DNA from: Candidatus Latescibacterota bacterium
GTDB taxonomy: Bacteria > Latescibacterota > UBA2968
NCBI GenBank assembly: GCA_965204745.1
Contig: OZ242010.1
Span: forward strand, 4,000,001-4,064,000
Direction of reading: 5' to 3'
DNA length: 64,000 bases
The translations under genes and the position numbers were made by a program. Under the pieces are notes generated by a model that had not been told where the DNA came from, searched no databases, and was given only the letters and a program-made list of their open reading frames with translations. Below are positions 1 through 64,000 of this stretch, one piece after another (position 1 is the first letter of the stretch; every line of letters begins with the position of its first letter).

Positions 1-417
1 GCAGGGATCACAACACAATTGGGCTTATGGGCAAAACGCGATGGGACGGGTATAGCGTTTGATTCCTCGGGCGGCTTTCGGTTGCCCAACCAAGCGGTTC
101 GTGCGCCGGATGCGTCTTGGGTCTTGCGCTGGCGTTACGAGCAGTTGACGGAACGAGAACAAGAGCGATTTTTGCCTCTGTGTCCCGATTTTGCCATTGA
201 ACTCAAATCGCCCACGGATACGCTTGCCGCGCTCAAACGAAAGATGGATGAGTATATTGAAAACGGCCTGCAACTCGGTTGGCTCATCGATCCGAAACAG
301 AAAACCGTTCATATCTATCGTCCGCATCTGCCCGTTGAGGTGCGCGACAATATCAACAACCTGTCCGCCGATCCAATTTTGCCGGGATTTGTTTTGGATC
401 TCACTAAAATCTGGTGA
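1..417 (+). CDS. Uma2 family (DUF820) endonuclease-like protein, 5'-partial
   Basis: Frame is open from base 1. Uma2 motifs RAPDASWV, CPDFAIELKSPTD and KMDEYIENGLQLGWLIDP are present; nearly identical to the next two genes. Confidence 0.9.
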   Translation, partial: AGITTQLGLWAKRDGTGIAFDSSGGFRLPNQAVRAPDASWVLRWRYEQLTEREQERFLPLCPDFAIELKSPTDTLAALKRKMDEYIENGLQLGWLIDPKQKTVHIYRPHLPVEVRDNINNLSADPILPGFVLDLTKIW

Positions 418-448
418 GGTGAGCATCCTATCAATAGAGGAATGTGCT

Positions 449-1021
449 ATGGAAATCGCATTGGATGTCAAACCCTTTGGCGCGCTGACTGAAGATGAAT
501 TTTTTGAGTTTTGTCAACGCAACCGGGATGTGCGTATCGAACGCGATGCAGAAGGAGGAATACTGGTTATGCCACCGACAGGAGGAGCGACGGGCAATCG
601 AAATATCGAAATCGCAATGCAGTTGCAATGGTGGGCAAAACGCGATGGGACGGGTATAGCGTTTGATTCCTCGGGCGGCTTTCGGTTGCCCAGCCAAGCG
701 GTGCGTGCGCCGGATGCGTCTTGGGTCTTGCGCTGGCGTTATGAGCAGTTGACGGAACGAGAACAAGAGCGGTTTTTGCCCCTGTGTCCCGATTTTGCCA
801 TTGAACTCAAATCGCCCACGGATACGCTTGCCGCGCTCAAACGAAAGATGGATGAGTATATTGAAAACGGCCTGCAACTCGGTTGGCTCATCGACCCCAA
901 GCAGAAAACCGTTCATATCTATCGTCCGCATCTGCCCGTTGAGGTGCGTGACAATCCCAATACTTTGTCCGCCGATCCAATTTTGCCGGGATTTGTTTTG
1001 GATCTCACGGAAATCTGGTAA
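449..1021 (+). CDS. Uma2 family (DUF820) endonuclease-like protein
   Basis: ATG at 449 after GAGGA; MEIALDVKPF...PDFAIELKSP. The ORF-track extension back to 191 is an out-of-frame read of the previous copy. Confidence 0.93.
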   Translation: MEIALDVKPFGALTEDEFFEFCQRNRDVRIERDAEGGILVMPPTGGATGNRNIEIAMQLQWWAKRDGTGIAFDSSGGFRLPSQAVRAPDASWVLRWRYEQLTEREQERFLPLCPDFAIELKSPTDTLAALKRKMDEYIENGLQLGWLIDPKQKTVHIYRPHLPVEVRDNPNTLSADPILPGFVLDLTEIW

Positions 1022-1051
1022 TGAGAAACCCTATCAAGTGAGGTACCTACA

Positions 1052-1768
1052 ATGGAAATTGCATTGGATGTCAAACCCTTTGGCGCGCTGACAGAAGATG
1101 AATTTTTTGAGTTTTGTCAACGCAACCGGGATGTGCGTATCGAGCGCGATGCAGAAGGCGGAATACGGATTATGCCACCGACAGGAGAGGCCACGATAGA
1201 AACCGTGTTGGATGTCGAGCCTTTTATCGGGCTTACGGAGGATGAATTTTTTGAATTTTGTCAGCGCACCCATGATGTGCGTATCGAGCGCAATACAAAA
1301 GGAGAAATACTGATTATGCCACCGACAGGCGGAGCGACGGGCAATCGAAATTTGAAGATCGAAATACAATTGGGCTTATGGGCAGAACGCGATGGGACGG
1401 GTATAGCGTTTGATTCCTCAACCGGTTTTCGGTTGCCCAACCAAGCGGTGCGTGCGCCGGATGCGTCCTGGGTCTTGCGCTGGCGTTACGATCAGTTGAC
1501 GGAACGAGAACAAGAGCGATTTTTGCCCCTGTGTCCCGATTTTGCCATTGAACTCAAATCGCCCACGGATACGCTTCCCACACTCAAACGAAAGATGGAT
1601 GAATATATTGAAAACGGCCTGCAACTCGGTTGGCTCATCGACCCCAAGCAGAAAACCGTTCATATCTATCGTCCGCATCTGCCCGTTGAGGTGCGTGACA
1701 ATCCCAACACTTTGTCCGCCGATCCAATTTTGCCGGGATTTGTTTTGGATCTCACTAAAATCTGGTAG
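1052..1768 (+). CDS. Uma2 family protein with a duplicated N-terminal module
   Basis: GAGGT RBS; the segment LTEDEFFEFCQR...RIER...MPPTG occurs twice before the Uma2 core. Confidence 0.92.
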   Translation: MEIALDVKPFGALTEDEFFEFCQRNRDVRIERDAEGGIRIMPPTGEATIETVLDVEPFIGLTEDEFFEFCQRTHDVRIERNTKGEILIMPPTGGATGNRNLKIEIQLGLWAERDGTGIAFDSSTGFRLPNQAVRAPDASWVLRWRYDQLTEREQERFLPLCPDFAIELKSPTDTLPTLKRKMDEYIENGLQLGWLIDPKQKTVHIYRPHLPVEVRDNPNTLSADPILPGFVLDLTKIW

Positions 1769-1794
1769 CCCCACCCAACACAAAGGATTTTCAC

Positions 1795-2991
1795 ATGGCA
1801 AGCGTTCACATCATCCGTCACAAGCCCATCCCCATTTTTGCCAGCACAGCCGAAGTCGCGATTACCTACGACGATGCCCAAGTCGTGCGTCTCGTCGAAC
1901 CGAGTGGCAATGTGGGCACGCAATATCCCAACGAACTCGGCGCAGAGTGGTTTGGCACCATTGAAAACCTCGGCGCGGGCCTCGCACGCGGGGGCGCGAA
2001 CTGGGGCGATGTGTACAAAACCGATGTGCTTTGGACCACGCCCTCTGATAGGCGCGGCGATTGCGCGGCTTACCGCGATGCGTTCAACGCGGTCTATGCC
2101 CCGATGATCAGCGCGGTGACCGGTTGCGCGCTCAAATCCAATCGCATGGCGCGCTTCACCCATCCGGAGGGATTTCCGGATCCCCGAGCACTTTTTGAAG
2201 TGGAAATCAAAGCCGCCAAGGGCGAAGACATTTCCGTTGGCGATGGCAAAATCGAATACGGCGCGTGGACCGATCACCAACCTAACGGCGCCTCGGCGTT
2301 GCATGTGGATGAGCAGGGCAATACGGTTTCAACACTCGGCGGCGACCTCAAACGAGAGACGGAATTCGTGCTTGCCCAATACGAAAAAACGCTCGCCGAA
2401 GCGCGCGTTCAATTCAATACGCAAACCGTCTCTCTCGAAGCCCTGGTCGCGGTTGCCGACGATCCTGCGGCAACTTGGACGCGCATCGAAAGCGTGCGAG
2501 ACGCGATAGCCGATTATTTTGGGGATCGCCGGCCCGCTGGCAAAATCTATGCGGTTTCGCGCATTCCCAACCTCGATGGCATTGTCGAACTCCAGCCGCG
2601 CTGTGTCACGGGCGATGTGGTCATCGACCGCTCGGGCCATCTTGTCGATGGCTTTAGCACTTGGACGGCCATTCGCCGGCAAGGGGTGTCCGAAGTGTTG
2701 GTCAGCGGCGTTGGTGGCGATGATGCCGAAACCATTCTCAACGCCATTGACGCGCACATCAAAGCCGCAGGCGGCGCAGGGCTGAAGGAAAACGGGGTTT
2801 TCAACAATGCCTATATCGTCGCCGCAGAAAACAGCGCGGCTTCGCGGGAGCGTCTCGTCACCTTCAACGAGCAATTCTCGGGCTATTACACGGGCGTTGC
2901 CCCTGCCGGACGAACCGCCCAATTCGTGCCCGGCTTCATGCGCGAGCAACACATCTGCGGCATCTCGACCCGCGCGATCTTCGCGGAATAG
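1795..2991 (+). CDS. Protein with three tandem Rid/YjgF (RidA-like) fold repeats
   Basis: 398 aa. Three degenerate matches to the RidA pattern (L..aG....VvK..V...fN.vY..ff...PaR....lp....vEiea): DVYKTDV..AFNAVY..ARF..LFEVEIKA; DYFGDRRPAG..IVELQ; FNEQFSGYY..PAGRTA. Confidence 0.6.
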   Translation: MASVHIIRHKPIPIFASTAEVAITYDDAQVVRLVEPSGNVGTQYPNELGAEWFGTIENLGAGLARGGANWGDVYKTDVLWTTPSDRRGDCAAYRDAFNAVYAPMISAVTGCALKSNRMARFTHPEGFPDPRALFEVEIKAAKGEDISVGDGKIEYGAWTDHQPNGASALHVDEQGNTVSTLGGDLKRETEFVLAQYEKTLAEARVQFNTQTVSLEALVAVADDPAATWTRIESVRDAIADYFGDRRPAGKIYAVSRIPNLDGIVELQPRCVTGDVVIDRSGHLVDGFSTWTAIRRQGVSEVLVSGVGGDDAETILNAIDAHIKAAGGAGLKENGVFNNAYIVAAENSAASRERLVTFNEQFSGYYTGVAPAGRTAQFVPGFMREQHICGISTRAIFAE

Positions 2992-2997
2992 CATGTC

Positions 2998-3765
2998 TCA
3001 TCCCTCGATCAACCGCATCACGTCTTCAAACAACGCCCCATTTGTGCCGATGGCTTCCTCGCCCCAGATCGTCGCTTCGCCGCTCCATGTGGTGAATGTG
3101 CCGCCCGCTTCTCGCAAAATGGGCGCGAGTGCAGCGCAATCCCACACGTTCATCACCGGATCGAGCACCACCTCTGCGCGCCCGGTCGCCACGAGCATGT
3201 ACCCGTAACAATCGCCCCAACCGCGCACCAATTTGGCCTGGGAGCAAATCCGCGCAATGGCTCGGTCGCGCCCGTGCAAATGCACGAAATCGGTCAAAAG
3301 CACTGTGGCGTCCTGCATGTTCGACACATCCGACACCCGCGCTATGCGGCCATTCCACATGCAACCCAAACCCGTGCCCGCGCAAATCATCTCGTTCAAT
3401 GCGGGAAAATGCACCACGCCCACCGCGGGATCGCCATCGACCTCCACCCCCACCAACACGCCGTAGAGCGGCACCCCGCGGACAAATGATTTTGTGCCGT
3501 CAATCGGATCGACAATCCACCGCCTGCCCGTCGTCCCGGGCTCCTCGCCGTGCTCCTCGCCCACGATGCCATCATCTGGAAACCGCGCGGCGATCAAGGC
3601 GCGCAACTTTTCCTCGGCTTCCCTATCCGCCGCTGTCACGGGTGATTCATCGGCCTTTTGCTCAACTTCGACCCCGGCTTGAAAATACCGCAAGGTAATC
3701 CGCCCGGCCTGCCAGGCCGCATCGGTTGCAAAATCCAAGATGTCCCGCAGCGATGCGTCTGCCAT
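2998..3765 (-). CDS. hisN: Histidinol-phosphatase, inositol monophosphatase family
   Basis: KADESPVTAADREAE, GEEHG, WIVDPIDGTKSF, GWGDCYGY and WDCAA motifs; ATG at 3765 with CAGGAGG RBS. Confidence 0.85.
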   Translation of the reverse strand: MADASLRDILDFATDAAWQAGRITLRYFQAGVEVEQKADESPVTAADREAEEKLRALIAARFPDDGIVGEEHGEEPGTTGRRWIVDPIDGTKSFVRGVPLYGVLVGVEVDGDPAVGVVHFPALNEMICAGTGLGCMWNGRIARVSDVSNMQDATVLLTDFVHLHGRDRAIARICSQAKLVRGWGDCYGYMLVATGRAEVVLDPVMNVWDCAALAPILREAGGTFTTWSGEATIWGEEAIGTNGALFEDVMRLIEG

Positions 3766-3781
3766 TGTCGCCTCCTGTTTA

Positions 3782-5212
3782 TCAATTCCGAAAATCGCTC
3801 GCATTGTCGAATTGCACCGGGATAACGAGTTCCCCTTGCGGGTTGATATACCCATACTTGTCGTCGATTTTCACGCGCGCCACGCCATGGGAAAACGACC
3901 AGGCAAAGTCGAATTGCGGATTGATCACCACCCGACCATCCGTGTTGATATAGCCCCATCTGCCGAAAATTTTCTGCGCGGATTCTTCAAAAAAGGAAAA
4001 CGTAAAATCGAATTGCGGTTGGATGACCACTTGCCCCTCGGTGTTGATATAGCCCCACTTGCCGTCGATCTGCACGGGTGCCAAGCCATTCATAAACGAG
4101 AACGCCAATTCAAATTGCGGCTCGATGATGATGTCGCCTTTCCTGTCGATGTACCCCCACTTGCCATTGAGTTCTACGCGCGCCAAGCCCTCGGAAAAGG
4201 ACCGCGCGTCGTCAAACCGCGGGGGGATCACCTCTTCGCCCGCGGCGTTGATGTAGCCCCACTTGCCACTCTCTTTGATGCGTGCCAAGCCCTCGGAAAA
4301 GGACTCGGGATCGTCGGTTTGTTCGGGCACGACCACCTCGCCTTTTTCATTGATGTACCCCCACTTGCTGCCGAGTTTCACGCGCGCCAAGCCTTCGGAA
4401 AAGGACCGGGTAATGTCGAATTGCGGGGGAATCGAGACGATCCCCTTTGCGTTGACATAGCCCCACCTGCTATTGATTTCCACGCGCGCCAGGCCGTTTG
4501 AAAAATCCCACGCGCTTTCAAATTGCGGAAAAATCACGCGCACGCCCCGGGGATTGATGTACCCCCACTTGCCATCGACTTCTACGCGCCCCAGGCTGTC
4601 CGAAAAATCCCAAGCCGTGTCGAACTGCGGGGCGATCACGGCCTCGCCCGTTGCGTTGATGTACCCCCACTTGTCGTCGATTTCCACCGCGGCCAAGCCC
4701 TGGGAAAAGGACCGCGCATCGTCGAATTGCGGTGCGATCACGGCCTCGCCCGTTGCGTTGATGTACCCCCACTTGTCGTCGATCTTCACGAGTGCCCGTC
4801 CATCTGCGAATGCCCACGCATCTTCCCCGTCAAATTTGGGGGGGATCACCACTTCTCCGGTCTGGTCGATATAGCCCCACTTGCCATTGAGCTCCACGCG
4901 CGCCAACCCGTCTGCGAAGGACCACGCATTGTCGAATTTGGGAGGGATCGCCATTTCGCCTTGGGTGTTGATATAGCCCCACTTGCCGTTGAGTTCCACG
5001 CGCGCCAACCCGTCTGCGAAGGACCACGCATTGTCGAATTTTAGGGGGATCACCATTTCGCCTTGGGTGTTGATGTAGCCCCACTTGCCATCGATTTGAA
5101 CCCGCGCCAAAGGCACGGTTTCGCGGGTCGCGGACTCGTCTGGCAGGTCGCCGGAATTGGCGCACGAAATGATCAGGGTTGCGAAAATCAGGATGTATAA
5201 TTTGTCGTCCAT
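3782..5212 (-). CDS. WG-repeat (KWG) lipoprotein
   Basis: Lipobox-like LIISC, then 13 repeats of about 36 aa (FSEGLARV...GKWGYIN..G..VI.PQFD). Confidence 0.9.
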   Translation of the reverse strand: MDDKLYILIFATLIISCANSGDLPDESATRETVPLARVQIDGKWGYINTQGEMVIPLKFDNAWSFADGLARVELNGKWGYINTQGEMAIPPKFDNAWSFADGLARVELNGKWGYIDQTGEVVIPPKFDGEDAWAFADGRALVKIDDKWGYINATGEAVIAPQFDDARSFSQGLAAVEIDDKWGYINATGEAVIAPQFDTAWDFSDSLGRVEVDGKWGYINPRGVRVIFPQFESAWDFSNGLARVEINSRWGYVNAKGIVSIPPQFDITRSFSEGLARVKLGSKWGYINEKGEVVVPEQTDDPESFSEGLARIKESGKWGYINAAGEEVIPPRFDDARSFSEGLARVELNGKWGYIDRKGDIIIEPQFELAFSFMNGLAPVQIDGKWGYINTEGQVVIQPQFDFTFSFFEESAQKIFGRWGYINTDGRVVINPQFDFAWSFSHGVARVKIDDKYGYINPQGELVIPVQFDNASDFRN

Positions 5213-5227
5213 GGTCCTCCGCCTTTT

Positions 5228-7660
5228 TTACAGTCCGATCAGGTACGACACCTTGAGCAGTACGGCGCGGTTGGTTTGGTGAAAATTGTCTGCGGTGCCA
5301 AACCCGTGGTCGTACACGAAGAAAACGTCACTGCCCGGGCGGAACCGGTAGTTGAGCAACACATTGGCCCCCACCGATTCGCTGTCGGTGTTCCACTGGG
5401 CGAAAATTTTGACGAAGAAATCGGTGGTGAACGAGTAAAGGATCCGCGTGCTCAATGCCTGAATATTGAGATTGGCTTGTGGTAAGTGGATCCAACTGCC
5501 ATCGTAGATCAACTCGATGCCCAACCGTCCGGTGGGCCGATAGACATTTTCAGACGTGATGCGATACAAGTGCCCGGTGTAATACGTCCCCACCTGAAAA
5601 TCGAGATCCAAATTCCATTTGCGATAATTTGCCGTGTCGGGCCCCAGCCTGAACGATGTGAACGCGTATTCCCCCGGGGGAATGGCGACATCGCGTCGCT
5701 TTTGCGACGGGTAAAACGCGCGGAGAACGACATCGCGGATTCTTTCCACGCGGCCCAAAATGCGGTCGGACGACTGAAAGGCGATCACCCCGTCCAAGCG
5801 CGCCCGCCAATACGGAATCGCGCCCTTGTTATCGGAAAGCACTTGCACATTGGGCGTAAATCTCAAATTGCGGATGCGGAACACTTTGGGGCGCGGCAAA
5901 TAGGACATGTTGAACTCGTACCGCCGAAACCCCCGAATCCCGCGCCTGCGGTTGACATACCCGACCTCGGGCCAGAAATTGTCCTCCACGTCCAAAACGC
6001 TTATGACCCCCGCGTATTTGGCGCCGTTGTACGCTGCGCGAAAGTAGCGCGCATCAGAGGAATCGCGCCGATCCGAATCCCAAGTGCGCGCGTAAAACGC
6101 CTGCACATTGACCGAGGTCGTGGGCGAAAAACTGAAATCCACGCCGGCCGCGCGGTTGTGTTCATCCCACCCCGAGCCGGTTTGTTTGTTCACAAAAATC
6201 ATCCCCACATTCGACCTCGCCAGCACATCGCGTTTGACGCGCAACACGGCAAAATTGCTGCGTGCGACCCGCGTGCTGTCTGGCAACAGCGCGTCATCGG
6301 TCAGCACATTCAACGCGCCGATGCTCGTGCGCCCGGCCTTGCCGGACAACTTGCCCCCCACCAGAATCGGCACGGGCCGTCTGTTTTCCAACCCGATTCT
6401 GCGGCTGTAAAACAACAGCGTGGGCGGGCGCACATCACCTCCGCGGATGGTCGCGGCTTCGCCAAAATCGAACAACTGCGCGCCTTCGAGGAAGAACTCG
6501 CGCTTCTCGGGGAAGAACTGCGAGAACTGCGTCAAGTTCACCTGCTCTTGATCCGCTTCGACTTGGGCAAAATCCGTGTTGTAGGACACGTCCAGCGCGA
6601 GATTGGGCGTTAGGCCATAGCGCACATCCGCGCCCGCTTCAAACGTGCCCTTCTCACCCGCAGCGTCTCCCGTAGCGACAAAATTGCGCGTCCTGCCCGG
6701 CAAGACGTAGGGCTTGACCTGAAACAGCCGCTTTCGCTCGACGGCCTTCAACCCATGCAACGCGCCCAAATCGGTCATCTCATACCGCCGCCGGGGCGAG
6801 GGGGTGTGCCGCCCGATCACCAACGCGACTTCCTCGTTTTTGTGCCCGATGTACCGCCCGATGTTGATGCCCCAGGTCATCTCGTCAGACGCATTGAAGC
6901 GCAGTTGATTAAACGGAATCGCGATCTCGGCTGTCCAGCCCTTATCGTGACGCCTACACCGCGTTTCCCAGATGCAATCCCAATCTCCATTGGTGGTGCG
7001 CCCTTCGTTGGACAACAGCATATCCCCGCGCGCGCCGAGCGCGTTGACCACAAAGAAAACCCCGTTCTGATTGTCGTTGAACGGGTCGATCAACAATTGG
7101 ATGTTGTCATCGCTGGAAAGCTGCCCATCTCGGCGCATGTTATTGGTGACGATGAGATCGGGATTTTCGTCGTAGCAGCTAAAGCCAAAATAAAGTTTTT
7201 CATCGTCGTAAATGATTTTCACAACGGTTCGTTCCGTCACCGGCATCCAGTAGTTGGGATCGCGCTGGACAAAGCCCTCTATGGGCATGGCGCGTTGCCA
7301 GACCGCGTCGTCCAATCGCCCGTCAATGCGCGGCGCGTCCTCGACGCGAGTCGCATACGTCATCCTGCGCGGCGTATTCTCCCACGTTCCATCGGCCACC
7401 TCGATGCGGTCACCGGGTTTTACGGACGCCCCCTCGACCAAGCGCGCCACCACGACCTCGGGCAACACTTTGATCACTTGCAAAACCGCGTCGCCACCAT
7501 CGGCGACCTGCAATTTGCCATCCAGCGCGACCCCGCCTTCAAGCCCGCGTACGTACGCGAGATCGCCCACCACCTGATCCACATTGCCACTGACCTGCGC
7601 GTGGGCCAGATGCGGCATTGCAACTGCCACCAGCGCGGCGAAAAACGAATGAAGACGCAT
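5228..7660 (-). CDS. CBM9-like/DUF5916 outer-membrane protein
   Basis: Signal peptide (AHA-Q), PRIDGRLDDAVW, GWTAEIAIPF, NTDFAQVEAD and FPEKREFFLEG motifs, beta-barrel-like C-terminus. Confidence 0.8.
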   Translation of the reverse strand: MRLHSFFAALVAVAMPHLAHAQVSGNVDQVVGDLAYVRGLEGGVALDGKLQVADGGDAVLQVIKVLPEVVVARLVEGASVKPGDRIEVADGTWENTPRRMTYATRVEDAPRIDGRLDDAVWQRAMPIEGFVQRDPNYWMPVTERTVVKIIYDDEKLYFGFSCYDENPDLIVTNNMRRDGQLSSDDNIQLLIDPFNDNQNGVFFVVNALGARGDMLLSNEGRTTNGDWDCIWETRCRRHDKGWTAEIAIPFNQLRFNASDEMTWGINIGRYIGHKNEEVALVIGRHTPSPRRRYEMTDLGALHGLKAVERKRLFQVKPYVLPGRTRNFVATGDAAGEKGTFEAGADVRYGLTPNLALDVSYNTDFAQVEADQEQVNLTQFSQFFPEKREFFLEGAQLFDFGEAATIRGGDVRPPTLLFYSRRIGLENRRPVPILVGGKLSGKAGRTSIGALNVLTDDALLPDSTRVARSNFAVLRVKRDVLARSNVGMIFVNKQTGSGWDEHNRAAGVDFSFSPTTSVNVQAFYARTWDSDRRDSSDARYFRAAYNGAKYAGVISVLDVEDNFWPEVGYVNRRRGIRGFRRYEFNMSYLPRPKVFRIRNLRFTPNVQVLSDNKGAIPYWRARLDGVIAFQSSDRILGRVERIRDVVLRAFYPSQKRRDVAIPPGEYAFTSFRLGPDTANYRKWNLDLDFQVGTYYTGHLYRITSENVYRPTGRLGIELIYDGSWIHLPQANLNIQALSTRILYSFTTDFFVKIFAQWNTDSESVGANVLLNYRFRPGSDVFFVYDHGFGTADNFHQTNRAVLLKVSYLIGL

Positions 7661-7685
7661 GAGAATCTCCTGAAAGGCAAAAGGC

Positions 7686-7785
7686 GGTGAGAGGTGAGAC
7701 GTGAGAGGTGAGACGTAAGAGGTGAGAGGCCACCCGGTAGCCCACAGCCGCAAGTTGTCAGTAGTCAGTGGTCAGTGGTCAGTCC
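7686..7785. repeat. Heptamer tandem repeats (GAGAGGT/GAGACGT and GTCAGT[A/G/T] types)
   Basis: gtgagag gtgagac gtgagag gtgagac gtaagag gtgagag; gtcagta gtcagtg gtcagtg gtcagt. Confidence 0.85.
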
Positions 7786-7852
7786 CCGCACCGCCCTTCC
7801 GCAAGTGAGACGTAAGATGACCTCGGGCCCGCCCAGAGAACACGCGCAACCG

Positions 7853-8893
7853 CTACTCTCGAAACAGATGATCTTCTATCGGCAAGGACATGGCAATGCC
7901 GTTGGTCGCGGAGATGAGGCCCGCTTCCATGATTTCCTGGGCGTGGCGCGACAAGTCTGCACACGTCACAAAACCGGGCGCGGTGTCGGACAAAATGCAA
8001 TGGACAAAATGCTCGGCGCCATTGCCTTCGCCTGCGGGCAGGGCGTCTCGCGCGATGGTTTCGCCGTCTTTGTCGTCGCGTGTGTACAACGTCACCTCGT
8101 CCCCGGCGATAATCGTGCCGTGCGTGCCGTGTAGGATGACTTCGTGCGCGGGCTTGTGCGGCACGGCTTCTGTCCACGTCATTTCCAAGCGGCACATGGC
8201 CTGCGGATAGCGCAATATCATCATGCCGTTGTCATCCACGGGCAAATGCGTTTTTAAGAGGCGCCCGGCCATGCCCACCACGCGGTTGGGCCGCCCCAAA
8301 AACAACACGCACAGGCTCGCGCCGTACCCGCCGTAATCGCCAAACGCGCCCGCGCCATTGAGGTGCTTGTCAAACAGGAAATCGCAAAATTGTTCGGAAC
8401 ACCCCAATTCGTCCGGGCCGCAATGCCCGCCGCGCCACAGCAGTTGCCACACCTGCCCTATCGCGCCCTCTCGCACCAAGCGATACGCCGTGCGGATGCC
8501 GCGATTCCAGGCCGTGGGCCAGTTGACCATCAACACGGTGCCGGCTTTTCGCGCTGCGGTCAACATGCGGTCTGCCTGCTCTAAGGTCGCGGCCATGGGC
8601 TTTTCGACCATGACGTGAATCCCTCGCGGCGCGCACATTTCCACCACGTCGGCGTGATGCGCGGTGGGCGTAAAGACGAAGACCGCGTCCGGACGCGCCT
8701 GATCCAACAGGTCGTCATCCGCATCAAAGACGCATGTGCAACCCGTGCGTTTGACAAATTGATCGCGCAAGGCCGCATCCCCATCTGCCGCGCCGACCAA
8801 CTCGGCATTGTCCAAAGCCTCGAGCGCGCGCAAATTCGACCACACATGATCGTGCGCCAAACCCAGCACGCCGATTTTTACCGTTTGTGTCAT
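7853..8893 (-). CDS. Gfo/Idh/MocA family oxidoreductase
   Basis: N-terminal Rossmann fold (KIGVLGL), HVMVEKPMA, GAGAFGDYGGY. Confidence 0.9.
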   Translation of the reverse strand: MTQTVKIGVLGLAHDHVWSNLRALEALDNAELVGAADGDAALRDQFVKRTGCTCVFDADDDLLDQARPDAVFVFTPTAHHADVVEMCAPRGIHVMVEKPMAATLEQADRMLTAARKAGTVLMVNWPTAWNRGIRTAYRLVREGAIGQVWQLLWRGGHCGPDELGCSEQFCDFLFDKHLNGAGAFGDYGGYGASLCVLFLGRPNRVVGMAGRLLKTHLPVDDNGMMILRYPQAMCRLEMTWTEAVPHKPAHEVILHGTHGTIIAGDEVTLYTRDDKDGETIARDALPAGEGNGAEHFVHCILSDTAPGFVTCADLSRHAQEIMEAGLISATNGIAMSLPIEDHLFRE

Positions 8894-9032
8894 GCTTCCT
8901 CCTCGAGATGGAATACCTGCGATAGCCGCCTAAAAAATATACCGACCACCATAAAAAGCAACCGCTTTGTTATCGGATTTGCGAGGCGGGTTGGGATGGC
9001 CTATATTAACTGCCTATTCAAAGGAGGGGAAA

Positions 9033-9977
9033 ATGAAATATCGCACGTTGGGGCGCACCGGGTTGAAGGTTTCGATCATGGGCATTGGCGGGGGTGGGCC
9101 GACGCAACTGGGGCAAAAGACGGGCGTGGACCAAGCGGGGGTGAACCGGTTGGTGCGCCGGGCATTGGATCTCGGCATCAATTTTTTTGACACCGCGGCG
9201 GCGTATGGCGAGAGCGAGACCATTTTGGGCACCGCGCTTGAGGGCGTACCGCGCGATGAGTACGTTTTGGCGACCAAATTTCACGCCCATCGGGGCAAAG
9301 ACGAGTTCGTCAGCCCGGGCGATGTGGTGGATTCCGTGACGCGCAGTCTGCAACGGCTACAGGTCGATTACGTGGATATCCTACAGTGGCACGGGGTGCG
9401 CCCGCATCACTACGGTGACGCCATCCCCGCGCTGTGGCCCACTGTGGAGAAGCTGAAAGAACAGGGCTTGGTTCGCTTTATCGGGGTGAGCGAGACCTAC
9501 GCAGAAGACCACAAACACGAGATGTTCGCGCAGGCATTGGCAGATGATTTGTTCGACACGGCGATGGTGGGCTACAATTTGCTCAGTCCCACGCCCGAGC
9601 ACGAGATTTTGCCCAAATGTGCAGAATTAAACGTGGGCGTGATTTGCATGGTCGCGGTTCGGCGAGCACTCGCGCGGCCCGAGGTGCTCAAAGAGCGCAT
9701 CGCGTACGCCAAGGCCAAAGGGCTGATCGCCCCTGACGCGCTGGACGATGAGGACCCGCTAGGCTGGCTGGTCACAGGCGATGTCGCGTCCTTGCCCGCG
9801 GCCGGCTACAAGTACGTGAACGCGCATCCGGCCATGGGCGTGGTATTGTCCGGCACTGCGAATGTCGATCACTTAGAAGAAAATGTGAACGCGATCCTAG
9901 GCCCGCCCCTACCCGATGAACACATGGCGCGGTTGCGGTCTGTTTTTGGGAATGTGTGGGAACCACTGGGTAACTAG
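9033..9977 (+). CDS. Aldo/keto reductase
   Basis: MKYRTLGRTGLKVS, GINFFDTAAAYG, LATK, SLQRLQVDYVDILQWH; AAGGAGG RBS. Confidence 0.92.
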   Translation: MKYRTLGRTGLKVSIMGIGGGGPTQLGQKTGVDQAGVNRLVRRALDLGINFFDTAAAYGESETILGTALEGVPRDEYVLATKFHAHRGKDEFVSPGDVVDSVTRSLQRLQVDYVDILQWHGVRPHHYGDAIPALWPTVEKLKEQGLVRFIGVSETYAEDHKHEMFAQALADDLFDTAMVGYNLLSPTPEHEILPKCAELNVGVICMVAVRRALARPEVLKERIAYAKAKGLIAPDALDDEDPLGWLVTGDVASLPAAGYKYVNAHPAMGVVLSGTANVDHLEENVNAILGPPLPDEHMARLRSVFGNVWEPLGN

Positions 9978-9982
9978 TCGGA

Positions 9983-10369
9983 CAGTCGCTCCTTATCGGG
10001 ACCTACCCCCCTAGCCCCCCTTCCTGCGAGGAAGGGGGGAACGCGGATGGGTTTTGCGAGGGGATGGTGTGAGGGATTTTTAATCGCTTTATGCCCTCGG
10101 TCAATGCCATCAGATTAACCCTTGAGATAAGCCATCAAAGGAGCTTTACTCCCCTTTCCTCGTAGGAAAGGGGCCGGGGGATAGGTCACCTCGGTCAATG
10201 CCATCAGATTAACCCTTGATATGAGCCATCAAAGGAGCTTTACTCCCCTTTCCTCGTAGGCACAGGCGTAGCCTACAATGAGCGAAGCGAATAACGGGGC
10301 CGGGGGATAGGTCCCCTCGCAAAACGCCATCAGACAGCAAGCAACACTTGCTAATCTGTGCGTAACGTC
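9983..10369 (+). mobile_element. MITE-like palindromic repeat, copy A (internally duplicated, with nested 32-bp insert)
   Basis: Imperfect terminal inverted repeats GGGACCTACCCCCC / GGGGGATAGGTCCC; hairpins CCCCCCTTCCT-gcg-AGGAAGGGGGG and CCCCTTTCCT-cgt-AGGAAAGGGG. Homologous to copies at 19273, 24549 and 27748. Confidence 0.75.
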
Positions 10370-10370
10370 T

Positions 10371-11600
10371 TTGTTTTCCCAACCGCTGACCCCAAAAAAT
10401 AAGAGGTCTTTTTTGAACAATCCAATCTCTGAATGGAACCGGGACTTTCGGTTGCTGGCCCTGGCCGTTGCTTCGCAGGGGATATTTTTCGGCGTGCAAC
10501 TGACGTTGTTCAACAATTTTATTGTCGAACGCCTGAATATCGACGCCCACGAATTGGGGTACGTGGAATCCCTGCGCGAGGTGCCGGGGTTTATGAATGC
10601 GTTTTTTGTCGCGCTGATGGTGCGGTTCGCGCCGCCGATAGTCGCGGCGGTTTCCCTGATGATCATGGGCGCGGGCATTGCGGCATACGCACAGGTGGAT
10701 TCGGTTTTTGTGCTGGCCGCGTATTCGCTGGTGTGGAGTGTGGGTTTTCACTGCTGGATCCCGATGGAGCAGTCGATGGCCCTGGTCTTTTCGCCCGGGG
10801 GCAAGAAGGGGAAATGGTTGGGCCAGTTGCGAAGCGTGAACAGCATCGCTTGGTTGTTGTCCATTTTGATCTGCAAATTGGCCTACGATTTTGTCGGGTA
10901 CAACGGCCTGTTCGCCATGGCAGGCGCGGCGACAGTGGGCGGCGGGTTTGCGATTTTGTTCGCGTCTCGGCGCCGCCCGCCCCACGAGCGGAGTTTTGTG
11001 TTTAAGCGGCGATACGGCCTGTATTACGGGCTGAATTTTCTGCAAGGGCTTCGCAAGCAGATGTTCATTACGTTTGCGATTTTCGCACTGGTAAAAATTC
11101 ACGGCATGCCCGTGCATACGACGATGCTTTTGGTGTTGATAAACCAGACCTTGATCACGTTGACCGCGCCCACGATGGGCAAGTTGGTCGATCACTACGG
11201 CGAGCGCAAAATGTTGTCGTTCAGCTATGTAGGGCTGTCATTTGTGTTTTTGGGTTATGCTGTGGTGACGCACCGCCCAACGCTCTACGCGCTGTACTGC
11301 ATCGACAATCTCATCTTTTTTGGCGGGATCGCATTGACGACCTACCTCCACAAGATCGCGCCCGAATCGGATCTCAAACCCTCGCTCGCTATGGGCGTGA
11401 CCATGAACCATGTGGCCTCGGTTGCCGCGCCGCTCTTGGGCGGATTCGCCTGGCACTATTTCGGGTACCAAGTGATTTTCTTTTGCGGCGCGATCCTCGC
11501 CCTGATTTCCCTGATCGTCAGCCAACGGGTCGATCCCGAAGGTCAACTCCAACGCGAGCGAGACGCCCTGATAGATCGCGCAGTCGCGCAACAGACGTAA
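10371..11600 (+). CDS. MFS transporter
   Basis: About 12 hydrophobic segments; GKLVDHYGERKML loop motif. Exact start uncertain. Confidence 0.88.
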   Translation: MFSQPLTPKNKRSFLNNPISEWNRDFRLLALAVASQGIFFGVQLTLFNNFIVERLNIDAHELGYVESLREVPGFMNAFFVALMVRFAPPIVAAVSLMIMGAGIAAYAQVDSVFVLAAYSLVWSVGFHCWIPMEQSMALVFSPGGKKGKWLGQLRSVNSIAWLLSILICKLAYDFVGYNGLFAMAGAATVGGGFAILFASRRRPPHERSFVFKRRYGLYYGLNFLQGLRKQMFITFAIFALVKIHGMPVHTTMLLVLINQTLITLTAPTMGKLVDHYGERKMLSFSYVGLSFVFLGYAVVTHRPTLYALYCIDNLIFFGGIALTTYLHKIAPESDLKPSLAMGVTMNHVASVAAPLLGGFAWHYFGYQVIFFCGAILALISLIVSQRVDPEGQLQRERDALIDRAVAQQT

Positions 11601-11673
11601 GACGGGAGAGGTGAGACGGGAGAGGTGAGACGGGAGGCGTAAGACGTAAGACGTAAGACGTAAGACGTAAGAC
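11594..11673. repeat. Heptamer tandem array (GACGTAA/GACGGGA/GAGGTGA)
   Basis: About 11 consecutive 7-mers starting at the MFS stop codon. Confidence 0.9.
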
Positions 11674-11780
11674 CACCCCCCACTGGAAAGGCGAAAAAGA
11701 AAACCGCCATCTGCGTTTGTGCAGACAGCGGCGTTTCAATCTTTGTTCTCATGAAAGTAAAGCGCGAGGATTGCTTTTTT

Positions 11781-12071
11781 TTACGACCCGATTCCACGCA
11801 AAATCAGGCCAGCCAAAACGATAAACATCGTGACTTGGATGCCGATCACCCATCGCAACGTAGCCCGCAGGTCTTGAATTTCTGCCCGCATGTCTGCCCG
11901 CAGGTCGTCAATGCGGTTGTTCACGTCGTCAAAGCGATTGTTCACGTCGTCAATGCGTCTGTTCACGTCGTCAATGCGCCTGTTCACGTCGTCAACGCGC
12001 TTGTTCAGTTGCACCATTTCACCGCGTAACTCTGCGAGTCCAATGCGTTGATCCAATTCTTGATCTGCCAT
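11781..12071 (-). CDS. Small coiled-coil membrane-anchored protein (DUF1640/CCDC90-like)
   Basis: GGAG RBS; (RIDDVNR)n heptads encoded by 21-bp tandem repeats; C-terminal TM helix WVIGIQVTMFIVLAGLIL. Confidence 0.75.
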   Translation of the reverse strand: MADQELDQRIGLAELRGEMVQLNKRVDDVNRRIDDVNRRIDDVNNRFDDVNNRIDDLRADMRAEIQDLRATLRWVIGIQVTMFIVLAGLILRGIGS

Positions 12072-12274
12072 TTCAACTCCTTTGTTAAGCCTTTTCAAGG
12101 CCAGTGCGTTTTGCCAGTGACGCCAAAATATACCCAAATACAACGAGGTTGGCAACGGGGATTTTGTCATCTGACCACTTGGGGGCGGCAGGGTTATCTC
12201 ACCTCTCCCTTCTCACCTCTCACCGAAGGGCGTTGGGCGGGGCGGTCTCACCTCTCCCGTCTTACCTCTTACCG

Positions 12275-14704
12275 ATGATGTTCACCAACTACCTCACCAT
12301 AGCTCGTCGCAATTTGTGGGCGCACAAGCGAGACGCGCTGATCAATGTGCTCGGCCTGAGTGTGGGCATGGCGTGTTGCGTGATGGCGTCTCTCGTCGTG
12401 CACCGAGAGATGAGCTATGACCGATTTCATCCCAAAGCCGAGCGCGTCTATCGCGTTCTGCGGGAGCGGGTGAGCAATGAGCAGACGCAGGTGCGCTGGT
12501 TGACCTCTGGCGCCTTGGCGCGCACCCTCGAAGCGGAGATTCCCGAAGTTGAACGGGCGTCCAAAAACCGCATCTCTCCGGTTATGGCGCGCTATGGGGA
12601 GCGCGCCCTGACCCTTGCCCAAGGTCAGGTTGACGCGCAGTTTTTCGACCTGTTCCACTTTCCGTTTGCAAGGGGCAATGCCGAAGCCCTCGCGCAACCG
12701 TATCGCATCGGGATTACGCAAGCCGCAGCAACGCGGTTATTCGGCGCGGACGATCCCATGGGCGAGGTCATCGCGGTTCGAGATCGGTACTACGGCGGGG
12801 ATTATACGGTCGCCGCGGTCCTGCAAACCCCGCCACAAACTTCGTCCATCCCATTCGATCTGTTGCACATGACCCTTGGACGCAATGAGTTAGCCCAATT
12901 CGACTGGACGGAGTGGCAAGGCCTGGTGCAACAAGCCGGGATCGAGACCTTTGTGTTGTTGCGAGACGGGGTTCAGGCGCGGGAACTCGAAGGCAAACTC
13001 TCGGGCATCATCGCCCGACACATGGGCGCGGAGGTGCGCCAAATTCTCGCGTATCGCTTGCAACCGCTCACCCGGTTGCACTTGTATGGGCGTCAGGATT
13101 ATCGGCTGGATTCGGCCGGGGATATTCGCACCCTGTACCTCTTGGGGGCCATTGCCGCGCTCGTGCTTGCGATTGCCGCGATCAATTTCGTCAACCTCGC
13201 CACCGCACGCTCGATGAATCGCGCCCGCGAAGTGGGGATGCGAAAAGTGGTCGGCGCGCAACGCGGTTCACTCATCTTGCAACTGCTCTGCGAGACCGTC
13301 GTGCTCGCGGTTCTCGCGCTGATCATCGCGGTGCCATTGGCGCGTATTGGGTTGATGGAATTGGGTCATCTGACGGGCGGGCAGGAACACTTGAGCGTGC
13401 GAACCCCGATTGACCTGTTGCCCGACCTGATCGCTTTCGCACTCGCCGTGGGCATTGCCGCGGGGATATACCCTGCGGTTTATTTGTCGGCCTCGTCCCC
13501 GGTCGACGCGCTCAAGGGCATCGCGCACAGGTCGGGCGCACGCCTGCGGCAGGTGCTCATCGTCGCGCAATTTGCCATTGCAATTCTGCTCATGGTGATG
13601 ACGGACGTGGTCTATCGACAACTCGACTACATCCAGCGCAAAGACCTCGGTTTTGAGAAAGAACACTTGGTTTTGCTACCCATTTTTCGGATGGATCGCG
13701 ATTCCAAGACCAACCGCGATCCGTGGCTGGCAGCGGATTATCAGACTGTAAAGCAGGCGTTTTTACAACACGCGCAAGTCGTTGCCGCATCTGCTTTCCG
13801 GTTCTTGCCCGGGCGCGAGGGCGGCGGTTTTGTGCGAATTGTCAAGCCCGAGGGCCACGACCAGACCGAATGGCGAATGCCGGTGCAAGAGGCCGATGAA
13901 GATTTCTTTGCGACCCTCGGCGTGCCCCTGCTGGCAGGCCGCACGTTCTCGGCCGAGAGTGAACGTGACCGCACGCACGCGTACATCCTCAATGAGACCG
14001 CTGTGCGCGCGCTCGGTTGGGCCGTGCGAGACGCTGTGGGAAGGCGATTTGGCCGGGCGCGGTCAGAGGACGATGCCAAAGGTACGGTCATCGGCGTCGT
14101 TGCGGATTTTCACTACGCCTCCCTACGCGAGCGCGTTTTACCGGCCGCATTTGCGTACCGCCAGTGGTTTTACAATTATCTGGCGTTGCGCGTGCGCGAT
14201 TTTCCAACTGTGCGGCCCTTTCTCGAACAGACATGGGACGCATTGATGCCACCCGATCTGCCGTTCACGGTTTCATTTTTGGATCGAGAACTCGATGCGA
14301 TTTACACATCCGAAAGGAACCTGGGGCAAACCGTCGCAGTCTTTGCAGGACTCGCTGTGTTGCTCGCGTGTTTGGGCTTGTTCGGGCTCGCGGCTTTTAC
14401 AGCGGAACGCCGCACGCGCGAAATCGGCATCCGCAAGGTGCTCGGCGCGTCTGTTGCGAGCATCGTGTTGCTGTTGTCCAAAGCCTTTCTAAAACTCGTG
14501 CTCGTCGCCAATCTCATCGCTTGGCCCGTCGCCTATTATCTGTCCCACCTCTATTTGCAGAACTTCGCGTATCGCACCCCCCTCAGCGCGTGGCCCTTTG
14601 TTCTGTCCGGCCTGCTCGCCCTGGTCGTCGCCCTGCTCACCGTTGGCACACACGCCTTCACCGCGGCTCGCATCAACCCAGTCGAAATCCTGCGGAGTGA
14701 ATAG
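12275..14704 (+). CDS. ABC transporter permease, MacB/FtsX family (duplicated)
   Basis: NYLTIARRNL, INFVNLATARS..RAREVGMRKVVGA, AERRTREIGIRKVLGAS, NPVEILRSE. Confidence 0.93.
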   Translation: MMFTNYLTIARRNLWAHKRDALINVLGLSVGMACCVMASLVVHREMSYDRFHPKAERVYRVLRERVSNEQTQVRWLTSGALARTLEAEIPEVERASKNRISPVMARYGERALTLAQGQVDAQFFDLFHFPFARGNAEALAQPYRIGITQAAATRLFGADDPMGEVIAVRDRYYGGDYTVAAVLQTPPQTSSIPFDLLHMTLGRNELAQFDWTEWQGLVQQAGIETFVLLRDGVQARELEGKLSGIIARHMGAEVRQILAYRLQPLTRLHLYGRQDYRLDSAGDIRTLYLLGAIAALVLAIAAINFVNLATARSMNRAREVGMRKVVGAQRGSLILQLLCETVVLAVLALIIAVPLARIGLMELGHLTGGQEHLSVRTPIDLLPDLIAFALAVGIAAGIYPAVYLSASSPVDALKGIAHRSGARLRQVLIVAQFAIAILLMVMTDVVYRQLDYIQRKDLGFEKEHLVLLPIFRMDRDSKTNRDPWLAADYQTVKQAFLQHAQVVAASAFRFLPGREGGGFVRIVKPEGHDQTEWRMPVQEADEDFFATLGVPLLAGRTFSAESERDRTHAYILNETAVRALGWAVRDAVGRRFGRARSEDDAKGTVIGVVADFHYASLRERVLPAAFAYRQWFYNYLALRVRDFPTVRPFLEQTWDALMPPDLPFTVSFLDRELDAIYTSERNLGQTVAVFAGLAVLLACLGLFGLAAFTAERRTREIGIRKVLGASVASIVLLLSKAFLKLVLVANLIAWPVAYYLSHLYLQNFAYRTPLSAWPFVLSGLLALVVALLTVGTHAFTAARINPVEILRSE

Positions 14705-14844
14705 GCTGACTCGCGCAGAAAAAAAATAAATAAAACCCCCGAGACCATGTTCACGGTTCCGCGATCCTCCTTTTATCCATGTTCATCCGTCCAAAGCCAT
14801 GTGGGGCTTCGCCTATCGGGTTTGGAAAAAAAATGCGTGCAAAA

Positions 14845-14872
14845 AAGTAGTATAAGATGTATTATGTCAACT
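14845..14872 (+). other. dif-like XerC/XerD recombination site
   Basis: AAGTAGTATAA-GATGTA-TTATGTCAACT has the 11-6-11 layout. The right arm resembles the XerD arm of E. coli dif (TTATGTTAAAT) and the left arm ends in ATAA. Confidence 0.65.
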
Positions 14873-14927
14873 CGCGCTTAAAAACGCATGGTTATCACGC
14901 GAATCGTCTCCATCCTCATCATAGCGT

Positions 14928-15512
14928 TCATCGCAACCCCAGAGCTTTTTGATGGAGCAAATCCGAGAGGCGTTGGTTTTCCTCGCGGAGTCTTTTGATG
15001 GTTTCCGCCCTTCTCTGTGCGGTCATTTGCATCTCGTCGCGTTCTCGGCGCAACCAATTTGCGTCTTGTTGTGCGCGTTTCTCGTTTTCTCGCGCCACGC
15101 GCAGTTCTTCTCGCGTTTTTTCGAGTTCTGCTTGAAATGCCCGCGCTTCTGTCCATCCGGACGCGGATGATGCCTCTAATTGTGCATTGCGTTCATTCAG
15201 ATTGTGAATTTCCGCTCTCAGTTCTTTTTCCCTCGTTTCGAGCACCGCCAATTTGCCCAATTTTTGTTGCTGGTTTTCAAATTCGGATTTTTCAACGAGG
15301 ATTTGATTGGGTTCATGGCGCGTTTCCACGTCATTTTGATCCAGCGATTTTCCAAATTTTTTCCGAAATAATTCCGAAATGTCTTCATGTGGAATGCGCC
15401 AGGTACCATTCCACATTTCGGCCTTCACAAAATCCCTATTGATATAGTTTCTTATCGTCTTATCCGTCACTTGAAGGATTTTGGCGGCTTCGAGAATGCT
15501 GTAATTTTCCAT
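14928..15512 (-). CDS. Excisionase/MerR-like helix-turn-helix protein with long coiled coil
   Basis: YSILEAAKILQVTDKTIRNYI...GTWRIP HTH and wing; C-terminal E/K/R/Q-rich heptads; AGGGGG RBS. Confidence 0.8.
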   Translation of the reverse strand: MENYSILEAAKILQVTDKTIRNYINRDFVKAEMWNGTWRIPHEDISELFRKKFGKSLDQNDVETRHEPNQILVEKSEFENQQQKLGKLAVLETREKELRAEIHNLNERNAQLEASSASGWTEARAFQAELEKTREELRVARENEKRAQQDANWLRRERDEMQMTAQRRAETIKRLREENQRLSDLLHQKALGLR

Positions 15513-15528
15513 TGTTCCCCCTTTGAAA

Positions 15529-15582
15529 AATTCCGTATTATTTCCATATAATTTCTATAAATTTAGAACAATAATTCCATAA
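15529..15582. promoter_or_regulatory. Helically phased direct repeats upstream of the HTH gene (possible operator)
   Basis: AATTCCGTAT (15529), ATTTCCATAT (15540), ATTTCTATAA (15551) and AATTCCATAA (15573) fall on an 11-bp register in an AT-rich divergent promoter region. Confidence 0.45.
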
Positions 15583-15699
15583 GGTCAAGAAAAATAAAAT
15601 AGAATGAGAGCGATTTTTTGTTATTTTTACAACAATCAGCGCACGGGCGCGATTTCTGCACTTCAAAATCACAACCCCGAAAAAAAGAGGAGGGCGGAT

Positions 15700-16782
15700 T
15701 TGGAAAACCTGAAACGAACCCCGTTATACGAAATCCACCGAAAAGCCAATGCCCGACTGATCGATTTTGGCGGCTGGGAAATGCCAGTGCAATACGCGGG
15801 CATTGTCGCCGAGCATCGCGCAGTCCGATCACAGGCGGGCTTGTTCGACGTCTCGCACATGGGCGAATTTGAGTTTCGAGGCGCGGGCGCCCGTGCGTTG
15901 GTGCAATTTTTGACGACCAATGACATCGACCGCTTGGGCATTGGGCGCGGGCAATATTCGCTCTTTCTCAATGAAAATGGCGGCGCGGTTGACGACATCA
16001 TCGTCTACCGCTTGGGCAAAACGACCTACCTGATCGTGGTCAATGCCGCGAATGTCGATAAAGACTGGGCACATGTCCAAGCGGTTGCCCAATCATTCGA
16101 CCGCGTTCAAGTGACAAATCGCAGCGAAGAATTTGCCCTGCTCGCGCTTCAAGGCCCCAAAGCAGAGGCCGTTCTCGTGCCTATCGCAAATCGCGACCTC
16201 TCTGCTATCGGCTTTTTTCGCATTCGCAAAGCCGAACTCGCGGGCATCCCGGTTCACATTGCCCGCACCGGATACACGGGCGAAGGCATGAATGGCTTTG
16301 AAATTTTCACCCGCCCCGAAGATGCGACGGCAATCTGGAACGCGCTCATCGCATCGCCTAATGTATCGCCTGCGGGATTGGGGGCGCGCGATACCCTCCG
16401 CATCGAAGCCTCGCTTCCCCTCTACGGGCACGAACTCGACGAGGCAACCACGCCCTTAGAAGCAGGATTGGAGATGTTCGTCTCGCCGAGCGGCAACTTC
16501 TTGGGCGCAGACGCACTCGATCAGCATGGCCTGACCAAAACCCTTGTGATGCTCGAAATGATCGACCGCGGCATCCCGCGCCAGGGCTACGACATCCTGA
16601 ACACGCGGGGAAGTGCGATAGGCAACGTCACCAGCGGCACCATCGCGCCCCACATTCAAAAAAACGTGGCCATGGGCTACGTTCCACCCGATTATGCAAA
16701 AATAGGCACGGAACTCGCCATCGCAATCCGCAACCGCGCCCTCAAAGCGCGAGTCGTTCCCAAGCCATTTTTTAAGCGATAG
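15700..16782 (+). CDS. gcvT: Glycine cleavage system aminomethyltransferase T
   Basis: LKRTPLY, FGGWEMPVQY, GLFDVSHMGE, ARTGYTGE, GLGARDTLRIEA; TTG start after GAGGAGG. Confidence 0.95.
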   Translation: MENLKRTPLYEIHRKANARLIDFGGWEMPVQYAGIVAEHRAVRSQAGLFDVSHMGEFEFRGAGARALVQFLTTNDIDRLGIGRGQYSLFLNENGGAVDDIIVYRLGKTTYLIVVNAANVDKDWAHVQAVAQSFDRVQVTNRSEEFALLALQGPKAEAVLVPIANRDLSAIGFFRIRKAELAGIPVHIARTGYTGEGMNGFEIFTRPEDATAIWNALIASPNVSPAGLGARDTLRIEASLPLYGHELDEATTPLEAGLEMFVSPSGNFLGADALDQHGLTKTLVMLEMIDRGIPRQGYDILNTRGSAIGNVTSGTIAPHIQKNVAMGYVPPDYAKIGTELAIAIRNRALKARVVPKPFFKR

Positions 16783-16792
16783 ATCAAGAGGG

Positions 16793-17187
16793 GAGCCACA
16801 AAAGGCACGAGCGGGGTACAATTGGCGACAAGCAGTATGTGGTGGGCGAGACGCTAGTGAGAGCCACAAAAGGCACAAAAGGCACAAAGGGCACGAGCGG
16901 ATACAACTGGCGATAGCCAGTTCAAGGGCACAACAAGAGGGGAGCCACAAAAGGCACAAATGGCACAAAGGGCACGAGCGGATACAACTGGCGACAGCGA
17001 AAAAAAAGAGGCAGGTCATAGCCCTACCTCGGCATTGTTGCAATGGCTTCTCTGACACAGGGACACCGCCCCTACATCTTGTATCTTTGGGCGAGCACGG
17101 GGGCATCGCCCCTACACATATCGCTCACCTTTTGTGTCTTTTGTGCTTTTGAACTGGCTATCGCCAGTTGTACCCCGCTCGTGGCTA
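16793..17187. repeat. Composite repeat: (AAAAGGCAC)n 9-mers, four copies of a 30-bp micro-element, and GTAG-type REP-like palindromes
   Basis: gccacaaaaggcacaaaaggcac arrays; GAGCGG(G)GTACAACTGGCGATAGCCAGTTC at 16809, 16895, 16976 and inverted at 17151-17180; gggcgagcacgggggcatcgcccctac near 17088-17115. Confidence 0.8.
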
Positions 17188-17225
17188 AAATCCCATCTTC
17201 CTTCTCCCGTCTGCCCTCTTCCGTC

Positions 17226-17906
17226 TTAAAGCACTTTGCGCGCCGCACAGACGATTGCATCTACGGCACCGTCAACGCTGAGCAAGCCGGTGTTGACCAT
17301 GAGGTGGTACAGGTTTGGGTCGTTCCATTCCACCTTGTAGTGGCGTTTGATGTACGTTTTGCGGCGGTCATCCACCTCGCGCATGCGCCGTATCGCGTCC
17401 TCGTCTCGGGTCAAGTGATCGCGCGCTTTTACCACATCCAACTTAAAATTTTGCGTGCCCACCACGCGCACATGCAACGTATCCATCCGCCCGCCCAATA
17501 CGGCCTGCCCGCCTCTGCCGAGCAAAACCACATCGCCTTGATCCGCCAACTGCTCGGCCACCTCTGCGGTCAATTTCGCATAGACCTCTTCATCCATTGT
17601 CGTCAGTGCCTGATCCTTGTGCTCCGACAATTCGGGCACAGTGGCCGTTGCCCACCACTCGTATTCCGACAAGCCGGTCAATGTATCTGCATATCCGGGA
17701 GTGAGGAATTTACGCAAAATTCGCAACGCGGGGTGTTCGGGTTGTTCGTCATAGCGCTCGACTTCTGATACGGGCACTTTGGCTTTTCGCGCCACCTCGA
17801 CGAGCAATTCCTTGTCGATGTTGTGATAAGACAGTGCCTCGGCAACGCGCCTTGCAACCGTGCGTCCGTCACTGCCGTATTCCCGTGAAATGGTGATAAC
17901 GCCCAT
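17226..17906 (-). CDS. Cytidylate kinase-like family protein
   Basis: VITISREYGSDG P-loop variant, VLLGRGG, DDRRKTYIKRHY, YHLMVNT. Confidence 0.88.
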   Translation of the reverse strand: MGVITISREYGSDGRTVARRVAEALSYHNIDKELLVEVARKAKVPVSEVERYDEQPEHPALRILRKFLTPGYADTLTGLSEYEWWATATVPELSEHKDQALTTMDEEVYAKLTAEVAEQLADQGDVVLLGRGGQAVLGGRMDTLHVRVVGTQNFKLDVVKARDHLTRDEDAIRRMREVDDRRKTYIKRHYKVEWNDPNLYHLMVNTGLLSVDGAVDAIVCAARKVL

Positions 17907-18030
17907 GATAAGCCTCCTTTCTGAGAGATAGCGATCAGCTATCGGCTTTCAGCGGTTAGCTCCGCCCGTCAGTTGTCGGTTGTCAGTTGTCAGTCCCCGC
18001 CGTTCCGCCCCTAAAGGCGTTTTTTTTCCG

Positions 18031-19218
18031 CTAACTACTGATCGCTTCCTTCAATCGCTTTGCTATGGGTTGGATCATATCGTCTGACAGGCACACGGGA
18101 TTGAAGATCAAGACGCCGTCGTAGATGCGCGATGTGCTGACGTGGATACTCGGGTCGCCTGCCATCAGTTGACGCGCCAAATCCACTCCTTTTTCCGCTT
18201 GTGCGAGCGCGAGGTGCAGGACGGGGATGGCGCGATGGGGGTCGATGCGGATATCGCAGTTCGGCAAATCGCGGATGGCGTCCGCCAAATTCTCCAAGCA
18301 TTGCAACCAGCGGGCGTGCCGGGTCTCGTCGCTTTCCGCAACGAAGTTTTGCAACGCGACCATCAGGCCCGCGATCTGCTCTTTCCCCACTTTGCACGGG
18401 CGCCCAATCCCGTGTTGCGGCGCGCCCGGCAAGATGTCTTTGTAGATCAGCGAGCGCGGGGGCGTCCACAGGTCAAAATGCACATCCATGTCTAAGTGTT
18501 GCAATGCCGTTGCGGTAATCAACTCGTAGCGACCGCACAAAATGCCCGTGCCTTGAGGCCCGCCAATGGCTTTCCCACCGCTAAAACACACCGCAGCGGC
18601 GCCCTCGCGGATAAACCGCTTCAAATTCGCCGCGGGGGGCAACTGACCTGCGGCATCGACAATGACCGGGATGCCGCGGCTCTGTGCCACTTCAATCACC
18701 TGTGGCAAAGGCGGTTGGGCGAAAGATTGCGCGACATAGACTATCGCCGCGGTCTGACTGGTGATCGCATCGGCGATTTCCCACGCCTCTGTATCGCGCA
18801 CGCCCGCGCCGCTGAACCGATCCGGAATACCCACTTCCACGAGTGTAACGCCCACCGAGCGCACCGCGTGATCGTAAAAATTGCGATGTGACCGCGGTAT
18901 GATCACCTCATTTTTCATCCCAGAGGTATCGGGCAACCGGTTCATCCTGCCCGGATCCAAGTCCGTAAGACAGGCCGCTGTTGCCAGCATCAATCCCGCC
19001 GCAGCACCCGATGTCACGTACCCGCCCTCGGCCCCTGTGATGTCGGCGATCAACTGACCTGCCGTGGCCTGCATCTGTGCAATATCCACGCAGACCTGCG
19101 CGGCTTCGCGCATGGCGTCGATCACCTCCGCGTCCATGCGCGCACCGCTCAAGCGCGTGACCGGCCCCGCGGCATTGATAATGGGCCACACGCCCAGTTG
19201 TTCGAGAATAGACGCCAT
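18031..19218 (-). CDS. SelA-like PLP-dependent enzyme (DgaE/SelA-related)
   Basis: IINAAGPVTRLSG, VTSGAAAG, VIVDAA, FSGGKAIGGPQGTG (PLP lysine), GIGRPCKVGKE. Confidence 0.85.
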   Translation of the reverse strand: MASILEQLGVWPIINAAGPVTRLSGARMDAEVIDAMREAAQVCVDIAQMQATAGQLIADITGAEGGYVTSGAAAGLMLATAACLTDLDPGRMNRLPDTSGMKNEVIIPRSHRNFYDHAVRSVGVTLVEVGIPDRFSGAGVRDTEAWEIADAITSQTAAIVYVAQSFAQPPLPQVIEVAQSRGIPVIVDAAGQLPPAANLKRFIREGAAAVCFSGGKAIGGPQGTGILCGRYELITATALQHLDMDVHFDLWTPPRSLIYKDILPGAPQHGIGRPCKVGKEQIAGLMVALQNFVAESDETRHARWLQCLENLADAIRDLPNCDIRIDPHRAIPVLHLALAQAEKGVDLARQLMAGDPSIHVSTSRIYDGVLIFNPVCLSDDMIQPIAKRLKEAISS

Positions 19219-19272
19219 GTTGTCTCCTAAAAAAATCCACTAATGGACTGACGACTGACTATGTTGTGTTGC

Positions 19273-19470
19273 GCGAGGGGACCTATCCCCCGGCCCCTTT
19301 CCTACGAGGAAAGGGGAGTAAAGCTCCTTTGATGGCTTCTCGCTCTGGTTGCTCTGATGGCGTTTTGCGAGGGCATAAAGCGATTAAATATCCCTCACCC
19401 CATTCCCTCGCAAAACCGCTCGCCATTCCCCCCTTCCTTGTAGGAAGGGGGGCCAGGGGGGTAGGTCCCG
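19273..19470 (-). mobile_element. MITE-like palindromic repeat, copy C (inverted)
   Basis: GGGGACCTATCCCCCGG...GGGGGGTAGGTCCC with both hairpins; followed by a heptamer array to about 19531. Confidence 0.75.
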
Positions 19471-19687
19471 TCTTACCTCTTACCGAAGGGCGGTTGTGCG
19501 GGGTTGCCTCACCTCTCCCGTCTCACCTCTCCCCGAAGGGGGTTGGGCGGGGCGGAAACTGAATATCATCCTCCCCATGTCCCCTGTCAAGCAGAACCGC
19601 CTATCGCAAATCCCTTGTTCGGATAAGTGTAATTTTTTACCTTGTGCTGTCCCAACCGATATTTGACATTGACCCAAGAGGTGAGGT

Positions 19688-20449
19688 ATGCAAATACTCG
19701 AAGCCACGCCAAACCGGTTTCAAGGCATCGAACTCGACTCGGTAGCCCTGCCGCGCGACGCAGAGGAATTTCGCACGCGCTTGGCCGCGTCTTTGCGGGA
19801 ATGGAAACGCGAAGCCTTTAAGGTCGTTTGGATTTCCGTTCCCATTGAACGCGCCGAACTCATTCCCGTTGCAACGCGAGCGGGGTTTTCGTTTCACCAT
19901 TCGGGCACGGATTATTTGTTGCTCACCAAACGCCTCGAACCCGCCGCGCTCATTCCCGAATACGCCACGCATTACATCGGCGCGGGCGGGGTCGTGATCA
20001 ACAGCCGCGATGAATTGCTGGTCGTCAGCGAATTGCACCGCCGCTCTGAATCGCCCCATTACAAATTGCCCGGCGGCGCATTGCACCCCGGCGAACACAT
20101 CGCGGACTGCGTGCAACGCGAGGTGTTTGAAGAAACCGGCGTGCGCGCCAAATTTGAAAAATTGGTCTGCTTCCGGCACTGGCACGGGTACCGCTACGAC
20201 AAATCGGACATCTATTTTGTGTGCCGCCTCTCGCCCTTGACCGAAGACATCGCCATCCAAGCCGAAGAGATCGAAGAATGCCACTGGCTACCCATCTCGG
20301 AATATCTGTCCAGCGACAGCGTCAGCACGTTTAACAAGCACATCGTCAAAGCCGCACTTGAAAGCCCGGGCGTGGTTCACACGGAGATCGCAGGCTATTC
20401 CGATCCCAAACGCCACGAAATTTTCATGCCCAATGGCATGGCGGTATAA
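19688..20449 (+). CDS. NUDIX hydrolase, NUDT6-like with N-terminal pre-Nudix domain
   Basis: Nudix box GGALHPGEHIADCVQREVFEETG; N-terminal L..SL.EWK..VWI.VP..GFSFHH; PEYATHYIGAGGVV. Confidence 0.88.
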   Translation: MQILEATPNRFQGIELDSVALPRDAEEFRTRLAASLREWKREAFKVVWISVPIERAELIPVATRAGFSFHHSGTDYLLLTKRLEPAALIPEYATHYIGAGGVVINSRDELLVVSELHRRSESPHYKLPGGALHPGEHIADCVQREVFEETGVRAKFEKLVCFRHWHGYRYDKSDIYFVCRLSPLTEDIAIQAEEIEECHWLPISEYLSSDSVSTFNKHIVKAALESPGVVHTEIAGYSDPKRHEIFMPNGMAV

Positions 20450-20470
20450 CACTCAAAAACAGGACGACCC

Positions 20471-21958
20471 ATGGCGCGTTCAAAACCCAACTTGCTCTAC
20501 ATCCACTCGGACCAGCACGATCCGCACGTCGCGGGATGCTATGGTGACAAGGTCGTCGCGACGCCCCATCTCGACAGGCTCGCGGCAACTGGCGTGGTGT
20601 TTGAAAACTGCTATTGCCCGTCGCCGATCTGCGTGCCTTCGCGCATGTCCATGCTCTCGGGGCGTTATCCCTTTGAAAACGAGGTGTGGACCAACGCGCA
20701 CGCGCTGCATTCGCACATTCCCACCTTTGCCCATGCCATGGGCGCGGGCGGTTACGAACCCGTGCTCATCGGGCGCATGCACGCCAATGGCCCAGACCAG
20801 TTGCACGGGTATGCCCAACGCTTGGTAGGCGACCATGGGCCCAACCATCCCGGCGGGGGCGGCGCCAATCACGGGATGCTATCCGGCACGGCGGGCCCGG
20901 CCCGCGTCAGTCTGCGAAAATCCGGGATCGGCCAAAGCGCGTATCAGGTCCACGACGAAGATGTGACCGCGGCGACCGTGGCCTATCTCGACCGACTCGG
21001 CGTCAAAAAGCGCGCGGGTCAACCGGCAGAGCCGTTCTCGTTGTCCGTGGGATTCATGCTGCCCCACCAGCCCTTTGTCGCACGCAGGGCGGACTACGAC
21101 CGCTACGACGGGCGCGTTCCCCCGCCTGCGGTTTCCGTGCCTTTTTCTCACGACCTGCATCCCCACATCAAATATTGGCGCGAACACTGCGGCATCGCCC
21201 AGGTCACAGACGCGGAAATCCACCGCGCACGCACGGCCTATTGGGCATTGGTCGACCGCATGGATCACATGATCGGGCAGATTTTAGCGGCTTTGGATGC
21301 GAACGCGTTGCGCGACAACACCCTCATCGTCTATATGTCGGATCACGGGGAACAGGCCGGGGAACACGGCTTGTGGTGGAAGCAGACGTTTTACGAACAT
21401 TCCGCCAAAGTGCCCGCCATCCTCTCGTGGCCCGGTCACTTGCCCGAGGGCAAACGCTTTGACCGAGTCATCTCGTCCTTAGACCTCAACGCCACGATGA
21501 TCGACGCCCTGCAATGCCCCGCGCTCCCGCATTCTCGCGGGCGATCCCTCTTGCCCCTCATGCGCGGCGAGCGCACATCTTGGGACGATGTCGCCTTTTC
21601 CGAATTTTGCCAAGACCGCGCGGGCGGCGGCGGCCCCTTTCCAGCCAAAGGCGTGTACCAGCGCATGATCCGGCAGGACGAATGGAAGTTCAATTACTAC
21701 CACAATCAGCCCTGTCAACTCTTCAATCTGAACGAAGACCCCGACGAAGTGCGCGACCGCGCAACCGACCCGGCCTGCCAAGGGCTGATCAAAGACTTCA
21801 CGGCTCGCATCCTCGACGGCTGGCATCCCGAAACCATTGCCGCACATCTAGCCGCCCAAAACGAGGACAACCGCATCCTCGCCGCCTGGGCACGCCACAC
21901 CGACCCCGCAGACACCATCCGCTGGGACCTGCGCCCGGAAATGGATTATTTGGAATAA
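20471..21958 (+). CDS. Sulfatase (choline-sulfatase-like, Cys type)
   Basis: PNLLYIHSDQH, CVPSR formylglycine motif, SDHGE, WWKQTFYEHS. Confidence 0.92.
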   Translation: MARSKPNLLYIHSDQHDPHVAGCYGDKVVATPHLDRLAATGVVFENCYCPSPICVPSRMSMLSGRYPFENEVWTNAHALHSHIPTFAHAMGAGGYEPVLIGRMHANGPDQLHGYAQRLVGDHGPNHPGGGGANHGMLSGTAGPARVSLRKSGIGQSAYQVHDEDVTAATVAYLDRLGVKKRAGQPAEPFSLSVGFMLPHQPFVARRADYDRYDGRVPPPAVSVPFSHDLHPHIKYWREHCGIAQVTDAEIHRARTAYWALVDRMDHMIGQILAALDANALRDNTLIVYMSDHGEQAGEHGLWWKQTFYEHSAKVPAILSWPGHLPEGKRFDRVISSLDLNATMIDALQCPALPHSRGRSLLPLMRGERTSWDDVAFSEFCQDRAGGGGPFPAKGVYQRMIRQDEWKFNYYHNQPCQLFNLNEDPDEVRDRATDPACQGLIKDFTARILDGWHPETIAAHLAAQNEDNRILAAWARHTDPADTIRWDLRPEMDYLE

Positions 21959-21960
21959 GC

Positions 21961-23115
21961 ATGAAAAATGGACTGACTCGGCTCGACGTGGCGTCTTGGG
22001 GTGGGTTTATGATCTTTGCCACCAGCGGGGTGGTGACGCCGATATGTTTGCCCGAAATCGCCAAGACCCTGTCGATTTCCCTGGCTGAAAGCGGCGGCTT
22101 GGAAACGGCGCGTCTGCTTCTCCTGCTCGTGGTCTTGATTTTATCCGGCATCCTCGCACGCACCTGGGGAAAGAAGCACCTCTTGACCTGGGGGCAATAT
22201 CTCACCGCGCTTGGCCTGCTGCTGATCAGCTATGCCGACACCTACCCGCTACTGCTCCTGTCGCTCATGGTCGTGGGCATTGGCGGCGGATTTACCGAGG
22301 CCCTCATCAACCCCTTGGTCGTCGATCTCCATCCCAAAACCCCGGGCAAATACCTCAACATCACCAATGCCTTTTATCCCATCGGCGTCATGGTCGCCGC
22401 GCTCCTGTTCGGCGAACTCTTGACACTCGGCTATTCGTGGCGGATCGCGTTTCGCATTGCCGCCGCCGGCGCGCTCGGCATGGGGATCTGGTTTTACCTG
22501 TCGCGGTTTCCCGCGCCTTCACCCGATCAGCGGTCGTCCATCCGCTTGATCGCGCAAATTCTCAAAATCCCCAAATTTTGGTTCTTTGGCATGGCCCTGT
22601 TTTTGGGCGCGGGCGTGGAGGCCGCGTTCACGTTCTGGAGCCGCAGTTACGTGGAGGTCTATCTCCGCGACATGCCGCGTGCGGGCGCTATCGCCGTGGT
22701 GGTTTTCGCAGGCGCGATGGCCCTCGGTCGCTTGCTTTCTGCGAAATTGTCCTCTAAGATGAGCCAGCAAGCCCTGATGATCGGTTCGGCCCTGCTCGGC
22801 GTGGGCATCAGCAGCGGCATCCCCTTTGCCGATAGCTTGATCGGATTCTACGCGCTGCTCGTTTTCGCCGGATTTGCCGCGGCCTGCTTCTGGCCCACTG
22901 TGCTCGCCGAAGCCGCGGACCGCCTGCCCGTGGACGCCACGATGTTGCTCGTCATGCTCGCGTGTTTCGGCATCGCCGGCTTTGGCATTACCCCGTGGAT
23001 CATGGGCATCATCGGCGACGCGGCCGGCCTCAAAGCGGGCTTCGCGCTCATTCCCGGCCTGTTCATCGGCTTGATTGTGGTGCTCGCGCTGGCGGGACGA
23101 AAACGCAAGAGGTGA
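21961..23115 (+). CDS. MFS transporter (FucP/TsgA-like)
   Basis: ATG at 21961, directly after the sulfatase; 12 TM pattern; EALINPLVVDLHP. Confidence 0.88.
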   Translation: MKNGLTRLDVASWGGFMIFATSGVVTPICLPEIAKTLSISLAESGGLETARLLLLLVVLILSGILARTWGKKHLLTWGQYLTALGLLLISYADTYPLLLLSLMVVGIGGGFTEALINPLVVDLHPKTPGKYLNITNAFYPIGVMVAALLFGELLTLGYSWRIAFRIAAAGALGMGIWFYLSRFPAPSPDQRSSIRLIAQILKIPKFWFFGMALFLGAGVEAAFTFWSRSYVEVYLRDMPRAGAIAVVVFAGAMALGRLLSAKLSSKMSQQALMIGSALLGVGISSGIPFADSLIGFYALLVFAGFAAACFWPTVLAEAADRLPVDATMLLVMLACFGIAGFGITPWIMGIIGDAAGLKAGFALIPGLFIGLIVVLALAGRKRKR

Positions 23116-23153
23116 GAGGCGAGAGGCAAGAGGTAAGATACTCTCTTAAAAGG

Positions 23154-24161
23154 TCAAGGGGTTTTCGGGGTGATTCGATAGAATTTTTCGCCCTCAAAAT
23201 CTTGGTCATGGCGCAACATGCCCCAGATCGAATGGAGCAACTTTCGCATCACCGCAACGATAGCCTGCAAAGGTTTCTTGCCGCGGGCGATGAGTTGGTC
23301 ATAGAAGGCTTTGACATGGCCTTCGTGTCTGATGGCCACCCAGGCAGGCATATAGAGGGCATGGCGGAGGTACTTATTCCCGGTTTTCGAGATGCGTCTT
23401 TGTGGATTGGCGGTTCCGGATTGTTTGGGTTTGGGATCCAGGCCTGCATGTGCGACCCACTGGGGCGGTTGCATCTCCTCTGGCAAAAGGGTCAACTCGG
23501 CCAAGAGCCGCAAGGCACTCGTTTGCGCGATGCCAGGCGTCGAGCAGAGGCGTTGGTAGGCACGCTTGAGGGGCTCATCGTGCAAAACGAGATCGAGGGC
23601 TTGGCTTTCCAAGTATGCAATCCGGCGTTTGAAGTGTCGAATATTCACCTGAATATCGCGTGCGATGAGACGTGTGCTGCGGATGTGGTAGCTCTGCGCG
23701 TGGTTGCGGCTCTGTTCGCGGATGATCTCCTGCTTGAGTTGGTCAATGCGTCTGGTGAGGGCTTGCAGTTGAAGCCGTTGCTCGCTCGGCGCTTGCCAAG
23801 GCACAAAAGGCATGCGCTCGGCATAGTCGAGGATCAACAACGCATCCTTCGCATCCGTCTTCGCCCGTTGCATGCAGGCTTGGGCGTACTTGCTCATCGC
23901 TTTGGGATTGACGACCATGACCTTTGTGTGGCGATGCCGATGCAAGGCCAAGGCCACCCCCAAACTGTAAAGCCCGGTCGCTTCGAGGCACACAGAGACC
24001 ATGTGCCCGCCCTTCGTGAGCCACTTCAGCAACCGCTTATGCGCTTGGGGATCATTGGCAAAGGTCGCTTGCATGACAGCTTGTCCGGGTCTGGACAGGG
24101 CAACGGACAACGTGCGGGCACTGACATCAATGCCGGCAAAAGCGGGGTGAGATTTCGACAT
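23154..24161 (-). CDS. IS110 family DEDD recombinase/transposase
   Basis: GIDVS, CLEATG and KTDAKDA (D-E-D-D); C-terminal AGLDP.PKQSG (catalytic Ser), RISKTGNKYLR, A.VAVMRKL; CAGGAGG RBS. Confidence 0.95.
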   Translation of the reverse strand: MSKSHPAFAGIDVSARTLSVALSRPGQAVMQATFANDPQAHKRLLKWLTKGGHMVSVCLEATGLYSLGVALALHRHRHTKVMVVNPKAMSKYAQACMQRAKTDAKDALLILDYAERMPFVPWQAPSEQRLQLQALTRRIDQLKQEIIREQSRNHAQSYHIRSTRLIARDIQVNIRHFKRRIAYLESQALDLVLHDEPLKRAYQRLCSTPGIAQTSALRLLAELTLLPEEMQPPQWVAHAGLDPKPKQSGTANPQRRISKTGNKYLRHALYMPAWVAIRHEGHVKAFYDQLIARGKKPLQAIVAVMRKLLHSIWGMLRHDQDFEGEKFYRITPKTP

Positions 24162-24231
24162 GGGGGCCTCCTGTGATGAGGGGGTTGTAAGGGATCTGGT
24201 GCGCGCTCGGGGTCGCGTCCCGACCATTGAC

Positions 24232-24414
24232 GCCAAGTCTACCGGTCTTGTATATGCAGCCTCAAGGGGCTTAGATACTCTTCGGCATAGACCCGGCGGT
24301 CGGGGGGCCTATCTTACCTACAAGGTCATCGCCTTCAAGAGGGGCCGGCCTTCCCCGAGCCGGGCATCAAGATGGCTTATCTCGATACGAGGGCGCAACT
24401 CCTAATTAACCCTT
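24232..24414 (-). ncRNA. Putative IS110 bridge RNA (target- and donor-binding loops)
   Basis: Minus strand target loop: CCCCTCT..AAGG-cgatga-CCTT..AGGTAAGA. Donor loop: GTCTA..AGAGTATCT..AGCC-ccttga-GGCT..ATACAAGA..TAGAC. Guides match the insertion site and the element ends. RNA boundaries are approximate. Confidence 0.8.
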
Positions 24415-24548
24415 ACTTCCAAGATACAAGAGGGGAGAGGCGAGATGGGAGTTTATTAGGTTCTGTTGACATTTACGAGCAAAGCAACTGGCTTGATCGG
24501 TTTATCGAGAAAATCAAGCCCTATCGCAGAAGGTTTGAGAAACTGAAA

Positions 24549-24836
24549 CAGTCGCTCCTTATCGGGACCTACCCCCCTAACCCCCCTTCCTGCGAGGAAG
24601 GGGGGAACGGTGAGCGGTTTTGCGAGGGTATTGATGAGAGATATTTAATCGCTTTATGCCCTCAGAGCAACCATAGCGAGAAGCCATCAAAGGGACTTTA
24701 CTCCCCTTTCCTCGTAGGAAAGGGGCCGGGGGATAGGTCCCCTCGCAAAACGCCATCAGAGCAACCTAAGCCATCAAAGGACCAAACGCCTTAAATGAGC
24801 AAGAAGCAACACAGTTACTACTCTGTGCGTAACGTC
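24549..24836 (+). mobile_element. MITE-like palindromic repeat, copy B
   Basis: Starts CAGTCGCTCCTTATCGGGACCTACCCCCC and ends CTGTGCGTAACGTC, as copy A does. Confidence 0.75.
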
Positions 24837-24967
24837 AAAAAATGAAATGTCAACACAACCTAGCCACAAAAGCCACGAGCGGGGTACAACTGGCGACAAC
24901 CCGTTCAAAGGCGAGCAGTGAGTGTAGGTCTTCTCCCGTCTTGCCTCTCACCTTTAGGAAGGACATC

Positions 24968-26317
24968 ATGGTTTTTGACAACATCGCGCTTGGCGTGCCC
25001 AAAATTTTGTTGCCCAAGCCCGAAATCAACTGCGAGAAGTGGGCGGTGATCGCCTGCGATCAGTATGTCCACGACCGGTCGTATTGGGAGGAGGTCGAGC
25101 GCGTTGTGGGCGATGCGCCGTCGACGCTGGCCCTCATCTATCCCGAAGTCTATTTGTCCGACGATGGGCACGAAGAGCGGATTGATCGCGTGCATCGCAA
25201 CATGAAGCGCTTTGTCGCGGCTGGGGTGTTCCGCGAGGAAATCGAGGGCTTTTTGCTCGTCGACCGCGTCCTGCCGTCTGGGAAATCGCGCAAGGGGTTG
25301 GTGGTCGCGCTCGACTTGGAGCACTACGACAGCCGAAGCCAGTCCAAAACCCTCATCCGCACAACCGAGGGCACGTATCCCAAAAACCTCGAAGCGCGGT
25401 TGGAGGTTCGGGGCAACGCATCGCTCGAATGCCCGCATACCCTCGTGCTCATCGACGATCCGAACCGGGAAATCATCGACCCCCTGTTTGAAGAAGGGCA
25501 CCCCACTATCGCGGATTTTGAACTCATGATGCACGGCGGGCGGCTCGCATACCGCTTGATCTCTCGCAAAGCGGACCTCGCGCGCATTGCCCAAAAGCTC
25601 GCGGCGCGGATCGCACCGGCGTATATCCGCGAAAAATACGGCGTTAAAAACGAAACGCTCCTGTACGCGATGGGCGATGGCAACCATTCCTTTGCCGCGG
25701 CGCAAAAAGCGTGGGAAAGGATCAAATCCACGCTCGGCAACGCACGAGACGCTACGCGACATCCGGCGCGGTACGCGATGGTCGAGTTGATCAACCTACA
25801 CGACGACGCGATAGACATCGAGCCGATCCACAGGCTGATCACCCGCGTCGATCCCCTGGTCGCGTGCAACGCGATCGTCGCATTGCTCAATGCGTCTGGC
25901 GCGCAGGCGCGGTTGGAAGTGGTCGCGTCGCCCGAGGCGCGAGACCAACGCCTCAGCGCATTGGCGTCTGAATCCACGCATTGCTTGCCCTATCGCGCTG
26001 CCGGAGGCATGGGCATTTTGGCAATCGAAAATCCATCGCAGAGAACCATCCCGGAAACGATGGAAACCGCGCTCGAGTTGTTCACGCGAGAAAATCCCGA
26101 AGCCGAGGTCGGATTCATCCACGGCGCGGAGGTGATCGACGACTTGGGCAATCGACCCGATGCGCTCGGCTTTTACCTGCCGCCGATTTCAAAAGACAGC
26201 GTCTTTGAGTCTATCGTGCACTACGGCGCGTATCCCCGCAAATCCATCTCCATCGGTCACGCGGATGAGAAGCGGTATTATATGGAGTGTAGGAGTTTGG
26301 GGATCAGTAGTCAGTAG
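24968..26317 (+). CDS. DUF1015 family protein
   Basis: ILLPK..WAVIACDQY, PSTL.LIYPEVYL, DLEHYD, LYAMGDGNHS, LINLHD, EPIHR, SIGHADEKRYYMECR. Confidence 0.9.
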   Translation: MVFDNIALGVPKILLPKPEINCEKWAVIACDQYVHDRSYWEEVERVVGDAPSTLALIYPEVYLSDDGHEERIDRVHRNMKRFVAAGVFREEIEGFLLVDRVLPSGKSRKGLVVALDLEHYDSRSQSKTLIRTTEGTYPKNLEARLEVRGNASLECPHTLVLIDDPNREIIDPLFEEGHPTIADFELMMHGGRLAYRLISRKADLARIAQKLAARIAPAYIREKYGVKNETLLYAMGDGNHSFAAAQKAWERIKSTLGNARDATRHPARYAMVELINLHDDAIDIEPIHRLITRVDPLVACNAIVALLNASGAQARLEVVASPEARDQRLSALASESTHCLPYRAAGGMGILAIENPSQRTIPETMETALELFTRENPEAEVGFIHGAEVIDDLGNRPDALGFYLPPISKDSVFESIVHYGAYPRKSISIGHADEKRYYMECRSLGISSQ

Positions 26318-26378
26318 TCAGTAGTCAGTAGTCAGTAGTCAGTTGTCAGTTGTCAGTTGTCAGTTGTCAGTTGTCAGT
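26303..26378. repeat. Heptamer array (GTCAGTA/GTCAGTT)n, interrupted by IS5 and continuing at 27555-27577
   Basis: About 11 tandem 7-mers overlapping the DUF1015 stop codon. Confidence 0.9.
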
Positions 26379-27554
26379 GGCGTTGTTGCATAAATGTTGT
26401 CGTGGCTAAGTTCGTCCCTTTCCCGCGAGATTTAAGCCCCTCTTTCTATGGGATAGGACACGGGTTTCGCGATCCTCATCATGCGATTGAGCACCGCACA
26501 TCCCAACCGCGCTTCCGTTTCTTGGTTCTTCTGATTTCGCGCGCGCAACTGCCGCCCAATGAGTTGCTTGTACCGGCCTATGTGGGTTTCAACGACCGAG
26601 CGACGATGATAGCCACTGGTGCGTTTCCACTGTCGGCGGCCTTGACGCCGGATGGCTCGGATGATTTCATCGCGGGCGAGGGGGGGTGCCTTCCTGTTTC
26701 CGTGTTGTTCAATTTTGGCATCATGGCGCGGGGGAATCAGAGGTCGGATGGGGGCTCCTTGTTTGGGGGCGGCGCATGTGTTGAAGACCTTGCGTTTGTC
26801 ATAGCCGCCATCGGCGCCCAGCGTATGGACAGGGGCCGGGACTTGATCGAGCAAGGGGTTGACCTGCCAAGCGTCATCAACGCTTGCCGAGGTCAGGGTC
26901 TGTGCGACAATCTCCCCGGTGGCCTCATCGACGCCGATGTGCAATTTGCGCCAAGTCCGGCGCTTGCAAAAGCCGTGTTGACGCACCTTCCATTCGCCTT
27001 CGCCATACACTTTCAGGCCGGTAGAATCCACCACCAAGTGGATCGGCTCGTGACGGGATTGGACAGGTAAATCCACATTCAAATCGCCCTGTCGCCGGCA
27101 GAGGGTCGTGTGATCGGGCACGCGCAAAGCCACCCCCATCAATGCCAGGATGGACTTGAGAAACCCCTCGGTTTGACGCAGGGGCAAGGCATAGACCAAG
27201 CGCACCATCAACGCCGTTTGAATAGCCAAATCTGAAAAGGTGTTTTGCCTCCCCCGTTGCGTTGGCCCTTGATGGTACCACCCCCGAAGGGCTTGCGGCG
27301 TGATCCAAAACGTCAGACTGCCCCGCTGCTTGAGACCGGCCTCGTAGGCCGCCCAGTTCCGGACCCGATAGACAGGCGCACAGCGCGGGCGACGCGGGGA
27401 CTTGACAGCGGTCAGGGAAGCGGTTATCTTGGGCATGACAGGTTCCTGGTGAGAAAGGGTGAGTGGTTTCGGTGCTCTATATGCCCAATCTACGAAGGAG
27501 CCTGTCTTTTTGCAATCCCAACTTGCAGGAAATTGCTATTTATGCAACAACGCC
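26379..27554 (-). mobile_element. IS5 family (IS903-group) insertion sequence
   Basis: Perfect 17-bp terminal inverted repeats GGCGTTGTTGCATAAAT (26379-26395) / ATTTATGCAACAACGCC (27538-27554); 9-bp direct repeat GTTGTCAGT at 26370-26378 and 27555-27563. Confidence 0.93.
26432..27436 (-). CDS. IS5 family transposase
   Basis: YRVRNWAAYEAGLKQRGSLTFW, VDSTGLKVYGEGEW, WRKLHIGVD, ADGGYD, GYHRRSVVET. Confidence 0.95.
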   Translation of the reverse strand: MPKITASLTAVKSPRRPRCAPVYRVRNWAAYEAGLKQRGSLTFWITPQALRGWYHQGPTQRGRQNTFSDLAIQTALMVRLVYALPLRQTEGFLKSILALMGVALRVPDHTTLCRRQGDLNVDLPVQSRHEPIHLVVDSTGLKVYGEGEWKVRQHGFCKRRTWRKLHIGVDEATGEIVAQTLTSASVDDAWQVNPLLDQVPAPVHTLGADGGYDKRKVFNTCAAPKQGAPIRPLIPPRHDAKIEQHGNRKAPPLARDEIIRAIRRQGRRQWKRTSGYHRRSVVETHIGRYKQLIGRQLRARNQKNQETEARLGCAVLNRMMRIAKPVSYPIERGA

Positions 27555-27747
27555 GTTGTCAGTTGTCAGTTGTCAGTCCCCTCACCGCCCCGCCGTGTCT
27601 GAATCGCGGATTAAACGGATTAGGGGATTGCGCGGATTGCCCATCACCGCCCTACCGCAAGCCCTTTCCCCAAGTAAGAGGCAAGAAGTAAGAGGTGAGA
27701 CCGGCCCACAACCCTACCGCCGCTTCGTCCTTCACATCCGCCGCCAT

Positions 27748-27948
27748 AGCCCTATCCCCCCGGCCCCCTTTCCTACGAGGAAAGGGGGAGCGCATGGCTT
27801 TCTTGAAGGGTTGTATCCCTGGCTGTTTTGATGGCTTTGACCGAATGGATCACGCCATGAAAATCCAAAAACCCTTACACACAATCCCTCGCAAAACCTT
27901 TCGCCATTCCCCCTTCCTCTTAGGAAGGGGGCCAGGGGGTAGGTCCCA
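27748..27948 (-). mobile_element. MITE-like palindromic repeat, copy D (inverted, diverged centre)
   Basis: CCTATCCCCCCGGCCCCCTTTCCTACGAGGAAAGGGGG ... CCCCCTTCCT-ctt-AGGAAGGGGG-CCAGGGGGTAGGTCCC. Confidence 0.7.
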
Positions 27949-27951
27949 CCT

Positions 27952-28022
27952 CGCAAATCCATCTCCATCGGTCACGCGGATGAGAAGCGGTATTATATGG
28001 AGTGTCGGCATTTGGGGATCAG
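27952..28022 (+). repeat. Duplicate of the 3' end of the DUF1015 gene (26237-26307)
   Basis: 54 bp identical (27952-28005 = 26237-26290), extending to 71 bp with 3 mismatches. Confidence 0.9.
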
Positions 28023-28140
28023 GGGGCGCGGCTAAAAATCGGATGCGAAAGGCTTGCCACATGTGGGTAAATCCCTTATATTTAATTGTCTGTCAACGGA
28101 CGCTTTCCACCCTTCTAAAGCCCCTCTCAAGAGCCTCCCA

Positions 28141-28608
28141 ATGAACCTGAGCAGTAGCCTCCACAACGACACGGTAAAGCACGTCGATCTCTCGTTTTAC
28201 GTGGAAGTAGAAAAAGACCATCCCGTCGGTCGAGTCATCGCCAAAATGCAGGGCAACCAGCGCAAATGCGCGTTGGTGATGGATCGGGGCAAACTCGTCG
28301 GCATCTTCACGGCGCACGATATTGCGCGGCGCGTGATCGATCAGGCCGAGGTGCTCCGCCAGCCCATCGAGGCGATCATGACCCCGGACCCGCTCACCTT
28401 GCAATCGGACCTCACGCTGATCGAAGCCATTCGCTTGATGGGCGACAAACCCCATCGCTACATGCCGGTTGTGGATGCAGATGGCCGCGTACTAGGCACG
28501 TTGACCCACTATGCGATCATCAAGTACATGAGCGATCACTTTCCCGAAGAAATCTACAACTTACCCCCAACTCCGGACCATTTTGCCAGCGCGCGCGATG
28601 GCGCGTAA
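28141..28608 (+). CDS. CBS domain pair protein
   Basis: KLVGIFTAHDI, IMTPDPLTL, RYMPVVDADGRVLGTLT. Confidence 0.9.
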   Translation: MNLSSSLHNDTVKHVDLSFYVEVEKDHPVGRVIAKMQGNQRKCALVMDRGKLVGIFTAHDIARRVIDQAEVLRQPIEAIMTPDPLTLQSDLTLIEAIRLMGDKPHRYMPVVDADGRVLGTLTHYAIIKYMSDHFPEEIYNLPPTPDHFASARDGA

Positions 28609-28622
28609 CCACAGGAGGATGT

Positions 28623-30503
28623 ATGGTCGAACTCGAAATGGAAGACATAGCAGAATCCGCATTGGGCGAACTCACGGAAATCGAATCGATTGCCATTCGC
28701 TTTGCAGGGGACTCGGGCGACGGCAGCCAACTCATCGGCAAGGAATTTGCCAACACCTCGGTCATTGTCGGCAACGACATCAGCACCCTGCCGGACTTTC
28801 CCGCGGAAATCCGCGCGCCCGCAGGCACCTTGCCCGGGGTGAGTGGGTTCCAAATCCGCATTTCCAGCGAAGACATTTTCACGCCCGGAGACGAGCCGCA
28901 AGTGCTCGTGGCGATGAACCCGGCCGCGCTCAAAGCCAATGTGCAAGATCTGCCAGATGGCGGCATCATCATCGCCAATACGGACAATTTTACGCGCAAC
29001 AACCTCCGCAAGGCGGGCTACGACAGCGACCCGCTCGAAAACCACGCGCTCGCCAATTACCGCGTGGTCAAAGTGCCGCTGACCACCTTGCACAAAGCCG
29101 CTGTCGCGCACGTCGAGGGCCTGACCAATCGGCAAATCGACATGATGAAAAACTTCTTCGCGCTCGGCCTGTCCTACTGGATTTTCGACCGCCCGCTCGA
29201 CCCGACCGTTCGCATGTTGAAAAAGAAGTTCCACGGCAAATCCGAAATCATCGACGGCAATGTGAGCACCCTCAAAGCCGGGTACAATTTTGGCGAAACC
29301 ATGGAGGAATTTCAGGTTCAGTACCGCGTCAAAAAAGCCGCTGTTTCGCCCGGCACGTACCGCGCCATCACCGGCACGCAAGCCACGGCCATCGGCATGG
29401 TCACCGCAGCGCACAAGGCGGGCAAGACCCTGTTTTACGGCAGTTATCCCATCACCCCCGCCAGTGCAGTGCTCGAGGAATTGGCCGCCTTGAAAAATTT
29501 TGACGTGCGAACCTTTCAGGCCGAAGACGAAATCTCCGCCTTGGGATCCGTGATCGGCGCGGCATTTGGGGGCGCGTTTGCCGCCACCGGCACCAGCGGG
29601 CCGGGCATCGCGCTTAAAAGCGAAGCGATGAACCTCGCGCTGATGATGGAATTGCCCTTGGTGATTTGCGATTTTCAGCGCGGCGGCCCCAGCACGGGCA
29701 TGCCCACCAAAACCGAACAGTCGGATCTGCTCCAGTGCATGTTCGGGCGCAATGGCGACAGCCCCATCCCCATCGTGTCGCCTGCAACGCCGTCCGATTG
29801 TTTTGACATGATCATCGAGGCGTTTCGCATTGCGGTCGAAACCATGAGTCCGGTCATTTTCCTGTCGGACGGGTACCTCAACAACAGCGCGGAGCCGTGG
29901 AAAATTCCGGATCCGGACGATATTCCGCCCATTCGGATCGCGCACGCAACCGAGCCCACGGGCTTCATGCCCTATTTGCGAGACGCGAGAACCCTCGCCC
30001 GGACCTGGGCATTGCCGGGCACGCCGGGCCTCGAACACCGGATCGGGGGATTGGGCAAAGAAGACGTGACGGGCAATGTGTCTTACGACCCGGACGACAC
30101 CCAGCACATGGCGAACATCCGCGCAGAACGCCTGACGCGCATCGCGGACCGCATCCCGCTCCAGCACGTCATGGGCCCCAAATCCGGGGCCTTGCTCGTG
30201 CTCGGTTGGGGCTGTACCTATGGCGCGATCCGCTCGGCGGTGCGCCAATCCCGGCAGCAGGGCTATTCGGTTGCCGCGGCGCATCTGCGCTATCTCAATC
30301 CGTTCCCCAAAAACCTGGGCGCGATCCTGTCGCGTTACAAAACCATTCTCGTGCCCGAACTCAACATGGGACAGTTGTCATTGCTGCTCAAGGCGCGATA
30401 CCCCGGGCAGCGGATCGTCCCGTTCAACAAGGTTCAGGGCTTGCCCTTCAAAATTTCAGAACTCGCCGGCAAAATTGCCGAAATTCTGGGCACACAAGCG
30501 TGA
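28623..30503 (+). CDS. korA: 2-oxoacid:acceptor oxidoreductase alpha subunit (gamma-alpha fusion)
   Basis: IRFAGDSGDG, PAEIRAPAGT, GSYPITPAS, QAEDEI, TSGPG, QRGGPSTGMPTKTEQSDL; CAGGAGG RBS. Confidence 0.92.
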   Translation: MVELEMEDIAESALGELTEIESIAIRFAGDSGDGSQLIGKEFANTSVIVGNDISTLPDFPAEIRAPAGTLPGVSGFQIRISSEDIFTPGDEPQVLVAMNPAALKANVQDLPDGGIIIANTDNFTRNNLRKAGYDSDPLENHALANYRVVKVPLTTLHKAAVAHVEGLTNRQIDMMKNFFALGLSYWIFDRPLDPTVRMLKKKFHGKSEIIDGNVSTLKAGYNFGETMEEFQVQYRVKKAAVSPGTYRAITGTQATAIGMVTAAHKAGKTLFYGSYPITPASAVLEELAALKNFDVRTFQAEDEISALGSVIGAAFGGAFAATGTSGPGIALKSEAMNLALMMELPLVICDFQRGGPSTGMPTKTEQSDLLQCMFGRNGDSPIPIVSPATPSDCFDMIIEAFRIAVETMSPVIFLSDGYLNNSAEPWKIPDPDDIPPIRIAHATEPTGFMPYLRDARTLARTWALPGTPGLEHRIGGLGKEDVTGNVSYDPDDTQHMANIRAERLTRIADRIPLQHVMGPKSGALLVLGWGCTYGAIRSAVRQSRQQGYSVAAAHLRYLNPFPKNLGAILSRYKTILVPELNMGQLSLLLKARYPGQRIVPFNKVQGLPFKISELAGKIAEILGTQA

Positions 30504-30513
30504 GGAATCCACC

Positions 30514-32055
30514 ATGGCAGACGTCGTTGAAACACTGACTCGCAAAGACCTCGTGTCGGACCAAGAAGTGCGCTGGTGCCCCGGCTGTGGGGACTACGCC
30601 ATTCTCGCGCAAATGCAGCGCGTGTTGCCCGAGTTGGGCATTGCCCGCGAGAACATGGTTTTCGTGTCCGGCATCGGGTGCTCCAGCCGGTTTCCGTATT
30701 ACATGAACACGTACGGCCTGCACACCATTCACGGGCGCGCGGCCACGGTGGCGACCGGTCTCAAGGTCGCCAACCCGGACCTGCACGTTTGGGTGATCAC
30801 CGGCGACGGCGACAGCTTGTCTATCGGCGGCAATCACCTGTTGCATGTGCTGCGCCGCAATGTCAACCTCAGCATCCTTCTCTTCAACAATGCGATCTAC
30901 GGCCTGACCAAGGGGCAGTATTCGCCCACGTCGCCGCCGGGCACGCGCACGTATTCCTCGCCCATGGGGTCCGTGGAACAGGACTTCAACGCCATCTCGG
31001 TTGCCCTTGCCGCCGAAGCCACGTTTGTGGCCCGCACAGTGGATCGCAACACCAAGCACATGGCCGAGATCCTCAAGCGCGCGACCGAACACCGGGGCAC
31101 GTCCTTTATCGAAATTTACCAGAATTGCAATATTTACAATGACGGCGCGTGGTTTTTCGCCACCCAAGCCGACGTCAAGGACGACCAAACCGTGATTTTG
31201 GAACACGACCAACCCCTGATTTTTGGCAAGGACCAGGACAAGGGCATCCGCCTCAATGGCGTGGCGCCCGAGGTCGTTTCTTTGGGCAACGGAGTGCGGG
31301 AAAGCGACTTGCTCGCCCATGACGAGACTCTGGACGATCCCACGCATGCGTATTTGCTCAGCCGGCTCACGCATCCGGACTACCCGGTGCCGCTCGGGGT
31401 GTTCCGCTGTGTGGACCGGCCGATTTACGAGGAACAGGTAGTCGCGCAGTGCCGCCAAGCCGTGGCCGCGCGCGGCGTGGGTGATCTGCACGCCTTGTAT
31501 CACGCGACCGATACGTGGATCGTTCCCGAAGGCCCGAACGCGGAGACCGTGCAAGAAGTCCACGAAGACCTGCCCACGTCCAATATCATTCCGGATATCG
31601 ACGAGGAAGATCCGCGCGCGCCGCGCACGTCGCTTCAGCAGTTGCTCTACGACCCGATCTCGTCGCTCGACTTGCCCATGCCCGAGTGCGCGTCCGCGGA
31701 TACGTCTGTGGCCGAGGCCATCGAGACCATGCGCGAGAAAAACCTGGGTTGCTTGTTGGTGGTTGACAAGCGCGGCTTGTTGCGCGGCATTTTCGCGCAG
31801 GGCGATCTGTTTGAAAAAGTCGCCGGGCGCGATCTGGATCTGCACCAAACGACGGTGCATAGCTTGATGACCAAAGACCCCACGTCGCTCAAGACGTCCG
31901 ATCCCATCGGCCACCTCTTGCACTTGATGTCGTTGCACGGGTTCCGCCACATTCCCATCGTGGATCCAGACGGTCGCCCCGTGGGCCTGGCGTCCTTCAA
32001 GGTCATGCTCCAATTCACCGGCGGCTTGTTCGCCGACGAAATCTCGCCGAACTAA
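30514..32055 (+). CDS. korB: 2-oxoacid:ferredoxin oxidoreductase beta subunit with C-terminal CBS pair
   Basis: WCPGCGD, SGIGCSSR, HTIHGR, GDGD, NNAIYGLTKGQ; then a linker and CBS pair (VAEAIETM..GCLLVVD..RGIF..LMTKDP..GFRHIPIVD). Confidence 0.9.
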   Translation: MADVVETLTRKDLVSDQEVRWCPGCGDYAILAQMQRVLPELGIARENMVFVSGIGCSSRFPYYMNTYGLHTIHGRAATVATGLKVANPDLHVWVITGDGDSLSIGGNHLLHVLRRNVNLSILLFNNAIYGLTKGQYSPTSPPGTRTYSSPMGSVEQDFNAISVALAAEATFVARTVDRNTKHMAEILKRATEHRGTSFIEIYQNCNIYNDGAWFFATQADVKDDQTVILEHDQPLIFGKDQDKGIRLNGVAPEVVSLGNGVRESDLLAHDETLDDPTHAYLLSRLTHPDYPVPLGVFRCVDRPIYEEQVVAQCRQAVAARGVGDLHALYHATDTWIVPEGPNAETVQEVHEDLPTSNIIPDIDEEDPRAPRTSLQQLLYDPISSLDLPMPECASADTSVAEAIETMREKNLGCLLVVDKRGLLRGIFAQGDLFEKVAGRDLDLHQTTVHSLMTKDPTSLKTSDPIGHLLHLMSLHGFRHIPIVDPDGRPVGLASFKVMLQFTGGLFADEISPN

Positions 32056-32076
32056 AACGCATCGTCACAAAAGACA

Positions 32077-32109
32077 AAAGAACCCGTGAGTTTTGCTCGC
32101 GGGTTCTTT
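32077..32109 (+). terminator. Intrinsic terminator-like hairpin after korB
   Basis: AAAGAACCCGTGAG-ttttg-CTCGCGGGTTCTTT. Confidence 0.6.
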
Positions 32110-32129
32110 GCGTACAAAAGGAGTCTTAC

Positions 32130-33104
32130 ATGAGCGACATTCGCATCGGCATCATCGGCTCTGGCGGCATGGCCCGTCACCACGCCCATGGCTTTTCCCA
32201 AACAGAGGGCTGTGAACTCGTCGCCATCGCCGCGCGAAATCCCGAGACCGGCCCCGCACTCGCCCACGCACACGGCGTGGATTTTTTCCCGACTTATCGG
32301 GAGATGCTCAACCGCGACGACATTGACGCCATCGCGATTTGCACGCACAATAACACGCATGGCGAAATCGCCATCGCCGCGCTCAATGCCGACAAACACG
32401 TCTTGACCGAATACCCCGCGACGCGCACTATCGCCCACGCCCGGCAATTGCTCGCCCAAATCCACGCCTCGTCCCGCGTGTTTCGCGTTGCCCACAACGA
32501 AGTGCTCTCGCCTGCTCACCGCGCGCTCAAGCGACAAATCGCGCAAACCGGGCATCTCGTAATCGCGCTGTTCACCCGCCTCACCCCGAGCCGCGGCAAG
32601 CGTCCCGAAATCCTATTCAACCTCCGCATCTCGGGGCCGCCCGCGCTCTTTTTCGTGTATCACCTCTACCCCATCGTCGATTGCTTTGGCCCTGCCGCTT
32701 GGGTCGAAGCCGCGGCCCACTACGAAAATCTGCGCGACAACGGCGCGTACGACAGCTTTGCAAATGCCGTCACGGTCGGTTTTGAAAACGGCGGCATTGG
32801 GCAATGGAACTGGGCCGGCGGTGTCGAAATTGCCCATGCCGAAGAACATCGCCGCATCGCCATGACGCGGGGCACGCTCATCTATAATGGCACTAGCTGG
32901 CGTTTATCGACAAAATCAGGGGAAAGCGATCTCTTATCAGCCAAACCATCAGACCGCACGATCCACACCCAATTCCGAGACGACATCCGCAATGGCAACC
33001 ACCAATCCGACGCGCGCACGGCCATCAACGCCGCGCTGATCGGCCTCGCCGCAGAGCGATCCACAAAAGAAAACCGCCGCATCGCGCTCTCGGAACTTTT
33101 GTGA
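32130..33104 (+). CDS. Gfo/Idh/MocA family oxidoreductase
   Basis: IRIGIIGSGGMARHH, DIDAIAICT, KHVLTEYP. Confidence 0.88.
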   Translation: MSDIRIGIIGSGGMARHHAHGFSQTEGCELVAIAARNPETGPALAHAHGVDFFPTYREMLNRDDIDAIAICTHNNTHGEIAIAALNADKHVLTEYPATRTIAHARQLLAQIHASSRVFRVAHNEVLSPAHRALKRQIAQTGHLVIALFTRLTPSRGKRPEILFNLRISGPPALFFVYHLYPIVDCFGPAAWVEAAAHYENLRDNGAYDSFANAVTVGFENGGIGQWNWAGGVEIAHAEEHRRIAMTRGTLIYNGTSWRLSTKSGESDLLSAKPSDRTIHTQFRDDIRNGNHQSDARTAINAALIGLAAERSTKENRRIALSELL

Positions 33105-33183
33105 ATCCAACGACAATTGACAGGTTGAATTGCTTCGGGTATTATTGAGGTCAAAGTATCGCCATCATCAAAGCGGAGGCCGC

Positions 33184-33486
33184 ATGACAATGACACTCGA
33201 AAAAATCAAACTGATCGCCCATCCTGCTTGTCGGGAATTTGGGGTGAAGAGATTGGATCTTTTTGGTTCTTTGAGCCGAGGCACAGCAACCGCCGATAGC
33301 GATGTGGATTTAATCGTGGAATTTGAAAACCCGGATATCCATCCTTCAAAAAGATTTTTCGGGCTTCTTCATCGCCTTGAAGATGAATTGCAATGCAAAG
33401 TCGATCTCCTGACGATCCCCGGACTCAAGAACCCATACTTTCGCCGCAGCATCCTCAAAGAAAGGATCAACATCTATGGAAAATAA
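33184..33486 (+). CDS. MNT (minimal nucleotidyltransferase) antitoxin
   Basis: LFGSLSRG....SDVDLIVEF, KVDLL; overlaps the downstream DUF86 gene. Confidence 0.88.
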   Translation: MTMTLEKIKLIAHPACREFGVKRLDLFGSLSRGTATADSDVDLIVEFENPDIHPSKRFFGLLHRLEDELQCKVDLLTIPGLKNPYFRRSILKERINIYGK

Positions 33487-33727
33487 AATACTCAAATACC
33501 TGTCCGATATCAGAGATGCGGTCTCTGCAATTCTCAAATTTGTCGAAGGCAAAACCTATGAGGACTACCGAGAAGACGACCTGCTGATAAGCGGCGTCGA
33601 GCGGAAATTTGAAATTATCGGCGAGGCTTTGAACAGAATCAAGCGAAGTAGCCCTCAAGTACTGGATAAAATACACGATCACCGCAGTATCATCTCATTC
33701 AGAAATATCAATGAGCGAAGCGAATAA
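33476..33727 (+). pseudogene. HepT-like (DUF86) ribonuclease toxin, truncated
   Basis: KYLSDI..A, VERKFEIIGEA, IISFRN, then it runs into a repeat fragment at 33709 and lacks the His of the R-X4-H motif. Confidence 0.8.
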
Positions 33728-33808
33728 CGGGGGCCGGGGGGATAGGGCTATGGCGGCGGGGCGGTGAGGGGACTGACTACTGACTACTGACTACTGACTA
33801 CTGACTAC
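33709..33808 (+). repeat. Fragment of the MITE-like repeat plus (GACTACT)n heptamers
   Basis: CAATGAGCGAAGCGAATAACGGGG matches 10276-10299, followed by GGGGGATAGGG and a TGACTAC array abutting the leuS stop. Confidence 0.8.
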
Positions 33809-36241
33809 TTAAACCACGATGTTGATCAACCGATTGGGAACGACGATGACCTTCTTCGGCGCATTCCCGCTTGTATGAGCGCGAACATTGGGTTGATCCA
33901 ACGCCAGCCGCTCGATATCCTCCTGTGCAACATCGACCTCGACAGCGATGCGAGCGCGAACTTTGCCATTGACCTGAATCGGCATCTCAATCGTCGCCGG
34001 GCGTGCGGTTGCCTCATCCCATTGCGGCCATGCCTGGTCGTGAACGCTGTAGTCGCCTCCGATGCGCGCCCACAGTTCTTCGGACAGGTGCGGCGTAATC
34101 GGGGCCAAGAGCAAGACCAGGGCCTCAATCGCTTCTCGCCACGCATCCGTATGCCCAACCGGCGTGTTCTTGGCCGCGGACAACCCATTGCCAAACGTCA
34201 TCAGCGCGGCCAGCGCGGTATTAAACGCAAAGGACTCGAAATCTTCGGACACCTTGCGGATGGTCTGATGCGTCAACCGGCGCAACTCAGCCTCGGCCTT
34301 CTGCGAGGATTTGCCCCTTGCCGGGGGGGCATCGTCAACGACGATGCGCCACACCCGGTTCAAAAACCGCGGCATGCCCTCCATGCCGGACGAACTCCAC
34401 GGCCCGCCTTGCTCCCACCGGCTCAAAAACATCATATACGCCCGGATGCAATCCGTTCCATACTTTTCGATCAAATCGTCGGGATTGATGACATTCCCGC
34501 GCGACTTGCTCATTTTTTCGTGGTCTTCACTCAGCACAACGCCCTGATTGAACAAGCGCGTCATTGGCTCGTCGTCACTGACGAGATCCATATCGCGCAG
34601 GGCTTTGGTGAAAAAGCGCGTGTAGAGCAAATGCATGGTCGCGTGTTCGATCCCGCCCGTGTATTGATCCACGGGCAACCAATAGTCTGCCTCGTGCGGG
34701 GCAAAGGGCCCGGCGTCGTACTGCGGGCTTAAATAGCGATATTGATACCATGACGAACACATAAACGTATCCATCGTATCCGTTTCGCGTTGCGCCTGTG
34801 AACCACATCTCGGGCAGGTCGCGTGCAAAAAACCCTCGTGGTGCTTGAGAGGGGATTCGCCCGTGGGCAAAAACTCCGCGTCATCGGGCAACAGCACGGG
34901 CAAATCGCGCAGGGGCACGGGCACAGTGCCGCAGGCATCGCAATAAATAATCGGAATCGGACAACCCCAATACCGCTGTCGGGAAATCAACCAATCGTGC
35001 AGGCGATAATTGACCGTGCGCTCGCCAATCCCCCGCGCTTCCAAATCATCGGCCACACGCGCCATGCCCTCGGACGAAGACGATCCCGTAAAACCCCCGG
35101 AGTTCACCATGCGCCCGGCACCGGTGTACGGCAGGTCATAGACATCCCTATCGCCTGGCGCGATCACGACCGGAACCGGCAACGCGTACTTTTTCGCAAA
35201 ATCAAAATCCCGATCATCGTGCGCGGGCACGCCCATAATGGCACCCGTGCCGTATTGCGGCAACACGTAATCCGCGACGTAAATCGGCACTTCCGCGCCG
35301 TTCATCGGGTTGATCGCATAAGCCCCGGTGAAAACCCCGTCCCTATCCCGGTCCAAAGAGAGCCGATCTTTTTCCGTCTGCCGATCCGCCGCGGCGCAAT
35401 ACGCTTTCACAACTGCGCGCTGATCGGGCGACGTGATCGCATCGACCAACCGGTGTTCCGGGGCCAAAACCGCGAAGGACACCCCGAAAATCGTATCGGC
35501 GCGGGTGGTGAACACGCGGAATGACGCCGATGAATTTTTGACGCGCATTTCAAATTCAACGCCCTCGCTGCGGCCAATCCAATTCTCTTGCATGGCATGC
35601 ACCCGGTCGGGCCAGGCGACTTTAGAAAAATCGAGCAATTCCTCGGCGTATTGGGTAATTCGAAACAGCCACTGGTCGAGGTTCTTCTTGATCACGGGCG
35701 TATTGCACCGCTCGCAATGCCTGTCCTCTCCCCAAACCTGTTCGCGGGCCAGGGTCGTATTGCACTTTGGGCACCAGTCCACCGGGGATTTTTTTCGATA
35801 CGCCAGCCCATTGGCGTAAAATTTGAGGAACAACCACTGCGTCCACTTGTAGTAGTCGGGCAAACAAGTGATGATCTCGCGTTCCCAGTCGAACATCGCG
35901 CCCATCGTCTTCAGTTGCCCGCGCATGTGTTCCACGTTGTCCATCGTCCATTTGGCCGGGTGAATCCCGCGTTGGATGGCGGCGTTTTCAGCGGGCAGGC
36001 CAAACGCATCAAACCCGATGGGAAACAACACGTTGTACCCCTTCATCCGCATGTACCGCGCGCGCACATCCGGCGGCACCAGGGCGTACCAATGCCCAAT
36101 GTGCAGATCGCCCGAGGTGTAGGGCAACATCGCCAGCGCGTAGTGCTTGGGCCGTTTGGGGTCAATTTCGCAGCGGTACAGCGCGGAATCCTTCCAGCGT
36201 TGCCGCCATTTTTTTTCAATTTCAGCAAACTCGTAAGCCAT
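33809..36241 (-). CDS. leuS: Leucine--tRNA ligase
   Basis: MLPYTSGDLHIGH (HIGH), GFDAFGLPAENAA, DWLISRQRYWG, KMSKS, QVNGKVR. Confidence 0.97.
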   Translation of the reverse strand: MAYEFAEIEKKWRQRWKDSALYRCEIDPKRPKHYALAMLPYTSGDLHIGHWYALVPPDVRARYMRMKGYNVLFPIGFDAFGLPAENAAIQRGIHPAKWTMDNVEHMRGQLKTMGAMFDWEREIITCLPDYYKWTQWLFLKFYANGLAYRKKSPVDWCPKCNTTLAREQVWGEDRHCERCNTPVIKKNLDQWLFRITQYAEELLDFSKVAWPDRVHAMQENWIGRSEGVEFEMRVKNSSASFRVFTTRADTIFGVSFAVLAPEHRLVDAITSPDQRAVVKAYCAAADRQTEKDRLSLDRDRDGVFTGAYAINPMNGAEVPIYVADYVLPQYGTGAIMGVPAHDDRDFDFAKKYALPVPVVIAPGDRDVYDLPYTGAGRMVNSGGFTGSSSSEGMARVADDLEARGIGERTVNYRLHDWLISRQRYWGCPIPIIYCDACGTVPVPLRDLPVLLPDDAEFLPTGESPLKHHEGFLHATCPRCGSQAQRETDTMDTFMCSSWYQYRYLSPQYDAGPFAPHEADYWLPVDQYTGGIEHATMHLLYTRFFTKALRDMDLVSDDEPMTRLFNQGVVLSEDHEKMSKSRGNVINPDDLIEKYGTDCIRAYMMFLSRWEQGGPWSSSGMEGMPRFLNRVWRIVVDDAPPARGKSSQKAEAELRRLTHQTIRKVSEDFESFAFNTALAALMTFGNGLSAAKNTPVGHTDAWREAIEALVLLLAPITPHLSEELWARIGGDYSVHDQAWPQWDEATARPATIEMPIQVNGKVRARIAVEVDVAQEDIERLALDQPNVRAHTSGNAPKKVIVVPNRLINIVV

Positions 36242-36254
36242 TAAAAACAACTCC

Positions 36255-37550
36255 TCAAGGATATAATCGTTGCAACAGTCGGGGAAATGGAATGGTCTCG
36301 CGGACGTGGGGCAACCCACAAACCCACGCGACCGTGCGCTCAATACCCAATCCAAAGCCAGCGTGCGGCACCGACCCGTAGCGTCTCAAATCGAGATACC
36401 ACTGAAGCGGCGCCTCGTCGAGACCGTGTTGGGCGATCTTCCGCCGCAAGACCTCCAAATCGTCCTCGCGCTGCCCTCCGCCGACGATTTCGCCATATCC
36501 TTCTGGGGCCAACACATCCATGCACAATGCCAGATCGGGATTTTCCGCATCTCCCTTCATGTAAAACGCCTTACAAGCCGCTGGATACCGATGCACGATC
36601 ACGGGCCTATCGTGGGCATTGCCCAGCACGGTTTCGTCCTCCGCGCCAAAATCATCGCCCCAGGTGTGATCGCACCCCGCGGTTTTCAGCATGGCATGGG
36701 CATCCGAATACGAGATTCTCGGAAACGGCTTTTGCACCCGCTCTAAGGCCGCGGTGTCGCGTTGCAAATACTCAAGTGCGGATCGACACGTTTCGAGCAC
36801 CTGTTGCACCACGTAGCAAATAAAATCCTCGGCCAAATCCATATCGCCCGCCAAGTCCATATAGGCCACTTCTGGCTCGACCATCCAAAACTCGGTCAGA
36901 TGCCGCCGGGTCTTGGATTTTTCCGCCCGAAACGTCGGTCCAAAACAGTACACCTTGCCAAATGCCATAGCCGCGGCTTCCATGTACAACTGCCCGCTCT
37001 GCGTCAAATACGCCTGCTCGTCAAAATACGCGGTCTCGAACAACGTGCTGCTGCCCTCGCAAGACGACGGCGTAAAAATGGGCGCGTCAATCAGCACAAA
37101 GCCATTGTTGTCGTAATACGCGCGGCAGGCTTTGACGATCTCGGAACGCACGCGCAAAATCGCGTGTTGCCGCGACGAGCGTAGCCACAAATGCCGGTGG
37201 TCCATCAAAAATGCCGTGCCGTGCGCTTTGGGGGTGATGGGATAATCCACTGTCCGATGCACGACTTCGAGGTCGCGCACCCCAATTTCAAACCCAATCG
37301 GGGACCGCGCATCGGCCCGAACCTCGCCCACCACGCGCAACGCGGATTCCTGTCCGATGTCCGCGGCCCGTTCAAACACCTCGGCCGACACATCGCCCAT
37401 GAAGACCACGCATTGCACTGTGCTGGCCCCGTCTCTGACTTGCAGAAAGTGCAATTTCCCACTGGAACGCTTGTTGTACAGCCAGCCCTCTATCGCGACT
37501 TCCCGACCTTCATAAGCGCGGATGTCGTTTATTCTGATGGTGTCTGGCAT
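36255..37550 (-). CDS. asnS: Asparagine--tRNA ligase
   Basis: [64 protein letters not shown]. Confidence 0.96.
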
Positions 37551-38706
37551 CGTTCCTCCTAGCTACAAATGCGGAAAAGTCCCGTGCAACGCGGATGTGC
37601 TGTGGCGTCAAAGTCGGAAAATCGACCAAAAGCTCGGCCTCTGTCATTCCCCCATCTAAGTACTCCAATACGTCATAGACGGTTATTCGGGTGCCTTTGA
37701 AGCAGATCTTGCCGCCGCGAACACCAGGTCGGGGATCGAGGTAGTCTTCAAAGCGCATTTTGTTGCGATACCTCGCGGCCTTCTCCTTTGAATGCTTTTG
37801 GTCTCCCATCCGTGCGATATCCCGGTGTCCATACTCGCGTATCCTCCGGGCAAAACCCGCGGCTTCCGCAAGGTCGATCCACTTCTTTTCATGGGTGACT
37901 ACGACGTGGTCATCATCGGTTGAGTAGAGAAAGAAATCTATGTCCCCACTGTCGTTCTTATCGGGCAATAGGCCCTCTGTCATGAGGCGGAGCAAGTAGT
38001 GCTTGTACATCTGGGTGAAGCACGCCACCTTGGGAATAGCGGCGGCGAGTTCCTTCGCCCTCTGCTTGGAGACTGCGCGGAGATCGTCTTTGTCCGCTTT
38101 GGCGAAGGCACGCATTTGGCAAGCGGATATAACTCGGGTAGATAACTCTTCCGACTTCATCCCGTTGAGAAATTTCGCCTTCTCATCGCCTCGCAACTTA
38201 GGCACAGATGAAGACCGTTTTTTTGGATCCTTGGCATACCATTTTTGAAACCCGGGAATGATCTCTTTCATCAGCGAGATGAGATCATCCACCCATTTTT
38301 GCTCGACCTTCTCGCGCCCTGTCATCGCACGCGATACATTCAAGTTCCGCCAAACGCGATGTTCGTAGTCCGGTACGCCGCTTTGAGCCTCCTCGAGATT
38401 CTCGGCTTTCGCCAAGGCGCGAACAGCGTCAGCAAAAGAGGGCGCAGGCTCTGCCAATTTGTAGCCAAATACCATCGTCAGATGCGATTCGGGGTCTGGA
38501 AGCTCCTCTATCCCGTGCTCGAGAATGGCATTAGCCGCGGCCTTGCGGTCTTCAAACGACCTCTCATTGAGTTTGGATACCAACTCGAGGACCGAGATGG
38601 GCGAGTAAAAAAGCCGCTCTCCGGGTTGCCGGATGTCCTCAATGCTGACGTGATTCAATCCTATGTCGTAGAGCACATGCGTCTCGAGGATTACTTTTTT
38701 CGCCAT
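37510..38706 (-). CDS. PIN-like domain protein fused in frame to C-terminal DUF433
   Basis: N-terminal [33 protein letters not shown] (PIN-like). C-terminal [35 protein letters not shown] (DUF433). Confidence 0.65.
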
Positions 38707-38776
38707 GTCATGCTCCTATTTGTTCAATGCCTTGGAGAGAGAACGCGGTAATTTGCAATGATCGCGGGGGCATGGC

Positions 38777-39334
38777 TTATGGGTTCTCCAGTGCCGCCAT
38801 AAACTCTGCGCCGCTGGTGCATTGGCCTTTGGTGCGCGGAGCGAGTAGCCCGTCGTTGACCATGATGAGCCAGCGCAACTCTTGGAACGACGCGATGAGT
38901 ACTTCAAACAACTCGTCCAAGCGTTTCAAGGCGACGAAGACCTCGGCCCCGTGTGCCTGATCCCCTCCGGTCCGTTGCAAGGCGTTTCGGATCTCGCGCA
39001 ATTCTGCCCGTTCCCCGCGGAAGTATGCCTCGCCTTTCTCCAACGCAGGCACCGCGCTATCGTTTGGATCTATTTCTCGACCCGGCTGAAAATCCTCGAC
39101 CTCTTTCTGGAGATCCTGAAAGTTAGAACTGACCGCGACTATCGCGTCATGCCGTTTGCAAAAGCTGTCGGTCAATTCCCTTATGGCCTGTTTCGTGGGA
39201 TTCACACGCGGCTTTGCGGACCAGTCCCGGTTCAGCACTTCCGGCTGTTCCGTAGGTCGTGCCCGCCGGATTAAGGCCCCAGCGACATTGCGGACTGTTT
39301 CGCCGCTAAATTCAGCCATCGGTTGCGCGATCAT
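38777..39334 (-). CDS. Hypothetical alpha-helical protein
   Basis: ATG at 39334 after AAGGGG; 185-aa open frame co-oriented within the island; no family recognised. Confidence 0.6.
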   Translation of the reverse strand: MIAQPMAEFSGETVRNVAGALIRRARPTEQPEVLNRDWSAKPRVNPTKQAIRELTDSFCKRHDAIVAVSSNFQDLQKEVEDFQPGREIDPNDSAVPALEKGEAYFRGERAELREIRNALQRTGGDQAHGAEVFVALKRLDELFEVLIASFQELRWLIMVNDGLLAPRTKGQCTSGAEFMAALENP

Positions 39335-39383
39335 GTCAAGCCCCTTTCGGCGGTTGGGCGCGTCGATTTCAACTCGCGGTGAT

Positions 39384-39989
39384 CTATTGCCAGAGTTTTT
39401 CCACCCGACATTCAAATTTGGGCAATAGGGGATCGCCCGAAATGGTTTTGGGATCGGACAGACAAATGACCGCTTCATCTGGACGAGAAATATAAACATT
39501 TCTCTCTTTGGGATCGATGAGCCAGCCGAGTTGTGTACCATTGGCGATGTATTCCCGCATCTTGTTTTGTACGGTCTCAAGGCGATCCGTTCGGGAAAGC
39601 AATTCGACGACAAAATCGGGACAAATGGGGGCGAACTCCTCCTGTTCTTCTGCTGAGAGCGCGTCCCATCGCTCTTTGCGAATCCAAGCCAAATCAGGTG
39701 CGCGCACCGCGCCATTTGGAAGGGTGAATCCCGCAGATGAATCAAAGCCCAAACCCGTTTCATCAGATTGTAGCCAAGCATAAAATTGTCCGATGAGCGT
39801 AAAGTTGCGATGTCCAGATTTGCTCCCCGTTGGCGGCATAATGATCAGATCTCCTTCGCTGGTGAGTTCCATTCTCAAATCGGGATTGGCTCGGCAGAAT
39901 TGAAAAAACTCATGTCTGTTCATGCGTAATGCCGCCCCAAAATGAAGCGTCAGAGCATTCTGTCTCGGTTGCAATGCAACGGCGGTCAT
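39384..39989 (-). CDS. Uma2 family (DUF820) endonuclease-like protein
   Basis: FFQFCRANPDLRME, FDSSAGFTLPNGAVRAPD, CPDFVVELLS, KMREYIANG.QLGWLIDP. Confidence 0.93.
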   Translation of the reverse strand: MTAVALQPRQNALTLHFGAALRMNRHEFFQFCRANPDLRMELTSEGDLIIMPPTGSKSGHRNFTLIGQFYAWLQSDETGLGFDSSAGFTLPNGAVRAPDLAWIRKERWDALSAEEQEEFAPICPDFVVELLSRTDRLETVQNKMREYIANGTQLGWLIDPKERNVYISRPDEAVICLSDPKTISGDPLLPKFECRVEKLWQ

Positions 39990-40008
39990 GGAAAACCCTC
40001 CGATTGAT

Positions 40009-40335
40009 TTACGCAGGAATAGCTTCGCAATGGCTGATAAATTCGTCAATTTTGGGAATCAGATAGTCAAATTCCGTCGATTGAAACGCGACGCGCTCCT
40101 TCACCTTCTCGGCACCTACAATTCGCGCCAAGCCCCCAAATGCCTCCTCGAGGAACGAAGAAGGATATCCTTCCGCGCCATCCAGGTCAATGAGGACTTT
40201 GCCATTATCAGATCCATCTTCAAACAATGGCATGAGCATATCCTCTCTAAATTTTTCACCAGAAAAAGGGCCATCCGAGCAAAACCTCGCCCCCGGCGTA
40301 TCGGAAAAATCAGTTGCAATTTTGATGGTCGTCAT
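40009..40335 (-). CDS. STAS-like domain protein (DUF4325)
   Basis: DFSDTPGARF..DGPFSGEKFRE, IDLDGAEGYPSSFLEEAFGGL. Confidence 0.85.
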   Translation of the reverse strand: MTTIKIATDFSDTPGARFCSDGPFSGEKFREDMLMPLFEDGSDNGKVLIDLDGAEGYPSSFLEEAFGGLARIVGAEKVKERVAFQSTEFDYLIPKIDEFISHCEAIPA

Positions 40336-40378
40336 GGTCGCCTCCGAGGCAAATGATAGGTGTTCGCCCTTTCTCAAA

Positions 40379-43069
40379 TCATGGGTAGTACCGGTAACGC
40401 TTGCCCGTTACCATCGGCTCTTGCGCGAGCAGGTGACGCGCTGTTTCACAGGTGGTCTTGTCAAATCCCAAGTGCTGACACACCGCATTGTCAATTTCCA
40501 GTTGCACCGGGCATTGGTGTGCTTGGGGAAGCGACAGCCTCTCTTGTTCGCAGAGCATGTCGTAGGCGGTAGCCAAGTCGATAATTTGCGCCGGGTCAAG
40601 TTCCGACAGCCGAGGCATGGGGATACGCTCCAGTCCGTCTTTGGAAAACTGCGGGTAAGAAGGTAATTTGTTTGACCTAACCAACAGCATACCCAACTTG
40701 CCGGGCGTGCTGTTCAATATCATTACTATCGCTTTTTCAACAGACGTGCTATCCACGCCGGCGACGGGCATAGCCGTCACGTTGGCCCAGGCCGAACCAA
40801 CCGCCGGGACGGTAGTACGGCATGCCATGTTTTTGACCGTAGTCAACCGCACCCGTTCCGCCAATTTAAGGTGGTTGGCTTTCCGCAAGGTGTTGATAAG
40901 TTTCGGCTGTGATGCTTTGGGTTGGACAAAACAGTCCGGCACAACTTCCATCTTGTTGCAATGCTCAACGTCATGGCGATACAACGCCGGGGTGGCATAG
41001 AGGGCAGTGGCATCGCATTTCTGCGTGTTTCGGATGGGACGGCCCATCGGGTCAATGATAATCTGATTCCGAAGTTCGTTTTTCCAGAGATTTTTGGAGG
41101 CGATGTGGTAGAGTTCGCTACTGACAAATTGCACCGCATCCCAGTTTCCCCAGGCGATGGTCGCGGCATCAATGTAATCGACAACCGCCCATTCGTGTCG
41201 CTCGGCCTGTCCGTCTAAAATGCTACGGGCACAAGCGGTTGCCGCACTTGCCTTGTCGGGGTTAGCGGTCAACTTTACCACTGCGGTAGGCGGTTGCTTT
41301 CCAGGACGCTTGCGCTCCATCACTACGAGCATTTCGCCTATGCTGGTGTTGCCGGAATAGTAAATCCGTTGTGGGTCGTATGACACGACCAAGTACTTGA
41401 TATGGAACTTTTCCGCCAAGAACTGGCGGGTCAGAAGGGCGGATGGATTGGTGGCTGTTGCAGTTGGCACCACAAAGGCGAGCCGCCCACTGTTATCAAG
41501 GTACTTTTCTGCCAAAACAAAGAACCCGTTAGCATTGCTGGACTGGTCCATGGGCAACCCGGTATAAAGATAGTTTTCTCGGTCCCGCAACTGCCTTTCG
41601 GTGGCCTTGTCCAAGTGCTTGTGACGGATGTCGCCCCTGGTGAACGGCGGATTCATTATCGCCACAGTGAACGTCTCGGTTTCAATGGGTGCTGGTTCAG
41701 AGTCAATGCGCGTGCCAGTAACCGGACGAGGGTTGAAACTGCATTGACCTATGCCTTCCAGCATCTCCAACGCGCCCAACTTCGGCCGGTCGTCCTGCGG
41801 GTCAATGCCCAAAGTAAGGCTGTACAGGTGCATTTTGTGGAATGCCACACTGGGGGCGATCATCCCGATGCCCGTAGCTGTTTGGAAAATGGCGCGGTTG
41901 TTGACGTCGAACCCGTAGAGCATCTGCTCCAACAGGCACTTGGCAACTTCTTCCCGCCGACCGGTCCGTTCGTAGGCCAGTATGTAGTTGGCGGCGGCAA
42001 TCAGTAGCGTACCCGTGCCACAGGCAAAGTCAACGATGCGAAGGCCGGTAACTTGGTCGAAGTCACTCCAGTCGATAGCCAAGTCGTGGAACAGCAGAGA
42101 CGCCAACATGGTGGCGGCTGGAATGGTGGTGTACATAGACCCGTCGTTTTTGGCTGTTTCTACCGACTGGCAGAAGGTGATGCCGATGAGATCGTGGTGT
42201 TGGTTGCCGCTGGCACTTTGTATTTCTATGGCGGCTTCGGCGATGATTCTAACTGCCATGTTGCTGTTGGGGCTTTTGGGCAACGCATACAGGATGGCGC
42301 AACTCCATTCCAAGATGTGCTTGTAATCTATGGCTAGCCAAGTGTTGTGCGCGGTGTGGAAGTTTTTGACGACTCGATTCTCTTGCAAACATTCTTCCAC
42401 GCTCTGCGGCGGCCAAGCATCACTGAAAACGGATTGACTGTTCTGCCGTGCGTCCCACTGCGGTGCTTTCTGATAACGGATTGTATCCAGCTTGGTATGA
42501 AACATGATGGCTGTCAACAGGTCCGTCATCAATCCTTTGACATTGGTGTTCTCGGCGGCATCTCCAATCTCGTTCATGATTGAGGTTTGTTGTGCTTTAG
42601 TGAAGCGGGCAGTCGCTTTATCGACAGCTTCATCTGCGATTTTGGCTAAAACTTCCGGAGAACCAAGTTCGTTGGGAGCTTGCCGGATGAAGTCCGCCAT
42701 AGCTGTGCCCTTTACCGCAGTCCACTTGGTAAATCTGGGTTCGGGCTGGTAGTTGGGTGTCCGCACATTGACCAACAACTCGCTATTGAGCAGGTCGTCG
42801 CGTGTGTTGCACTCGGACGGATAAACCACCGCAACAGCCACATCGCAGACTTGGCGGTCAAGTTTGTTATCAGCATCCTCAATAGCCGATCTTTTTTTAG
42901 TGGCAGTGGTGCCATGTTCAGCTTCCACCGCCACGATGTAATCGCCAACAGTGCAACGAATGTCGGTTTTGCTCTTGTCAGCGTTGCGTTCCTCAGCCTG
43001 CGATTCAAGGATACCGTTTTCTTTTAGAATGTCCCAAAGCAAAGCGTTTAGAACGACTTCATTTGCCAT
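40379..43069 (-). CDS. Single-chain restriction-modification enzyme (Type IIG-like: nuclease, N6-adenine methyltransferase, TRD)
   Basis: N-terminal TDIRC...VEAE (PD-(D/E)xK-like); motif I DFACGTGTLL; motif IV NPPF; GRLAFVVP. Confidence 0.8.
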   Translation of the reverse strand: MANEVVLNALLWDILKENGILESQAEERNADKSKTDIRCTVGDYIVAVEAEHGTTATKKRSAIEDADNKLDRQVCDVAVAVVYPSECNTRDDLLNSELLVNVRTPNYQPEPRFTKWTAVKGTAMADFIRQAPNELGSPEVLAKIADEAVDKATARFTKAQQTSIMNEIGDAAENTNVKGLMTDLLTAIMFHTKLDTIRYQKAPQWDARQNSQSVFSDAWPPQSVEECLQENRVVKNFHTAHNTWLAIDYKHILEWSCAILYALPKSPNSNMAVRIIAEAAIEIQSASGNQHHDLIGITFCQSVETAKNDGSMYTTIPAATMLASLLFHDLAIDWSDFDQVTGLRIVDFACGTGTLLIAAANYILAYERTGRREEVAKCLLEQMLYGFDVNNRAIFQTATGIGMIAPSVAFHKMHLYSLTLGIDPQDDRPKLGALEMLEGIGQCSFNPRPVTGTRIDSEPAPIETETFTVAIMNPPFTRGDIRHKHLDKATERQLRDRENYLYTGLPMDQSSNANGFFVLAEKYLDNSGRLAFVVPTATATNPSALLTRQFLAEKFHIKYLVVSYDPQRIYYSGNTSIGEMLVVMERKRPGKQPPTAVVKLTANPDKASAATACARSILDGQAERHEWAVVDYIDAATIAWGNWDAVQFVSSELYHIASKNLWKNELRNQIIIDPMGRPIRNTQKCDATALYATPALYRHDVEHCNKMEVVPDCFVQPKASQPKLINTLRKANHLKLAERVRLTTVKNMACRTTVPAVGSAWANVTAMPVAGVDSTSVEKAIVMILNSTPGKLGMLLVRSNKLPSYPQFSKDGLERIPMPRLSELDPAQIIDLATAYDMLCEQERLSLPQAHQCPVQLEIDNAVCQHLGFDKTTCETARHLLAQEPMVTGKRYRYYP

Positions 43070-43186
43070 AGTATTACTCCTTCCACCCAGGCTGTTAGTC
43101 AGTATGCTTAATCAAGGGGGGACAGGCCCACTCATAAGACATTGCAGGCCCGTGCCTGTCCGTGCATTCCGCGGCGGCACGATTCC

Positions 43187-43312
43187 CTAATCCTCGTCTG
43201 ACTCGCAACGGCCCAAGTGGATCAGCGCGCCGCTGAGCGAGTTGAGTGCGGGGTGGTTTTCCATGTTCTCGCGCGTGCCGACGAACAGAATCCACACGTC
43301 GCCGGTTGCGGT
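43187..43312 (-). repeat. 126-bp duplicate of the 3' end of the gene at 46940-47164
   Basis: Matches 46940-47065 with 5 substitutions, all synonymous in the TATGDVWIL...CESDED frame. Confidence 0.92.
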
Positions 43313-43440
43313 GGGGCACCTTCTCCAAGCTCTGGCCGATGGTCCCCAAGTCGGCTAGCCGTTGAAAGTGATTTCTTTTCTCGGCAGTCTCCAAACCAAG
43401 TTGCCGGAAAACCTCGTAGATCGAGCTTTGCCTCTCGCAT

Positions 43441-46400
43441 TTATCGCTCATTGCATGTCCTCCTTGTATCGTATCGCAAATTCTTCTCCACCTCCAAGTA
43501 CAGACCATCCATCTGTTTCTGAAGCGTCAGCGTCAGTCCGATAGCCGTCACCATCCGGCAGTAGGTGCGGATGTCGTCGAGGGTGAGGCGGCGATCTTTG
43601 CGATCTTTCAGCCATTTGTCGCAGACTTGGTACCCGCCGATGCGGTAGGCGTAAACCTCCGAGGGCACGGGCCCGAAGTACTGAGTCTTGTTGACGTACA
43701 TGCATTGCTCATCGGCGTCATAGCGAAAGCCCGTGGCCTTTGTGCGTGCGACGACCGCAGTGCCTTCGCCTTCAAACCGGCAGGTCGGCGGGTCGAGTTC
43801 GGGCGACTTGAGCAGGTGCAGACCGACCAATCGCACGCCGAGGGCGGCGAGTTTGTCGAACAAGACGCGGTCAGTTGTGAACGGAATGCGCGGGAAATCG
43901 ATCCGCAGGAACTCGGCGTATTGCTCGCGGTACGCAGGCGCGTGCAAGATCGCATACGTGTAGTGGAAAATATCCTCGGGCGATGGCTCTCGGGCATGCG
44001 TCTCCGCGAGTGTCTCAACCAGTTTGGGATTCAGATTCGGCTGACGCTCGGACGTCTCGTGTTGCGCGAAAAGGTCGTCGCGGTCAGCGGTGAGATAGAG
44101 GTAGAGGGGAAAATTCACGTTTCCGCCGCGATAGAACAAGTTAAGATCCCCTATGTTCTGCGAGCAATAGATCAAATTCCATTCGCCAGTACCAACAACC
44201 TGACCTTGGCGTCCAACACACAACGCCAGATTCTTTCCGGCCAGCATGTGGCGCATCACTTCAGGGCGGGGCCTACAGATGAACCCCCGCGAGTGGCCGG
44301 TGTAATAGGTATAACGCACGTCAAAAGGACGATAAAGAATCGGCACCACCTTCTCGCGTGTTGGGCCGGAATCCCGTAAGTCCTTCTGGGCCAACATCAC
44401 TTTCCAGTCTTGCGTATCCTTGCCAAGTTTATATCCCTGCCGAGCCAGTTCCGGGTCCATCTCTGAAAAAGTCCGTACCGTATCCCACGCCTCTTGCTCG
44501 GACCAATGGATTATCAATCTGTCGCGGGCGGTTACAATGCCGACGCTGTTGATCGGAAATACTTCGGAGACAGAAAATACCTCGGGGATAGAGAGGAACC
44601 GCCGATACTCAGCTTCGAGCGCGTCGTCGCGGGGCACGAACAGATAGAACGGCGATGCTGGATTTATTTGTTGCCACTTGGTACTGTCGAGGCTATGAGC
44701 GTCCAGCCATTCATACTTGCGCTCCCGCGTCCCATAGCAATCGGCGTGGTGGATGGTGGCGTCTGCCTGTTGGTCGCCGCGCTTGACGAAAAAGGCAATG
44801 GTCACACCTAGCCGAATATCAAAGACGTTTTGGTCGGGGCTACCGTCTGGACTGGTTTCCTTTTTCAGTGAATTGCCGTGCAAGTCGAGAATGTAGATGT
44901 CGTCAAAGGTCTGCATCAGACTGCGGCGCATTCCGCGAAAGGTCGGGTTGTCGAGATAGCCGTGATTGGTGATCATCCCGATAACCCCGCGCCCGGCCTG
45001 CTCAATTTTCCATTGCGCGAAACGCAAAAACTTGACGTAATCATCCTGAAGACCTTTCGGATTTCTCTCGCCCAATGGCTTGCCATCCACCTGCTTGTAA
45101 TCGTCGATCAAGCCCCGTATCCAATCGCCCTTGTTGCTGGAATCGTAGGAATAGGGCGGATTGCCGAGGATGAGCAAAATCGGCGTCTGCTTTTTGACCG
45201 CGCCAGCCAGACGGGATTCCTCGGCCAGTGCGGACAGGCCGGGCAACTGGCTCTGTTCCAATTCCGCCATGTCGAGCGTATTTGTGAGATAAAAAGGCAC
45301 CCGCTCATCGTCGGCGAGGCGGTGGCCGAGTTCTTCCAAGAAGAAGCTCATCTTGAGATGACCAACCGCGTAAGGGGCCATCATCAACTCCAGCGCGTAG
45401 AAATTCTCGAGGATATGCCGACGGATGAAGTCCGCACGTCCGCCACTGCCGTATTTCGCCTCGAACTCGGCAACGGCCTGTTGCGCCGCACGAGCGACAA
45501 AGGTCATCGTCCCAGCCGCCGGATCGAGCAGGGTCACGCCATCCGAAGCGAGGCCATCGCGTTTGTCAAATTCCGTTTTGAGAAGGCCATTTAGGGAACG
45601 CACGATGTACCCAACGACCGGTTCGGGCGTGTAATAGACGCCGCGCCGCTCGCGCTCGCCGGGATCGTACTGCGCCAAAAAGGTCTCGTAAAAATGCACG
45701 ATGGGGTCGCCGCCCTTGCCCTCTCGGTAGTAGCTGTCCAGAATGCCGGGCGCGTCGGCCACAGCGAGCACCTCGGCGAGGTCGTCCACGCACCACGCCA
45801 GCGGAGCGGGCAAGTCGTCGAGCGAAATGTAGCGGAACAGATCGCGTAAGACGCCGATAGTATGCGGGATATTGTCGAACGCAACGCGCCGATTGAACCC
45901 ATCCCCAGCGCGCGTGCGAGCGGCAAACAGGCGGTAGGCTATCGTCTGCGCGAACAGATCGGCGAAATCGTCCGCTGTCAGCGACCCGATGAGATAAGTC
46001 TGAAACGCCTCGAAGAAACCGGAGAGCATCCCGGGCGCGTTGCGTTCCTGCTCAAACTGATCGCGGATCACATCGCGGAGCAGGCGCGTGCGCTTTGCCA
46101 ATTCAACGGCGAGGGATTCGGCGGTGAACGTCGGGGGCAACGCGAAATCGAGAAAGCGGTCGAGAAGCGCGGCGAGGTCGGCTTGATTTTCCAGCGGCGG
46201 CGTTGTGCCCAGCGCGTTGAGCACCAAGGGCCGCCCCGCCATGACTGTCTGAACGCGCTCGCCGTTTCGGTACAAGCGAAACTCGAGAAAATTGGTGAGG
46301 ATGAGATTGGGAAACGTCGAGCGATAACGCTGGAGTTGTTCGGAGTTCTCGACAAGGTCCAACCGCTCCTTGGTCGGTTTCTTGGCCTCGACATAGCCGA

Positions 46401-46620
46401 CGATTCTATCCGTCCCATTCCACACGCGAAAATCCGGGTTGCCGCCCTCGGTCGGCTTGGGCAATGTGGTGACGTGTACAGGCGTCCGCTCGATGACGCG
46501 AGCCGTTTCCCCGAGCATATCCGCCAGTGCCGGATAAAAACTCTCCTCCCGCGCATCGCCTTGACGGGCGACGGCGGTCAGATCGCTCAGATATGTTGAG
46601 AAGATGGATTTTTGGGTCAC
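43441..46620 (-). CDS. Type IIG/ISP-like restriction-modification enzyme (N-6 methylase with Type ISP C-terminal specificity domain)
   Basis: GNPDF..GYVEAK nuclease, LILTNFLEFRLY, RGVYYTPEPVV, LDPAAGTMTF, GNPPY, DDYVKF, LDLHGN, YRPFD, IGGYQVCDKWLKDRK; GTG at 46620 after GGAAGG. Confidence 0.88.
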   Translation of the reverse strand: MTQKSIFSTYLSDLTAVARQGDAREESFYPALADMLGETARVIERTPVHVTTLPKPTEGGNPDFRVWNGTDRIVGYVEAKKPTKERLDLVENSEQLQRYRSTFPNLILTNFLEFRLYRNGERVQTVMAGRPLVLNALGTTPPLENQADLAALLDRFLDFALPPTFTAESLAVELAKRTRLLRDVIRDQFEQERNAPGMLSGFFEAFQTYLIGSLTADDFADLFAQTIAYRLFAARTRAGDGFNRRVAFDNIPHTIGVLRDLFRYISLDDLPAPLAWCVDDLAEVLAVADAPGILDSYYREGKGGDPIVHFYETFLAQYDPGERERRGVYYTPEPVVGYIVRSLNGLLKTEFDKRDGLASDGVTLLDPAAGTMTFVARAAQQAVAEFEAKYGSGGRADFIRRHILENFYALELMMAPYAVGHLKMSFFLEELGHRLADDERVPFYLTNTLDMAELEQSQLPGLSALAEESRLAGAVKKQTPILLILGNPPYSYDSSNKGDWIRGLIDDYKQVDGKPLGERNPKGLQDDYVKFLRFAQWKIEQAGRGVIGMITNHGYLDNPTFRGMRRSLMQTFDDIYILDLHGNSLKKETSPDGSPDQNVFDIRLGVTIAFFVKRGDQQADATIHHADCYGTRERKYEWLDAHSLDSTKWQQINPASPFYLFVPRDDALEAEYRRFLSIPEVFSVSEVFPINSVGIVTARDRLIIHWSEQEAWDTVRTFSEMDPELARQGYKLGKDTQDWKVMLAQKDLRDSGPTREKVVPILYRPFDVRYTYYTGHSRGFICRPRPEVMRHMLAGKNLALCVGRQGQVVGTGEWNLIYCSQNIGDLNLFYRGGNVNFPLYLYLTADRDDLFAQHETSERQPNLNPKLVETLAETHAREPSPEDIFHYTYAILHAPAYREQYAEFLRIDFPRIPFTTDRVLFDKLAALGVRLVGLHLLKSPELDPPTCRFEGEGTAVVARTKATGFRYDADEQCMYVNKTQYFGPVPSEVYAYRIGGYQVCDKWLKDRKDRRLTLDDIRTYCRMVTAIGLTLTLQKQMDGLYLEVEKNLRYDTRRTCNER

Positions 46621-46797
46621 AAAATTACCTTCCGTAGCTGTTGCGACAGGTCGCGGTGGCAAAGAAACGATCTCGTGACAGCTTCTCTTTTGCTGCTCGC
46701 GGGCGGCGCGGCAAATCGCTTTGATGTCATAGCGAAATCGCTCGGCATACACCTGGCGATTGCGGCGAACTTCTTCAACGATGGTATCGCGCCACAT
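46621..46797 (-). CDS. Small protein (MWRDTIVEEVRR...) read in frame into the RM gene
   Basis: ATG at 46797 with GGAGG RBS. Resembles short W.D.IVEEVR..R...A..F.YD proteins seen near TA loci. No stop before the RM start. Confidence 0.5.
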
Positions 46798-46807
46798 GGG
46801 TGTTATC

Positions 46808-46868
46808 CCTCCCGCGCATCGCCTTGACGGGCGACAGCGGTCAGGTCCTTCAGATACGTTGAGAAGAT
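46808..46868 (-). repeat. 61-bp duplicate of the 5' end of the RM gene (46545-46605)
   Basis: Encodes IFSTYLKDLTAVARQGDARE versus IFSTYLSDLTAVARQGDARE; 5 mismatches. Confidence 0.9.
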
Positions 46869-46939
46869 CGCGCAACGCAACGGTCACCTGTCCAATCATC
46901 GCGACGCGCTCTTGATTTCTCAACTCGGGGGCCGATTTG

Positions 46940-47164
46940 CTAATCCTCGTCTGACTCGCATCGCCCCAGGTGGATCAGCGCGCCGCTGAGCGAGTTGAGC
47001 GCGGGGTGGTTTTCCATGTTCTCGCGCGTGCCGACGAACAGGATCCACACGTCGCCGGTTGCGGTATCGAGGATGTACGTATCGCCGGATTTTGCACAAC
47101 ACTCGATCTGGTAGCGTCCAATCGCCCCGCCTTGCGTCATCATGGGGGGTTTGTGATTCGTCAT
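46940..47164 (-). CDS. Hypothetical protein
   Basis: GGGAG RBS; GRYQI...YILDTATGDVW motif; its duplicated 3' end shows synonymous-only divergence. Confidence 0.7.
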   Translation of the reverse strand: MTNHKPPMMTQGGAIGRYQIECCAKSGDTYILDTATGDVWILFVGTRENMENHPALNSLSGALIHLGRCESDED

Positions 47165-47265
47165 GGTGTCTCCCTTTTTGACCAGCTTGCCAAAAGACGA
47201 AAGACGACCGGGTATCACCTCTGACAAACCGATCGCCTTATTGTTTTACCTGCGTGTGCGTTGTC

Positions 47266-49413
47266 TCACGATCTGCGCGGGCCTCGTTGTCTGCTTCTCG
47301 AGGACGGGTTCGGGTTCGATCTGCTCCTCGCGGGCGAACTCGGGTTCGGGTCGTCGAGGAGCACCTTGCGGCTGAGGCGGATTTTGCCCTGCGAGTCGAT
47401 GTCGGTCACCTTGACTTGCACCTTCTCGCCTTCTTGGAGCACGTCTTCCACCCGGCGCACCCGATGGTGTTCGAGCTCGGAAATGTGGCACAGGCCGTCT
47501 TTGCCCGGCAAAATTTCGATAAACGCGCCAAAATCCGTGATTCGTTGCACCGTGCCTTCGTACACCCGCCCGATTTCCGGGTCTTCCACGAGGGATTCGA
47601 CCATGCCCAGGGCGGCTTCAGCGGCTTGGGAGTCCAACGAGGTCACTGTGACGAGGCCATCGTCTTCGACTGCGACCGTCACCCCGATCTCTTCGATGCT
47701 GCGAATGGTTTTGCCGCCCTGACCGATCACCGCGCCGATTTTTGACGGGTCGATGCGGATGGACAAAATGCGCGGCGCGTACTGGGACAACTGCGCCCTG
47801 GGCGCGGGAATGGCCTCTTCCATCAGGCCGAGGATGTGATCGAGCGCGTCTCGAGCGCGGGCAAATGCCTCCTCGAGAATGTCAAAACTCACGCCGCCGA
47901 TCTTGATGTCCATCTGAATCGCGGTCAACCCTTCTCGCGTGCCCGCAATTTTGAGGTCCATATCGCCGAGATGGTCTTCCTCGCCCAAAATATCCGTGAG
48001 CACGGCCCATTGGTCGCCGTCCATCACCAAGCCCACGCCCGCGCCAGCGACGTGGCTCTTGATGGGCACGCCCGCGTCCATCAACGCGAGAGACCCGCCG
48101 CACACGGTCGCCATAGAAGACGAACTGTTGGACTCCAAAATCTCGGAAACCAAGCGGATCGTATAGGGAAAATGCTCTTCGCTGGGCACGACCGGCTCGA
48201 GTGCTTTTTCCGCCAACGCGCCGTGCCCGATCTCGCGCCTGCCGGGCGCGCCGATGCGGCCGGTTTCGCCCACGCTGTAATTGGGAAAATTGTAATCGAG
48301 CATAAAGCTCTTGAACGATTTGCCCTCGAGGTCGTCGACCATGCGCGTGTCCAACTTGCTGCCCAGGGTCGCCACGCACAAAGCCTGCGTTTGCCCGCGC
48401 GTGAAAATGGCGGACCCGTGTGCGCGCGGCAACGCGGTCAAGTCGATGTCGATGGGCCGAACTTTATCCAAGCCGCGCCCGTCAATGCGCTGGTTTTCCG
48501 ACAGGATCATCCCGCGCATGTCCGCTTTGATCGAGCGGTCGATCTCATCGCCGATTTCATCCGCTTCAAAATCCTCTGCCAGGGCTTCGCGCACGTCATT
48601 GCGGATGGCGGCCAGGGCGTCTGCGCGCGCCATTTTGTCCGGCATGCGATTGGCTTCTTGAATGCGCGTGGCTGCGCGTTCTGCAACCGCTGCGGCCAGG
48701 GCCTGGTTTTCCTCTGTCGCGTCACAAGCCCGCTTGACTTTGCCCACTTTGGCGATGAGCGCGTCTTGCAATTCGATCAGTTGCACAATGCCTTTTTGCG
48801 CCACGCGCAACGCCTCGACGACATCGCCATCGGCGACCTCGTGAAAATCGCCTTCCACGGAAATGATCGACTCGCGGTTGCCCGACACCATCAGATGCAC
48901 ATCGCTTTTCTCGAGTTCGGAAAGCGTGGGATTGAGCTTGTACTCGCCATTCACCCGGCCCACGCACACCGCGCCGATGGGGCCGGCAAACGGGATATCG
49001 GAAATGCTCAACGCAGCAGACGCCCCGGTCATCGACAGCACCGCAGGGTCGTTTTCCCCGTCGAAGGACAACACCGTGACGTACACCTGCGTCTCGAATT
49101 GATACGCTTTGGGAAACAGGGGCCTGATCTGGTGATCGATCAACCGCGCGTGCAACTTCTCAGTCGTCGAAGGCGCGCCTTCTCGCTTAAAAAAATTGCC
49201 GGGGATGCGCCCGCCGGCATACGTTTTTTCGCGGTAATCGACTTGAAGCGGAAAAAAATCAAAATCCGAAGGTCGCGTATCGGAAACCGCGGCCACCAAC
49301 ACGATGGTCTCGCCGTACTGCATCCACACGGCCCCGTGCGACTGTTTTGCCACGCGGCCCGTTTCAATGGACAGTGGACGCCCGGCGTATTCCAGTTCAA
49401 CTTTCTCTTTCAT
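47266..49413 (-). CDS. pnp: Polyribonucleotide nucleotidyltransferase
   Basis: DFFPLQVDYRE, RIDGR, HGSAIFTRGQTQ, RREIGHG, SSSMATVC, EDHLGDMD, KH and S1 domains. Confidence 0.97.
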   Translation of the reverse strand: MKEKVELEYAGRPLSIETGRVAKQSHGAVWMQYGETIVLVAAVSDTRPSDFDFFPLQVDYREKTYAGGRIPGNFFKREGAPSTTEKLHARLIDHQIRPLFPKAYQFETQVYVTVLSFDGENDPAVLSMTGASAALSISDIPFAGPIGAVCVGRVNGEYKLNPTLSELEKSDVHLMVSGNRESIISVEGDFHEVADGDVVEALRVAQKGIVQLIELQDALIAKVGKVKRACDATEENQALAAAVAERAATRIQEANRMPDKMARADALAAIRNDVREALAEDFEADEIGDEIDRSIKADMRGMILSENQRIDGRGLDKVRPIDIDLTALPRAHGSAIFTRGQTQALCVATLGSKLDTRMVDDLEGKSFKSFMLDYNFPNYSVGETGRIGAPGRREIGHGALAEKALEPVVPSEEHFPYTIRLVSEILESNSSSSMATVCGGSLALMDAGVPIKSHVAGAGVGLVMDGDQWAVLTDILGEEDHLGDMDLKIAGTREGLTAIQMDIKIGGVSFDILEEAFARARDALDHILGLMEEAIPAPRAQLSQYAPRILSIRIDPSKIGAVIGQGGKTIRSIEEIGVTVAVEDDGLVTVTSLDSQAAEAALGMVESLVEDPEIGRVYEGTVQRITDFGAFIEILPGKDGLCHISELEHHRVRRVEDVLQEGEKVQVKVTDIDSQGKIRLSRKVLLDDPNPSSPARSRSNPNPSSRSRQRGPRRS

Positions 49414-49503
49414 TCTCTCTCCTAAATGATTGCCTAAAAACGCGCTGTTCCAGTGCTCTGGCAACGGGCCAGAGATACGGCCAACCGCTGGAACAGAAAA
49501 AAC

Positions 49504-49773
49504 TCAACCGCGAATGCCCAGCGTTGCGATCAACTTGCGATACCCCTCGAGGTCAACGCGCTGCAAATACCGCAACAAGCGACGCCGCTGACCGACCAAT
49601 TTGAGCAACCCGCGCCGCGAGTGATGGTCTTTCCCGTGGGTTTGAAAGTGTTCGGTCAGTTGGGCGATGCGCGCGGTCAACTGTGCGATCTGCACTTCGG
49701 GGGACCCGGTATCGCCTTCTGCGCGCCCGTACTGGGCGATCAACTCGGCCTTTTCTGCTTTCGTCAATGCCAA
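49504..49773 (-). CDS. rpsO: 30S ribosomal protein S15
   Basis: [34 protein letters not shown]; TTG start with GGAGG. Confidence 0.97.
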
Positions 49774-49775
49774 AG

Positions 49776-50717
49776 CTACCTCCGTGAGATGATGTGCCGC
49801 GAAAGCAGGCGCTCCGCGGTCCGAATATCTGCATTGATCTGATCGATCAACGCCTCTTTGCTGCCAAATTCGCGTTCTCCGCGAATGCGATGATGAAGCT
49901 CGAGGGGCAAAACCGTTCCGTAGAGATCGCGGGAAAAATCGAGCAGATGGACTTCACAGCGCGCCTCGTGCCCCCCGAATGTCGGGCGGTTGCCGTAATT
50001 GACAACCGCGATATGGGACCGGTCGAGATGGGCGACACCCGCGTAAACCCCCGGCGGCGGCAAGAGTTTGCCCGGGGTATCCACCCTGAGATTTGCAGTG
50101 GGAAAGCCCAATGCGCGGCCCCGCTTTTCACCTGCTACCACGCGCCCCCACAAGGGGTAAGGATGCCCCATCAGTTGCATGACCGCGTGCAGATCTCCAT
50201 CTAAAAGCGCGTTGCGAATCCGCGTGCTGCTCACGGGTTTTTCCGCGATCTGCACGGCCGGCGGCGAAAGCACAGAGAAGCCAAATCGTTTTCCCAAGCA
50301 TTGCATCGTCTCGACATCGCCTTGCCGATCCCGGCCAAACCCGTGGTCGTAGCCGATGATCACGGCCCTCGCGCTGAGTTTATCCACGAGAAAGCGTTTG
50401 ACAAAGACCTCGGCGGACAAGTGCCGAATCGCGTCGTCAAATGCCACAACAGCCAAAACATCCACGCCCAAAGCCGAGAGGTGGTGCTGTTTTTCCGCGA
50501 GCGACATCAACACCCCGGGCGCGGCTGCACCGTCGATAAACTGCCGGGGATGCGGGTCAAAGGTGACGACAACCGATGTGCCCTCGCGTGCTCGCGCTGT
50601 GCGAATCGCGGTTTTAATCACCGCGACATGCCCGACGTGGAGGCCGTCAAAGGTGCCGACAGTGACCACGGGATGGGCGAGCGCGACCGGGGCTTCGAGC
50701 GTTACGGTGTGCATCAT
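49776..50717 (-). CDS. ribF: Bifunctional riboflavin kinase/FAD synthetase
   Basis: [46 protein letters not shown]. Confidence 0.96.
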
Positions 50718-51592
50718 CGGTTTTGGAGTACGCGAATGGGCTTCAAAACGCCCTCGTCGAGTTGACCGAGGCCGAGCAAGGTGCCGCGAGAATTTTGCAC
50801 GGTTACCAGGCCCCGCAGATCTGTTTCAACGCCGACCACGGGGTTGCCGTGTGAAAATCGCACCTGTTGCGCCGCGCTCAAACAGACCGAGGACAAATCG
50901 GACAAAACGACATGCGGATCGAGCAACACATCGGACAACCGCACGGTGCGGTCGAGATCGCAAAGCGAGGCGCATTGCCCGAGCGCGACATCGCCCACCG
51001 CGGTTCGACAAAGCTCGGACAAGTGCGCGCCGCAACCCAAGCGGTTGCCAATATCGTCTGCGAGTGACCGAATGTACGTGCCCTTTGAGCAATGGACATC
51101 GAGGTGCAAGAACGGTGGATGAAATGCCGCGATGTCGAGTTTGTGAACGTGTACAAGACGCGCTTCCCGCTCGACCTCGACCCCCTTGCGGGCGAGTTCG
51201 TAAAGCCTGCGCCCGCGCATGCGGATGGCCGAATACATCGGCGGCACTTGGGCGATTTTTCCCCTAAATGTTGCGACAGCGGCCTCGACTTTCGCCCTAT
51301 TGGTCGGAATATCCTCGGCTTGGCCGACGACCGCGCCATCCGCGTCGAGCGAATCGGTCGTAATGCCCAAGTGAACCACTGCGCGATACTGCTTGTCGCG
51401 GCCCGTTACGTGCGAACTGAAACGCGTATAGGCCCCCAAGCAGAGGATCAAAACGCCCGTGGCCATGGGATCGAGCGTGCCCGTGTGCCCGACTTTCTCG
51501 ATCCCAAAGCGTTTGCGAACCCACGCCACCACATCTTGCGACGTGTGGTCGGCGGGTTTGTCTATGCCCAAAAAGCCGTTGATGGCGACCAC
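50714..51592 (-). CDS. truB: tRNA pseudouridine(55) synthase
   Basis: KVGHTGTLDPMATGVL, QVPPMYSA, CSKGTYIRSLA. Confidence 0.96.
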   Translation of the reverse strand: MVAINGFLGIDKPADHTSQDVVAWVRKRFGIEKVGHTGTLDPMATGVLILCLGAYTRFSSHVTGRDKQYRAVVHLGITTDSLDADGAVVGQAEDIPTNRAKVEAAVATFRGKIAQVPPMYSAIRMRGRRLYELARKGVEVEREARLVHVHKLDIAAFHPPFLHLDVHCSKGTYIRSLADDIGNRLGCGAHLSELCRTAVGDVALGQCASLCDLDRTVRLSDVLLDPHVVLSDLSSVCLSAAQQVRFSHGNPVVGVETDLRGLVTVQNSRGTLLGLGQLDEGVLKPIRVLQNR

Positions 51593-51925
51593 CTATGCGT
51601 TGAGACTGTCGAGCAACTGATCGATTCGCGCCCCGTGCGCTAGGGACTCATCCCGTGCAAATACCAACTCTGGGACGTGGCGCAACTGCACGCGCTGTGC
51701 CAATGCGCGGCGCAAAAAAGCCATCGCGCCCCTTAAGCGGTCGAACACGCGATCCTCTGCACCGGGCATCGCGCTGACGTACACCTTGGCCGTGCGGAGG
51801 TCTCGAGACATTTTGACGGACGTAATCGTGACATCGGCGAGGCCCGGGTCCCGGGTCTCTGTACGCAGGATTTCACTTAGGGCGACCCGAATGGCTTTTC
51901 CCACACTTTCGGCGCGATAGGGCAT
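51593..51925 (-). CDS. rbfA: Ribosome-binding factor A
   Basis: RDPGL..VTITSVKMSRDLRTAKVYVS, LRHVPELVF..D.S; canonical position after infB. Confidence 0.93.
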   Translation of the reverse strand: MPYRAESVGKAIRVALSEILRTETRDPGLADVTITSVKMSRDLRTAKVYVSAMPGAEDRVFDRLRGAMAFLRRALAQRVQLRHVPELVFARDESLAHGARIDQLLDSLNA

Positions 51926-52206
51926 CAGAGAAACTCCAGTGAATAGTCCATCAAAATCAGGTGGTCTTCGCGCTCTATGGCATTGACCACCTGCGACAAC
52001 ACCCGATTGGCATAGCGGGATTCGTTTGTAAGCGTCACCACGCCTAGGCGCGCCCTTTGCCAGCGGTCGTGATCGTCTAATTCGGCAACCGCCACATTGA
52101 ACTTGTTGCGCGTGCGCGCAATCACGCCCTTGAGCACCCCGCGCTTCTGCTTCAGGGAAGCGCATTCGGGCAAATACAGGTCGATGCGACAAAAACCAAT
52201 GGTCAT
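51925..52206 (-). CDS. DUF503 (YlxP) family protein
   Basis: SLKQKRGVLK..KFNVAVAE...D.WQRA; lies between infB and rbfA. Confidence 0.9.
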   Translation of the reverse strand: MTIGFCRIDLYLPECASLKQKRGVLKGVIARTRNKFNVAVAELDDHDRWQRARLGVVTLTNESRYANRVLSQVVNAIEREDHLILMDYSLEFL

Positions 52207-54650
52207 CAGATCGTGCGAGAAGTTTCGACGAGTTCGTAAGTTTCAATGACATCGCCGACTTTGACATCGTTGAAGTTTTCGATCCCAATGCCGCACTCAA
52301 AGCCGTTTTGCACTTCGCGGACATCGTCCTTAAAACGCCGCAGGGATCCAATGCGGCCCTCGTAAATAACGACCCCGTCGCGCAACACGCGCGCGCTGGT
52401 CGTGCGGAGGATAAGCCCTTGCGAGACCAAACACCCGGCTATCGTGCCGACCCGCGGCACCTGAAAGAGCTCGCGCACCTGCGCTTCGCCCTGCACGCTT
52501 TCCTCGATCTTGGGCGCGAGCAACCCGGAAAGGGCCGCGTGAATGTCTTCTACAACTTCGTAAATCACGCGGTACAAGCGAATATCCACCTGCTCGCGCG
52601 CGGCGACATCGCGGGCATTGGCGTCTGGGCGCACATTAAACCCGATGATGATGGCATCGGACGCGGATGCGAGCAAAATATCGGATTCGGAGATCGCGCC
52701 CACAGCGCGGTGAATCACCGAGAGACGCACTTCCTCGTGTTCGATTTGCAAGAGCGCGTCTTGCAGGGCCTCGACAGAACCATCGACATCGCCTTTGATA
52801 ATCAGGCGCAGTTCTTCGATATTGCCCATTTCGATCTGCTTGTGAATATCGGTCAATGACACGCGCCGCACCCGGTGAAATTCCTGCTCGCGCCGCAGTT
52901 GCTGCCGCTTCTGGCTGATCTCTCTGGCTTCGCGCTCGTTTTCGACGACGTGAAACGCGTCGCCGGCCTGGGGCAACCCGGCCAAGCCGAGCACCTGAAC
53001 CGGACGCGAGGGCCCGGCAACGGCCACGCCCATCCCGCGCTCGTCGAGCATGGCGCGCACGCGCCCGTTGAACAGGCCCGTAATAAACGGATCGCCCACT
53101 TTGAGTTTGCCCTCTTGCACGAGCACGGTTGCGATATTCCCGCGCCCGCGGTCGAGTTTTGATTCTACGATGGTGCCCTTGGCACGCCTGTCCGGGTCCG
53201 CTTTGAGCTCGAGCATTTCGGTTTCGAGGGCGAGCAATTCGAGCAACGCATCGACATTTTGCCCGGTCTTCGCGGAAATTTCGCAAACCTGAACCGTGCC
53301 CCCGTAATCCTCGACAATGACATTGTGCTCGGTCAGTTCGCGTTTGATTTTGTCCGGGTTCGCGGTTGGCAAGTCGATTTTGTTGATCGCGACCACGAGC
53401 GGCACATTGCCCGCTTTGGCGTGGTCGATGGCTTCCACGGTTTGCGGCATCACGCTGTCGTCTGCGGCCACCACCAAAACCACCACATCGGTCACTTTGG
53501 CGCCGCGGGCGCGCATCGCGGTAAATGCCTCGTGCCCGGGCGTGTCGAGAAAGCAGATTTCGCGCCCATTCCCGAGTTCTACGTGATACGCCCCGATATG
53601 TTGCGTAATGCCGCCAGCCTCGCCTTCCATCACATTGGTCTCGCGGATATAATCCAAAAGCGAGGTTTTGCCGTGATCCACATGCCCCATAATGGTGACG
53701 ACCGGGGGCCGGGGTCTGAGATCGACTTCAGCCGCTTCTGCCGCCGCTTCTTCCAAGATCTCTTCGCCGTATTCCTCGAGTTGCTCAACGCCAAACCCAA
53801 ATTCATCGGCGACGAGCGTGATGGCGTCCATGTCCAAGCGTTGGTTGATCGTCACCATCAGGCCGAGTTTGAGGCACTGCGTGATGACCTCTGTGGCCCG
53901 CACATCCATCTGCGCCGCGAGTTCGCCCACGGTGGTGAACTCGTTGACCTTGAGCACTTGCGCGACTTCGCTAGCGATCACCTCATCGGGCTTTTCGATG
54001 TCCTGACGGCGTCGCCTACGCGACCGCGCAGGCGTTGTGCCACTCGACATTTGCGCCAAGGTCCGCCGGACATTTGCCGACACTTCGCGCTCATCCACCA
54101 CCGGGCGTTTGCGGCGGCGCCTGCGTTTGCGCGGGGGCCGCTTGCGGGTTTTTTTGGCCTCGGCCTGCTTCGGCGGCTGTTTGGCTTCGGGCTTGGCCTT
54201 GTCCGCGGTCGGCGCGGGTTTTTCTCGTTTCGGTTTTGTCGCGCTGACTTCTTCAACGACGACCTTTGTCGGATAGCGGGTTCGGCGGCGACGACGCCTG
54301 CTAGGCCGTTGTCGGGGCGCGCTGGTCGAGGTGGATGGGGTCGCAGATCGAAGCGTGCGGCGCCGGCGGCTCGTCGTGCGGGGTTGTCGCGCTTGGGGCT
54401 CGCGCTCTTTTTGCCCGTCATCCCTGCGTCTGAGCTTGCGCCGAGTCGCTTGGCGTTCCGAATCGAATTTCTTCTGGATCGCCTGAATCATCGCAGGGGT
54501 GCAGACCGCCATGTGGTTTTTGACCTCAAAATCCAGGCTCTTGAGTTGCCCAACCATGGCCGCGCTCGACAAATTGTATTCGCGGGCGACCTCGTAAATC
54601 CGCTTTGTTTTGGCTGGTGTTTTGACTTTTCGCTTCGCCAACAGGCTCAC
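52206..54650 (-). CDS. infB: Translation initiation factor IF-2
   Basis: [54 protein letters not shown]. Confidence 0.97.
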
Positions 54651-54656
54651 CTCCGC

Positions 54657-55994
54657 TCATGCGTCGGGTTGAGAAGTGTCTGGGGTGGATTCGGCGTTCT
54701 CCTCGGCGCGCAATCGCGCCTGTTCTTCGCGGTACTCCGCCAATCTCGCATCTACGATTTCCCGCGCGGACGTTCGCAATTTTTCAGCCGTGGCTTCGCC
54801 AACGCCGGGCACGTCGAGCAGTGCCGTCAAAGAAACGCGCACCAAGTCGTTGGCAGACAAAATGCCCGCGGCCTCCAAGCGATCTCGCGTCGCCGGCCCG
54901 GCGCCGGGCACGGCATCCAAGGGCACGGTCGTGGCCTGCCGCTCGGCTTGGATTTCCTCGTAACGGGCTTCCGTCATGGTATCCACGTTCCAGCCGGTCA
55001 ACTGCGCTGCCAACCGTGCGTTTTGCCCGGCCTTGCCTATCGCCAGCGAGAGTTGATCCTCATCGACAATGGCCGACATGCGCTTGTCGCGCCGGTCGAT
55101 CACCACGCGACGCACTGTGGCGGGACTCAAGGCGCGCGACAAAAAGATCGCTTCGTCTTCGCTCCAGGGCACGATGTCGATGCGCTCATTGCTCAATTCG
55201 CGCACCACCGCTTGCACGCGCGAGCCTTTCATCCCCACGCACGCCCCCACCGGGTCGATGCGCGCATCATTGGAATGCACCGCGATTTTTGCCCGCTCCC
55301 CCGGTTCGCGGGACACGGCCTTGATTTCGATGACGCCCTCGTAAATTTCCGGGACTTCGAGTTGAAAAAGACGCTCGAGAAACCCGGGATGCGTGCGGCT
55401 CAACACCACTTGCGGGCCGCGCGCCACGCGCAACACGTCGAGCACGTACGCGCGAATGGGATCGCCCTGCCGATAGCGTTCTTTTCGGATTTGCTCCTTG
55501 AGGGGAATGACCGCTTCTGTGCGCCCCAAGTTGATGAGGATATCCCCACGGCTGATTTGTTGCACGGTTCCCGAAATGATTTCGCCCACGCGCCCCTGAT
55601 AATCCTCGTAGATTTTTTCGCGCTCGGCCTCTCTGACGCGCTGGACGAGCACTTGCTTCGCCGTTTGAATGGCATTGCGTCCAAAATCGGCAAAATTGAG
55701 GCGCGATCTCAGCTCTCCGCCGACTTTGGCATCGTCGTCTGTTTTGCGCGCTTGGGTCAGGCCGACTTGCAGGCCCTCATCTTCGACCTCGCCATCCGCG
55801 ACGATTTCCCAGACCGCTTCCACGGCGATCTCGCCCGAGTCGTGGTCGATGTTGACCTCCACGTTATCCCCGGTGCCAAACCGCCTTTTTGCCGCAGAGA
55901 TCAACCCCATTTCCAGGGTTTCGATCACCAAGTCGCGGTTGACGTTTTTTTCTTGGGCAATTTGTCTTAACGCTTCGAGAACTTCGTAATTCAA
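54657..55994 (-). CDS. nusA: Transcription termination/antitermination factor NusA
   Basis: FGRNAIQTAKQV, REPGERAKIAV, DPVGACVG, LSLAIGKAGQNARLA; C-terminal HhH. Confidence 0.97.
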   Translation of the reverse strand: MNYEVLEALRQIAQEKNVNRDLVIETLEMGLISAAKRRFGTGDNVEVNIDHDSGEIAVEAVWEIVADGEVEDEGLQVGLTQARKTDDDAKVGGELRSRLNFADFGRNAIQTAKQVLVQRVREAEREKIYEDYQGRVGEIISGTVQQISRGDILINLGRTEAVIPLKEQIRKERYRQGDPIRAYVLDVLRVARGPQVVLSRTHPGFLERLFQLEVPEIYEGVIEIKAVSREPGERAKIAVHSNDARIDPVGACVGMKGSRVQAVVRELSNERIDIVPWSEDEAIFLSRALSPATVRRVVIDRRDKRMSAIVDEDQLSLAIGKAGQNARLAAQLTGWNVDTMTEARYEEIQAERQATTVPLDAVPGAGPATRDRLEAAGILSANDLVRVSLTALLDVPGVGEATAEKLRTSAREIVDARLAEYREEQARLRAEENAESTPDTSQPDA

Positions 55995-56003
55995 GTGAGC
56001 CTC

Positions 56004-56444
56004 CTACAACTCAAAATGCAACGTGGCTTTCTGGATTTTGGCGCGTTCGATGCGCGCGCGTTTGTCGGCCAATGCCACGTCGAGATGATCGGGACCGACC
56101 TGCAAGAGCGTGCCCACTGCAACGCCCAAGCCATCTACCACCAAGCGCAGGGCCTTGCCGACCACGCGCTCAAAATCCCGGTCCGTCTTCAAGGGCCGCG
56201 TCAAGCCGGGGGATGACACTTCGAGCACGTAAGCCTCCGCTATCGGATCGCGCGTGTCAAAAACATCGGCGATCTCCCGGCTAATGGCCGCGCATTCGTC
56301 AACTGCAATCCCGTCCGGGCGATCCACAAAAACGCGCACGAGTTGCCGCCTGCCAAGGCCCGAAACAGCCAACTCGACCAACGCCACGCCCCTGCGCTGG
56401 AGGAGCGGAACGACGAGATCGATGAGGGTATCTTTGATGAGCAT
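56004..56444 (-). CDS. rimP: Ribosome maturation factor RimP
   Basis: VRVFVDRPDGIAVDECA.ISR, YVLEVSSPGLTRPL; start approximate. Confidence 0.93.
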   Translation of the reverse strand: MLIKDTLIDLVVPLLQRRGVALVELAVSGLGRRQLVRVFVDRPDGIAVDECAAISREIADVFDTRDPIAEAYVLEVSSPGLTRPLKTDRDFERVVGKALRLVVDGLGVAVGTLLQVGPDHLDVALADKRARIERAKIQKATLHFEL

Positions 56445-56479
56445 GGCATAACTTTCGTCGCGGGCGTCCCATATACTCA

Positions 56480-56505
56480 AAAGAGTGGGCTGTTGCCCAC
56501 TCTTT
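56480..56505 (-). promoter_or_regulatory. rimP leader hairpin
   Basis: AAAGAGTGGGC-tgtt-GCCCACTCTTT, a perfect 11-bp stem just upstream of rimP, similar to the GAGTGGG..CCCACTC hairpin often seen before rimP. Confidence 0.6.
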
Positions 56506-56596
56506 CATCGAGAGGCCAAAATATAGAGAAAGACGGAATATGGCGCAAGTTTTTATTTTTTTCGTCGGAATGGCGATGGGGCATGGGTTCGCCTGT

Positions 56597-56956
56597 TCAT
56601 CTCTTCGCCTCCCCTTCAATCAACCGCTTGAGATCGAGCAACAGGTCCCGCAATTCCGCGAGTGAATTTTCCTTCGCAGGTGCGTCGATGTTCTGATTTT
56701 CCCACAAACCGGGGTCTTGTCTCAGCCGTTCAACCGCCCCGCGAATCGTGTATTTCTGCACGTAGAGCAAATCCTTGATCGCCAGAATGACCTTGAGATT
56801 TCGCTCGGTGTACGTGCGATTGCCCGACCGACCGCGCCGGGGCCGCAGTTGGGAAAATTCCTTTTCCCAGAATCGCAACACATGCGGCTCTACGCCTGTG
56901 CGCTCCGAGACTTCGCGGATGGAATAGTAGAGTTTTTTGATTTTTTTTGACCGCAT
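56597..56956 (-). CDS. MerR family transcriptional regulator
   Basis: KLYYSIREVSE.TGVEPHVLRFWEKEF..L.P.R...GNR.Y, YTIRGA. Confidence 0.9.
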   Translation of the reverse strand: MRSKKIKKLYYSIREVSERTGVEPHVLRFWEKEFSQLRPRRGRSGNRTYTERNLKVILAIKDLLYVQKYTIRGAVERLRQDPGLWENQNIDAPAKENSLAELRDLLLDLKRLIEGEAKR

Positions 56957-56960
56957 AGCA

Positions 56961-58265
56961 TCACTTCTGTTTGAATAAAATGCGGATGGGCGTGCCAAAA
57001 AAGTCAAACGCCTGCCTGAGCCTGCGCTCTAAAAACCGGCGGTAGTGAACCGGCACGTCCTTGGGCCGCCGCGTGAAAAAGATGAGGGTCGGCGGCGCGG
57101 CGTGTGGCATCACGCAAAAAGACATGCGAAAGACCCTGCCATTTTTGGTCGGCGGCGCGGTCGTGGCATTCAGGGCCGTCAAAAAGGCGTTCAAGTCCCC
57201 GGTGGAAACGCGTTGCCTGCGTTTTTGGGCGATGTCCAATGCGAGGTCGATCACGCGCCAGGCGCGTTGCCCGGTCAGCGCCGATAGAAAAACAAGGGGG
57301 TAGTTTTCCAAATGTACAAAGCGCGTGCGGATTTGGGCCGCTGTGTGGTCCGCGGTGCGGTCGTCCTTTTCCACCAAATCCCATTTGTTGATGCCCACGA
57401 TGACCCCTTTGCCCAAGGCCGCGGCGCGTTCTGCAATTTTGATGTCTTGCACGGTGCATCCTTCCACCGCATCGACCAGCACAATCGCCACGTCGCAACG
57501 CTCGAGATTTTCCACGGTCCGCAGGGAACTGTAAAACTCGACCTGCTCTTTGATGCGCGTTCGCCGGCGCAAGCCCGCGGTGTCGATCAAGACAAATGCC
57601 CGGTCGGCGCGCTGCATGGGCAGGTCGATGGCGTCTCGCGTCGTGCCGGGGATTTCGCTGACGACGACCCGCTCATGGCCCAACAAGCGGTTCACAAACG
57701 TGGATTTGCCCATGTTCGGGCGGCCCAACACCGCGATTCGCGGCGGCCTTTCTCCTTTTGGATCGTCTGCATCTTCGGGCAAACACGCGAGGATTTCGTC
57801 GAGCAAGTCGCCGGACAATCGCCCGTTGATCGCGGAAACGAGCAGGGGGTCCCCGAGCGCGAGGCCGTAAAACGCCGCGCCATCGGCTTCGTCTTCCACC
57901 CTATCGACCTTGTTGACGATCAGTCGATGCGGCACGCCTAGGTCTCGGATCATCCGCGCCATCGTCGCGTCGTAATCCGTGGGCCCGGTTTGGGCATCGA
58001 CCACCAAGAGCAGCAAATCCGCTTCGTCCAACGCGAGTTCCACCTGCCGAGCCACCGAGTCTGAAATACTTTCCGCGGCATTGGGTACGTACCCGCCCGT
58101 ATCCATCAGCGTAAACGTGCGGCCATTCCACGTACATTGCGCGTAGTTGCGGTCGCGCGTGACCCCGGGAAAATCATCGACCACCGCCTTGCGCTCGCCG
58201 ATCAACCGATTGAAAAGCGTGGATTTGCCGACATTCGGCCTGCCCACAATGGCTACGACGCCCAT
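56961..58265 (-). CDS. der: Ribosome biogenesis GTPase Der
   Basis: Two G domains (GRPNVGKSTLFN/DTGG and GRPNMGKST/DTAG) plus a KH-like C-terminus. Confidence 0.97.
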   Translation of the reverse strand: MGVVAIVGRPNVGKSTLFNRLIGERKAVVDDFPGVTRDRNYAQCTWNGRTFTLMDTGGYVPNAAESISDSVARQVELALDEADLLLLVVDAQTGPTDYDATMARMIRDLGVPHRLIVNKVDRVEDEADGAAFYGLALGDPLLVSAINGRLSGDLLDEILACLPEDADDPKGERPPRIAVLGRPNMGKSTFVNRLLGHERVVVSEIPGTTRDAIDLPMQRADRAFVLIDTAGLRRRTRIKEQVEFYSSLRTVENLERCDVAIVLVDAVEGCTVQDIKIAERAAALGKGVIVGINKWDLVEKDDRTADHTAAQIRTRFVHLENYPLVFLSALTGQRAWRVIDLALDIAQKRRQRVSTGDLNAFLTALNATTAPPTKNGRVFRMSFCVMPHAAPPTLIFFTRRPKDVPVHYRRFLERRLRQAFDFFGTPIRILFKQK

Positions 58266-58280
58266 CGTCTGTCTCCAGAA

Positions 58281-58307
58281 ATCAGTTGTCAGTTGTCAGT
58301 TGTCAGT
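58281..58307. repeat. Heptamer array (TCAGTTG)n
   Basis: atcagttgtcagttgtcagttgtcagt. Confidence 0.8.
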
Positions 58308-58371
58308 CCGCCCCGCCACCCGTGCGATCCCTTCTCCGCCCATCCCTGCCGTGTGCGTTTTGCCGATTCGT

Positions 58372-59790
58372 CTAATCCGCTAGCTGATGCGGCGAAATGT
58401 ACGGATGCGCCACATCCTCATTGTGCGGATGCAGAGAAGTTGACGCGCCGCCGACCGCCTTGTGAATCGTCTCCACGAGATCGTACGTCCCCACGACGAC
58501 CGGGCAACGCACGCGCTGCACCAAGTCGTCCAGCGTGAGATCGTCCAAAAATAACCCATTGTGATTCAGACAATTGGGCGGCAAGAGAACGGTCTCATCG
58601 CGCTCGACCTCTGCCAGTGCGCGGATGATATCGCCCCCGGAAAGCAGCCCGGAAACCGTGATGCCCTCGCCCAAAAAGCGATTGACCACGGGCACGACTC
58701 GGGCAGAAATCCAAGAAATGCGATTCAGGCGTTCGACTATCGCGTCCAAAAACCGCACGCCCAACACGCCGGTCACGAGGGCAAAACGATGCGGGGGCAA
58801 CGCCAATGCCTCGAGTTCCTCGATCCGTTGCTCAAAGCCATCGACAAATCGGCGCACCATGCCGATGCCATTTTCCACGAGCGGAAACCCCTCGTACTCG
58901 GGTTTTGGCGGCACGGGTTGGCCGGTCATCAAATACATCTCATCGCCCAAATACACAAAGCGCGTGCCCAAGCGCGGCTTCAACACCGCTTGCCACGCGG
59001 TTATCTGGCGGATGGCCCTGGCTGCGTCTGCGCTCGTCACCGGGTTCAACGCCGGAAGATTTTTGCGGAACTTGGTCAGGCCCAAGGGCACGACGCCCAC
59101 GGATGCCACATGGGGATGGCGTGCGGCGAGGTCGAAAATCGTCTGCTTGAGCGCGTGCCCATCGTTGATCCCCGGGCACAAGACCACTTGCGCGTGCATC
59201 TCTATTTTGTGCGCGCCCAAGGTGTCTATCCGATCTAGCACCGGGGTCGCCCGCCTGCGCCCGAGCAACTCGGCGCGCAACATGGGATCCGTGGCGTGAA
59301 CCGAGATGTACATGGGACTCAATTTTTGGTCGATAATGCGCTGAAACTCGTCTTTTGACAAATTGGTGAGCGTGACATAAGCCCCGTGCAAAAAGGACAA
59401 GCGGTAGTCGTCATCTTGGTAATACAGGGTTTTCCGCAGGCCCTTGGGCATCTGGTGCAAGAAGCAAAAAACGCACTTATTGTCGCATTTGAGAATGGGC
59501 ATGTCCTCAAAATCCACGCCCAAATCGTCTTCGATCTCTTTTTCAATCTCGAACAAAAACCGCTCGTCTCCGCGCCGCACTGCGGTCAACACGTCTTCGT
59601 CACCCATGTAAAATCGGTAATCGATGGGATCGCGCACCGGTTGCCCGTTGATGCTTTCCAACACATCCCCGGGACGCAATCCCATCGCATCCCCAATGCC
59701 ATCGGGATGCACGAAGCGGATTTGCAACCCGGCCTCAACGCGCTCAATCCCGCGCCGTCCCTCGACTCTCGCCCCTTTTATGACGTCCAT
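58372..59790 (-). CDS. PDZ-radical SAM-DUF512 protein (TIGR03279-like)
   Basis: N-terminal PDZ, CDNKCVFC, DDDYRLSF..G.YVTLTN, SVHAT, ENGIG, ITVSGLLSG.D. Confidence 0.92.
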   Translation of the reverse strand: MDVIKGARVEGRRGIERVEAGLQIRFVHPDGIGDAMGLRPGDVLESINGQPVRDPIDYRFYMGDEDVLTAVRRGDERFLFEIEKEIEDDLGVDFEDMPILKCDNKCVFCFLHQMPKGLRKTLYYQDDDYRLSFLHGAYVTLTNLSKDEFQRIIDQKLSPMYISVHATDPMLRAELLGRRRATPVLDRIDTLGAHKIEMHAQVVLCPGINDGHALKQTIFDLAARHPHVASVGVVPLGLTKFRKNLPALNPVTSADAARAIRQITAWQAVLKPRLGTRFVYLGDEMYLMTGQPVPPKPEYEGFPLVENGIGMVRRFVDGFEQRIEELEALALPPHRFALVTGVLGVRFLDAIVERLNRISWISARVVPVVNRFLGEGITVSGLLSGGDIIRALAEVERDETVLLPPNCLNHNGLFLDDLTLDDLVQRVRCPVVVGTYDLVETIHKAVGGASTSLHPHNEDVAHPYISPHQLAD

Positions 59791-59902
59791 TTCAATTCCA
59801 GTAATTGATTGTCAGACAACACACTATTCCAATGACTTACCAACATCTCTAAATCGTCAAAACTTACGACAAACCCCAAGCAAGGTCAAGCAAAAACCCG
59901 AA

Positions 59903-60050
59903 CGGCAAATCGGCGAATCGGCGAATCGGCGAATCGACAAATCCAATCCCCGTGCTCGCCCAAAGCGGTAAAAGGTGAGACGGGAGACGGGAGACGGAAG
60001 ACAACCCCGCCCAGCCGCCCTTCGGTAAGACGTAAGACGCAAGAGGGAAG
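59903..60050. repeat. Octamer (GGCGAATC)n and heptamer (GAGACGG/GACGTAA) arrays
   Basis: ggcaaatc ggcgaatc ggcgaatc ggcgaatc gacaaatc; gagacgg gagacgg gagacgg; gtaagac gtaagac gcaagag. Confidence 0.8.
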
Positions 60051-60200
60051 ACAACTATATTCTGATGGAGGCACACAGCACCGATGTTGTCAAGACGTAA
60101 GAAGGGAGAGGGGAGAAGGCCGCCCAGCCGCCAAAACATAAGCCCCGGCGATTTTTGTATCGTCGGGGCTTATTATTCATCCGCCGGGACATGCCCGTGT

Positions 60201-61463
60201 TTAGCTGTGGTTGCTTTCCGCACGCGATCTCACCGGGGCGTTTCGCGCTGTGTTGTACAAGCGGTCAAATGTCTCCGTGCCGTCGTCTTCGATTATGTCG
60301 AGGGATGAGCCGGGTTCTGAAATGGGTTGTGCGTCTTGGGGATAGACGTGGTGCAAGTCCTGTTTTGTGCAGGCGTAGTAAGTCACTTCTCCGCTTTGGC
60401 GGCGGTACGCATAGAGGTGGCGCGGGGGATCGACCCAGGTATAATCCACAGCGTATTGTCGGATGGCATCCGGGTCAATCTCAACGCCGAGGCCCGGGGT
60501 TTCGGTGACGCGGTAAAAGCCGCCCCGAACTTCGATCTCGGGTTTGACGAGTTGCGATTCCCATATATTCATGCAGGTAATGGCCGGCCATTTGGCCTGC
60601 GGAAGTACCGCGCCTAGATGCGCGGCCCAGGCGGTTGTGATGCCCGAGCCGACGAGTTGCAGCCAAAAGGGCTTGTTCCACTGCTCGCAGACAGCGGCTT
60701 GTTTGAGAAGGTGCGCGGCGCCGATACAAATGACAAAGCCATCCGCAACATCTTCTCTGAGGGTCGTTTCAATGGGTGGGTTGTTGTAGTGCATGGCAAT
60801 GGGCCGGGCGATCAGATTTCGGATTTGCTTGTTGCCCGCCACGTCGTTCTGCGGGATCGGGGTTTCGATCATCGCCACTTCCGGATACGCTTCCAGTTCG
60901 CGCAGGTGCGGGATGGCATTGGCCGAATTGCCCAACGTGCCGTTGTAGTCGAGGTCGAGGTGAAACCCGGGCGGGACCGCGTCTTGCACGGCTTGGATAG
61001 CCGCGTGCAGGTCAAACCACGGGCGCGCCTTGAGTTTCGCGCTGGTATAGCCGGCCCGCACGGCTTGCCGGCATTCCTCTGCCCATCCCATCGGCGGCAT
61101 GTCCATGTGCCACCAAGAAATGGGGCACCAGTCGCGCACTTTGTTGCCGAGCAACCGGTAGATGGGCACGCCTTGCGCCCTTGCAACCGCGTCGAACAGG
61201 GCCATTTGCACGCCCGCGCCCAAGCTGTCGTCCCACATCACTTCCGCGGCTGGGCGACCAATAATTCTGTCTTCGATATCGGGCGGCACTTTTGCCCAAG
61301 TGTAGTTGGGAATGGTTTCGCCCCATCCCTCAACGCCATTTTCGAGCGCGATGTGGCAAAGCTCGTGAATGCGCCAATGGGGTAGCCAATAGCCGAGGTG
61401 CTTCTCGCTGTGTTCGGTAAAGGGCACGTCGAGATGGATGCGTTCAACGGTTTTGATCTTCAT
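60201..61463 (-). CDS. Mandelate racemase/muconate lactonizing enzyme (enolase superfamily)
   Basis: GVEGWGE, MALFDAVA...GVPIYRLLG.KVRD, GYTSAKLKARP, LDYN, IETP, PGLGVEID. Confidence 0.9.
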   Translation of the reverse strand: MKIKTVERIHLDVPFTEHSEKHLGYWLPHWRIHELCHIALENGVEGWGETIPNYTWAKVPPDIEDRIIGRPAAEVMWDDSLGAGVQMALFDAVARAQGVPIYRLLGNKVRDWCPISWWHMDMPPMGWAEECRQAVRAGYTSAKLKARPWFDLHAAIQAVQDAVPPGFHLDLDYNGTLGNSANAIPHLRELEAYPEVAMIETPIPQNDVAGNKQIRNLIARPIAMHYNNPPIETTLREDVADGFVICIGAAHLLKQAAVCEQWNKPFWLQLVGSGITTAWAAHLGAVLPQAKWPAITCMNIWESQLVKPEIEVRGGFYRVTETPGLGVEIDPDAIRQYAVDYTWVDPPRHLYAYRRQSGEVTYYACTKQDLHHVYPQDAQPISEPGSSLDIIEDDGTETFDRLYNTARNAPVRSRAESNHS

Positions 61464-61615
61464 CTTGGCCTCCGAGAAAAGTGGGATCGGCTAGCGCACG
61501 ATAGGGCACGCGCCGCGATCTGTCAAGCACAACAGGTAAAAGAAAACATGGGCAAATCAAAAAGTTGGGTTATATTTGGCGCGATCATCTCGTCCCTCAG
61601 CCCGTAGGAGGTTTT

Positions 61616-62989
61616 ATGACACCCCCCGCACCGGCCGGTATGTTGCCCCTTGAACAACTCCGCGAACAAGTCGCGGCTGGGCACATCGACACGGTCCTCG
61701 CTGTCTTTCCCGATCTGTATGGCCGCCTGATAGGCAAGCGTATCAACGCCGAGTTTTTCCTCGAACAGACCGCATCCCAAGGCATGCACGCCTGCGACTA
61801 TTTGCTCACAGTCGATATGGAAATGGACGTGGTTGAGGGCTACGACTTTGCCAACTGGGAAAAGGGCTATGGCGATTTCCACTGCGTCCCCGATCTAAAC
61901 ACCCTCCGCCGCATCACTTGGCTCGACCGGTCGGCCCTCATTTTTTGCGATCTCGCCCATGAAGAAACCCACCAGCCCGTGGCCCAAGCGCCGCGTTCCA
62001 TGCTCAAAACCCAAATCCACCGCCTCGCGGACTTGGGCTTGAGTGCCATGGGCGGCTCTGAACTCGAATACTATTTGTTCAAGGATTCCTACGAGCAAGC
62101 CCACGCCAAACACTACGAAGACCTCGAGACTTTTGGGTGGTACATCGAGGATTATCACATCCTTCAAGGCACTCGCGAAGAGGGCATCAACGGGGCCGTG
62201 CGGCGGCACATGCACGCCAGCGGCATTCCCGTGGAATTTAGCAAGGGCGAATGGGGGCCGGGCCAGCACGAACTCAACCTGCGCTACGCCGAGGTCTTAG
62301 AAATGACCGACCGCCACGCCCTGTACAAGCACGGCTTCAAAGAGATCGCCCAGAGCCAGGGATTATCCGTCTCCTTCATGGCGAAGTGGCACGCGGACTT
62401 GGCCGGTTCCAGCATGCACTTGCACCTGAGTTTGTGGAATGGGGAAGGCCGCAATGCCTTTGTCGGCGAGCCCGAGCACTCCGATACCTTCCGCCATTTC
62501 TTGGGCGGCTGGATGGCCCACGCCCGCGCTATCGCCCCCTTTTACGCCCCCTATCCCAACTCGTACAAGCGTTACGCAGACCAGTCGTGGGCGCCCACCC
62601 GAATCGCTTGGAGCTATGATAACCGCACCGCTGGCTTCCGCATTGTGGGCCGCGGCCCTTCGCTGCGGATCGAATGCCGCCTGCCCGGCGCAGACGCCAA
62701 CCCGTACTTGGCCTATGCCGCGGCCCTGGCCGCTGGCCTCGACGGATTAAAAAATAAAATCGAGCCTCCGGCGCCCTTTAGCGGCGATGTGTACCAAGCC
62801 GACGAATTGCCCCGCGTACCGGCCAATCTGCGCGAGGCCACAGACGAATTGGAAGCCAGCGCCATGTTGCGCCGCGCCTTTGGCGACGAGGTGATCGACC
62901 ACTACGTCCACTTCTTCCGCACAGAACAGCGCAAATTCGACGAGGCTGTCACCACTTGGGAACGGGCGCGCTATTTTGAACGCGGGTAG
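61616..62989 (+). CDS. Glutamine synthetase-like gamma-glutamyl ligase (GlnA4/PuuA-like)
   Basis: PDLYGRLIGKR, ELEYYL, GEWGPGQHE, FMAK...AGSSMHLHLSL, NSYKR, DNRT, IECRLPGADANPY. Confidence 0.9.
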   Translation: MTPPAPAGMLPLEQLREQVAAGHIDTVLAVFPDLYGRLIGKRINAEFFLEQTASQGMHACDYLLTVDMEMDVVEGYDFANWEKGYGDFHCVPDLNTLRRITWLDRSALIFCDLAHEETHQPVAQAPRSMLKTQIHRLADLGLSAMGGSELEYYLFKDSYEQAHAKHYEDLETFGWYIEDYHILQGTREEGINGAVRRHMHASGIPVEFSKGEWGPGQHELNLRYAEVLEMTDRHALYKHGFKEIAQSQGLSVSFMAKWHADLAGSSMHLHLSLWNGEGRNAFVGEPEHSDTFRHFLGGWMAHARAIAPFYAPYPNSYKRYADQSWAPTRIAWSYDNRTAGFRIVGRGPSLRIECRLPGADANPYLAYAAALAAGLDGLKNKIEPPAPFSGDVYQADELPRVPANLREATDELEASAMLRRAFGDEVIDHYVHFFRTEQRKFDEAVTTWERARYFERG

Positions 62990-63329
62990 AAAAATCTACG
63001 AATCGGCGGAATGAGGTACAACTGACCGATTCTCAGGTCAGTTCATCAGCGGTTAGCAATCAGCAATCCGTACAGGCATCGCCTTGGGGCGAATGGGCGG
63101 GGTGGACTTCTCCCCTCTCCCCTCTTGCTTCTTACTGAGCGGGGCGGTCAGGCGGGGACTGACCACTGATTTTATAGTTGGATGCGCGGACAGGCACGGG
63201 GGCCTGTCCCTACGGCGGGATGGATGGAGGGTGGGATTTGCGAATGAATTTGAGCAGTGGTTTGGTGGCCTGTCTGCGGATGGCGGGGTTGTCTCCCCTC
63301 TTGCCTCTTGCCTCTCCCCTCTCACGCCT

Positions 63330-63812
63330 CTAAGGCATCGCGACTTGCAAGAGTTCGTCGGCTTTGTGTGCGAGGTGCGTTTCGAGTTGGTGGCCGTCGC
63401 CCATCAGGTCTTGCAGGGTAATGCGGTCGAGCATCTGATCGACCACAACTTGGATGGCGTTCCAGAGGGTGCGAATGGAGCAGTTGACAGAATGTGTGCA
63501 ACACGCTTCATAGCCCGTGTGTTCGTCGCAAAAGTCGTCGTTGAAGAACGGGCCGCCGAGCGCGTCGAGCACGTCCGCGATCAGGATGTCGCGGGCAGGG
63601 CGCGCCAATTTGTACCCGCCGGCTTGACCGCGCACGCTTTTGACGAGGTTGCCAATTCGCAACAGGCGCACGAGTTTGCCCACATGCGCGGTGGACAAGC
63701 CTTCGGCGCGGCTGATTTCAGAGATCGCAATGCTCGTCCCGGTTTCGGATTCGCGTTGCGCGACTTGCAGGAGGCAACGCAGGCCGTATTCTTCTTGCGC
63801 GCTCAATTTCAT
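63330..63812 (-). CDS. Rrf2 family transcriptional regulator (IscR/SufR-like, Cys-rich)
   Basis: EEYGLRCL, ISEISRAEGLS, SVRGQAGGYKLAR, FC..H....CC....C. Confidence 0.92.
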   Translation of the reverse strand: MKLSAQEEYGLRCLLQVAQRESETGTSIAISEISRAEGLSTAHVGKLVRLLRIGNLVKSVRGQAGGYKLARPARDILIADVLDALGGPFFNDDFCDEHTGYEACCTHSVNCSIRTLWNAIQVVVDQMLDRITLQDLMGDGHQLETHLAHKADELLQVAMP

Positions 63813-63836
63813 AAAAAACACCTTTCTAGTTTCGCG

Positions 63837-64000
63837 TCATTGCGCGATGGCCCGCCGAGACAACTCCAATGCCGCAGAAGCGCGTGCCGCCGCGAGCGCG
63901 AACCCAGGCCGAGATGGCTCCATGAAAGTGATGGCATCGTAAAAGTCGTCCAACGCGACAAACACCCCATTCTCCATTGCCCATCGGCGCATCCGCTGGT
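63837..64000 (-). CDS. 3' end of an unidentified gene (partial)
   Basis: Open frame QRMRRWAMENGVFVALDDFYDAITF...RRAIAQ* from the window edge. Confidence 0.55.
   Translation of the reverse strand, partial: QRMRRWAMENGVFVALDDFYDAITFMEPSRPGFALAAARASAALELSRRAIAQ

Follow-up and report, generated by a model that had tools for sequence, protein, structure and literature searches.

The window analysed here, a stretch of 64,000 nucleotides from a Candidatus Latescibacterota bacterium, carries at 23136-24430 on the minus strand an insertion sequence of the IS110 group that is very probably active, or was so until very recently, and that selects its insertion site by means of a bridge RNA that its left end encodes. 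The target of this RNA is one pair of adjacent units within arrays of pyrimidine-rich heptamers; such arrays number in the hundreds in this genome, and in this way the element could have reached about 52 copies. It is a clear new example of the mechanism described in 2024 and no new mechanism; the wording of the initial annotation, a candidate new programmable orthologue, describes the element fairly, whereas a new kind of system would not.

Element boundaries and recombinase

Including a CT dinucleotide at either end, the element measures 1295 bp, and its ends are common to the 52 full-length matches among the 77 blastn matches in the genome. On the minus strand, on which all features described here lie, the left junction reads ...cccct CT|TGTATCTTGG (CT at 24430-24429) and the right junction reads ...AGAGTAT CT|tacct (CT at 23137-23136). 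The left core dinucleotide (24429-24430) and the right one (23136-23137) are each present in 52/52 copies, the first element bases are constant in 51/52, with a 1-nt insertion in the remaining copy, and the last 14 element bases are constant in 52/52. Outside the cores lie the left target half CCCCT (24431-24435) and the right target half TACCT (23131-23135); inside them lie the right donor half TGTAT (24424-24428), with which the left end starts, and the left donor half AGAGTAT (23138-23144), with which the right end terminates. Tandem Repeats Finder detected period-7 arrays on both sides, at 23105-23135 to the right of the element (reported as 23105-23138) and at 24431-24451 to the left (reported as 24429-24451). 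Excision of the element together with one CT restores the 7-nt phase, another CT being found 7 nt upstream in 45/52 copies and 7 nt downstream in 48/52, and at 14 empty paralogous sites of one subfamily the left flank, a single CT and the right flank are contiguous. Two hallmarks of the IS110 group are present: the non-coding left end, or leader, is far longer than the right end (269 nt vs 18 nt) and holds the RNA, and one core dinucleotide stands at both junctions with no longer target duplication.

The gene at 23154-24161 encodes a recombinase of 335 aa, in which Pfam and PDB matches outline a RuvC-like DEDD domain, a coiled coil and a Tnp domain, and the putative ribosome-binding site AGGAGG (24167-24172), read from the sequence, is located 5 nt ahead of the ATG. 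The protein matches PF01548 (DEDD_Tnp_IS110, E 1.2e-24) and PF02371 (Transposase_20, E 4.8e-20) and is homologous to the IS621 transposase 8wt6 (phmmer, E 5.8e-36), and its best match among solved structures is the ISCro4 transposase 9t56 (E 7.6e-40; residues 7-326 aligned). D12, E60, D103 and D106 align with D11, E60, D102 and D105 of IS621, and S248-G249 aligns with S241-G242, the catalytic serine followed by glycine; the IS621 residues follow the numbering of the paper, which was matched by motif because the PDB chain has two extra N-terminal residues. The ORF is intact in 51/52 genome copies. The initial annotation had described an intact IS110 DEDD recombinase together with the junctions, guides and stems of its element; both Pfam domains and the IS621 catalytic residues are indeed kept, and every coordinate that it gave for those features is correct on the minus-strand reading.

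Guides and fold of the leader RNA

The leader follows the order of IS621, with a 5' hairpin first, the target-binding loop next and the donor-binding loop last. The 5' hairpin (24364-24388; 10 pairs and a 5-nt loop) is predicted only by the single-sequence folds (minimum free energy and centroid). The target-binding loop (24298-24360) and the donor-binding loop (24232-24297), each composed of an outer stem, a left guide, an inner hairpin and a right guide, are both supported by the RNAalifold consensus of 21 leaders. In the target-binding loop, the LTG CCCCTCT (24338-24344; 5 nt plus core) equals the left target half plus core, the inner stem consists of AAGG (24335-24332) and CCTT (24325-24322), and the RTG AGGTAAGA (24312-24319; 5 nt, core and one further base) is complementary to the right target half, the non-core part of the guide being its reverse complement. 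In the donor-binding loop, which is closed by GTCTA (24292-24288) and TAGAC (24241-24237), the LDG AGAGTATCT (24273-24281) equals the left donor half plus core, the inner stem consists of AGCC (24271-24268) and GGCT (24261-24258), and the RDG ATACAAGA (24246-24253) is complementary to the right donor half. The guides fit CCCCT-CT-TACCT as the target and AGAGTAT-CT-TGTAT as the joined ends, with contiguous matches of 7, 8, 9 and 8 bases for the LTG, RTG, LDG and RDG, each including the core. All four 7-nt guide cores appeared in order in 0 of 200,000 mononucleotide shuffles of the leader, and three of the four in only 3.

The single-sequence fold of the leader has a z of -2.26. Across the 21 leaders, the LTG and RTG are the most variable columns, and the LDG is almost invariant, as is its matching right end. 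In 25 of the 30 loci searched, a covariance model (R1) matched immediately ahead of the ORF, and the two-loop RNA was also found by covariance model upstream of 22 more distant recombinases. In the model-based alignment of 21 distinct sequences, which is fitted to the model and therefore favours structure, 21/32 pairs are changed on both sides (9/15 in helices 1 and 2 of the target loop and 12/17 in helices 3 to 5 of the donor loop), and 90.8% of the cells are paired vs 27-45% in slid controls. These pairing values were matched by 0/500 shuffles, a control that exaggerates significance because the related sequences are kin. Both guide loops of the initial annotation thus stand at the positions assigned to them, and their fold is backed by compensatory changes. 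A scan of 22500-25000 against Rfam 15 with E up to 1 gave no match, and Rfam 15 may be without a bridge RNA family.

By eye, the three RNA bases that follow the RTG core (A-U-A) complement the donor TAT and not the target CCT, which would fit the handshake-guide idea put forward in PMC11208158; after the RDG, no handshake counterpart is evident by eye. In other sequencing runs, the leader carries variant letters at positions that include the LTG and RTG.

Copies in the genome

Among the full-length copies, 30/52 show 100% identity and 37/52 at least 99%, and the 57 PF01548 matches in the genome all fall where the element's own DNA also matches. When all genomic copies were mapped, as the initial annotation had proposed, 52/52 were found to be flanked by NNCCT/NCCCT-CT...CT-YRCNT, always inside CT-phased heptamer arrays or at their edge, and none lay at an unrelated site. 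At least two further in-phase units occur within 35 nt in 51/52 copies. Both target halves pair perfectly with the copy's own guides by Watson-Crick rules in 23/52 copies, both are fully paired in 43/52 once G-U/G-T wobble is counted as pairing, and 51/52 have one or both halves fully paired. A half is imperfectly paired in 9/52 copies: four have the left half TACCT against the LTG CCCCT, two have the right half CCCGT, one has TGCCC, and one in the 89% subfamily has TACCT against TACTT. In the ninth, a mosaic copy at 602780, the flanks agree poorly with the copy's own guides (4/5 and 3/5) and correspond to the guides of the copy at 1297034 instead.

It is hardly credible that these copies are immobile relics that were spread by duplication of larger element-bearing repeats and that owe their uniform flanks to shared ancestry. 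Such an origin would suit the 89% subfamily, four of whose five copies lie in one dispersed repeat with flanks similar over more than 30 nt, and also the 21/52 copies that stand at the left edge of their array, many of them adjoining GGTGGCC-like or GGTGGG-like sequence. However, the flanks of the 37 near-identical copies diverge beyond 12-20 nt, the 30 copies that are 100% identical over 1295 bp have surroundings that are not, and the recombinase ORF has been kept in all copies except one. Furthermore, the same dispersed repeat has 14 unoccupied copies with an intact site, which fits independent site-specific insertion.

Assembled contigs from four runs of four studies were compared with 22700-24900; none spans this region, and neither the circle junction (24428 joined to 23136) nor an empty site at this position was found. 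Because contigs cannot reveal rare forms, the missing joints were weighed neither way. One contig joint that goes back by 1335 (24437 to 23103) is most readily explained by a further copy with an array on its left that resembles the right flank here. Another joint, between 23131 and 24421, has only 20 nt on one side and is not interpretable.

Heptamer arrays and site occupancy

Among short tandem periods in the genome, 7 is by far the most frequent: arrays of at least three perfect units number 371 at period 7, 59 at period 6 and 7 at period 8. Within these arrays, occupancy follows the match to the guides: the exact site CCCCT-CT-TACCT is occupied in 20 of 25 cases (5 empty), the site CCCCT-CT-TGCCT, which requires a single G-U wobble, in 17 of 82 (65 empty), and TACCT-CT-TACCT, with a two-base mismatch in one half, in 4 of 87 (83 empty). 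The commonest array junction, TGCCT|TGCCT, is present at 212 sites and has received no insertion, and the comparison of the exact site with all other array-like sites gave a Fisher p of about 1e-33. A second abundant class of heptamers, with CAGT-containing units, is not targeted, and no IS110 family aimed at that class was found among the 57 PF01548 matches in the genome. The earlier statement that the guide is programmed against the heptamer microsatellite of the genome therefore holds for the CT-phased pyrimidine-rich class, and within it for one adjacent unit pair, but not for the microsatellite in general.

A possible, though distinctly less likely, alternative is that the element naturally aims at a specific junction of dispersed repeats with short heptamer tails and that insertions into long arrays are by-products arising because the same two units recur there. 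The copies at the left edges of arrays point in this direction, as does the 89% subfamily, which uses a three-unit mini-array inside a dispersed repeat with 14 empty paralogues. Likewise, a repeat of about 435 bp that adjoins the copy described here is found within 150 bp of 102 of 532 arrays, vs 4.5% of random positions; the link of arrays to this repeat is modest, and CAGT arrays are found near it in a similar share (71/348). On the other hand, at least two in-phase units are present on the left in 31/52 copies and on the right in 42/52, and a guide that spans only 12 bp is blind beyond two units. This alternative refines the reading of guide-directed insertion into unit pairs rather than replacing it.

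Covariation of guides and targets

Four guide classes are present in the genome. The copy at 1297034 has the LTG TCCCT and an RTG whose reverse complement is CACCT, and it is flanked by TCCCT and CACCT. In the 89% subfamily, the LTG is CGCCT or TGCCT and the reverse complement of the RTG is TACTT, which is also the right flank in 4/5 copies. The same correspondence is seen in relatives from three other genomes. In G016, the reverse complement of the RTG is TTTCT, and the flank is TTTCT in 5/7 copies, with a sixth pairing via wobble; in G036, the reverse complement is AACGT and the flank is AACGT in 3/3. G018 has the LTG TCGCCT and flanks of the form YRCCT in 18/18 copies; its RTG is one base shorter, only the first three right-flank bases pair, and the right flank begins with CCC in 16/18.

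In more distant relatives, at least 4/5 positions match in 12/15 pairs for the left half and in 9/17 for the right half, with mean matches of 4.00 and 3.71 to the elements' own flanks vs 2.24 and 1.83 to the flanks of other elements. Six copies from one Gammaproteobacteria MAG (L090-L094 and L106), for which a search of 260 nt from the ORF revealed no right end, enter the left-half counts only, and the poor left-half matches of L103 and L090, for which the script probably picked a wrong CTTGTAT, are kept in the counts. The covariation of guide and target that the initial annotation had named as a check is accordingly seen within the genome, across three other genomes and in more distant relatives.

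These data also bear on the proposal that the element, while a genuine IS110 member, finds its arrays via the protein or via an unusual polypurine/polypyrimidine DNA structure, the guide matches being incidental or secondary. All insertions do lie in pyrimidine-rich arrays, which may form non-B structures, and a preprint on ISPpu10 argues that IS110 elements need a structural as well as a sequence match (bioRxiv 10.64898/2026.03.19.712850). Such recognition is nevertheless very unlikely to be the explanation, as insertion tracks the guide and not site abundance (none at the 212-site junction against 20 of 25 exact sites filled), and changes of the guides are followed by changes of the flanks within and between genomes, even for the non-array targets of G016, G036 and the Methylococcales-type elements.

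Putative split promoter and proposed mechanism

A -35-like hexamer, TTGACC, is located at the right end of the element (23152-23157), where it overlaps the stop codon, and a -10-like hexamer, TATCTT, which agrees with 4/6 consensus bases, is located at the left end (24421-24426). Only when the ends are joined are the two hexamers brought to a distance of 18 nt. The -35-like hexamer is kept as TTGACC or TTGAAC in G016, G018 and G036, and 5 relatives from these three other genomes have a spacing of 17 nt vs 18 nt here; the promoter geometry arises only across joined ends in all four genomes. In the integrated copy, a promoter consensus scan gave one weak site inside the ORF and none in the leader, and a terminator consensus scan found none.

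Based on these features and on the literature on IS621, from which leader transcription, circle formation, base pairing and catalysis are taken by analogy, a possible course of transposition can be proposed. The element may exit its site as a circle, in which the joined right and left ends would place TTGACC 18 nt from TATCTT and thus create a promoter for a leader RNA of roughly 200 nt. The donor-binding loop of this RNA could pair with the joined ends AGAGTAT-CT-TGTAT and the target-binding loop with CCCCT-CT-TACCT, after which a tetramer of the DEDD/Ser recombinase would swap strands at the CT core. Subfamilies with changed guides occupy correspondingly changed unit pairs.

Comparison with known systems

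IS621 of Escherichia coli is an IS110-group bridge recombinase with a bridge RNA (Durrant et al. 2024, PMC11208160; Hiraizumi et al. 2024, PMC11208158). In the IS110 group, the RNA is encoded in the long left end, and the arrangement is reversed in the IS1111 group (PMC11208160). The present element resembles IS621 in its DEDD RuvC-like and Tnp domains with the same five catalytic residues and, as far as these papers describe it, in a long left end that encodes the 5' hairpin, target loop and donor loop in this order, in an LTG and LDG in the sense of the left halves and an RTG and RDG complementary to the right halves with the CT core in all four, in a promoter, putative here, split between the right and left ends, and in a repeated sequence as natural target. 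It differs in that its protein is only distantly related to that of IS621, and in its guides: PMC11208160 analyses a nine-base LTG and a four-base RTG, compared with 5 non-core bases in the LTG and a contiguous 5 bases plus core in the RTG here. The target given there is the 11-bp sequence ATCAGGCCTAC, in contrast to a pair of tandem heptamer units. Moreover, the element described here is present in 52 copies in one genome and is known from sequence alone. ISCro4 (PDB 9t56), which was compared by protein sequence only, has the same domain order.

ISPpu9 and ISPpu10 of Pseudomonas putida are likewise described as multicopy IS110-family elements, each inserted in one repeated intergenic sequence (PMC12288879; bioRxiv 10.64898/2026.03.19.712850). 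In place of tandem heptamers, they are reported to target repetitive extragenic palindromes or a conserved intergenic sequence, and the seven copies given for ISPpu9 (PMC12288879) are far below the number found here. The relatives G016, G018 and G036, from genus- or order-level kin, share 54-84% protein identity, the RNA scaffold, the putative split promoter and the donor ends ...AGAGTATCT / CTTGTATCTT... with the element, and differ in their guides: the target of G018 is a different pair of units within the same class of heptamers, and those of G016 and G036 are non-array sequences.

Relation to the arrays and significance

A further proposal is mutual amplification of the bridge-RNA element and the heptamer arrays, with the element's guides diversifying in the wake of new unit variants. 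Guide-directed recombination between units, whether between two target loops or in half-match events, could gain or lose units and seed arrays. This would account for the CT-phased class being more than 35-fold commoner in the two genus members with heptamer-targeting copies, where a four-unit CT-phased pattern has 1301 and 1254 matches vs at most 36 in each of 39 other genomes. Mutual amplification is nonetheless improbable, as the untargeted CAGT class is equally expanded in this genome (1023 matches vs at most 81 elsewhere) and as the link draws on two genomes only, which are kin.

No landing pad of this type was found in the literature on IS110 elements with heptamer or tandem repeats or on Latescibacteria; the supplementary tables of Durrant et al., which list the target motifs of many orthologues (PMC11208160), could contain one. 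The present copies indicate that an RNA-guided element can use a tandem microsatellite as a landing pad for many copies. With a 12-bp recognition sequence, a compact and conserved RNA scaffold and a host lineage far from that of the enterobacterial elements employed to date, the element is a reasonable candidate orthologue. As the mechanism has been known since 2024, its value is that of a natural data set, since 52 copies of four guide classes in one closed genome, together with the numbers of filled and empty sites of every type, provide a natural measure of specificity. Among the nine insertions with imperfect pairing, eight retain one perfectly matched half, in the manner that the preprint on half-match recombination reports for off-targets of IS621.

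Anatomy and Putative Promoter of the Element

The element is an intact, recently amplified insertion sequence of the IS110 group that carries an IS621-type bridge RNA, and its target loop specifies a 12-bp site, CCCCT-CT-TACCT, which is made by two adjacent heptamer units. This kind of system is already known; what is unusual is the tandem-repeat landing pad, the high copy number, and the presence of several guide classes within one genome. By analogy with the family, the element would be transcribed, its RNA would bind the protein, and the complex would recombine DNA. The 1295-bp sequence (23136-24430, minus strand) carries CT at both ends and reads as a non-coding left end of 269 nt (the leader), a ribosome-binding site (AGGAGG), a recombinase ORF of 335 aa (23154-24161, minus strand), and a right end of 18 nt. 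A long left end combined with a short right end places the element in the IS110 group rather than the IS1111 group, according to the criterion in PMC11208160. The ORF matches PF01548 (DEDD_Tnp_IS110, E 1.2e-24) and PF02371 (Transposase_20, E 4.8e-20), and its closest solved structures are the transposases of ISCro4 (9t56, E 7.6e-40) and IS621 (8wt6, E 5.8e-36). D12, E60, D103, D106, and S248-G249 of the ORF align with IS621 D11, E60, D102, D105, and S241-G242 (the paper's numbering), which were shown to be essential in PMC11208158.

Only joining of the right and left ends places TTGACC (23157-23152), which overlaps the stop codon, at a distance of 18 nt from TATCTT (24426-24421), and a promoter scan of the integrated copy found nothing in the leader. 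The spacing is 17 nt in five relatives from three genomes, and the putative -10 box TATCTT is weak. When IS621 excises, a promoter is reconstituted where its two ends meet, as reported in PMC11208160; the putative -35 and -10 boxes of the present element, as judged from sequence, are split in the same way.

Predicted Bridge RNA Structure

The initial annotation had placed the left and right target guides (LTG, 24338-24344; RTG, 24312-24319) and the left and right donor guides (LDG, 24273-24281; RDG, 24246-24253) with their small stems in the leader, and every coordinate is correct when read on the minus strand. None of 200,000 leader shuffles held the four guide cores in order. The single-sequence fold, with a modest z of -2.26, begins with a 10-pair 5' hairpin (24388-24364), after which come two long stem-loops. 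For 21 leaders drawn from four genomes, RNAalifold gave two stem-loops that both contain a large internal loop and end in a 4-pair inner hairpin. IS621 is described in PMC11208160 as having the same order of 5' hairpin, target loop, and donor loop, and its four guides obey the same strand rules. Across the aligned leaders, the scaffold hardly varies, and variation is highest in the LTG and RTG columns.

In 25 of the 30 loci searched, a covariance model of both loops (129 positions and 32 pairs) matched immediately upstream of the recombinase ORF. These loci include 22 relatives from several phyla, with 37-55% protein identity, and the five that lacked a match were partial or 26-58% partial matches. 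A further match (E 0.84) on the opposite strand was rejected as spurious. In the model-based alignment of 21 distinct rows, 90.8% of cells were paired versus 27-45% with slid partners, changes on both sides occurred in 21 of 32 pairs, and none of 500 shuffles attained the observed values, figures that lean towards structure because the rows had been aligned by fitting them to the model and come from related sequences.

Copies and Insertion Sites in the Genome

The window sits in a single 5.48-Mb contig (56.5% G+C), and blastn with the element gave 77 matches in the genome, 52 of them full length: 30 at 100% identity, 7 at 99.07-99.92%, 8 at 96.1%, one each at 95.8% and 94.8%, and 5 at 88.5-89.1%. 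The ORF is intact in all but one of these (51/52). Each of the genome's 57 PF01548 matches falls where DNA of the element also matches, so this search revealed no other IS110 family. Every full-length copy lies inside or at the edge of a CT-phased heptamer array; at least two further in-phase units occur within 35 nt in 51, and the last adjoins an array shifted by one base. Taking out the element together with one CT brings the flanks back into 7-nt phase. Four of the five copies of the 89% group reside in a dispersed repeat, ...AAGCGGCGGTAGGGYGGTGGG... TCT-CGCCT-CT-TACTT-CT-TGCCT-CT-TACTT-GGGGATAGGGCTTGCGG, whose three-unit mini-array is the landing site. In 14 unoccupied copies of this repeat (including those at 157599, 2082455, and 4151330 of the contig), the left flank, a single CT, and the right flank are contiguous, which fixes the element boundaries exactly.

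When every copy was scored against its own guides, both halves were perfectly Watson-Crick paired in 23 of 52 and fully paired in 43 when wobble was allowed, and at least one half was fully paired in 51. The most frequent departure, TGCCT for TACCT (17 copies), forms a U-G wobble with RTG. The specificity of the element exceeds mere insertion into arrays: the exact site CCCCT-CT-TACCT is occupied 20 times and empty 5 times (Fisher's test versus the rest, p ~1e-33), the wobble site CCCCT-CT-TGCCT 17 and 65 times, and TACCT-CT-TACCT 4 and 83 times, and the TGCCT|TGCCT junction, the commonest type among 2,643 unoccupied array-like in-phase sites (212 of them), holds no insertion.

Guides and flanks covary within the genome. 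The copy at 1297034 has LTG TCCCT and RTG reverse complement CACCT, and is flanked by TCCCT and CACCT. The 89% group has LTG CGCCT or TGCCT, with CGCCT, CACCT, or TACCT as left flank. Its RTG has the reverse complement TACTT, and TACTT is the right flank in four of its five copies versus 1 of 45 main-class copies. The exception is the mosaic copy L130 (G000:C1:602780-604074, in the source genome), whose leader resembles the 89% subfamily in columns 26-100 and the 96% group elsewhere, and whose flanks fit the guides of the copy at 1297034 instead of its own. This suggests recombination between copies or trans-directed insertion; the misfit would be explained by such an insertion, or by gene conversion of the leader at a later time.

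Two further arrangements were observed. At locus L134 (G000:C1:1121591-1124182), tandem copies of 100% and 96% identity lie in the same orientation with only TACCT between them, and represent two successive insertions into neighboring units. A mini-derivative, seen once (G000:C1:2972659-2972850), consists of left-end positions 1-185, ending exactly at RDG ...ATACAAGA, joined to right-end GTATCT; it lies inside an array, flanked by CCCCT-CT and CT-CCCTT. Since the join recreates AGAGTATCT, both donor halves are intact, and the copy may be a non-autonomous derivative mobilizable in trans.

Guide and Flank Covariation Across Genomes

Homologues (E up to 1e-30) were found in three of 40 relatives searched. 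The recombinases of G016 are 80-84% identical to that of the element; at the seven places examined, which are not heptamer arrays, RTG has the reverse complement TTTCT (or, once, TTCCT). Five of the seven have TTTCT as right flank and a sixth pairs through wobble; the left halves are rich in C and match at 2-5 of 5 positions. The 18 copies in G018 (76-78% protein identity) all lie in arrays; LTG is TCGCCT, with left flank CGCCT in 5, wobble-paired CACCT in 7, and one unpaired base in 6, and RTG is one base shorter, with right-flank pairing limited to CCC (16/18). In G036 (54% protein identity; three copies, L086-L088), the RTG reverse complement AACGT recurs as the right flank in all three. 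LTG there ends in AT, and the left junction is AT, not CT, in two of three. CT is retained at the right junction and in RTG, and reading of the core may thus differ between the two sides. Among distant relatives, distinct guide/flank pairs matched in at least 4 of 5 positions in 12 of 15 left and 9 of 17 right cases, with mean matches of 4.00 (left) and 3.71 (right) to their own flanks versus 2.24 and 1.83 to those of other elements. The initial annotation, an IS110 element with a bridge RNA aimed at heptamer units, is upheld in both observation and interpretation.

Heptamer Arrays and Neighboring Repeats

Period 7 dominates the tandem arrays of the genome: 371 of these have at least three perfect units, whereas period 6 accounts for 59 and period 8 for 7. 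The heptamers are mainly of two classes, one with CT-phased pyrimidine-rich units and the other with CAGT-containing units (TCAGTAG, ACTGACT, and TCAGTTG among them). The CAGT class, greatly expanded in this genome alone, makes up about 215 of 361 perfect arrays of three or more units (for example, 26304-26378, 33772-33809, and 58282-58307 in the window). A PF01548 search of the whole genome found no IS110 element aimed at the CAGT class. The four-unit CT-phased pattern has 1301 matches here, 1254 in G018, and at most 36 in each of the other 39 relatives, and the CAGT pattern has 1023 here, 1 in G018, and at most 81 in any of the 40 relatives; these counts indicate that arrays can expand in an individual genome whether or not an element targets them. 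CT-phased arrays abound in this genome and in G018, the same two whose elements target such arrays, which is an observation on two related genomes rather than a test.

The stretch of about 435 bp adjoining the element (24460-24900) is a dispersed repeat with 777 blastn matches in the genome. Coverage by these matches is about 80-290 at each position, and roughly 20 copies reach 430-470 bp in length. It shows very high word depth in metagenome contigs and holds a G-rich/C-rich inverted stretch (ccccccttcctcgcaggaagggggg). Elsewhere in the window, a 102-bp tandem repeat (4148-5110; 9.4 copies, 72% matches) is probably a repeat-containing coding region.
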